DNA of 32,000 bases from Alphaproteobacteria bacterium (GCA_017475605.1 JAFVFD010000005.1:180001-212000), one strand, 5' to 3'. Positions 1-32,000 are shown, numbered from the stretch's first letter. Notes: generated by a model not told the origin, from the sequence alone. Program-made: numbers and translations.

Positions 1-24
1 GCATATAGCGCGTTTTTTATTGTA

Positions 25-1149
25 TTAAAACCAACCCTTTTTCGCCGATTTTGTTTCGGAAAATTCGGTCAGAATCTTTTTCTGTTTTTCGGTAAGTTTG
101 GTTGGAATAGATATTGCAACATCTATATACAAATCGCCGAACGAATCGCGCCGCCCTGTTGGCATACCGTGTCCACGCACACGCAATTTTTCGCCAACCT
201 GGGTACCTGATGGAACCTTGACTGACAACTTCTTATCGTCAATGGTTTCAACCTCTATTTCACCACCCAGTGCCAATGTTGTAAACGGCACATCAACACG
301 TGTAATTAAATCGGCACCGTTGCGCACGAATCGTTTGTCCGGGCGCACACGCACATCAAGATAGAAATCCCCTGACGGCGCACCATTCGCGCCCGCTTCG
401 CCCTGGCCCGCTAATCTTAAACGCGCGCCATCTTCTATTCCCGCTGGAATCTTGACATCAATACTGCGCGATTTATGAACGGCCCCCGTTCCATCGCACG
501 TGGTACATTTTTTATCGATTTTATGCCCCAGCCCATTACATTCCGGACATGGTGTTTCCATCGCAAAGAACCCCTGGCGCGTGTGGACAACACCCGAACC
601 GCCACAACGCGAACAGGTCGGTGCCGGCTTGCCGTCTGCGGTGCCATAGCCATGGCATTTTTCACACGTAACCTTACTTGAAAAATTAACAGTATGGGTT
701 GTACCAAAATACGCATCACGCAGGTCAATTACCACCTGGTCCAACAAATCACGACCCGCACGATTTTGCGCCGCACGCGCACCACCACCCATATCAAAGC
801 CAAAACCGCGCATCGCTTCGCGTAAAATATCGTCCATTCCGGCGCCACCACCCATATCAAAGTGGAACGCACCGTTCCCAAATGGGTTTCCACCGAATCC
901 AGCCCCGGCGGATGCACCATTACCCCCTGCGAACGCCGCATCACCGTAACGGTCATATGCTGCACGTTTTTGCGGGTCCTTTAATATATCAAAGGCATTA
1001 TTAACCTCTTTGAACTTTTCTTCGGCAGATTTATCGCCCGGGTTTTTATCCGGATGGTATTTAAGTACCAATTTATGATATGCCCGCTTAATATCGGCAT
1101 CGGTCGCATCGCGCGCGACACCCAAAACTTCGTATGGATTTTTATTCAT
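25..1149 (-). CDS. dnaJ: Molecular chaperone DnaJ (Hsp40), 374 aa
   Basis: J domain with HPD motif ([11 protein letters not shown]). Gly/Phe-rich linker. Four CxxCxGxG zinc-finger repeats ([32 protein letters not shown]). C-terminal client-binding domains. Confidence 0.97.
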
Positions 1150-1181
1150 TTTTTATTGTCCGTAATATTACTTGCCATTAA

Positions 1182-1209
1182 ATATAGGGCATGCCCACGC
1201 AAAATCAAG
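1182..1209 (-). promoter_or_regulatory. Putative sigma32 (RpoH)-type heat-shock promoter for dnaJ
   Basis: The minus strand reads CTTG-attttgcgtgggcatgc-CCTATAT. This fits the alphaproteobacterial heat-shock consensus CTTG-N17-18-CYTATNT. The -10 element lies about 33 nt upstream of the dnaJ ATG. Confidence 0.45.
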
Positions 1210-1302
1210 CCCCCGCCCATAACTTTTATGGCGGTATTTTAGCCCAAAACCGTTATTTTTTCGTTTGCACAAAATCAAATAATGCTTAATAATAAGGGCA
1301 CT

Positions 1303-3282
1303 ATGGTTGAAAAGAACACACACACATATGATGCATCAGATATTCAGGTCTTAGAGGGCCTTGAACCCGTCCGTCTGCGCCCAGGTATGTATATTGGGGG
1401 GACGGACGAAAAGGCTTGGCACCATCTTCCTGTCGAAATATTGGACAACTCGATTGACGAGGCGGTGGCGGGTTTTGCAAAAAAAATATCTGTTGATTTG
1501 ATTGACGCTAAAACAATTGAAATTACCGATGACGGTCGTGGTATTCCGGTTGACGAACACCCAAAATACCCCGGTAAATCGGCCCTGGAAGTGATTTTAA
1601 CCACCCTGCATTCTGGGGGCAAGTTTAATAATAATGTTTATAAAACCAGTGGCGGCTTGCATGGTGTTGGTTCCGCGGTCGTGAACGCATTATCGTCGGA
1701 AATGATCGTAACTATTTCGCGCGATGGGTACGAATGGCACCAGACTTTTTCCCGCGGTAAAACAACATCACCAATTACGCGCGGTGCGGCGACAAAGGCG
1801 CATGGAACGAAAATTCGCTTTACCCTGGATGATGAAATATTTGGCGCAAATGCGGTATTCAAACCTATCAAGATTTATCGTATGGCGCGGGCCAAGGCAT
1901 TCCTGTCGCGTGGTGTAAAAATCGATTGGCGGTGCAATCCGGCATTACTTACCGAAGATATGGGTATTCCAGACACCACAACATTTTACTATGCAAATGG
2001 GGTGGCGGACTTTTTGGCGGAAAAAACTGATTCAGAACCCAAAATCTTGCCAAAGATATTCAGTGGTTCGGTTGATTTTCCGGACGATACCGGTCGCGTT
2101 GAATGGGCATTAACGATATTAACAGACGAAAACGGTGCTGCATCGGACGATGGGTTCTTTGCATCGTACTGTAATACAATTGCAACAATTGACGGCGGCA
2201 CACACGAAAGCGGTTTTAAATCTGCTATTACCCGCGGCATCAAGGCCTATGGCGAAAAGGTTAATAACAAGGCTGCGGCAAATATCATCGGCGAAGATGT
2301 GTTTGATTCCGTTGCAGCGATTGTATCTGTGTTTTATAAAACACCACAATTCCTGGGTCAGACCAAGGAAAAATTGTCCAACCCAGAAATCGCGCGTTAT
2401 ACCGAAAATGCACTGCGCGACCCATGGGAAATGTTCCTGGCGTCCGACCCGAAAACCGCAAACGCAATATTGGACTTTGTGATAAACCTGGCGAATGCCC
2501 GTATTAAAACAAAACAGGTCAAGGAAATCGCCCGCAAAACCCCAACCAAACGTGCACGTATGCCGGCGAAATTGGCGGACTGCTCTAAACATGGGGTCGA
2601 AGGAACAGAATTGTTTATCGTCGAAGGTGAATCGGCGGGCGGTACCGCGAAACAGGCACGCGAACGCGCAACCCAGGCAATTATGCCCCTGCGCGGCAAG
2701 GTTTTAAATGTTATGTCTAATTCCGATGAACGCTTTAACGCGAACAAGGAATTAAATGAATTGATTGATATTATTGGTGCCGGCACAGCAAAAGATTGGG
2801 ACGAAACAAAATTACGTTATGAAAAAATCATTGTTATGACCGATGCCGATGTTGATGGTTCGCATATTGCATCGTTGTTGATGGCGTTTTTCTATCAATA
2901 TATGCCGCAATTGATTTATGGTGGGCACCTGTATCTGTCCTGTCCGCCACTTTATAAATTAACATGTGGAACCGAATCGGTCTATGTTGATACGGACGAA
3001 GAATTAGAAAACCTGACAAACGGTAAATACAAAAACAAACGGGTCGAAATTTCACGATTCAAGGGTCTGGGTGAAATGATGCCAAATCAGTTACGGGAAA
3101 CAACTATGTCGCCCAAGACACGCCGTTTGATTCGTGTTGATTTACCGCCAAAAACAGACGATGGAATCGAAGATACGGAAAAAACCCGCACCATCGTTTC
3201 AGAATTGATGGGTAAAAAACCAGAATTTCGATTCAAATTTATCACCGAACATGCACAGTTTGTAAAAGACCTGTTCGTATAA
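1303..3282 (+). CDS. parE: Type IIA topoisomerase B subunit, most likely topoisomerase IV subunit B (ParE)
   Basis: GHKL ATPase N-terminus (VLEGLEPVRLRPGMYIGG, ILDNSIDEA). TOPRIM motif ELFIVEGESAGG, plus IIVMTDADVDGSHI and PPLYK motifs. At about 660 aa it lacks the long insertion typical of proteobacterial GyrB, which favours ParE. The ATG at 1303 has an AAGGG Shine-Dalgarno; the ORF-track ATG at 1282 has none. Confidence 0.8.
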   Translation: MVEKNTHTYDASDIQVLEGLEPVRLRPGMYIGGTDEKAWHHLPVEILDNSIDEAVAGFAKKISVDLIDAKTIEITDDGRGIPVDEHPKYPGKSALEVILTTLHSGGKFNNNVYKTSGGLHGVGSAVVNALSSEMIVTISRDGYEWHQTFSRGKTTSPITRGAATKAHGTKIRFTLDDEIFGANAVFKPIKIYRMARAKAFLSRGVKIDWRCNPALLTEDMGIPDTTTFYYANGVADFLAEKTDSEPKILPKIFSGSVDFPDDTGRVEWALTILTDENGAASDDGFFASYCNTIATIDGGTHESGFKSAITRGIKAYGEKVNNKAAANIIGEDVFDSVAAIVSVFYKTPQFLGQTKEKLSNPEIARYTENALRDPWEMFLASDPKTANAILDFVINLANARIKTKQVKEIARKTPTKRARMPAKLADCSKHGVEGTELFIVEGESAGGTAKQARERATQAIMPLRGKVLNVMSNSDERFNANKELNELIDIIGAGTAKDWDETKLRYEKIIVMTDADVDGSHIASLLMAFFYQYMPQLIYGGHLYLSCPPLYKLTCGTESVYVDTDEELENLTNGKYKNKRVEISRFKGLGEMMPNQLRETTMSPKTRRLIRVDLPPKTDDGIEDTEKTRTIVSELMGKKPEFRFKFITEHAQFVKDLFV

Positions 3283-3380
3283 AGTTCAAAGTGCAAAGTG
3301 GAAAGTTCAAATAATGTGTGCCGGCGAATGCCGGCTCTGCTTTATTATATTTGAACTATGAACTCTGAACTTTGAACTTT
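3281..3380. repeat. Heptamer-array inverted repeat (about 33-nt arms) around a GC mini-hairpin
   Basis: Left arm: AAAGTTC AAAGTGC AAAGTGG AAAGTTC AAATA. Right arm: TATTT GAACTAT GAACTCT GAACTTT GAACTTT. The arms are complementary at about 27 of 33 positions. The centre contains GCCGGC-GAAT-GCCGGC (3320-3335). Confidence 0.8.
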
Positions 3381-3383
3381 AAT

Positions 3384-3410
3384 AAAAAATGCGCCGATGG
3401 CGCATTTTTT
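3384..3410. terminator. Bidirectional intrinsic terminator between convergent parE and the 594-aa gene
   Basis: AAAAAAT-GCGCC-GAT-GGCGC-ATTTTTT: a GC stem flanked by an A-run and a T-run. Confidence 0.75.
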
Positions 3411-5193
3411 ATCTTATTCCAACCATAAATTCATCACCCCAATCGGCAACACGTTGGCCACCAACGGTGCAACTTATATCTTCAAATCCGGTCTTAACCT
3501 GATTCTTCTTTACAACATTACTGGTTATCAAACCGCCCGCGGTACCCAATACAACACCCGCAATAGAATCAGATGCAAGACGCGCACCGTTAAAGTTACC
3601 TTCGGACGTTTTCCACACACTGATTTTTAACCCTGCCATTATATCGTCCAATTTCTTTGATGCGCTTTCTATCGCCGCACTGGATTTTGTTACACGTTGT
3701 CTGCGCGCGGCTTCTTCGCGTGCCGCAATTGATTCCGCAGACTCTTCGCATTTTTCACCAGTCCATTCATAACCAACTTTCTTACAATTACATACCTTGG
3801 TTACTGAATTCCAAACTGTATCGCCAGCTGCTTCACAGGCCGCAGCATCCGCAGACTTTTGACATCTTCCCCCAACAAATACCATATCGGTGCCATTACA
3901 CAAACACGCTGTGCCGTTCCAATAAGCACCGGTTTCAGATGCAGCTTCACACGCACGACGACGTACGGCTTCATCTTTTTCGACACAGCCCACCGCCGCA
4001 CTTTCGAATTTAAAGTCGGCATTTCTGCATTCGCATTTGCCATTGCTTAACACAATGTTCTTTTCTGCGCGACACGTACAAGCATTATTTACCCATTCAC
4101 CACCAGATTCAATACAGGCTTTTTTGGCCGCACTTTGCTGCTGTTGTTGGCGTTGACGTTGCTGCTGCCGTTGTTCGTCGCGACGTACAGCACTTGTCGT
4201 TTTTTCACATTTATCCGCGGCCGCATTCCATGCAAAATCTGCACCTTCTTTGCATTCGCAACGATATCCATCAGATGCCAACACCAATCCTTTTACATCC
4301 GCACAGACACAAGATAAATTGGCTTCGTCATATATGCCGCCGCTGTTTGTGCATAATGTCTTATAGTCTGCATCTTGGATACATTTACCCCCAGACTGCA
4401 CCCAACCAGCATTGCACGTGTATTTATAACAGATATCACCATTATCAACAACCCAACTTGATGCGTTATTGTGGCTTGACGAACGATTCGGATTAACAAT
4501 TTCCAAAGTCGCGCGACCCGCACGAACATCCACCGACAAATCAACCGATCCATTGCAAACATATGGATCTCGGTGTGTCCATGTCTTTCTTGCTGGGTTG
4601 CATTCCCAAACCTGATTTTCTATATCATCCTGTTTGCCGATATGAGCACGTTTCATAAATATACGATTTCCCGCACGACAAGATGCTTTTTGTCCCTGAT
4701 CACAGACATAGCAACCATTTCCACCAGATTCGATTAAATGTGTATTATTTTTACATTTTTCAACAGACAACTGGGTGCAACTTTGTGCCATATCTTCAAC
4801 GCATTTTCCATTTTTATATGAATACCCATCATCACAATAATAACAAGCGGTATTTTTATCACGATATTCGGTCAAGGCAACATTACCCGTTCCATCAATA
4901 TTTGGCTTCGCAATAGATGCGGTTCTTATATGCAAGGTTGCATTGCCAATAAACGGGCGGCTTTCCCAACCAACCCAATCTTCATTTGGGTTATCACAAA
5001 ACTGGACTTTTTCTGCTGATCCCAATTCAGGATTACCATTTCTATCATTTTTGCATTGCTTAACCTGCCAATATGAGCCCTTGTTTTCAAGGAACCATTG
5101 ACCAGCCTCCACACCATACGTTGAACAATCTGTTGCAAACGCCGGCGCAGCAATAAACGCACAACACAAAAACATAAGTATTTTTTTCATCAT
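3409..5193 (-). CDS. Secreted Cys-rich modular protein with C-terminal Gly-zipper-like anchor, 594 aa, unknown family
   Basis: Signal peptide MMKKILMFLCCAFIAAPAFA. About 37 Cys in the mature part by my count. Four tandem modules such as ACIESGGEWVNNACTCRAEKNIVLSNGKCEC. Gln/Arg run RRDEQRQQQRQRQQQQQ. Hydrophobic segment IAGVVLGTAGGLITSNVV about 35 aa from the C-terminus. Strong SD AAGGGGGAG. Confidence 0.85.
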   Translation of the reverse strand: MMKKILMFLCCAFIAAPAFATDCSTYGVEAGQWFLENKGSYWQVKQCKNDRNGNPELGSAEKVQFCDNPNEDWVGWESRPFIGNATLHIRTASIAKPNIDGTGNVALTEYRDKNTACYYCDDGYSYKNGKCVEDMAQSCTQLSVEKCKNNTHLIESGGNGCYVCDQGQKASCRAGNRIFMKRAHIGKQDDIENQVWECNPARKTWTHRDPYVCNGSVDLSVDVRAGRATLEIVNPNRSSSHNNASSWVVDNGDICYKYTCNAGWVQSGGKCIQDADYKTLCTNSGGIYDEANLSCVCADVKGLVLASDGYRCECKEGADFAWNAAADKCEKTTSAVRRDEQRQQQRQRQQQQQSAAKKACIESGGEWVNNACTCRAEKNIVLSNGKCECRNADFKFESAAVGCVEKDEAVRRRACEAASETGAYWNGTACLCNGTDMVFVGGRCQKSADAAACEAAGDTVWNSVTKVCNCKKVGYEWTGEKCEESAESIAAREEAARRQRVTKSSAAIESASKKLDDIMAGLKISVWKTSEGNFNGARLASDSIAGVVLGTAGGLITSNVVKKNQVKTGFEDISCTVGGQRVADWGDEFMVGIR

Positions 5194-5263
5194 TCTCCCC
5201 CTTAGGAACTATACTTTGTGTATTATTTTATCATATTTTATCGCATAAACCAAATGGAAACTT

Positions 5264-5292
5264 AAAATAAAACCGCCCAAACGGGCGGTTTT
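5264..5292 (-). terminator. Intrinsic terminator downstream of dnaA
   Basis: The minus strand reads ACCGCCC-GTTT-GGGCGGT followed by TTTTATTTT. Confidence 0.7.
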
Positions 5293-5322
5293 CACAACAA
5301 CCAAAACAAGAAAGAAAACTTT

Positions 5323-6600
5323 TTATTTGTATTCCGCAATCAGTTCTTTGATTTGCGCATTTAATACCAAATCAGACGTCGATTGTTTTTCAATTTGTTT
5401 CAATGCATACATAACGGTTGCATGATCGCGGTCGCCAACATATTGCCCGATTTCCGCCAACGATAGTTTTGTTGCACCCTTTAACACAGCCATCATTATT
5501 CCACGCGACAAAACAAGCGAACGATTCCGCCCCGCCCCACAGATTGCATCATATGAAACACCCAACTTGTCGCACATATCATGAACCATCGCAATTGGTG
5601 TTTTTGATTTTTTAAGTGTGTCCGCCAACAAATGTTCCGCCAATTCAACCGTTACATCTGTCCCCATCAATTCAGCATATGCACGAATCTTGGTCGCGAC
5701 ACCCGCAATCATGTGCCCGTCCGATGAAACACGACCCGCCAATGCGTTCGCAACATTTGCCGATACCCCCGCGCGCATCAACATTACGCGTTTCACATTT
5801 TCATTTGGCATCGCAACATCTGCGACCAAGCCTGATGCAAACAATGATTGAATACGACGATCAAACCCCGTCAGATTGTTTGGTGTTGTGTTCGCAGTCA
5901 ACACAATGTTTTTACCGGCATTCCGCAAATCGATTATTAACTGTACAAATTCATCGGTTGTTGCGCGTTTCCCGGCCAGCGCATTCACATCGTCCAAAAT
6001 AAATGTATCGCAATTACGGCAATAATCTTTGAATGCGAAAACATTGTGATTTTGTAATGAACGTGTGAATTCAGATACAAAACCGCCACCCGTCATCATA
6101 ACAACACGTCCAGCAGATGCATCGCGAATACAACCCGCCAATAACGATTTACCAGAACCAGATGCACCATAAATAAACAGCGGGGAAAAAGAAACACCGC
6201 CCGCTGCAACCTTTTTACATGCCGACAAAACAAATGTGTTTTCATCAGAAGCAATAAACGCATCAAACGCACCTGCATCTGCAACAGTTGTTGCCACAGG
6301 TGTATATTTTTGAACATTGTTATCGTTCGCAATTTGTGCCTTGGATATTTTAGCACCACGAACACAAATATCTAATGTCAAACCATATTCACCCGCAACG
6401 GATTCAAGTGTATTACGATGTACAGAATTAATAAAATCGACCGAGAATTGATTTTGCGCACGCAACACCAACGCATTATCAACAATTTCAAAATCAAGTG
6501 GCGCAATCCAGGAATTAAAAGCAGCAGAATCCATTTTTGCGGCGATGGCCCCCCGGATAACATCCAAGTTTGTCATTTTTTTTGTCGCCACTGTCTGCAT
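5323..6600 (-). CDS. dnaA: Chromosomal replication initiator DnaA, 425 aa
   Basis: AAA+ Walker A IYGASGSGKSLL. DnaA domain IV (LSLAEIGQYVGDRDHATVMYALKQIE). The start at 6600 (MQTVATKK) is preceded by AAAGGAGAAACGGC; the ORF-track start at 6669 has no SD. Confidence 0.95.
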   Translation of the reverse strand: MQTVATKKMTNLDVIRGAIAAKMDSAAFNSWIAPLDFEIVDNALVLRAQNQFSVDFINSVHRNTLESVAGEYGLTLDICVRGAKISKAQIANDNNVQKYTPVATTVADAGAFDAFIASDENTFVLSACKKVAAGGVSFSPLFIYGASGSGKSLLAGCIRDASAGRVVMMTGGGFVSEFTRSLQNHNVFAFKDYCRNCDTFILDDVNALAGKRATTDEFVQLIIDLRNAGKNIVLTANTTPNNLTGFDRRIQSLFASGLVADVAMPNENVKRVMLMRAGVSANVANALAGRVSSDGHMIAGVATKIRAYAELMGTDVTVELAEHLLADTLKKSKTPIAMVHDMCDKLGVSYDAICGAGRNRSLVLSRGIMMAVLKGATKLSLAEIGQYVGDRDHATVMYALKQIEKQSTSDLVLNAQIKELIAEYK

Positions 6601-6968
6601 GCCGTTTCTCCTTTCCTTCCCTAAAAGAGTTTCCTGCCCGTACAAGTAGAGTATAAAAACCACCTGCACATAAACGCCAAATTTTTCCGCATTCGAAAAA
6701 ATTTAGTGTTTATGTTAGCCCTACACCCTCTCGCACTTCCTGGGCTGATTTCATATTCGTATTCCAAATATAAAACCCACCCATATTTTTCGAACCAGTG
6801 TCATATTATATTTATAACCCCGGTTCACTTGTTTGATTGATTTGATTCAATCGTTTGGATTACAGAAAACAATTTATAAGATAATTTTACATTTGCAAAT
6901 AAATCTTCATAAATTTTTAAAGATTTATTTTTTGACAACGATTCGTTTTTTTGCCCGTTTTCCGCGCT

Positions 6969-6991
6969 TTGTATATACACTGTATATACAA
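6969..6991. promoter_or_regulatory. 23-bp perfect palindrome: two tandem copies of self-complementary TGTATATACA
   Basis: TTGTATATACA-C-TGTATATACAA. The 10-mer TGTATATACA is its own reverse complement and recurs with an 11-bp period. It lies 9 nt downstream of the dprA stop, in the 399-bp non-coding region upstream of dnaA. No T-run follows it on the minus strand. Confidence 0.5.
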
Positions 6992-6999
6992 GAAAAGAA

Positions 7000-8028
7000 T
7001 CATAATTTTATATAGCCACCATCTACTTTTTTTATCAATCCGCGCAATTCTAACACAACTAAATCGCGTTTAATTTCCGAAATACTTTTTTTGACAATTT
7101 GTGTCAATACAGATTCGGATACTGGAATTGTTCCTAACTTGTCCAAAACATCATTTTCCGATTCGGACCCCGCGTCTTCTTTTTTAGTTTTTTGTGTTGT
7201 ATTTTTATTCCCATCAAAAAAATCCCCCACCCCCATAAGCAGTCTTGCCTTGCCTGATGCTATCAAAGAATTCGGACCTGCCGCGCGGGAATCCGCCGGA
7301 TGCGATGGAATTGCCCACAATTCCCGATTCGATTCAATGGCGAATCGGGCGGTTGTCATACTGCCAGATTTTAAATCAGCCTCGCCCAAAATAAGTTTTT
7401 CAGCAATTCCGGCAATCCAACGATTACGCACAACAAAGTTTGACCCCACCGGCATAAACCCAACCGGCATTTCACTTACCACCACACCGCGTTCCAGTAT
7501 CTCGTAATACAACGATTCGTTTTCAATCGGCCAAATATAATCTGCGCCACCACCCAATACCGCAATTGTTTGACTGTCCCCCGCCGCACGCAAGGCCCCA
7601 CGATGCGCCGCCGAATCGGTTCCAATTGCCATACCTGACACAACCGCAATATCACGCGCCGCAAACGCGGTTGCCAATTCCGCAACGAATTTTATTCCCG
7701 CCGCCGTTGCATGCCGCGTACCAACAATTCCAATGGTGTGTTTACGCAATGTTTCAAGATTTCCACGCGCGGTTATTACCGGTGGATGATTTTTTATTTC
7801 CTTTAACATTGGCGGATAAAGCGAATCTGTATCACATATATATGTAATATTTAAACGCGCCGCGTTTTCCATTTCACGCGCAACAGCATCGCGCAATTCG
7901 CTTGTCGCGCCAATTGTATCCGTCGCCGCCGCAGCCGACCCAAATTTTTCAATCAATTCGTTGTACTTGGCGGGTCCAACGCGCGGTGTTCGCAAAATCA
8001 ATAACTTATCAAATATTTCTTTATCCAT
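7000..8028 (-). CDS. dprA: DNA processing protein DprA (Smf), 342 aa
   Basis: Rossmann-like DprA core: GIVGTRHATAAGIKFV, VVSGMAIGTDSAAHRGAL, TIAVLGGGADYIWPIEN, FVVRNRWIAG, SGSMTTARFAIESNRELWAIP. Confidence 0.93.
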   Translation of the reverse strand: MDKEIFDKLLILRTPRVGPAKYNELIEKFGSAAAATDTIGATSELRDAVAREMENAARLNITYICDTDSLYPPMLKEIKNHPPVITARGNLETLRKHTIGIVGTRHATAAGIKFVAELATAFAARDIAVVSGMAIGTDSAAHRGALRAAGDSQTIAVLGGGADYIWPIENESLYYEILERGVVVSEMPVGFMPVGSNFVVRNRWIAGIAEKLILGEADLKSGSMTTARFAIESNRELWAIPSHPADSRAAGPNSLIASGKARLLMGVGDFFDGNKNTTQKTKKEDAGSESENDVLDKLGTIPVSESVLTQIVKKSISEIKRDLVVLELRGLIKKVDGGYIKL

Positions 8029-8034
8029 GGCCGT

Positions 8035-8064
8035 ATTATAAAAAAATTACCGTTGTTTATTCAA
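8035..8064 (-). promoter_or_regulatory. Putative sigma70 promoter giving a leaderless dprA mRNA
   Basis: The minus strand reads TTGAAT-N18-TATAAT-ACGGCC-ATG. The perfect -10 hexamer ends 6 nt before the dprA ATG, and there is no SD. Confidence 0.45.
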
Positions 8065-8090
8065 CGGTCAATTATACATTATATATAATA

Positions 8091-8117
8091 AACAATGCGC
8101 CCGATGGGGCGCATTTA
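8091..8117 (-). terminator. Intrinsic terminator after the 284-aa gene
   Basis: ATGCGCCC-GATG-GGGCGCAT hairpin directly after the stop at 8118. A T-rich tract follows on the minus strand. A second hairpin, ACCGTTG-N6-CAACGGT plus T7, lies at 8041-8068. Confidence 0.6.
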
Positions 8118-8972
8118 TTATTTTGCATTTACTGTCTTGGTTGCCAGTAAATAGTCATATTTGATTGTTTCACAATCTTCTGGTTTTGTCGCGCCACTTT
8201 CCTCCCACACTGAACTTTCGCATTCACGCTTTACATTCTCTAAATGGCGCATCACTTCGTTATATTGTGACGGGTTGTCCTTTTTCAAAACAAGCAATTG
8301 GGAACGCAACAGTTCATCACCAGACAATGCTTTCTGTCCTTCGACCTTGCCACCAATCAACTTATTTCCAAACAATTCCATGGAACCGACACCCAATGCC
8401 GCGCCACCAACTGCACCACCGACGGTTGCCCATGTACGCGCATTCTTCTTGGCATCCAAAATGCGTTTTTCCAGTTTGTTCGCATCAACCCATGAACCGC
8501 ATGTGATATTACGGCCCATTTCAAAATATTGACCACGAACATCAGCCAAATCAATCTTGGCATCAGACGATTTCAGATTTACCAATACAAAGCATGTATT
8601 ATTTTCTGGGTTTTCTGTATCCTCTACCATGGTGGAATAATCGTTAATATTGCTGTACCGCGATGCCCAAACAAAAGTATTGCCGACACCAATATTATTT
8701 TGCAAACATGCCGCACGTTCCTTTTCGCGCTTATCTTTTTCTGGTTGCGCCGGGGTTGTATCTTTTTCTGGTTCGACACGAACACTTGATTTATCGTTAA
8801 GGTTTTCCGTCGTTATTGCATTGGTGGTATTCACGACCATAGAAGCCATTTTTGCGGGGCTTGTTCTGTTCGCACTGCCAACAGGGCTTTTAACCATTCC
8901 AACACGACCAGTTGCCGCAAAGGCCGGCACTGTCATCATACACAAAACCATAAAAGATATTAAGTGTTTCAT
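8118..8972 (-). CDS. Secreted or membrane protein with Gly-zipper segment, 284 aa, unknown family
   Basis: Signal peptide MKHLISFMVLCMMTVPAFA. Charged linker PEKDTTPAQPEKDKREKER. Glycine-zipper-like segment WATVGGAVGGAALGVGSMELFG, followed by an approximately 75-aa charged tail. Confidence 0.8.
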   Translation of the reverse strand: MKHLISFMVLCMMTVPAFAATGRVGMVKSPVGSANRTSPAKMASMVVNTTNAITTENLNDKSSVRVEPEKDTTPAQPEKDKREKERAACLQNNIGVGNTFVWASRYSNINDYSTMVEDTENPENNTCFVLVNLKSSDAKIDLADVRGQYFEMGRNITCGSWVDANKLEKRILDAKKNARTWATVGGAVGGAALGVGSMELFGNKLIGGKVEGQKALSGDELLRSQLLVLKKDNPSQYNEVMRHLENVKRECESSVWEESGATKPEDCETIKYDYLLATKTVNAK

Positions 8973-9037
8973 TCCCTCGTCTCCATATAACGTTGGGTTT
9001 ATTATATCACAAAAAAGGGTTAAAATAAAGTATAAAT

Positions 9038-9062
9038 AAAAAAACCGCGCAATAATGCGCGG
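9038..9062 (-). terminator. Intrinsic terminator after plsY
   Basis: CCGCGCA-TTAT-TGCGCGG followed by TTTTTTTATTT on the minus strand. Confidence 0.7.
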
Positions 9063-9066
9063 ATAT

Positions 9067-9654
9067 TTATTTCTTCCATTTCCATTCTATTTTTGATTCT
9101 TGGCCCTGAATCAGACGCACAATATTTGCGTGATGCCGGACCAGGCACAATATCGCGGTCGCCAAAAATGCGAACCCAACGTTTACATCTATTACAAACC
9201 CGAAAACAGGTGCCAAACAGAATACCACCAATGCCCCCAGGGACGAATATCCACTTGTTAATGCCACAATCAACCATTCAATTCCGATAAAAACGAAAGT
9301 CAATGGTGATATCGATAATATAAGCCCGAACAATCCAGACACCCCCTTGCCACCACGAAAACGCAGCCAAATCGGGAAACAATGTCCACAAATTGCGACA
9401 AAACCGCACCATGCCCCCAGTGCCAGTCCCCCAAACGCACGCCCCAGGAACACCGCCGCAATAACCTTGGCCATGTCCAGTGCCCAGGCCAGTGCCGCCA
9501 AACGTAAACCACCAACCCGCATAACGTTTGTTGCCCCAATGTTACCAGATCCGACCTTGCGTAAATCACCCTTGCCTGCCAATTTAGTCAGGACCAACCC
9601 CATTGGTACAGATCCAAATAAATAAGAAATTATTAAAACTATTGCGTACATCAT
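9067..9654 (-). CDS. plsY: Glycerol-3-phosphate acyltransferase PlsY, 195 aa
   Basis: Polytopic membrane protein carrying the PlsY motifs FGSVPMGLVL and LRKVGSGNIGATNVMRVGG. Confidence 0.93.
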   Translation of the reverse strand: MMYAIVLIISYLFGSVPMGLVLTKLAGKGDLRKVGSGNIGATNVMRVGGLRLAALAWALDMAKVIAAVFLGRAFGGLALGAWCGFVAICGHCFPIWLRFRGGKGVSGLFGLILSISPLTFVFIGIEWLIVALTSGYSSLGALVVFCLAPVFGFVIDVNVGFAFLATAILCLVRHHANIVRLIQGQESKIEWKWKK

Positions 9655-9665
9655 TTTATTTTTCC

Positions 9666-9693
9666 TTGATTTTATGTTTCTTTTCTATAAAAT
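9666..9693 (+). promoter_or_regulatory. Putative sigma70 promoter for rpsT
   Basis: TTGATT-N16-TAAAAT about 35 nt upstream of the GTG start. SD AAGGA at 9717-9721. Confidence 0.4.
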
Positions 9694-9727
9694 AACAGAA
9701 CTGTGACGAAAATAAAAGGAAAATAAA

Positions 9728-9988
9728 GTGGCAAATCACAAGTCATCTAAAAAAAGAATTTTGGTAACAGAAAAGAAAAACGCAGTTAATACGGCACGTC
9801 GCAGTGCGGTTAAAACAGCGGTTAAAAAATCTGTCAAGGCAATTGAATCTGGCGACAAAGCCGCAGCAGTAAGCGCGACACGTGCCGCAGAAAGCAAACT
9901 GATGAAATCTGCTGGCAAGGTTATGCCAAAAAAACGTGCAGCACGCAAGATTTCTCGTTTGACCAAGAAAGTTGCCAAAATGGCTTAA
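9728..9988 (+). CDS. rpsT: 30S ribosomal protein S20, 86 aa (GTG start)
   Basis: MANHKSSKKRILVTEKKNAVNTARRSAVKTAVKK is the typical S20 N-terminus. The protein is small and highly basic. Confidence 0.95.
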   Translation: MANHKSSKKRILVTEKKNAVNTARRSAVKTAVKKSVKAIESGDKAAAVSATRAAESKLMKSAGKVMPKKRAARKISRLTKKVAKMA

Positions 9989-10013
9989 TTTTCTTTGACC
10001 AATTCTTGGAATT

Positions 10014-10040
10014 AAAAATGTCCCAATCGGGACATTTTTT
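10014..10040. terminator. Bidirectional intrinsic terminator (rpsT and the tail-fibre-like gene)
   Basis: AAAAA-TGTCCC-AATC-GGGACA-TTTTTT. Confidence 0.75.
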
Positions 10041-10067
10041 ATTTATTACATTTAAAACTTCTTTTCA

Positions 10068-11081
10068 TTAATTAAACCAGATGAATACCTGGCCGGTTGG
10101 TGGTGTACCTGACGGCTGGGTCGTAGAAACGGTATTAAACCTTACATCATCACCCGCTGAAACCGTTGTTGATGTTGTACCCACCGGCAATCGCGCAACA
10201 TCCATCGTGCCCGATGTAATATTAGCTGCGTTCGTTGTATCAACATTCTGAACATTCCCAAGGCCCACATCTGATTTAGTTACGGTAACATCACTTGATA
10301 ACGCATGTCCGTTAACGGTTCTTGTGGTTGGCACCGCATCAACATCTGCGGCTGTTGTCGGCACAGTAATATTGATTGATTTATTTGCGGCTGCATTAGT
10401 TGTGAACGTATCAACCGTCGTTCCATTTTTCTGTATTGTTATCGTGGAATCATTAACCGTCGGAATTGTTGGTTTATTCAAGATTTGTGCGACACCACTG
10501 GTTGCATTCCAATCACTATTTACCTGTGCCGCTGGTATCGTCGGTTTATCGGACAGATCATTATACGAACCACTGGTGGCAACCGCCGCTAAATCATCAG
10601 GTTGCACTGCACTGGCTGCCAACGTACCCTGGGCTGCTGTTGCAAAATCAGTTGCACTTGCCGATGCCGCCGTCCCCAATGTTGGTTTATTCAAGATTTG
10701 CGCGACACCACTGGTTGCATTCCAATCACTATTTACCTGTGCCGCTGGTATCGTCGGTTTATCGGACAAATCATTATATGAACCACTGGTGGCGACCGCC
10801 GCTAAATCATCAGGTTGCACTGCACTGGCTGCCAATGCCCCCTGGGCTGCTGTTGCGAAATCAGTTGCACTTGCCGATGCCGCCGTCCCCAATGTTGGTT
10901 TATTTTTAATAAAATCGGCCGCCGTTGAATCTGTCTGCGCCCAATTTGCCTGGACAGCATCCGGCAAATCAAGTGATCGGATAATAGATTGAACATATTG
11001 AACACTGGCAATATCAGCACGCACTGAGCCAACCAGCATACAAACAAAACCTGCAAAGATAATCCGAGCCGCCATTCTCAT
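10068..11081 (-). CDS. Signal-peptide-bearing phage-tail-fibre-like repeat protein, 337 aa
   Basis: Signal peptide MRMAARIIFAGFVCMLVGSVRA. Motifs recurrent in phage tail-fibre proteins (from memory): DWNATSGVAQILNKPT, SGSYNDLSDKPTIP, VNGHALSSDVTVTKSDVGLGNVQNVD. Contains a 71-aa unit duplicated in tandem. Confidence 0.85.
   Translation of the reverse strand: MRMAARIIFAGFVCMLVGSVRADIASVQYVQSIIRSLDLPDAVQANWAQTDSTAADFIKNKPTLGTAASASATDFATAAQGALAASAVQPDDLAAVATSGSYNDLSDKPTIPAAQVNSDWNATSGVAQILNKPTLGTAASASATDFATAAQGTLAASAVQPDDLAAVATSGSYNDLSDKPTIPAAQVNSDWNATSGVAQILNKPTIPTVNDSTITIQKNGTTVDTFTTNAAANKSINITVPTTAADVDAVPTTRTVNGHALSSDVTVTKSDVGLGNVQNVDTTNAANITSGTMDVARLPVGTTSTTVSAGDDVRFNTVSTTQPSGTPPTGQVFIWFN
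10468..10905. repeat. 213-bp tandem direct repeat, about 2.05 copies, in frame within the CDS
   Basis: Copy 10468-10680 versus copy 10681-10893 shows 8 differences in 213 nt by manual alignment. A third copy starts at 10894 and diverges after about 11 nt. Confidence 0.95.
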
Positions 11082-11292
11082 ATATCTTTAATCCAACTTC
11101 CCCCTTAGGAAAACACCCTTATAAACAAGTAAACGCACCACAAAACCACACAGCCATCAAAACCCAAAAAAAGCGCGATTTTCTGCGGTTTTCCCATCGT
11201 TTTCAAGGTATATTTTCCAGGTCCAGATGTCCTCTCCTATGTCTACTGTTAAAAGTGTAGTAAAAAACAGCAAGTCAAGTAAAGCGAAAAAT

Positions 11293-11325
11293 AAAAAAAA
11301 TCTGCCCTTTTGGCAGATTTTTTTT
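11293..11325. terminator. Intrinsic (bidirectional-looking) terminator after the secretin gene
   Basis: A8-ATCTGCC-CTTTT-GGCAGAT-T8, placed 13 nt downstream of the secretin stop. Confidence 0.75.
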
Positions 11326-11337
11326 AACACTGTTAAC

Positions 11338-12966
11338 TTAATTCAGCGGTGCACCCCAATGTTGCTGAATTGAACGTTCGGCATCCATCGGGCTGACCAA
11401 CACCTGTGGTGTCAAAATAACAACCAACACATCACGTTGTGCCGATGATTCACGCGAACCCGACAATGCCAAAAAGTCAGGATCCCCCAAACCATAACGG
11501 GTGTCGCTGTTATTCTGTTTTTCAAAGCCAGAAACCACCAACATTTGTCCAGATTCCATAATCACTTCCTGCATGAACGAACGTTCTTCAACCTCGGGCA
11601 ACTGCAATGTAACCTCGCCAATTGTTTGGGTTGACATTTTTAACAATTCACGCACAGACATTCTGAACAGCAGCAAGATTTTTCCATTTTCCAAAACATT
11701 CGGCAACAACTGCATTGAAAAACCTGTTTCCAAATCGTCCTGGTCAACAGTTGACGATTCAACCGTTGTGAAATTACGTGATTCAAAACGTTTGATATAG
11801 CCGGTTGTACGGGTGTTATTTACTGGTGCAACACGATTATTACGTGTCGTTACACCAACATTTGTAACCAGCGATACCTTACCCTGCTTTGCCAAAGATT
11901 GAATCAATGCGTTTGTTCCAGCCAAACCAGCCAAAGAACCATTCTTTATATCGTTCTGGTTATAGGCCCCGGCGACTTCTGAACCATTAACTGTATGTGT
12001 TGCCCCGGTAAGCGCTGAAACATCATTTGACAAAACAGCAATATTCATCGCACTGGCTTCGGTTGTGGCCAAATTATTCTTTGGATTTGCAACCAAGTTC
12101 AACCCAGACGTAGAATTAATTGCCGCCGCCAAGTTCAACCCAAATGCAGAATCATTAGATATAGATACCTGTAATACCTTTACATCGATTGTAACCAATT
12201 GCGACAAACGTTTATTCTGACGTTCAATATATTCACCAACACGCGCCAAAACGGACGGTGGTGCGGTAACGGTAATTGTTCCCAAACTGCGCGACACCGT
12301 AAAGTCGGCATTTGCGCTTTTACCTATAATAGACGATATTGCACCTTCGACTTCATCCCATTCTTTTAATGTAGATTCCAACGCGACCTGGTTACCGTCA
12401 TCTGTATTTACCGCAGTTTGATATGAAACCTCGGTCCCTAATGCATACAATGTAAATGTACGAGTTTCTGTTTCATAGAAGACAATAGATGTTTTATCAA
12501 AATACCATAACAAATCTAAATCTGTCGCAACCTGGGATAACAAACCCGACAATTTACCGGTATACGCGATATTCATTGTCTTTTTAAGTTTTTCGCCGTT
12601 AACCTGGCTGTCAATTTTAACCGGCAAGCCTGTGATAGAGTTTATATCATTTGCCAAAACCTGTAATGTAACAGGTTCATTTAATAATATAGTAATACCT
12701 GAATCTGTTTCAAATTGCGCCGGTAATTTGTTTTTATGTTCCAGAACCGTTGATTTATTACCCAGCCAAATACCTTCGGACATAGAAACGGTATCACCGC
12801 TGGCCACCTTGGCACGCGGATTTTTTGACATTTCAAACGCATCGTACGCATTAACAAAGTCCTGATCGACCGATGCGGCAACCTTGGCTGATTCCCGTCT
12901 TGTACAGCCGCCCAGCACCCCAATAGCCAACGCGAACACAACGAAATATCTTGTAAGTTTTTTCAT
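11338..12966 (-). CDS. Outer-membrane lipoprotein secretin, type IVb pilus PilN/BfpB/TcpC-like, 542 aa
   Basis: Lipobox LGGC (MKKLTRYFVVFALAIGVLGGCT). Secretin domain onset VTIDVKVLQVSISNDSAFGLNL. C-terminal secretin signature GQMLVVSGFEKQNNSDTRYGLGDPDFLALSGSRESSAQRDVLVVILTPQVL. SD TAGGAG, 26 nt after the upstream gene. Confidence 0.7.
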   Translation of the reverse strand: MKKLTRYFVVFALAIGVLGGCTRRESAKVAASVDQDFVNAYDAFEMSKNPRAKVASGDTVSMSEGIWLGNKSTVLEHKNKLPAQFETDSGITILLNEPVTLQVLANDINSITGLPVKIDSQVNGEKLKKTMNIAYTGKLSGLLSQVATDLDLLWYFDKTSIVFYETETRTFTLYALGTEVSYQTAVNTDDGNQVALESTLKEWDEVEGAISSIIGKSANADFTVSRSLGTITVTAPPSVLARVGEYIERQNKRLSQLVTIDVKVLQVSISNDSAFGLNLAAAINSTSGLNLVANPKNNLATTEASAMNIAVLSNDVSALTGATHTVNGSEVAGAYNQNDIKNGSLAGLAGTNALIQSLAKQGKVSLVTNVGVTTRNNRVAPVNNTRTTGYIKRFESRNFTTVESSTVDQDDLETGFSMQLLPNVLENGKILLLFRMSVRELLKMSTQTIGEVTLQLPEVEERSFMQEVIMESGQMLVVSGFEKQNNSDTRYGLGDPDFLALSGSRESSAQRDVLVVILTPQVLVSPMDAERSIQQHWGAPLN

Positions 12967-12992
12967 ATATTTTCTCCTACGGCCCTGATATT

Positions 12993-13937
12993 TTATTCTT
13001 CTGTGGTCGAAACTACTAATACACGATTTCCTTTATAGAACTTCGCATACGGAATTGGTGTAGCACGTTCAAAATTACGCACCAACGCAGATGCCACATC
13101 AACAAAGCGTCCCTTGAATACAGCACTTGCCTCGATTGGATATTCACGTGTTGTCGTCCATACCAAATCCCAGCCTTCTTTGTCGCACCAGGATTGTAAA
13201 ACTTCGCGTAATGTTTGACCACTTGCCACAACCCATGAACGCACCTGGTCCACCATTACCGCCGGCGCTTCGGCATCTGCGGAAACATTAACACCAATTT
13301 CAGATTCCAAACCACTTAATGCAGCATTCACATCATCCTGTTGTTCGGCGGTATATGCCGCAATTTCTTCCTTGCTTAAACCAATCTTTGCCAAATACGC
13401 GGTATAACCATCGGCATATTTTACACAGTTTTTACGTCCTGAACGCGACAATGTCAAAACATCACCACCATCGTCTTCCAATACTTCGCGATGCAACAAC
13501 GGCATTTCAGAACCATTTTCGCATTCGTCATCAAAGCCAACCGGAATTTGATTTCCATGTAACATGTTCGCGCCACCAGACCAGCCATTAAAGTCGCCAC
13601 GAACACCACCCATATTGAAATTATTTTCAACGACCAAATCTGCACCAATTTTTGACACGATACGGATATTGTCTGATTGTTTGTTTTTGCTGCACATGCC
13701 GTCATCACAACCAACTTCTACGTCGGCATCAGTACCCGCGATTGGCCATGCCGGCACTTCTACCTGGGCATATTCCTGGGTATCGACAGCCTCGACATAC
13801 TGGTTTTCATCAACGGTTTTATCTTCGGTATAAAAAACCTCTGATGTAACCACCTGGGGCATGACAGTTTCAGTAGCGGCAAAGCAGTAACCCGCCGCAC
13901 AACAGAACATTGCTGCTATTAAAATCTTGCGGAACAT
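12993..13937 (-). CDS. Secreted protein with C-terminal TcpQ/PilL-type domain, 314 aa
   Basis: Signal peptide MFRKILIAAMFCCAAGYCFA. The C-terminal roughly 85 aa (WVVASGQTLREVLQSWCDKEGWDLVWTTTREYPIEASAVFKGRFVDVASALVRNF...AKFYKGNRVLVVS) fit the TcpQ-domain pattern W-v-G-tL-L-W-GW-l-W...f-G-f-A...Y-N-vl-V. The N-terminal about 220 aa are unrecognised. Confidence 0.6.
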   Translation of the reverse strand: MFRKILIAAMFCCAAGYCFAATETVMPQVVTSEVFYTEDKTVDENQYVEAVDTQEYAQVEVPAWPIAGTDADVEVGCDDGMCSKNKQSDNIRIVSKIGADLVVENNFNMGGVRGDFNGWSGGANMLHGNQIPVGFDDECENGSEMPLLHREVLEDDGGDVLTLSRSGRKNCVKYADGYTAYLAKIGLSKEEIAAYTAEQQDDVNAALSGLESEIGVNVSADAEAPAVMVDQVRSWVVASGQTLREVLQSWCDKEGWDLVWTTTREYPIEASAVFKGRFVDVASALVRNFERATPIPYAKFYKGNRVLVVSTTEE

Positions 13938-13973
13938 ATTGAACTTCCTTTCTTTTCCTTACTTAATGTATTT

Positions 13974-14002
13974 ATTATATCAATTTGACCGAATCTGTGC
14001 AA
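13974..14002 (-). promoter_or_regulatory. Putative sigma70 promoter for the TcpQ-like/secretin bicistron
   Basis: The minus strand reads TTGCAC-N17-TATAAT, followed by an approximately 30-nt leader with SD AAAGGAAG. Confidence 0.5.
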
Positions 14003-14118
14003 GACCTAAAACGCATTAAAAACACACTATTTTTATTTTCCCAGATATTAAATCGTACGAATCGGAAAAAGTATGTTATACTGGGGCATGTGATATGATA
14101 ATTTGGGGGTAACGACAT

Positions 14119-14667
14119 ATGGAAAACACATTGATTTTGGTTGGTATTTTGTTGGTTTTGGTCCTTGGCATCACCGTTACGGTGGCGATATTTCGTATGG
14201 GCGCACGAATTCAAAATATAAACAAGACATTGGAATATCAATATAACCTTATTGTAAAAATGCAATCTGTGTTAAAAACAAAATCTGCGACAAATGCCGT
14301 TGCTGAAAATGCCGAAATGATTTATCAAGATTTATTACAAAGCCTTATTCCAATCATGGCGGCGATAAGTGTTATGCCGCGCAATACATCTGAACACCCA
14401 TTGTGGCGTGCATTGGGCGGAATTATGGACGAATACGCAAAAAATCCATTCGCATTGGAAAAATTGCGTCGCGCCATCAAACTTGATGCCGAGGTTGCGC
14501 GTAACGTCGATAATTATATTTCCCGCGCTGACCGCTTGTTACGTCATCTTAATGCGACCGAACCAGATGGCATTTTGGCGGCAACATTTACGAACGGCTT
14601 GCTGGGGCAATCATTGACTTTCTTTACCCAGGCCCAAACCCTGGCAACCCAGGAATCAAATGAGTAA
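14119..14667 (+). CDS. Single-pass membrane protein, 182 aa, unknown function, translationally coupled to sufB
   Basis: N-terminal TM helix LILVGILLVLVLGITVTVAIF followed by a helical soluble part. Its stop overlaps the sufB start (ATGAGTAA, 8-nt overlap). SD GGGGGT. An extended -10 element TGTTATACT lies at 14074-14082. Confidence 0.8.
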   Translation: MENTLILVGILLVLVLGITVTVAIFRMGARIQNINKTLEYQYNLIVKMQSVLKTKSATNAVAENAEMIYQDLLQSLIPIMAAISVMPRNTSEHPLWRALGGIMDEYAKNPFALEKLRRAIKLDAEVARNVDNYISRADRLLRHLNATEPDGILAATFTNGLLGQSLTFFTQAQTLATQESNE

Positions 14668-15985
14668 ATTATCGGCAAATCTTGTTCGCGAAATATCATC
14701 ACGCCGGGGCGAACCGAAATGGTTGTGTGATTGGCGAATTGATGCGTTTAAAAAATGGCAAAAAATGGTCGAGCCCCATTGGGCCGAATTTGATTACCCG
14801 CCGATTGACTACGATACATTAAATTACTATAACGAATCAAAACCCATTGATAATTCCGCATTAAAAGAAACCTATGAAAAAATGGGATTACCGGAATCGG
14901 AACAGCGCGCATTATTGGGTATGGCAACCGACACCGTTGTTGACAGTAAATCTGTTCATACATCGTATTCTGCAGAATTAGAAAAACTTGGAATCATATT
15001 TTTACCATTTTCAGATGCGGTTAAAAAATATCCCGATTTGGTGAAAAAATATTTGGGTTCTGTTGTACCGGCGGGCGACAATTTTTTTGCCGCACTAAAT
15101 GCGTCTGTTTTTTCAGACGGCACATTTGTTTATGTTCCACCACATACAAAATGCCCAATTGATGTAGCCAGTTATTTTAGAATTGAAACCGCGAAAATCG
15201 GACAATTCGAACGCACCCTTATAATCGCCGATACCGGTTCCGAATTATCGTATATGGAGGGTTGCAGTGCACCCCGTCGCCCTAACCATCAATTACACAG
15301 CGGCGTTGTTGAAATAATTGTATGTAACGATGCAACGGTTAAATATTCAACCGTACAAAATTGGTATGCGGGGGAATATAAAAACGGGAAACAAACCGGT
15401 GGCATTTTAAACTTTGTTACAAAACGCGGACGTTGTGAAGAAAACGCAACACTTAATTGGACCCAGGTCGAAATCGGATCGGCATTAACATGGAAATACC
15501 CATCAACAATTTTGGCCGGAAACAATGCACATAGCGACTTTTATTCACTTGCCATAACACGCGACGGACAATGTGCGGATACCGGCACAAAAATGATTCA
15601 TATCGGCGATAACACTGTATCAAATATTTTATCATATGGTGTTGCAATTGATAATTCAAATCAGACATTCCGCAGTCTTGTTTCTTTTTCTGGACATGGT
15701 GGTAAAAACGCATCAAAATGCGACACACGTATAATCGGAAATAACGCGGTGGCTAATACATTACCAACAATTGTACACACCAATGGCGACAATCTACAAA
15801 GCCACGAAGCCACCACCGGCACAATCGATGCCACGCAATTACAATTCTTGGCAACTGCTGGTATTGATACCGACACCGCAACCGCACTTATTATTGGTGC
15901 AGCGGCGGCACCAATTATTTCGCGATTACCGATGGAGTTTCTGGTTGAATCTAAACAGTTGATTCAGATGGCCTTGGCGCATTAA
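14660..15985 (+). CDS. sufB: Fe-S cluster assembly scaffold SufB, 441 aa
   Basis: FERTLIIADTGSELSYMEGCSAPRRPNHQLHSGVVEI, KYSTVQNWY, NFVTKRGRC, WTQVEIGSALTWKYPS, DTGTKMIHIG, HEATTGTID and PMEFLVE all match conserved SufB blocks. Confidence 0.93.
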   Translation: MSKLSANLVREISSRRGEPKWLCDWRIDAFKKWQKMVEPHWAEFDYPPIDYDTLNYYNESKPIDNSALKETYEKMGLPESEQRALLGMATDTVVDSKSVHTSYSAELEKLGIIFLPFSDAVKKYPDLVKKYLGSVVPAGDNFFAALNASVFSDGTFVYVPPHTKCPIDVASYFRIETAKIGQFERTLIIADTGSELSYMEGCSAPRRPNHQLHSGVVEIIVCNDATVKYSTVQNWYAGEYKNGKQTGGILNFVTKRGRCEENATLNWTQVEIGSALTWKYPSTILAGNNAHSDFYSLAITRDGQCADTGTKMIHIGDNTVSNILSYGVAIDNSNQTFRSLVSFSGHGGKNASKCDTRIIGNNAVANTLPTIVHTNGDNLQSHEATTGTIDATQLQFLATAGIDTDTATALIIGAAAAPIISRLPMEFLVESKQLIQMALAH

Positions 15986-16007
15986 AATAAAAACAAATGG
16001 AAACAAA

Positions 16008-16685
16008 ATGCTGGAAATAAAAAATCTTAGTGTATCAATGGACGGTCGTGAATTATTGCATAATATAGATATGCATGTTGCGTGTGGTGCGCGACATTTA
16101 TTGTCGGGCTCAAATGGGTCTGGCAAATCAACATTGGTACACGCAATATCTGGAAACCCAGCGTATACAATTGATAGTGGACAAATTATTTTTGATGGTC
16201 GCGATGTAACGACCGACAACACAACAACACGTGCCCTGCTTGGAATATTTGTCGGCGCACAAAATGTTCCTGAAATACCTGGGTTAACCGTATTAAGTTT
16301 CTTGAAACACAGTTGCGCTGCGCACACACATTTTGATACGGGCCGCGATTTGTCTATGGGTGAATTTTTGAACGAATTGGAAATGGCACGCGAAAAATTA
16401 AATATTCCAAAAGATTGGCTAAATCGTGGCATCAATGTCGGCTTTTCTGGTGGGGAACGCAAACGATTGATGCTGTTACAATTGGTTATGACACGCCCGA
16501 AATTAGCTATTTTGGACGAACCAGATTCCGGTGCGGATGCCGACACACAAAAACAAATTGCCGACACAATAGCGGAAATGACGGACACAACGTTTTTATT
16601 TATTTCGCACCAGGCGCAATTTACAAAACTGGTAAAACCGTCCGCGGAAACAAAAATTAAAAACGGAAAAATCATAGGGGGATAG
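16008..16685 (+). CDS. sufC: Fe-S cluster assembly ATPase SufC, 225 aa
   Basis: Walker A GSNGSGKST. ABC signature FSGGERKR. Walker B LAILDEPDSG. H-loop ISHQ. It directly follows sufB. Confidence 0.9.
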   Translation: MLEIKNLSVSMDGRELLHNIDMHVACGARHLLSGSNGSGKSTLVHAISGNPAYTIDSGQIIFDGRDVTTDNTTTRALLGIFVGAQNVPEIPGLTVLSFLKHSCAAHTHFDTGRDLSMGEFLNELEMAREKLNIPKDWLNRGINVGFSGGERKRLMLLQLVMTRPKLAILDEPDSGADADTQKQIADTIAEMTDTTFLFISHQAQFTKLVKPSAETKIKNGKIIGG

Positions 16686-16687
16686 AA

Positions 16688-17722
16688 ATGCATACAATGA
16701 TATTCTTTTTATTATTGATTGGGTTTTTATGGTTGGGACGTTCAATCTTTATTCCATTTTTAGTGGCACTGTTTTTATGGTATATGATAAACGTTATCGC
16801 CAGCGGCTTTCGTCAATTCATGCCCCAATATAAAAAGCCGTCTTTTATGGGACGAACATTTGATTGGGTATCGCGCATATTATCTGTTGGGGCAATAGTT
16901 TTTTCTATATACCTGTTCGCCACACACATTCATCCGATGTTTGCTCAATTACAGGCTGCCCTGCCGGTATTACAGGATAAATTATTTACCGTAATTGACT
17001 ATATGTCCGATTCACTGGGCATGTCGTTGGATGCAGATATTTTACCGAACTTTGCGCAAATTGCCGCGTCGGTTGGTGCATCGGCGGCATCTATTGTTGC
17101 ATCCGTTGGAATGATATTGATTTACATATTATTTCTTTTTGTTGAACAGGAAACATTTGGTAACAAAATTAAAAATATGTTTGCCAATAAACGCCAATCC
17201 AAAAAATATGCGTATATAATTGAAAGTGTAAATAAAAACATGAAACGTTATCTGTTTATGAAAACGATTATATCGGGAATGACTGGGCTTTGTGCATATG
17301 TTTGGATGCGAATGATTGGTTTGGAATTCGCGGGTGCCTGGGCATTTTTGATGTTTATTATGAACTATATTCCAACAATCGGTTCCATTATCGCATGCAC
17401 ATTACCAATATTATTTGCCCTGGCCGTTGGGTCATCTATACACCTGGCGATACTTACCGCCGTTGGTTTAATTGGTTTGGAAATATTCTTCGGAAATATA
17501 TTGGATCCAAAGTTAACGGGAAAAACATTAAACCTTTCCACATTGGCAATATTAATCAACTTAGTATTCTGGGGAATGATATGGGGTGTGGTTGGAATGT
17601 TCCTTTCTGTGCCATTATTGATGATAATATTTATCACCACCGCCCAGTTTGATTCCACGCGTCCGATTGCGGTATTGTTATCTGAAAATGGAACGATACC
17701 GGATATTCGTGATGAAGAATAA
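16688..17722 (+). CDS. AI-2E family transporter (PerM/YhhT-like permease), 344 aa
   Basis: Polytopic membrane protein with the family block FIMNYIPTIGSIIA and the typical C-terminal helices. It starts 2 nt after the sufC stop. Confidence 0.8.
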   Translation: MHTMIFFLLLIGFLWLGRSIFIPFLVALFLWYMINVIASGFRQFMPQYKKPSFMGRTFDWVSRILSVGAIVFSIYLFATHIHPMFAQLQAALPVLQDKLFTVIDYMSDSLGMSLDADILPNFAQIAASVGASAASIVASVGMILIYILFLFVEQETFGNKIKNMFANKRQSKKYAYIIESVNKNMKRYLFMKTIISGMTGLCAYVWMRMIGLEFAGAWAFLMFIMNYIPTIGSIIACTLPILFALAVGSSIHLAILTAVGLIGLEIFFGNILDPKLTGKTLNLSTLAILINLVFWGMIWGVVGMFLSVPLLMIIFITTAQFDSTRPIAVLLSENGTIPDIRDEE

Positions 17723-17732
17723 AACACATAAC

Positions 17733-17780
17733 AAAAAAACGCGCTATGTACAGCAATTCGTGTACATAGCGCGTTTTTTA
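17733..17780. terminator. Bidirectional intrinsic terminator (permease / ruvX)
   Basis: A7-CGCGCTATGTACA-GCAATTCG-TGTACATAGCGCG-T6, a 13-bp perfect stem. Confidence 0.8.
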
Positions 17781-17791
17781 TATACATATTT

Positions 17792-18238
17792 TTACAATCG
17801 TTTTATCACCGCGATTGCGTTTTCTAAAATCACACGCGCCGATTCAGAATCTAATTTTTCTTTTGCTGATTTTTTATCATGGAAACCATTTTCATCGGCG
17901 GCGGCGCTACTGGTTAACGTTTCATCAATAAGGCAAATTGGTAAATCAATATATTCCACAATTTTATTCGCCACATCCCGTACCATTTTTGTGGTATCTG
18001 ATTCAGAACCATCCATACGCAACGGCAACCCCATAACAACACCAACGACACCCGATTGATTTATACAATCGGCAATCTTTTTTACCATATCTTCGCCCCG
18101 CCCCGCGACTATTACAGGACGCGAAAAAACAAAATCACGCTTTTCATCCGATACGGCAACCCCGGTGCGACGCGCGCCCCAGTCAATTCCTATAACGCGT
18201 CCAGCGCGCGGAAAATCCTTGAAATCTGGCATAATCAT
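17792..18238 (-). CDS. ruvX: Holliday-junction resolvase-like / pre-16S rRNA nuclease RuvX (YqgF), 148 aa
   Basis: RVIGIDWGARRTGVAVSD N-terminal catalytic motif, plus GVVMGLPLRMDGSES and ICLIDETLTS. The start at MIMPDF (18238) fits family length better than the ORF-track 18283. Confidence 0.88.
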   Translation of the reverse strand: MIMPDFKDFPRAGRVIGIDWGARRTGVAVSDEKRDFVFSRPVIVAGRGEDMVKKIADCINQSGVVGVVMGLPLRMDGSESDTTKMVRDVANKIVEYIDLPICLIDETLTSSAAADENGFHDKKSAKEKLDSESARVILENAIAVIKRL

Positions 18239-18246
18239 TGTATAAT
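18219..18246 (+). promoter_or_regulatory. Putative sigma70 promoter for gatC
   Basis: TTGAAA-N16-TATAAT, about 30 nt upstream of the gatC ATG and lying within or abutting the ruvX 5' end. Confidence 0.5.
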
Positions 18247-18261
18247 CTACCCTGTGTTTTA

Positions 18262-18290
18262 ATAATAGGATTGAAAATGGCATTTAGCAA
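18262..18290 (-). promoter_or_regulatory. Putative sigma70 promoter for ruvX, overlapping the gatC 5' end
   Basis: The minus strand reads TTGCTA-N17-TATTAT, about 23 nt upstream of the ruvX ATG. Confidence 0.4.
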
Positions 18291-18573
18291 GCAACAATTA
18301 CACAAATTCGCCGATCTTATTCATATCGATATTACCGACGAAAAATTGGAATCTATGAACATTGATTCCGTTATTGATTGGTTGGACAAATTACAGAAAA
18401 TTGACACAACCGGGGTGGAACCAATGCTTAACCCGGCATCACACGATTTACCACGCCGCGCGGACACGGTAACCGACAACGCACCACGTGCTGACATATT
18501 AAAGAACACGCCTGACACAGCCGGTGTTTCACGCGGATATTTTGCTGTACCAAAGGTTATGGATGGTGAATAA
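18277..18573 (+). CDS. gatC: Asp/Glu-tRNA amidotransferase subunit C, 98 aa
   Basis: MAFSKQQLHKFADLIHIDITDEKLESMNIDSVIDWLDKLQKIDTTGVEPM fits the GatC pattern. SD AGGA 7 nt upstream. Confidence 0.9.
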   Translation: MAFSKQQLHKFADLIHIDITDEKLESMNIDSVIDWLDKLQKIDTTGVEPMLNPASHDLPRRADTVTDNAPRADILKNTPDTAGVSRGYFAVPKVMDGE

Positions 18574-18574
18574 A

Positions 18575-18952
18575 ATGGCAAAAAATATTGGACATTTAAT
18601 TTCTTTGAATGACGAATACTTGTATTCGGCGGCGCATGGCGAAATGTATGCGCCGTTACGTGTAAACGAACGTGCCGTACAGAAACTGCAACGCGCAATG
18701 GAAACAAATACACCAGATGAAAAATCTTGTATACGTACAATTGCGGGCATCTGGTACAACGGTAAGTTTATGTTGGCAACCGAATTTCGCGATATAACAA
18801 AATGTACCGCCAACCTGCGTAATCCATCGCACCCGGCCAAAACGGAATTATGTTACAAAACATTGTGTAATGGTAAATGTCGCGATGCGTTTATGCGTGC
18901 GAATGTTGCACAATATATATTGCCTGAATTATACGGAACAAAACAAAAATAG
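18575..18952 (+). CDS. Hypothetical Cys-containing protein, 125 aa, inserted between gatC and gatA
   Basis: The ATG lies 1 nt after the gatC stop, with a GGTGA SD-like element. The stop is 8 nt before the gatA ATG. Contains CYKTLCNGKC (C-x4-C-x3-C) plus two further Cys. No family recognised. Confidence 0.6.
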   Translation: MAKNIGHLISLNDEYLYSAAHGEMYAPLRVNERAVQKLQRAMETNTPDEKSCIRTIAGIWYNGKFMLATEFRDITKCTANLRNPSHPAKTELCYKTLCNGKCRDAFMRANVAQYILPELYGTKQK

Positions 18953-18960
18953 GAACAACG

Positions 18961-20427
18961 ATGATCGATCTTACTATACATGTGGCATTGGAAAAATTAA
19001 AGAAAGGTGAAATAAGCGCAACCGAATTAACACGCGCGCACCTTGACCGCATTGAAAAATTGGGTGGTGATTTGAACGCATATATCACCACCACACCAGA
19101 ACGCGCACTGGCGGATGCCGCGGCGGCGGACGCGCGTTATAAAAACGGCACGGCGCGCGCATTAGAAGGCATTCCTATCGGCATGAAAGATTTGTTTGCA
19201 ACACGTGGTATTCGCACAACTGCGGCTTCACACATGTTGGAAAATTTTGTTCCAGAATACGAATCAACTGTTTCACAAAAATTTATTGATTCAGGTTCTG
19301 TATTGCTTGGCAAAACAAACCTGGACGAATTCGCGATGGGCACATTCAGTAAAACATCCTATTTTGGTGCGCCGGTAAACCCATGGCAAATCGAACGCAA
19401 GTTAACCGCCGGTGGCTCGTCGGGTGGTTCTACATCTGCGGTGGCGGGGGGACTGGCCATGGGTGCAACCGGGACAGATACCGGTGGTTCAATTCGTTTC
19501 CCGTCGGCAATAACTGGCCTTGTTGGTATGAAACCAACATATGGTCTTTGCTCTCGTTGGGGCTGTGTTGCGTTTGCATCGTCCCTTGATACACCGGGTC
19601 CAATTGCGCGTACTGTTGATGATGCGGCATTATTGTTATCTGTTATGGCGGGGCACGATGAAAAAGATTCAACAAGTGAAAGTGCCGGATTTAATGCACA
19701 TACACCACTTGAATCGATATTGGGTGATGGTAAAAAATTGCGCATTGGTGTTATTCGTGAATTGAATGATGTGGCAATATCGGACGATATGAAAAAATTA
19801 TTTAATGCGCGTATTGCCGATTTGAAATCGTTGGGGGCGGAAATAGTAGAAGTATCTATTCCAAACATTTTGGACGCGTTGGCGGCATATTACATCATCG
19901 CCCCGGCCGAGGCATCATCCAACCTTGCCCGATATGACGGCATGCGTTATGGTCTGCGGGTCGAAGGTTCCGATTTAATCGACACATATAAAAAGACACG
20001 CGCCGCCGGCTTTGGAACCGAGGTTCAGCGTCGTATGATTGTCGGAACGGCGGTGCTGTCCAGCGAATCGTATGAAGTCTATTTTATGCAGGCCGCACGT
20101 GTTCGCCGTATGATTGCGGACAGTTTCAATGCCGCGTTCGAACAATGCGATTTGATTATCTGTCCAACCAGCAGTGGTACCGCGATGCCGCTTGATTCCG
20201 ATTTATCACCATTGGAATATTACGCGTTGGATATGTTTACGGTTGCAATGAATCTGGCCGGCATTCCGGCATGCAGTGTTCCGGCGGGATTGGCGGGGAA
20301 CGGTTTGCCACTGGGGTTACAGGTTGTGGGAAAACGTTTTGATGATTTGCGCGTTTTACAATTGGCCAAACACATCGAACAATTCGCAGGTGTTGATAAC
20401 CGACCAACCAAGATAATGGGAAAATAA
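18961..20427 (+). CDS. gatA: Asp/Glu-tRNA amidotransferase subunit A, 488 aa
   Basis: Amidase signature: GIPIGMKDLF, GKTNLDEFAMG, GGSSGGSTSAVA, GTDTGGSIRFPSA. Confidence 0.96.
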   Translation: MIDLTIHVALEKLKKGEISATELTRAHLDRIEKLGGDLNAYITTTPERALADAAAADARYKNGTARALEGIPIGMKDLFATRGIRTTAASHMLENFVPEYESTVSQKFIDSGSVLLGKTNLDEFAMGTFSKTSYFGAPVNPWQIERKLTAGGSSGGSTSAVAGGLAMGATGTDTGGSIRFPSAITGLVGMKPTYGLCSRWGCVAFASSLDTPGPIARTVDDAALLLSVMAGHDEKDSTSESAGFNAHTPLESILGDGKKLRIGVIRELNDVAISDDMKKLFNARIADLKSLGAEIVEVSIPNILDALAAYYIIAPAEASSNLARYDGMRYGLRVEGSDLIDTYKKTRAAGFGTEVQRRMIVGTAVLSSESYEVYFMQAARVRRMIADSFNAAFEQCDLIICPTSSGTAMPLDSDLSPLEYYALDMFTVAMNLAGIPACSVPAGLAGNGLPLGLQVVGKRFDDLRVLQLAKHIEQFAGVDNRPTKIMGK

Positions 20428-20439
20428 AGGTAAAAAAAA

Positions 20440-20515
20440 TGGTGGCTAGGAACGGAATCGAACCGCTGACACAGGGATTTTCAGTCCCTTGCTCTACCAA
20501 CTGAGCTACCTAGCC
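20440..20515 (-). tRNA. tRNA-Phe (anticodon GAA), 76 nt with encoded CCA
   Basis: Reverse complement: GGCTAGGTAGCTCAGTTGGTAGAGCAAGGGACTGAAAATCCCTGTGTCAGCGGTTCGATTCCGTTCCTAGCCACCA. It folds as a full cloverleaf with anticodon loop CTGAAAA. A T8 run follows the CCA on the minus strand. Confidence 0.95.
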
Positions 20516-20525
20516 AACGGGGCAC

Positions 20526-20554
20526 ATAATAAGATACAAGAAACGAAAAAGCAA
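20526..20554 (-). promoter_or_regulatory. Putative sigma70 promoter for tRNA-Phe, overlapping the gatB SD
   Basis: The minus strand reads TTGCTT-N17-TATTAT. The -10 element ends about 10 nt before the mature tRNA 5' end. The -35 element overlaps the gatB AAGGA. Confidence 0.5.
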
Positions 20555-20567
20555 GGAAAAATAAAAA

Positions 20568-22088
20568 ATGTTTACAATACATGGCAAAACAGGCGATTGG
20601 GAATTGGTAATTGCACTAGAAGTGCATATTGAAGTACTGTCTAAATCTAAGTTATTTAGTGGTGCATCTGCGGATTATAACCCTACGATTGCCCCCAATA
20701 CCCAGGTTTCAATGGTTGATGCGGCAATGCCGGGTATGTTGCCGGTTCTGAACGATTATTGCGTGGACCAGGCAATTAAATTCGGCCTTGGTATCAATGC
20801 CGAGATTTCGCACCGCAGTATGTTTGCCCGTAAACAATATTTTTACCCTGACCTGCCCCAGGGATACCAGATTTCACAACCTGTTGAAGAACCACCAGTG
20901 GTGGGTCGTGGCTATATTGAAATTATTGGCGATGACGGCAACCCCAAGAAGATTTTGATTCAGCGCGCCCACTTGGAACAAGATGCCGGTAAATTAAAAC
21001 ACGACGCACACCCGACAAAATCTTTTGCGGACTATAACCGTACTGGTGTTACACTGCTGGAAATTGTGAATTTTATTGATATCACAAATAAAGAAGAAAA
21101 TTCATTTATTACATCGCCAGACGAAGCAGAAAAATACCTGCGTCAGATTCGCGAAATCGCACGTGCCCTTGGTGTATCCAAGGCGAACATGGAAGAAGGT
21201 TCCATGCGTGCCGATGTTAATGTATCTGTTCGTCCAGTTGGTGAAAAAACATTCCGCACCCGTACCGAAACAAAAAATATGGTTTCATTCAAATTCATCA
21301 AGGCGGCCATTGAATACGAAGCGCGTCGTCAAATTGAAATCTATGAAAACGGTGGCGAAGTTAGCCAAGACACAATGCGCTATCACCCGGACGACAACAT
21401 AACGACAGTAATGCGCAGCAAGGAAAACGCCTTGGACTATCGCTATTTCCCGGATCCAGATTTGTTGCCATTGATAATTGATGACGAACGAATTGAACGC
21501 ATACGTAAAACCATGCCGGAATTGCCGGCGGCGACACGCGCGCGCTTTATTGAGAAATTGGGTTTGGCGGAATATGATGCGGCGCGACTTACCGAAACGA
21601 CGGACATATCACATTGGTTTGATGCCGCGGTTGGCAATAAACCAGAACGCGCAAAACCAATTGCGAACTGGATGATTTCTGAATTGTTTGCGCATCCGGA
21701 AAATTATGATATTGAAAACCAAAAATCTGGTATTGTTGACGGTATGCGCATTATCACACCAAGCGATTTGGCGGAATTGGTTGATATGATTGCAGCATCT
21801 GAAATCAACGGTAAACAGGCCAAGGAAATCTTTATCAAAATGCTGGACGGCGAAGCCGGCACACCACACGAAATTGCGGACAAGTTTGGCATGAAACAAA
21901 TCACCGACACAGGCGCAATCGAATCGGCGGTCGATTCTGTTATTGCCGCGAATCCGGCCCAGGTTGAACAATACCGCGGCGGCAAGGTGGGCCTGCTGGG
22001 CTTCTTTGTTGGCAATGTGATGAAGGCAACCGGCGGCAAGGCAAACCCGGCGGTTGTAAATGAAATCTTGCGCAAGAAATTGGGATAA
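20568..22088 (+). CDS. gatB: Asp/Glu-tRNA amidotransferase subunit B, 506 aa
   Basis: WELVIALEVHIEVLSKSKLFSG, FYPDLPQGYQISQ, RAHLEQDAGK, EEGSMRADVNVSVR, DYRYFPDPDLLPL and a C-terminal YqeY-like tail. There is a short insertion (NFIDITNKEENSF) relative to typical GatB. Confidence 0.96.
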   Translation: MFTIHGKTGDWELVIALEVHIEVLSKSKLFSGASADYNPTIAPNTQVSMVDAAMPGMLPVLNDYCVDQAIKFGLGINAEISHRSMFARKQYFYPDLPQGYQISQPVEEPPVVGRGYIEIIGDDGNPKKILIQRAHLEQDAGKLKHDAHPTKSFADYNRTGVTLLEIVNFIDITNKEENSFITSPDEAEKYLRQIREIARALGVSKANMEEGSMRADVNVSVRPVGEKTFRTRTETKNMVSFKFIKAAIEYEARRQIEIYENGGEVSQDTMRYHPDDNITTVMRSKENALDYRYFPDPDLLPLIIDDERIERIRKTMPELPAATRARFIEKLGLAEYDAARLTETTDISHWFDAAVGNKPERAKPIANWMISELFAHPENYDIENQKSGIVDGMRIITPSDLAELVDMIAASEINGKQAKEIFIKMLDGEAGTPHEIADKFGMKQITDTGAIESAVDSVIAANPAQVEQYRGGKVGLLGFFVGNVMKATGGKANPAVVNEILRKKLG

Positions 22089-22089
22089 A

Positions 22090-22404
22090 ATGAAAGACGA
22101 TATTCTTGTTATTGGCGCACCCGCACACATGGACAGAATAAACCTTGTCAAAATAAATGCCGTTGCATCGGTTATTTGTCCCGCGCCGGTTGTAATACAC
22201 AGACCAGACATTGACCCTATTGATGAAATAATATCTCAAAAGGATAAAGCCATACGTCTGTATGATTTTGATAGAATCCATTTGGAATCACAAAAACAAA
22301 ATACAGATCGTCGCGAACGCGTGCGTTTTCAAAATATAAATGCGCGGGTCCAATCTAAAATAGCCCAACGCACATATCAAAACAAAAAACAAAAAGGAAG
22401 ATAA
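22090..22404 (+). CDS. Hypothetical protein, 104 aa, basic C-terminus
   Basis: The ATG lies 1 nt after the gatB stop. C-terminal tail RRERVRFQNINARVQSKIAQRTYQNKKQKGR. No family recognised. Confidence 0.55.
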   Translation: MKDDILVIGAPAHMDRINLVKINAVASVICPAPVVIHRPDIDPIDEIISQKDKAIRLYDFDRIHLESQKQNTDRRERVRFQNINARVQSKIAQRTYQNKKQKGR

Positions 22405-22405
22405 A

Positions 22406-22579
22406 ATGATTAAAATGTCTTATGACCCGATTATGGGTGTTCGTTATGTAAGTGTTGATGTTGAACCACGCAATGAAAATCAGCGCGTGATTGCGTCCAA
22501 GGCAACGGAATTATACAACCGCACACGTCATGCACGTGCGAAGCAATTACGTCGCGCAAATAACACTAAATCAAAATAG
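22406..22579 (+). CDS. Hypothetical small basic protein, 57 aa (below the ORF-track cutoff)
   Basis: My translation: MIKMSYDPIMGVRYVSVDVEPRNENQRVIASKATELYNRTRHARAKQLRRANNTKSK. The ATG lies 1 nt after the previous stop, with SD AAGGAAG 6 nt upstream. It ends 15 nt before miaB. Confidence 0.5.
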   Translation: MIKMSYDPIMGVRYVSVDVEPRNENQRVIASKATELYNRTRHARAKQLRRANNTKSK

Positions 22580-22594
22580 AAAATATTTATAACA

Positions 22595-23896
22595 ATGCAG
22601 AAATACTTTATTCAAACTTTTGGTTGTCAAATGAACGTCTATGACGGGTGGCGCATTGCGGCAATGCTTAATGCGCATGGGTTGCATCAGACAACCGATG
22701 TTGCCGATGCCGATATTATTATACTAAACACATGTGCCGTTCGTGCCAAGGCAACCGATAAAGTATATTCTGCATTGGGACGAATTCGCCTGGCTAAAAA
22801 ACCGAACGCCCTCATGGGAATTGTTGGGTGTGTTGCACGTGAATCTGGTGCCGATGCGTTCAAACGTGTACCGGACCTGAACTTTGTTTTGGGGCCACAA
22901 AGTTATCATAAATTGCCTGAAATATTAAATGACCCTGACACGCGCTTGTTTAATATTGAATTATCCGGGTTGGAAAAATTCGATGAAATGCCCAAACTTG
23001 AAAAATCACCATTGGTAACATATGTTCCTATCCAGGAAGGTTGTAACCATTGTTGTACATATTGTATTGTGCCATATACACGTGGTCGCGAAATTTCACG
23101 CAGTTTTGCCGACTGTGTACGTGATACAGAAATGGCGGCAAAAACAGGTGCTGTTGAAATCTGCTTTTTGGGGCAAAACGTAAATGGATATAAATATACG
23201 GATGAAAATGGAAAAATATATCGTCTGTCTGATTTAATTCGCGCGGCGGCAAAAATCGATACAGTAAAGCGTATTCGTTTCACATCAAGTTATCCAACCG
23301 AAATGACCGACGACTTGATTGAAATGTTTGCACAGGAACCTAAATTATTGCCCTTTCTTAATATGCCAATTCAGAGTGGTTCGCCCGATGTATTAAAGCG
23401 CATGAACCGTCCGTATGATTTGGAACAATATTTGGGAATCGTTAAAAAATTAAAGGCGGCGCGCCCAGATATTCAAATATCATCCGACTTTATTGTTGGG
23501 TTCCCCGGCGAAACAGATGATGATTTTGAACAAACCCTGCAAATAGCCAGAACAGTTAAATATATCAATTCATATTCGTTCAAATATTCGCCCCGACCAC
23601 ACACCTCGGCGGCAATTATGCAGGACCAGATACCCGAAAACATAAAGTCCAAACGGCTGGCAATTTTAGATGCCGAATTAAACGAAATTCAACGCGCATT
23701 TAATGAAAGTTGCGTGGGTAAAACCCTGCCCTGTTTATGCGAAGGTGTGGATAAAACCGGACGACACCTGGTATATCGTACACCATATATGCAACAATGT
23801 ATTGTGGCATGCCCCGCGGGCGATGCCCCACAAATCTGTAATATTGAAATTACCGCCGCAAACAAGGCATCACTGCGTGGCAAAATCACAGATTAA
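22595..23896 (+). CDS. miaB: tRNA-2-methylthio-N6-dimethylallyladenosine synthase MiaB, 433 aa
   Basis: UPF0004 N-terminal domain (FIQTFGCQMNVYD, ILNTCAVR). Radical-SAM motif CNHCCTYCIVPYTRGRE. C-terminal TRAM domain. Confidence 0.94.
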   Translation: MQKYFIQTFGCQMNVYDGWRIAAMLNAHGLHQTTDVADADIIILNTCAVRAKATDKVYSALGRIRLAKKPNALMGIVGCVARESGADAFKRVPDLNFVLGPQSYHKLPEILNDPDTRLFNIELSGLEKFDEMPKLEKSPLVTYVPIQEGCNHCCTYCIVPYTRGREISRSFADCVRDTEMAAKTGAVEICFLGQNVNGYKYTDENGKIYRLSDLIRAAAKIDTVKRIRFTSSYPTEMTDDLIEMFAQEPKLLPFLNMPIQSGSPDVLKRMNRPYDLEQYLGIVKKLKAARPDIQISSDFIVGFPGETDDDFEQTLQIARTVKYINSYSFKYSPRPHTSAAIMQDQIPENIKSKRLAILDAELNEIQRAFNESCVGKTLPCLCEGVDKTGRHLVYRTPYMQQCIVACPAGDAPQICNIEITAANKASLRGKITD

Positions 23897-25452
23897 AATC
23901 GAAAGATTCCATTGATAGATGCGGTACACGATACGCCAAAATCGTTATCGTAAATTGCACCCAACCGCACATCCACACCGGCGGAATCAACCAAAGACCA
24001 AACAGACATACCAACACCAATTCCCACAACCGCATCGGTCTGTACAAATGTGCGTAATGTGTAATCATAACGCAAACCGTCAAATTCATATTTATAGCCA
24101 GCTTCCGCCCCTGTACCAACAAACACATTCATATCATTGGAACTTGCTATTGCCATATATTCCGCCCCGGCCAAAACAAACGGCATGATTGTATATTCAT
24201 TCAAAATATTAAAATGGCGCGCATATTCACCCGCCACATGTAATGTCATACCATTTGGGTTATCAATAACACGTTCACCATCAAAGACAGGGCCAACATT
24301 GAATGAAGATATATCCGCACCAATGTATGCCCGCATAAAATCTTTATCCGACAAATCGTATTGTCCACGCGCACCGACCCCATACGATATACCACGATAA
24401 TCATTTATATCATCTGAATAATCAGTATTCAAAACATAACCCGATAATTCCATGTGTAATTTATCAAAAACATTAAAGCGAACATTTGGTTTTATACCAC
24501 TAATTAAGACATCATCTGAATAAATTATTAATGGCGATATTCCAAATACGGTAAAATCGTCTATGTACATGGTTTCCGCCATTTTATAACGATACAATAA
24601 ATTCATTGGCCTTAATAATTTTATCGGATTGGTACGAACACTTTTTGATAAAATATTATCTATTTCACCAATAGTTCTTGCCCTATCTAGTTTTGAAAAC
24701 AGTTTTGTATCATTTCCACCAGCACGTAAATCATTAAGGAAACGTCCCATATCATTATTCAATATACGCGCATAATCTGTTGACCGCGCAAGACGCATAT
24801 ACACATCATCGTCCATCACAAATGTTTGTAATATATGTAATCTGTCCAGCGATGGCGAATCTGCATAAACGGCACCTTCGCCATTAACATCTGAAAACAG
24901 CAAGAAATCACCACTTGGCACATCGTCAAATACCAGCATTGTATTGCCATGTAATGTTACATCTGATAGCACCACAAAGTCAGATGTGCGCCCAGCATTA
25001 AGTTCTACATTATTTAACTCAATCGTATTTGCATTATCCGCAATATTAATAACTGTATTAAAGGTTATATCATGGCCATTTTGTACGCGAACATCATACC
25101 CATCACTAAGTCCAATATCAGTGGCCGCCGCATCTGATGATATAACCTGAACCAACCTTGCGCCCGGATGCATGGTAACAGTCGCATCAAACACACCCGT
25201 ATTTTCCAATTCCAGCACACAGTTTTCACATATTTCAATACCGCCATGAATTGTGCCAAAATTAGTGATATTAAGACTGTCAGAAACGACGATATTATGC
25301 GCTTCGAAACTGATACCGCTTGGCACAATCAAATTGTCAACGATTATATAATTACCAAACGCAGTAATATTATTTGCTAGTTCTGTGGCGGCCGGCGCGC
25401 AATGCGTGTAAAGTATGGCAACGAACAATAAAACATATGCCAGGGTTCTCAT
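23893..25452 (-). CDS. Autotransporter-like outer membrane protein (type Va), 519 aa
   Basis: Signal peptide MRTLAYVLLFVAILYTHCAPA. An approximately 220-aa Asn/Val/Asp-rich passenger domain. The C-terminal region shows alternating-hydrophobic beta-strand patterning and ends in INGIFRF (terminal Phe). Confidence 0.7.
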   Translation of the reverse strand: MRTLAYVLLFVAILYTHCAPAATELANNITAFGNYIIVDNLIVPSGISFEAHNIVVSDSLNITNFGTIHGGIEICENCVLELENTGVFDATVTMHPGARLVQVISSDAAATDIGLSDGYDVRVQNGHDITFNTVINIADNANTIELNNVELNAGRTSDFVVLSDVTLHGNTMLVFDDVPSGDFLLFSDVNGEGAVYADSPSLDRLHILQTFVMDDDVYMRLARSTDYARILNNDMGRFLNDLRAGGNDTKLFSKLDRARTIGEIDNILSKSVRTNPIKLLRPMNLLYRYKMAETMYIDDFTVFGISPLIIYSDDVLISGIKPNVRFNVFDKLHMELSGYVLNTDYSDDINDYRGISYGVGARGQYDLSDKDFMRAYIGADISSFNVGPVFDGERVIDNPNGMTLHVAGEYARHFNILNEYTIMPFVLAGAEYMAIASSNDMNVFVGTGAEAGYKYEFDGLRYDYTLRTFVQTDAVVGIGVGMSVWSLVDSAGVDVRLGAIYDNDFGVSCTASINGIFRF

Positions 25453-25494
25453 ACCCGAACCTTAGCACAAAAGAATATTTTCCTAAAAGATAAA

Positions 25495-25528
25495 AAATCA
25501 AAGGGTGTCCTTTTCGACACCCTTTTTT
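25495..25528 (-). terminator. Intrinsic terminator after the SodC-like gene
   Basis: GGGTGTC-N6-GACACCC with T/A runs on both sides. On the minus strand the stem is followed by TTTGATTTTTTATC. Confidence 0.6.
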
Positions 25529-25546
25529 ACACAACAAACAACACTA

Positions 25547-26113
25547 TTATTGATTAAGTGTTCCCCATGCGGCCTTGTATCCGCCATCACGTGTTAAAAT
25601 CAATTTCGCATTATTCAATTGCGCCGCGGTTAAACCACGAATTATATAAGACTTTTGTAACCGCCCAGCAGATGCAATTTTCAACTGTGGTAAATCAATC
25701 GCCATTGGTGCGGTATCACAGCATGTACTGTCGTTACATGCACCACATTGGTATACATGCGCGGTGTATGTTTTACCTGGGCGCAAATCAATCAAATCTA
25801 CCATCATTTTAAGGCCAGAATCTGTTTCTTTGAATTTGATTGTTCCCATTGGCGATTCGCCACCGCGTGAACTGCGGGTGTACATATTTGCACGAACATT
25901 ATTTACATCGTCCCCTTCGTATGTTTGATAAAAGACGACCGTTTCTGTAACTTGGGGTGATTTCATTTTTGCGTGTTGGCAATTTTTATGGTTTTTAGCA
26001 TCACATTGAACATGTGCCTGATGACCATAGTTTTTATTTGGGCATGTACAGCCACCCATCAATACTGCGACACCAAATAACGATGCCACAACGAACAACG
26101 GTTTTGTTTTCAT
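25547..26113 (-). CDS. Cu,Zn-superoxide-dismutase-fold (SodC-like) lipoprotein with diverged metal ligands, 188 aa
   Basis: Lipobox LMGGC. MGTIKFKETDSGLKMMVDLIDLRPGKTYTAHVYQCGAC aligns to the SodC block IGSVTITETDKGLEFSPDLKALPPGEHGFHIHAKGSC. DLPQLKIASAGRL...AKLILTRDGG aligns to DLPALVV..DG...ALMVHVGGDN. The zinc loop is absent and most His ligands are replaced. Confidence 0.45.
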   Translation of the reverse strand: MKTKPLFVVASLFGVAVLMGGCTCPNKNYGHQAHVQCDAKNHKNCQHAKMKSPQVTETVVFYQTYEGDDVNNVRANMYTRSSRGGESPMGTIKFKETDSGLKMMVDLIDLRPGKTYTAHVYQCGACNDSTCCDTAPMAIDLPQLKIASAGRLQKSYIIRGLTAAQLNNAKLILTRDGGYKAAWGTLNQ

Positions 26114-26225
26114 TAATGTCTCCTTTTGGTTTTGTGGTTCGGTATATATTGTACATTATCTTTCACAATATATCGCCAGGTTTGAATCCCTAAACCCCAG
26201 GAAACAAAGCACATAGCGCGTTTTA

Positions 26226-26257
26226 CAAAAAAAAATACCGCCGGCGAACCGACGGTA
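26226..26257 (-). terminator. Intrinsic terminator after the 201-aa OMP gene
   Basis: TACCGTCGG-TTCG-CCGGCGGTA (one mismatch) followed by a T9 run on the minus strand. Confidence 0.6.
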
Positions 26258-26279
26258 CCATACACAAACAAAAGATTTA

Positions 26280-26885
26280 CTAGAACATAAATCTTACACC
26301 GACATCACCACCGAAATCGTGTAACCCGGAATTAACATCGACATAGTTGTAACGTGCCGCAACATCAACTGCAAACACCTTCCAATCGAAAGTCATACCA
26401 AGCGAACCCATTGCTGTAAAGCGGGTTTTGTCCTGGCTATAACTATCAATTGTGGCACCGTTGCGCGATACATCTGTGAATGCCAGACCGATACCAGCAC
26501 CAATGAATGGACGGATTATGTCATAATTGCCAAATTCCCAAAACGAATTCCACATCAAAGTTTGTAATTTGCTTTCAACTTTAACATCTTTGATGTCGCC
26601 AAAATCTTTCGTGTCTTTGGCCTTGCTGTAAAAAGAATATTCAATTTCAGAACGCACCTTGTCGCAAACTTCTAAACCCATGGCCACACGTCCCTGGAAG
26701 GTCAAATCTTGAATAGATTCTTTCTTGTCATTAAAAGAATAATTCAAGTTATTATATCCCATACCCCCATGCAAACCGATATATGGTTCCAGCCCCATAA
26801 TTGTAAAACTGGAATCAGAGTGTTGACCTGCGAATGCCGGACAAGCCAATAAAACTGCCAGCGCAGATATCGTTAATTTTTTCAT
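26280..26885 (-). CDS. Small outer-membrane beta-barrel protein (OmpA-beta/Opa-like porin family), 201 aa
   Basis: Signal peptide MKKLTISALAVLLACPAFA. Alternating aromatic/hydrophobic strands. C-terminal GVRFMF with terminal Phe. Confidence 0.75.
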   Translation of the reverse strand: MKKLTISALAVLLACPAFAGQHSDSSFTIMGLEPYIGLHGGMGYNNLNYSFNDKKESIQDLTFQGRVAMGLEVCDKVRSEIEYSFYSKAKDTKDFGDIKDVKVESKLQTLMWNSFWEFGNYDIIRPFIGAGIGLAFTDVSRNGATIDSYSQDKTRFTAMGSLGMTFDWKVFAVDVAARYNYVDVNSGLHDFGGDVGVRFMF

Positions 26886-27011
26886 TTTTTCTCCTTTTTG
26901 GTTTTTGTTTTCATGTCTATGCTTTTGATGTTATCAAACAAATAGCACATATTACATAGGTATGGATTCCAATGAAAATTACGCACAAAAATAAAGCGGT
27001 TATATTGTGTT

Positions 27012-27040
27012 TCAAAAATAAAAACCACCCTTTCGGGTGG
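27012..27040 (-). terminator. Intrinsic terminator after tRNA-Lys
   Basis: The minus strand reads CCACCC-GAAA-GGGTGG followed by TTTTTATTTTT. Confidence 0.75.
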
Positions 27041-27050
27041 TATGTTATTT

Positions 27051-27126
27051 TGGTGGACGCACAGGGACTCGAACCCTGGACCCACTGATTAAGAGTCAGT
27101 TGCTCTACCAACTGAGCTATGCATCC
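27051..27126 (-). tRNA. tRNA-Lys (anticodon CTT), 76 nt with encoded CCA
   Basis: Reverse complement: GGATGCATAGCTCAGTTGGTAGAGCAACTGACTCTTAATCAGTGGGTCCAGGGTTCGAGTCCCTGTGCGTCCACCA. It folds as a cloverleaf with anticodon loop CTCTTAA. Confidence 0.95.
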
Positions 27127-27136
27127 AGCGACGCCA

Positions 27137-27164
27137 ATTATACCCTGTTTTTAATTAAATGCAA
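27137..27164 (-). promoter_or_regulatory. Putative sigma70 promoter for tRNA-Lys
   Basis: The minus strand reads TTGCAT-N16-TATAAT. The -10 element ends 10 nt before the mature tRNA 5' end. Confidence 0.5.
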
Positions 27165-27175
27165 GTTTTTTACAA

Positions 27176-28777
27176 TTACTTCTTTAAATATTGAATCGGG
27201 TTGTATGCCTTGGTGCCACGACGAATTTCAAAATGTAATTGCGGCTGGTCAACTTTGCCCGTCTGGCCAACGGTACCTATTTTTTGGCCGACACTAACAC
27301 GTGCACCACGCCGCACCGCCAACGAATCCATGTGTGCATAAACCGTCATCCAACCATCACTATGCTGGATAATAATAAGATTTCCCATACCTTTAACCTC
27401 GTTTCCGGCATAGGCAACAGCCCCATTTTCCGCCGCCGAAACCGATGCCCCACGTTTAGCCGCAATATTAATACCATCGTTAAACAGCCCCTTGGACTTG
27501 GAACCATAGCCCGATAAAATCTTGCCACGAATTGGCCATGAAAAGCGCGACGATGAACGTGCCGCAATTGCCGGTAATTTCTTTACAGCATTACCCGTTG
27601 ATTGTTTAGCCGGTGTTTTTTGCTGTTGTGGTTTTGTTTGTTCTGTTTTTTTGTTTTGTTTTGGTGTGGACTTTGGCTGTTCATGGGCTGTATTTGCCTT
27701 GGCCTGTTTTGGTGTGGCGGGGGCTGACTTCTGGGCCGCTGGCGTTTTAGTCGCGGACGAAGATGCCTTGGCGGTTGTATTATCGGCGACGCGCACCTGT
27801 GCCTGCCCAAGATTCGGCACACGCACACTTTGCCCCGCATAAAGCGCAAACGGTGGGGTTAAATTATTCATAACGGCCAAATCGTTTACAGGTATTGAAT
27901 ATTTACGCGACAACGAATAAAGGGTATCCCCAGGGGTAACTTTAACCTCACTCAATTCAACGCGCGTTGTTGTGGCGCGGCCGGTTGTGATGGGCTTTGT
28001 ATCCTGCTTTGCCACTGGTTTGGTTTCGGGTTTATTTTCCACCTTGGGTGCTGGTTTTGGTGTTGGTTTTGTTTCCGGCATTTTTGGGATTTCTGTTACA
28101 ACCTGCTCGACAGATGCACGAACACGCAATTTTTGCCCAACGGATAAACTATAAGGTTCACTCAGGTTATTCAATTCCGCGATTTCTGCCACACGCATGC
28201 CATATTTTGCCCCAATCGCATAAAGGGTATCACCCCGCACAACAGTTATTTCTGTTTCATTGTGTCCGCCATACATGTATTTTGGAATATTTAAAACATC
28301 ATTCGTTTCGGCCCATGGCGCATCATCACCATCAGTTTCGGGTTCTGTTTTCCCGTCGGGCTTTTGTTCCGGGGATTCGTCCACCACACGATTACCCACG
28401 ACCAACACATCATCAACATTTGGTGTGTCCGGAACTTCGTCTTGCGCGGGTTCTGTATTTACATTCGATTCGGTAGTATCTGGTTCTGGTACCACATTGT
28501 CATCGGGCGGCACAATATAATCATCAACCGATGCATACAAAACATAATCGTCGGTTGTTACCCCGGTTCCATATAATTCGGGTGCCGCATACACACCATA
28601 ATCTGTTGCCGCCGAATTATAGATTTCTGGTTGCGTGTTCGGGTCCGCCAACAACGCAGGATAACGCGCGCTAATAAAATCGCCAACCGTATCGGGCAAC
28701 GCAGTAATCTTTGGCTGCAAATCACAGCCAACAATGTACGGCATCAAACAAAATAAAAACAAACCGATTTTTTTCAC
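27176..28777 (-). CDS. nlpD: NlpD-like lipoprotein: two LysM domains plus a degenerate LytM (M23) domain, 533 aa
   Basis: Lipobox IVGC. LysM repeats (VVRGDTLYAIGAKYGMRVAEIAELNNL..GQKLRV and VTPGDTLYSLSRKYSIPVNDLAVMNNL..GQSVRV). M23 core GNLIIIQHSDGWMTVYAHM. The HxxxD motif reads NDGIN and HxH reads QLH, so the zinc ligands are lost, as in amidase-activator NlpD/EnvC. Confidence 0.85.
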   Translation of the reverse strand: MKKIGLFLFCLMPYIVGCDLQPKITALPDTVGDFISARYPALLADPNTQPEIYNSAATDYGVYAAPELYGTGVTTDDYVLYASVDDYIVPPDDNVVPEPDTTESNVNTEPAQDEVPDTPNVDDVLVVGNRVVDESPEQKPDGKTEPETDGDDAPWAETNDVLNIPKYMYGGHNETEITVVRGDTLYAIGAKYGMRVAEIAELNNLSEPYSLSVGQKLRVRASVEQVVTEIPKMPETKPTPKPAPKVENKPETKPVAKQDTKPITTGRATTTRVELSEVKVTPGDTLYSLSRKYSIPVNDLAVMNNLTPPFALYAGQSVRVPNLGQAQVRVADNTTAKASSSATKTPAAQKSAPATPKQAKANTAHEQPKSTPKQNKKTEQTKPQQQKTPAKQSTGNAVKKLPAIAARSSSRFSWPIRGKILSGYGSKSKGLFNDGINIAAKRGASVSAAENGAVAYAGNEVKGMGNLIIIQHSDGWMTVYAHMDSLAVRRGARVSVGQKIGTVGQTGKVDQPQLHFEIRRGTKAYNPIQYLKK

Positions 28778-28828
28778 GCCACAATTATATCATAAATTGG
28801 GCAACAAATAAACAGTTATACGCCATTT

Positions 28829-29536
28829 TTAATCGCGACGCATAAACAAAATACTGATTTCGAACAATGCCCACATAGGTAATGCCAACAATATTTGTGA
28901 AACAACATCTGGCGGTGTCAAAATTGCCGCCATAATAACGATTGCCACAATGGCATAACGACGCATTTTTACCATCTGTGAACGCGCCAATATACCAAGC
29001 CTGTTTAACATTACCAACACCAATGGTAATTGAAACGCGATACCAAAAACACGCAAAAGCCCCGTTGCGAAAGATAAATAATCACGCGCCACCGGCAACA
29101 TCAAAGATGGTACCGGCGACGATTCGTTTAATTCTATAAAAAATCTGAACACAAATGGCAGCAACACATAAAACGCAAACGCCGCCCCAATTACAAACAG
29201 GATTGGCGATAAAACTAAAATTGGGAATATGAAACGTTGCTCGTTCCGTTTTAGTCCTGGCGCAACATATGCCCAAACATGCCATAATGCCACTGGTATT
29301 GTGATAACCAGCGCGACCACAAATGCCAACGACAATTGAATCATTAACCCATCGGCAAGTCCCGAATACAACAGTGCCCCATCCGGCCAAATATTAATAA
29401 GTGGCGCAGTTAAAAAATCTTGAACAAACGGTGCCACAACCCAGCCAAAAATCATCGCCCCAGCAAATATTAAAAATGTCCACAATATCCGACGGCGCAG
29501 TTCGGCGAAATGTTGCATTATTGTCATTTTTTTCAT
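28829..29536 (-). CDS. tatC: Twin-arginine translocase subunit TatC, 235 aa
   Basis: HFAELRRRILW N-terminal motif. Six-TM profile with PLINIWP and the LTPPDVVSQ motif. 4-nt overlap with tatB. Confidence 0.93.
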   Translation of the reverse strand: MKKMTIMQHFAELRRRILWTFLIFAGAMIFGWVVAPFVQDFLTAPLINIWPDGALLYSGLADGLMIQLSLAFVVALVITIPVALWHVWAYVAPGLKRNEQRFIFPILVLSPILFVIGAAFAFYVLLPFVFRFFIELNESSPVPSLMLPVARDYLSFATGLLRVFGIAFQLPLVLVMLNRLGILARSQMVKMRRYAIVAIVIMAAILTPPDVVSQILLALPMWALFEISILFMRRD

Positions 29537-29841
29537 TTTTTCCGCCCCGCCCCACGTTTTGTTTTTGTTGTCTTTGCTGTTTTTTTAATTGTTTTTTTCC
29601 TTACTGAAAAATCAGACAAAATATCGTCAGTTGTTGTTTTTATCAATTCATCAATTGGTTTTTCCAATTCTATTTGGGTTTTTATTTTTTCAGACGCATC
29701 CGTTACACGCCAAATTATATCACGCGCAACGCGTACCACACGCGCCAACACGCGCGCCACATCGGGCCACATACGACTTGGGATAACCAAAACGGCAACA
29801 AGAACAATTATTAAAAATTCGGGGCCGCTTATACCGAACAT
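29533..29841 (-). CDS. tatB: Twin-arginine translocase TatA/B-family protein, TatB-like, 102 aa
   Basis: MFGISGPEFLIIVLVAVLVIPSRMWPDVARVLARVV: an N-terminal TM helix plus an amphipathic helix, then a Lys-rich tail. No separate tatA is adjacent. Confidence 0.8.
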   Translation of the reverse strand: MFGISGPEFLIIVLVAVLVIPSRMWPDVARVLARVVRVARDIIWRVTDASEKIKTQIELEKPIDELIKTTTDDILSDFSVRKKTIKKTAKTTKTKRGAGRKK

Positions 29842-29850
29842 ATCAAACCT

Positions 29851-30465
29851 TTAATCATAGAAATCATCGCCATTATTGGTATTAACCGTTTTATGACGAG
29901 AAATCTGAAAATAGTTTTTACCAAAATTGGTTTTTGTTTTCATGTTATGAAACGCAACATCTGTTTTTGCGCCCGTCGCATCAACAACAGACCACGAATT
30001 TAATTTTACCGGGTTGTTATCAAACACGACCGTCATATTGCCCAACCCTTCCTGGCCACGCAAATTCATCTTTAATGAAAATGTTTTTTCATTTGAACTT
30101 GTATCAACAACATTTATATCGGCATTTCTTAAATCAATATTTTTGCGAATCAATATACCGGCCGGTGTACTGGTAAGGGGCACAGTTGTAATTTGATCCA
30201 ACGATTTATCAAAAAAATATAAATCTTTGCCATCCGCAATAAGTTGTACCGGCATTTCATTATAGTCAAGACGCACACGCCCCGGACGCAACATTGAAAA
30301 AGCTCCCTTGTCCGTACGCGCACCGGCCGTCTGGACAAAATCACCAGACAAGCCCGTTATACTATTTAAATATTTTTCCGCACGCGCGACCAATGCCGTA
30401 TCCACCGCCGCATACGATGAATTAAAAGCAAGCACCGACAAAACAAAAACTAATAATTTTTTCAT
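29851..30465 (-). CDS. lolA: Outer-membrane lipoprotein carrier LolA, 204 aa
   Basis: Signal peptide, then the LolA blocks LSGDFVQT, GAFSMLRPGRVRLDY, LIADGKDLYFFDKSLDQ and TPAGIL. Confidence 0.82.
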   Translation of the reverse strand: MKKLLVFVLSVLAFNSSYAAVDTALVARAEKYLNSITGLSGDFVQTAGARTDKGAFSMLRPGRVRLDYNEMPVQLIADGKDLYFFDKSLDQITTVPLTSTPAGILIRKNIDLRNADINVVDTSSNEKTFSLKMNLRGQEGLGNMTVVFDNNPVKLNSWSVVDATGAKTDVAFHNMKTKTNFGKNYFQISRHKTVNTNNGDDFYD

Positions 30466-30468
30466 TTC

Positions 30469-31422
30469 CTACATCCCCTTGAACGCATCTATTATTCTTT
30501 TGTGGACATTTTCCAATGTGTCCCCACGCACAACCGCCCCCGCGGCACGTTCGTGTCCACCACCACCAAACGCAGATGCGATTTTATCAATCGCGACACT
30601 GCGACTGCGAATAGAAATACCAATCTGGGTCTCTTTTTGTTCCTTTAACAAAACAACATATTCAACACCCTTAATCTGACCCAGGATATTAAGAATCATT
30701 TCCCCACGCCCATCCATATTGCGATAATCACGACGTGAAATAGTCGCAATTGCCAACCGATTGCGATAGAAAAATTCGGCCCCCGCGGCAGCGGCTGCTT
30801 CTACTAAAACAGCCTTGCGTGGTTTATTGTTCATCAATTCAACAAGATGATGAATATTTACCCCACCGTCAACTAAATCAGCCATAATTGACAATGACAT
30901 ACCATTATGCGCAAATTTAAAATTGCCGGTATCTGTTAAAATAGCAATTGCCAACAAATCACGTATATCGGCATCATCGCGCCATGCCAGGTTTCGCATA
31001 ATACGATATAAAATCACACCAGTTGCATCTGCCCCATCATCATCAATACATAAATCTGCAATCGGGTTATCATTTATATGATGGTCTATTTCGACAACAT
31101 ATTTTGCGTTTTGAACAAATGTTAACGGACCGCCAACCTGGTGTTCGGCACCATAATCAAGCAATATTGCCAAATCAAAAGATTTTTTTACATCAACCTT
31201 GTCCCAACAATGTGCATTATTGCGCAACGGTATGTTATCCAGATAATCTGGCACATTACCGTCATAAACACATACGCACCTGGTGCCATAATTTTTTTCA
31301 ATCAACTGTGCCATCGCCAGCACAGAGCACAACGCATCGCCATCAGGATTTTTGTGTGCCATAACAACAATGCTTTTTGCACTGCGTAATTTTTCATCAA
31401 AGATTTTTATATTCTTTTCCAT
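30469..31422 (-). CDS. nrnA: DHH/DHHA1 phosphoesterase, NrnA-like (oligoribonuclease / pAp phosphatase), 317 aa
   Basis: HKNPDGDALCS, EIDHHIND, TDTGNFKF and GGGHERAAG motifs. The start overlaps the recJ stop (TAATG). Confidence 0.8.
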   Translation of the reverse strand: MEKNIKIFDEKLRSAKSIVVMAHKNPDGDALCSVLAMAQLIEKNYGTRCVCVYDGNVPDYLDNIPLRNNAHCWDKVDVKKSFDLAILLDYGAEHQVGGPLTFVQNAKYVVEIDHHINDNPIADLCIDDDGADATGVILYRIMRNLAWRDDADIRDLLAIAILTDTGNFKFAHNGMSLSIMADLVDGGVNIHHLVELMNNKPRKAVLVEAAAAAGAEFFYRNRLAIATISRRDYRNMDGRGEMILNILGQIKGVEYVVLLKEQKETQIGISIRSRSVAIDKIASAFGGGGHERAAGAVVRGDTLENVHKRIIDAFKGM

Positions 31423-32000
31423 TATCCCAACGCGATATCTTCTATCATGAACTGGGGCGACACATGCCCGTTATATTCATTCTTCTTTAATTTACCCAAC
31501 AATGTTATTGTAGTGTTTGTATTCGCATCGTCCAGTAAAAAATTACCAACCGGCGTACCAACCAAATTAAACCCGACAAACGCCAAATTATTACCCTGCA
31601 TAGTCGAAACATTCCCACGAAGGTGTGAACCATTCCCCATAACCGTTGCATAGCGTAACCTTGCACCGTGCAAAACCAATGTTGGTTCTGGATTTCCCTG
31701 GCCGAACGGTTCCAAAACAGATAACTTTTCAATCAAATCCAGGGTTGCGCCGGCGGCATCTATTTCTGCATCAACCAAAGTTTCCCTTTCTGGTGCCTGA
31801 CCATTTAATTGTTCGCGAACGGCACTTTCCAAAAATTCACAGAACGCGTTTTCGTTTCCTTCTGGCAGCGAAAAACCGGCTGCCGCCGCATGCCCGCCAC
31901 CTTCGGACAATATACCGGCCGCCAGTGCCATATGTATAATATGCCCCAAATCAACCCCGGCAATTGAACGGCCCGAACCGTTAATCATACCATCTGATTT
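31422..32000 (-). CDS. recJ: Single-stranded-DNA-specific exonuclease RecJ, C-terminal part (5' end beyond the window)
   Basis: DHHA1 motif GGGHAAAAGFSL, then EPFGQGNPEP and a C-terminal OB-like region. The reading frame stays open to position 32000. Confidence 0.85.
   Translation of the reverse strand, partial: KSDGMINGSGRSIAGVDLGHIIHMALAAGILSEGGGHAAAAGFSLPEGNENAFCEFLESAVREQLNGQAPERETLVDAEIDAAGATLDLIEKLSVLEPFGQGNPEPTLVLHGARLRYATVMGNGSHLRGNVSTMQGNNLAFVGFNLVGTPVGNFLLDDANTNTTITLLGKLKKNEYNGHVSPQFMIEDIALG

Follow-up and report, generated by a model that had tools for sequence, protein, structure and literature searches.

The TcpQ-secretin gene pair described here is very probably the outer-membrane half of a split type IVb (T4b) pilus, the remainder of which is encoded elsewhere in the Candidatus Enterousia genome. 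The analysed stretch of 32,000 nucleotides, referred to throughout as the window, comes from Candidatus Enterousia, a gut bacterium of the order Rs-D84 with a genome below 1 Mb. The split-pilus reading is favoured because a secretin-less operon for the inner-membrane components shares an Enterousia contig with a copy of the pair, because a cognate pilin gene is present, and because relatives carry these genes in a single operon. The preliminary description of this DNA had listed the outer-membrane half of a split pilus as its third alternative, and it is this alternative that the operon on a congener's contig and the pilin gene of the window's own strain bear out. The idea of a new minimal secretin-only system thereby dissolves: the secretin complex is of the normal type IVb kind, its operon having been cut by rearrangement.

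The pair and its control elements are arranged in the window as follows.

12993..13937, minus strand: gene for the TcpQ/BfpG/PilL-family secretin partner (314-aa ORF; periplasmic, with signal peptide)
13008..13241, minus strand: TcpQ domain, partner residues 233–310 (PF10671 and BfpG alignment)
12967..12992, minus strand: intergenic spacer of 26 nt with the Shine-Dalgarno sequence GTAGGAG for the secretin gene (sequence reading)
11338..12966, minus strand: gene for the type IVb (PilN/BfpB/TcpC-type) lipoprotein secretin (542-aa ORF)
12904–12906, minus strand: codon of the secretin lipobox Cys21 (sequence VLGGC)
11398..11895, minus strand: C-terminal secretin pore domain, residues 358–523 (PF00263)
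13974..14002, minus strand: sigma-70-type promoter of the bicistron, TTGCAC, N17, TG-extended TATAAT (reading and promoter scan)
11292..11326, minus strand: intrinsic terminator of the bicistron, a 15-pair hairpin followed by a T-run (reading and scan)

This layout agrees with the preliminary description in its two minus-strand genes 26 nt apart with a Shine-Dalgarno sequence, as the ORFs and GTAGGAG confirm, in a promoter and a terminator belonging to the bicistron itself, both recovered by the scans, and in the flanking genes, which are sufB and sufC on one side and a tail-fibre-like gene, rpsT, plsY and dprA on the other. The predicted promoter is a phylogenetic footprint: the 30-nt element CTTGCAC[A/C]GATTCGGTCAAATTGnTATAAT, spacer included, has been kept by 79 of the 81 Enterousia loci, in contrast to its drifting flanks. 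Promoter-like sites in the region as a whole number 16 against 12.2 ± 3.5 expected, and thus show no overall enrichment. Among the congeneric loci the spacer between the two genes measures 26–37 nt, an SD-like motif precedes the secretin gene in 75 of 81, and a crude test recognises a hairpin with T-run beyond the secretin's 3' end in 47 of the 81 loci. The conserved divergent neighbour hyp182 was considered as a pilus component and set aside, as no evidence supports that role; it overlaps the start of sufB, and the sister lineage L139 has an unrelated ORF at that place.

The secretin matches the pore-domain family PF00263 at 51.7 bits (cutoff 27.5, E 9.9e-14), covering profile positions 2–168 of 169. 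Its best curated family is the type IVB PilN model TIGR02520 (E 1.2e-71), where its 241.8 bits fall below the equivalog cutoff of 287.65; the next family, MshL, follows at 97.8 bits, and the GspD model is absent among its family matches. The protein aligns with EPEC BfpB (PDB 9u5s_A) at E 3.2e-39 in three stretches that together span residues 33–523 against BfpB 14–528. Cys21 is invariant in 22 homologues, down to 30% identity, and from this lipobox cysteine the secretin itself is predicted to be a lipoprotein. Together, the PF00263 match, the TIGR02520 ranking and the BfpB alignment uphold the original assignment to the type IVb lipoprotein secretins. The gene is present in 82 of 82 Enterousia loci with a mean identity of 86.4%, higher than that of GatA/B (83%), RpsT (83%), SufB (78.7%) or DnaA (67.6%).

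The partner carries the TcpQ domain at its C-terminus, as first proposed, with a PF10671 match of 65.1 bits (cutoff 27, E 6.3e-18) and an alignment of the domain to the BfpG chain (PDB 9u5s_R) at E 2.3e-13. It too is found in all 82 Enterousia loci, at a mean identity of 71%. The region of about 210–220 aa that precedes the TcpQ domain contains the motifs PAWPIAGSDAD, WSGGANM and MPLLHREV..DDGGDVL, which are common to distant relatives; the AF2 model of the whole partner has a mean pLDDT of 36. In reference T4b clusters (Methylovorus, R64-type and alphaproteobacterial), a TcpQ-family gene likewise lies directly 5' of the PilN secretin.

Besides the pair, no pilus or T2SS machinery is present within the 32-kb window. 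The earlier statement that no machinery lies nearby therefore stands for the window itself and fails just beyond it, since a type IVb-like pilin gene starts about 2.2 kb to the left of position 1, some 13.5 kb from the secretin, in the same strain (locus L089, with 99.94% identity to the window across a 5,053-bp overlap). The encoded pilin is a conserved protein of 154 aa with a short, six-residue leader, two invariant cysteines and the invariant N-terminus QESG/RSMIEMLGVLA, in which Gly occupies −1, Glu +5 and, unusually, Arg +1. Its homologues include the pilins whose genes directly follow the platform gene in relatives (E down to 2e-15), and the protein aligns with T4b major pilins at E 1e-5. 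The top four PDB matches of its AF2 model (pLDDT 74) are T4b pilus filaments (9iuf, 8uhf). The Pfam N_methyl model scores it at 15.5–18.4 bits, below the cutoff of 21.2, and the NCBI pipeline labels some copies 'type II secretion system protein'. Three tandem ORFs of 67–76 aa that stand beside the pilin gene in some species were examined as Flp pilins and rejected, because the motif is missing; they are absent from the window's strain.

The inner-membrane components are found on the contig of a congener. When R64 and Methylovorus T4b seeds were run against the 1.65 Mb of Enterousia DNA that surrounds the pair, no ATPase, platform protein, peptidase, PilO2 or PilP was detected, and seeds from closer relatives gave the same negative result, because this DNA covered a single neighbourhood only. 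On the JGI contig Ga0310690_10000071 (223,596 bp, Enterousia), the pair, whose secretin shares 92% identity with that of the window, lies at ~48–51 kb, and a secretin-less PilO2-PilP-ATPase-platform operon lies at ~177–181 kb, about 127 kb from the pair and followed by gyrB. Specifically, PilO2 matches PF06864 (8.7e-10, 38.4 bits against 26.7), PilP matches TIGR03021 (37.1 bits against a cutoff of 34.65), and the ATPase and platform protein match T2SSE (4.2e-63) and T2SSF (2.5e-22). The operon is thus seen in a congener rather than in the window's own strain, and this one contig is the only one that links both halves directly. A chimeric assembly is unlikely because the flanks match those in L139. 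GspC, GspL and GspM were found at neither the pair locus nor the ATPase-platform locus. Neither the R64 PilU seed nor a scan for the GxGD-type motif detected a prepilin peptidase in ~2.9 Mb representing few genomic neighbourhoods; the operons of relatives also contain none, so that the peptidase would be encoded elsewhere.

The gene order of relatives indicates how the two halves came apart. A genome scan with a seven-sequence secretin alignment returned 80 loci, every one from Enterousia, and hence provided no distant gene contexts. Among 80 metagenome loci, the secretin stands together with ATPase-platform genes in 44, nearly all of which hold the complete operon from TcpQ to platform; in relatives this operon often continues into pilin genes after the platform. 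The three nearest relatives outside Enterousia (secretins 38–41% identical) each have a chromosomal TcpQ-secretin-PilO2-x-T2SSE-T2SSF arrangement. The true closest relatives are T4b-like operons on the chromosomes of alphaproteobacteria from the gut and the environment (L093, L095, L096, L139 and the human-gut loci L149–L166), whose secretins are 38–68% and ATPases 51–70% identical to those of Enterousia and which share with it the pilin signature SGRSM[IV]EMLGVLAI. Their genes are contiguous, whereas those of Enterousia are divided among at least three loci. Several of these relatives further possess two pilin genes and, beside the first ATPase, a PilT-like one; neither addition is seen in the Enterousia loci.

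In the sister lineage L139, a contiguous TcpQ-to-platform operon lies between sufB and gyrB, the genes that flank the separate halves in Enterousia. The two halves are similarly diverged from L139, with identities of 69.5% for the ATPase and 67.6% for the secretin; SufB of the window is 65.6% identical to its L139 counterpart. In the split state, the new upstream neighbours DUF374-lpxK-lpxC-lipoprotein are common to all 11 informative loci, and the ATPases of split loci are 72–83% identical among themselves. These data point to a single ancestral operon that would have read TcpQ-secretin-PilO2-PilP-ATPase-platform, possibly with a pilin gene at its end, between sufB and gyrB. On the line leading to Enterousia, a rearrangement would then have cut it between the secretin gene and pilO2, leaving the TcpQ-secretin pair with its own promoter beside sufBC.

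Comparison with characterized systems places the pair closest to the bundle-forming, R64 and toxin-coregulated pili, with differences from each. The secretin aligns with BfpB of the EPEC bundle-forming pilus over its full length, through the N-terminal lipoprotein-linked region, the periplasmic domains and the pore. BfpB-BfpG (PDB 9u5s) and the Enterousia pair are both of the T4b type, combining a lipoprotein secretin with an N0-like partner that is not a pilotin, although identity is only about 25–30%. The BfpG chain has 114 aa, whereas the 314-aa Enterousia partner possesses an extra conserved N-terminal region of ~210 aa, and the 14 genes of the bundle-forming pilus form one plasmid operon, whereas the Enterousia genes are chromosomal and dispersed. 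The thin pilus of IncI1 plasmid R64 and ICE-borne T4b pili supply the PilN family that fits the secretin best. The R64 order of TcpQ-family gene, secretin, PilO2, PilP, ATPase and platform is that of Enterousia's relatives, and R64 PilL resembles the Enterousia partner in its greater length (355 aa) and in carrying its TcpQ domain at the C-terminus. However, the Enterousia secretin is only 26% identical to plasmid PilN, its genes lie on the chromosome among housekeeping genes rather than on a conjugative element, and PilM, the PilT transglycosylase, the PilU peptidase, the PilV adhesin and the shufflon of R64 are not seen in Enterousia. With the Vibrio cholerae toxin-coregulated pilus (TCP), Enterousia shares the Pfam TcpQ family of the partner and a pilin model that matches the TcpA filament (8uhf) with a probability of 0.99–1.00. 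A PDB search with the secretin returned no sequence-level match to TcpC, and TCP, unlike the Enterousia system, is encoded by one operon of a pathogenicity island, which also includes TcpB, F, J, R, S and T.

These likenesses suggest how the Enterousia components may work together. By homology, the secretin would be exported, acylated on Cys21 and multimerised into a gated outer-membrane channel. BfpG binds the secretin BfpB and is needed for its assembly (PMC12531336). By analogy with that complex, the TcpQ domain of the partner would bind the N-terminal lipoprotein-linked region of the secretin and be needed for channel assembly. The 154-aa pilin with its T4b fold, encoded ~13.5 kb away in the same strain, would be polymerised by the PilO2-PilP-ATPase-platform module, and the fibre would leave the cell through the secretin channel.

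Other accounts of the pair were weighed against the split pilus. In the preliminary description, the headline reading was an orphan, self-contained unit, possibly a minimal export channel, in which the pair alone would export or display a dedicated substrate, with the tail-fibre-like protein as candidate cargo. The empty surroundings within the window favour such a channel, as do the neighbour's signal peptide and its resemblance to phage tail fibres (PHROG 9729, E 3e-29), and the slot just downstream of the secretin is often filled by same-strand secreted proteins. This reading is nevertheless highly improbable and its headline is unsupported, because the genus has matching machinery elsewhere that lacks a secretin of its own, namely the PilO2-PilP-ATPase-platform operon on the same Enterousia contig, together with the cognate pilin; this is the kind of finding that the preliminary description had itself named as a refutation. 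The proposed cargo was rejected for its patchy distribution and variable slot: the tail-fibre-like family occurs in 16 of 82 congeneric loci, at lengths from 120 to 337 aa, against 82 of 82 for the pair, and a terminator separates its gene from the secretin. We also know of no secretin that works without an inner-membrane partner machine. Equally hard to sustain, and scarcely credible, is the proposal that the pair is a decaying, non-functional leftover of a lost pilus operon. Although the broken operon and the strongly reduced genome of less than 1 Mb would suit it, both ORFs are intact in all 82 loci, conservation of the secretin exceeds that of most housekeeping proteins encoded nearby, the promoter persists in 79 of 81 loci, and the pilin and the other half of the machine are likewise intact and conserved.

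Two further proposals accept the pilus machine and assign it another task. A competence conduit, in which the T4b pilus and secretin would serve mainly for DNA uptake with ComEC and with DprA, encoded 4 kb away, is rather unlikely. In its favour, many bacteria take up DNA by means of type IV pili, synteny of dprA with the pair extends to 52 loci, and in one relative, L095, ComEC lies one gene past the operon. Rs-D84 genomes are without nucleotide biosynthesis (PMC12306168). Uptake would supply nucleotides or genes to an organism unable to make nucleotides. However, dprA is common in non-competent bacteria and is not diagnostic, and it lies close to the pair because both are near dnaA. A search of part-genome Enterousia DNA, with the ComEC seed taken from L095, found neither ComEC nor ComEA, and the Enterousia locus encodes one ATPase only, so that no dedicated retraction motor is seen. 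To our knowledge, competence pili are of the type IVa or Com type, not T4b. Secretion in place of a fibre is an improbable alternative, in which the T4b-like machine would drive a soluble protein, either an effector or a colonisation factor, out through the secretin in a type II-like manner. The T4b systems TCP (with TcpF) and CFA/III do secrete soluble proteins, and the minimal gene set, the single ATPase and the NCBI name of some pilin copies are in keeping with such a role. Against this, none of the three loci adjoins a conserved candidate for a secreted substrate, the pilin model matches fibre-forming T4b major pilins, the T2SS families GspC, GspL, GspM and GspD are undetected, and the gene order and PilO2/PilP are T4b-specific.

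For the split type IVb pilus, the most likely function is attachment to a partner or host cell, the organism being a probable obligate symbiont, and DNA uptake is a possible one. More tentatively, a pared-down seven-gene T4b pilus distributed over three loci may be the main organelle of contact with partner or host, possibly also serving DNA or nucleotide acquisition. The setting of this last reading is an obligate symbiont of less than 1 Mb without standard nutrient transporters. If true, it would have a parallel in the type IV pili of Patescibacteria, and the range of T4b pili, from colonisation factors of pathogens and mating pili of plasmids, would widen to include a core symbiosis machine that is inherited vertically.

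A survey of Rs-D84 reports type IV pili for another lineage only (PMC12306168). A T4b pilus unreported for this order, with an unusually conserved secretin, is therefore of mild interest. The case also carries a caution, in that an 'orphan' in a 32-kb window of a rearranged, reduced genome can be half of an ordinary machine. To judge by their genes, Enterousia and other Rs-D84 bacteria retain a strongly conserved T4b pilus that looks complete. Members of Rs-D84, Candidatus Enterousia among them, occur widely in gut and rumen, with genomes below 1 Mb, and we know of no means by which they interact with their partners. The pilus offers a testable handle on the way in which these symbionts, still uncultured, attach to other cells or feed from them.

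The TcpQ-domain protein and the type IVb (T4b) lipoprotein secretin are encoded by two minus-strand ORFs separated by a 26-nt gap with a Shine-Dalgarno-like GTAGGAG, exactly as the preliminary description had them. The pair's own promoter and own terminator, also claimed there, were both located, and the promoter is conserved as well.

12993–13937, minus strand: TcpQ-domain protein gene, 314 aa ORF
26 nt between the TcpQ and secretin ORFs, minus strand: intergenic gap, GTAGGAG ahead of the secretin ORF
11338–12966, minus strand: secretin gene, 542 aa ORF
14002–13974, minus strand: promoter, TTGCAC-N17-(TG)TATAAT
11326–11292, minus strand: terminator, 15-pair hairpin followed by a T-run

Promoter-like matches show no overall enrichment over the region (16 found versus 12.2 ± 3.5 expected). 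Even so, the promoter of the pair is a true footprint: 79 of 81 related loci keep the 30-nt element CTTGCAC[A/C]GATTCGGTCAAATTGnTATAAT, spacer included, while its flanks drift. At 13974–14003, the hexamers and the entire 17-nt spacer (GATTCGGTCAAATTG...) are near-invariant in 79/81 species of Candidatus Enterousia, the genus of this organism, and a regulator may also bind within the spacer.

The family assignments of the preliminary description are correct. The first protein carries a TcpQ domain at residues 233–310 (PF10671, 65.1 bits versus a cutoff of 27), and the second a Secretin domain at residues 358–523 (PF00263, 51.7 bits versus 27.5), its top curated family being the PilN type IVB secretin TIGR02520 (E 1e-71) at 241.8 bits, under the equivalog cutoff of 287.65. 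The two proteins match the two chains of one solved 17:17 secretin complex, BfpB–BfpG of the EPEC bundle-forming pilus (PDB 9u5s), with secretin residues 33–523 aligning to BfpB (E 3e-39) and the TcpQ domain to BfpG (E 2e-13). The lipobox Cys21 of the secretin is unchanged in homologues down to 30% identity. The N-terminal ~210 aa of the TcpQ protein (residues 22–230) match no family, and the protein's AlphaFold model (pLDDT 36) yields no confident fold. This region contains the motifs PAWPIAGSDAD, WSGGANM and MPLLHREV..DDGGDVL, which recur in relatives of only 31–44% identity. Enterousia and its sister lineage L139 have several short motifs and cysteines of the region in common, and single positions of the protein's N-terminal part (Cys18, Phe19, Pro65) persist in those 31–44% relatives too. 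The first two thirds of the protein are no low-complexity filler.

Both proteins occur with identical sequence on a 364-kb scaffold, which comes from a ruminant gut metagenome. A reference-genome scan returned 474 relatives, the best 80 of which all belong to Candidatus Enterousia or gut Alphaproteobacteria (84–96% identity) and include a closed 958,618-bp chromosome. In a secretin search of 1.84 billion cluster representatives, identity drops from 84% for the Enterousia cluster to ~40% for the relatives that follow.

The TcpQ–secretin pair is present in the same order in 82 of 82 loci. Within these loci the secretin, at a mean identity of 86.4% (minimum 83.9), ranks above DnaA (67.6), SufB (78.7), GatA/B (83), RpsT (83), SufC, PlsY and DprA; the GyrB-family protein (91.5) alone ranks higher, and the TcpQ protein averages 71%. 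Such high conservation is unusual for an outer-membrane protein. Because the pair is universal and strongly conserved across these loci, with the secretin above most neighbouring proteins, a decaying remnant is ruled out.

Several neighbouring genes merit description. Divergent from the TcpQ gene is a 182-aa ORF (hyp182, 14119–14667), which shares 8 nt with the start of sufB and whose product has a transmembrane helix at its N-terminus; it matches no family and is present in 81 of 82 loci (77% identity), and L139 has an unrelated 111-aa ORF there. The GyrB-family protein (1282–3282, 666 aa) is 39% identical to the 890-aa GyrB at 13426–16098 of L121, an Enterousia ATPase-operon locus, where the latter carries the GyrB hook domain and adjoins the detached pilus operon. 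Since it is only 39% identical to this hook-domain GyrB, the 1282–3282 gene probably encodes the topoisomerase IV subunit ParE rather than gyrase B. The following ORFs have no Pfam match:

3409–5193: 594 aa, poorly conserved, in only 6 loci
8118–8972: 284 aa, syntenic in 52 loci, 54% identity
23893–25452: 519 aa
25547–26113: 188 aa

The tail-fibre-like neighbour, which the preliminary description named as the obvious candidate for a dedicated substrate, matches phage tail fibres (PHROG 9729, E 3e-29), but its family (120–337 aa) follows the secretin at just 16 of the 82 loci, versus all 82 for the pair. In the other loci (slot compared across window 10068–11081 and L003–L082), the same place is taken by secreted proteins of 100–1,300 aa that are unrelated and in many cases rich in cysteine or repetitive. 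The position 3′ of the secretin is a variable slot, and the tail-fibre-like protein is no conserved partner. The window's copy (10068–11081) contains two tandem 225-nt repeats, 96% identical (10467–10691, 10680–10904).

Three of the ~40%-identical relatives all carry the same chromosomal operon amid housekeeping genes: TcpQ and secretin, then PilO2, a variable protein, the T2SSE ATPase and the T2SSF platform. Their ATPases are 51–56% identical to one another and only 29–36% to those of the R64 or Methylovorus reference T4b clusters. The Enterousia secretin is as close to the three relatives (38–41%) as their secretins are mutually (33–37%), and an Enterousia ATPase orthologue was therefore expected at ~50% identity. 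Run against metagenomes, the alignment of the three ATPases found 241 relatives, of which the best 80 were 51–61% identical; among these, L121 lies on JGI contig Ga0310690_10000071 (223,596 bp). This contig also bears an Enterousia TcpQ–secretin pair at ~48–51 kb, its secretin 92% identical to the window's, and the ATPase-operon run at ~177–181 kb:

DUF374–lpxK–lpxC–160-aa lipoprotein, then PilO2: gene order of the run
PilO2: PF06864, 8.7e-10
PilP: TIGR03021, 37.1 bits versus 34.65
T2SSE ATPase: 4e-63
T2SSF platform: 2.5e-22
gyrB: further downstream of the platform gene

This single contig is the one direct link between the two halves, and the inner-membrane operon on it is that of a congener of the window's strain. 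A widespread human-gut alphaproteobacterial lineage (GC ~0.48; L103, L106–L108, L110, L111, L113–L115, L118, L149–L170) carries a full operon with a smaller second ATPase, which may be PilT-like, and either one pilin gene or two; no second ATPase was seen in Enterousia loci.

In eight loci where rearrangement put other DNA beside the pair, a 153–158 aa ORF starts ...QESGRSMIEMLGVLAIMGVITVGAIG, where Gly occupies position −1 and Glu position +5. This pilin gene is kept genus-wide (833 homologues), usually alone between uvrC and a rluA-type gene, just past dnaJ, and some homologues are named 'prepilin-type N-terminal cleavage/methylation domain-containing protein' by NCBI's pipeline. In the window's own strain, it begins ~2.2 kb outside the window's left edge and ~13.5 kb from the secretin, as placed by L089 (99.94% identical to the window over a 5,053-bp overlap). 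The pilin has two invariant C-terminal cysteines and matches T4b major pilins of the reference clusters (E 1e-5 and 1e-3); it also scores under a curated cutoff. The top four PDB matches of its AlphaFold model (pLDDT 74) are the T4b pilus of ETEC (9iuf) and the TCP filament of V. cholerae (8uhf), with probability 0.99–1.00. In many of the metagenome loci that keep secretin and ATPase–platform genes together, the platform gene is followed by pilin genes sharing this signature, ...SGRSMVEMLGVLAIIGVLSVGG, and the Enterousia pilin matches these at E 5e-5 down to 2e-15. Near the pilin locus, between dnaN and ppa, some Enterousia species (L086, 14866–19566; also L087, L088) encode a ~1,560-aa protein that contains a peptidase M48 domain and is strikingly large given a genome below 1 Mb.

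The secretin-less PilO2–PilP–ATPase–platform operon on the same contig as an Enterousia pair, together with the pilin in the same strain, contradicts the proposal of an orphan, self-contained unit and bears out the third option raised beside it, a split pilus system with other parts elsewhere in the genome. In 44 of the best 80 metagenome loci, the secretin lies beside ATPase–platform genes, nearly always as a complete TcpQ-to-platform operon. In L139, whose proteins are 67.6% (secretin), 49% (TcpQ), 65.6% (SufB) and 69.5% (ATPase) identical to those of Enterousia, the order sufC–sufB / TcpQ–secretin–PilO2–232 aa–ATPase–platform ... gyrB is contiguous; sufBC, on its left, also flanks the Enterousia pair, and gyrB, on its right, also flanks the Enterousia ATPase operon. 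The new junction DUF374–lpxK–lpxC–lipoprotein / PilO2 is common to 11 of 11 split-type loci with sufficient upstream DNA, whose ATPases are 72–83% identical to that of L121. On the simplest reading of these gene orders, the Enterousia lineage would have undergone one ancestral break between secretin and pilO2, and the variable slot would mark where the ancestral pilus operon was cut.

The pair is the T4b secretin complex of a dispersed, chromosomal T4b pilus system. Homology to the solved T4b secretin complex, the conserved promoter, the intact ORFs, co-occurrence on one contig and the T4b-fold pilin are directly supported, and the assembly steps are drawn from work on BfpB–BfpG (PMC12531336). 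By that analogy, the acylated secretin would form a multimeric outer-membrane channel; the TcpQ domain, with its N0-like fold, would bind, close to the N3 ring, the lipoprotein-linked N-terminal part of the secretin and be needed for secretin assembly; and the pilus would be built at the inner membrane and pass out through the channel. Its most likely role would be adhesion to a partner or host cell. DNA uptake, raised in the preliminary description as a pore working with dprA, is less likely. ComEC lies one gene downstream of the pilus operon in one of the three relatives (L095, 17496–19133); neither ComEC nor a prepilin peptidase was found in the few genomic neighbourhoods of Enterousia DNA searched. 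The ComEC gene of L095 is directly preceded by genes for a T4SS coupling protein and a TrbC-like protein. Effector secretion by the pilus machine is likewise less likely than adhesion.

Enterousia belongs to the order Rs-D84, and type IV pili are given only for a different lineage in published Rs-D84 work (PMC12306168). The value of the finding is modest: a T4b pilus not previously reported for Rs-D84, which in Enterousia, with its minimal genome, appears to be under strong constraint.
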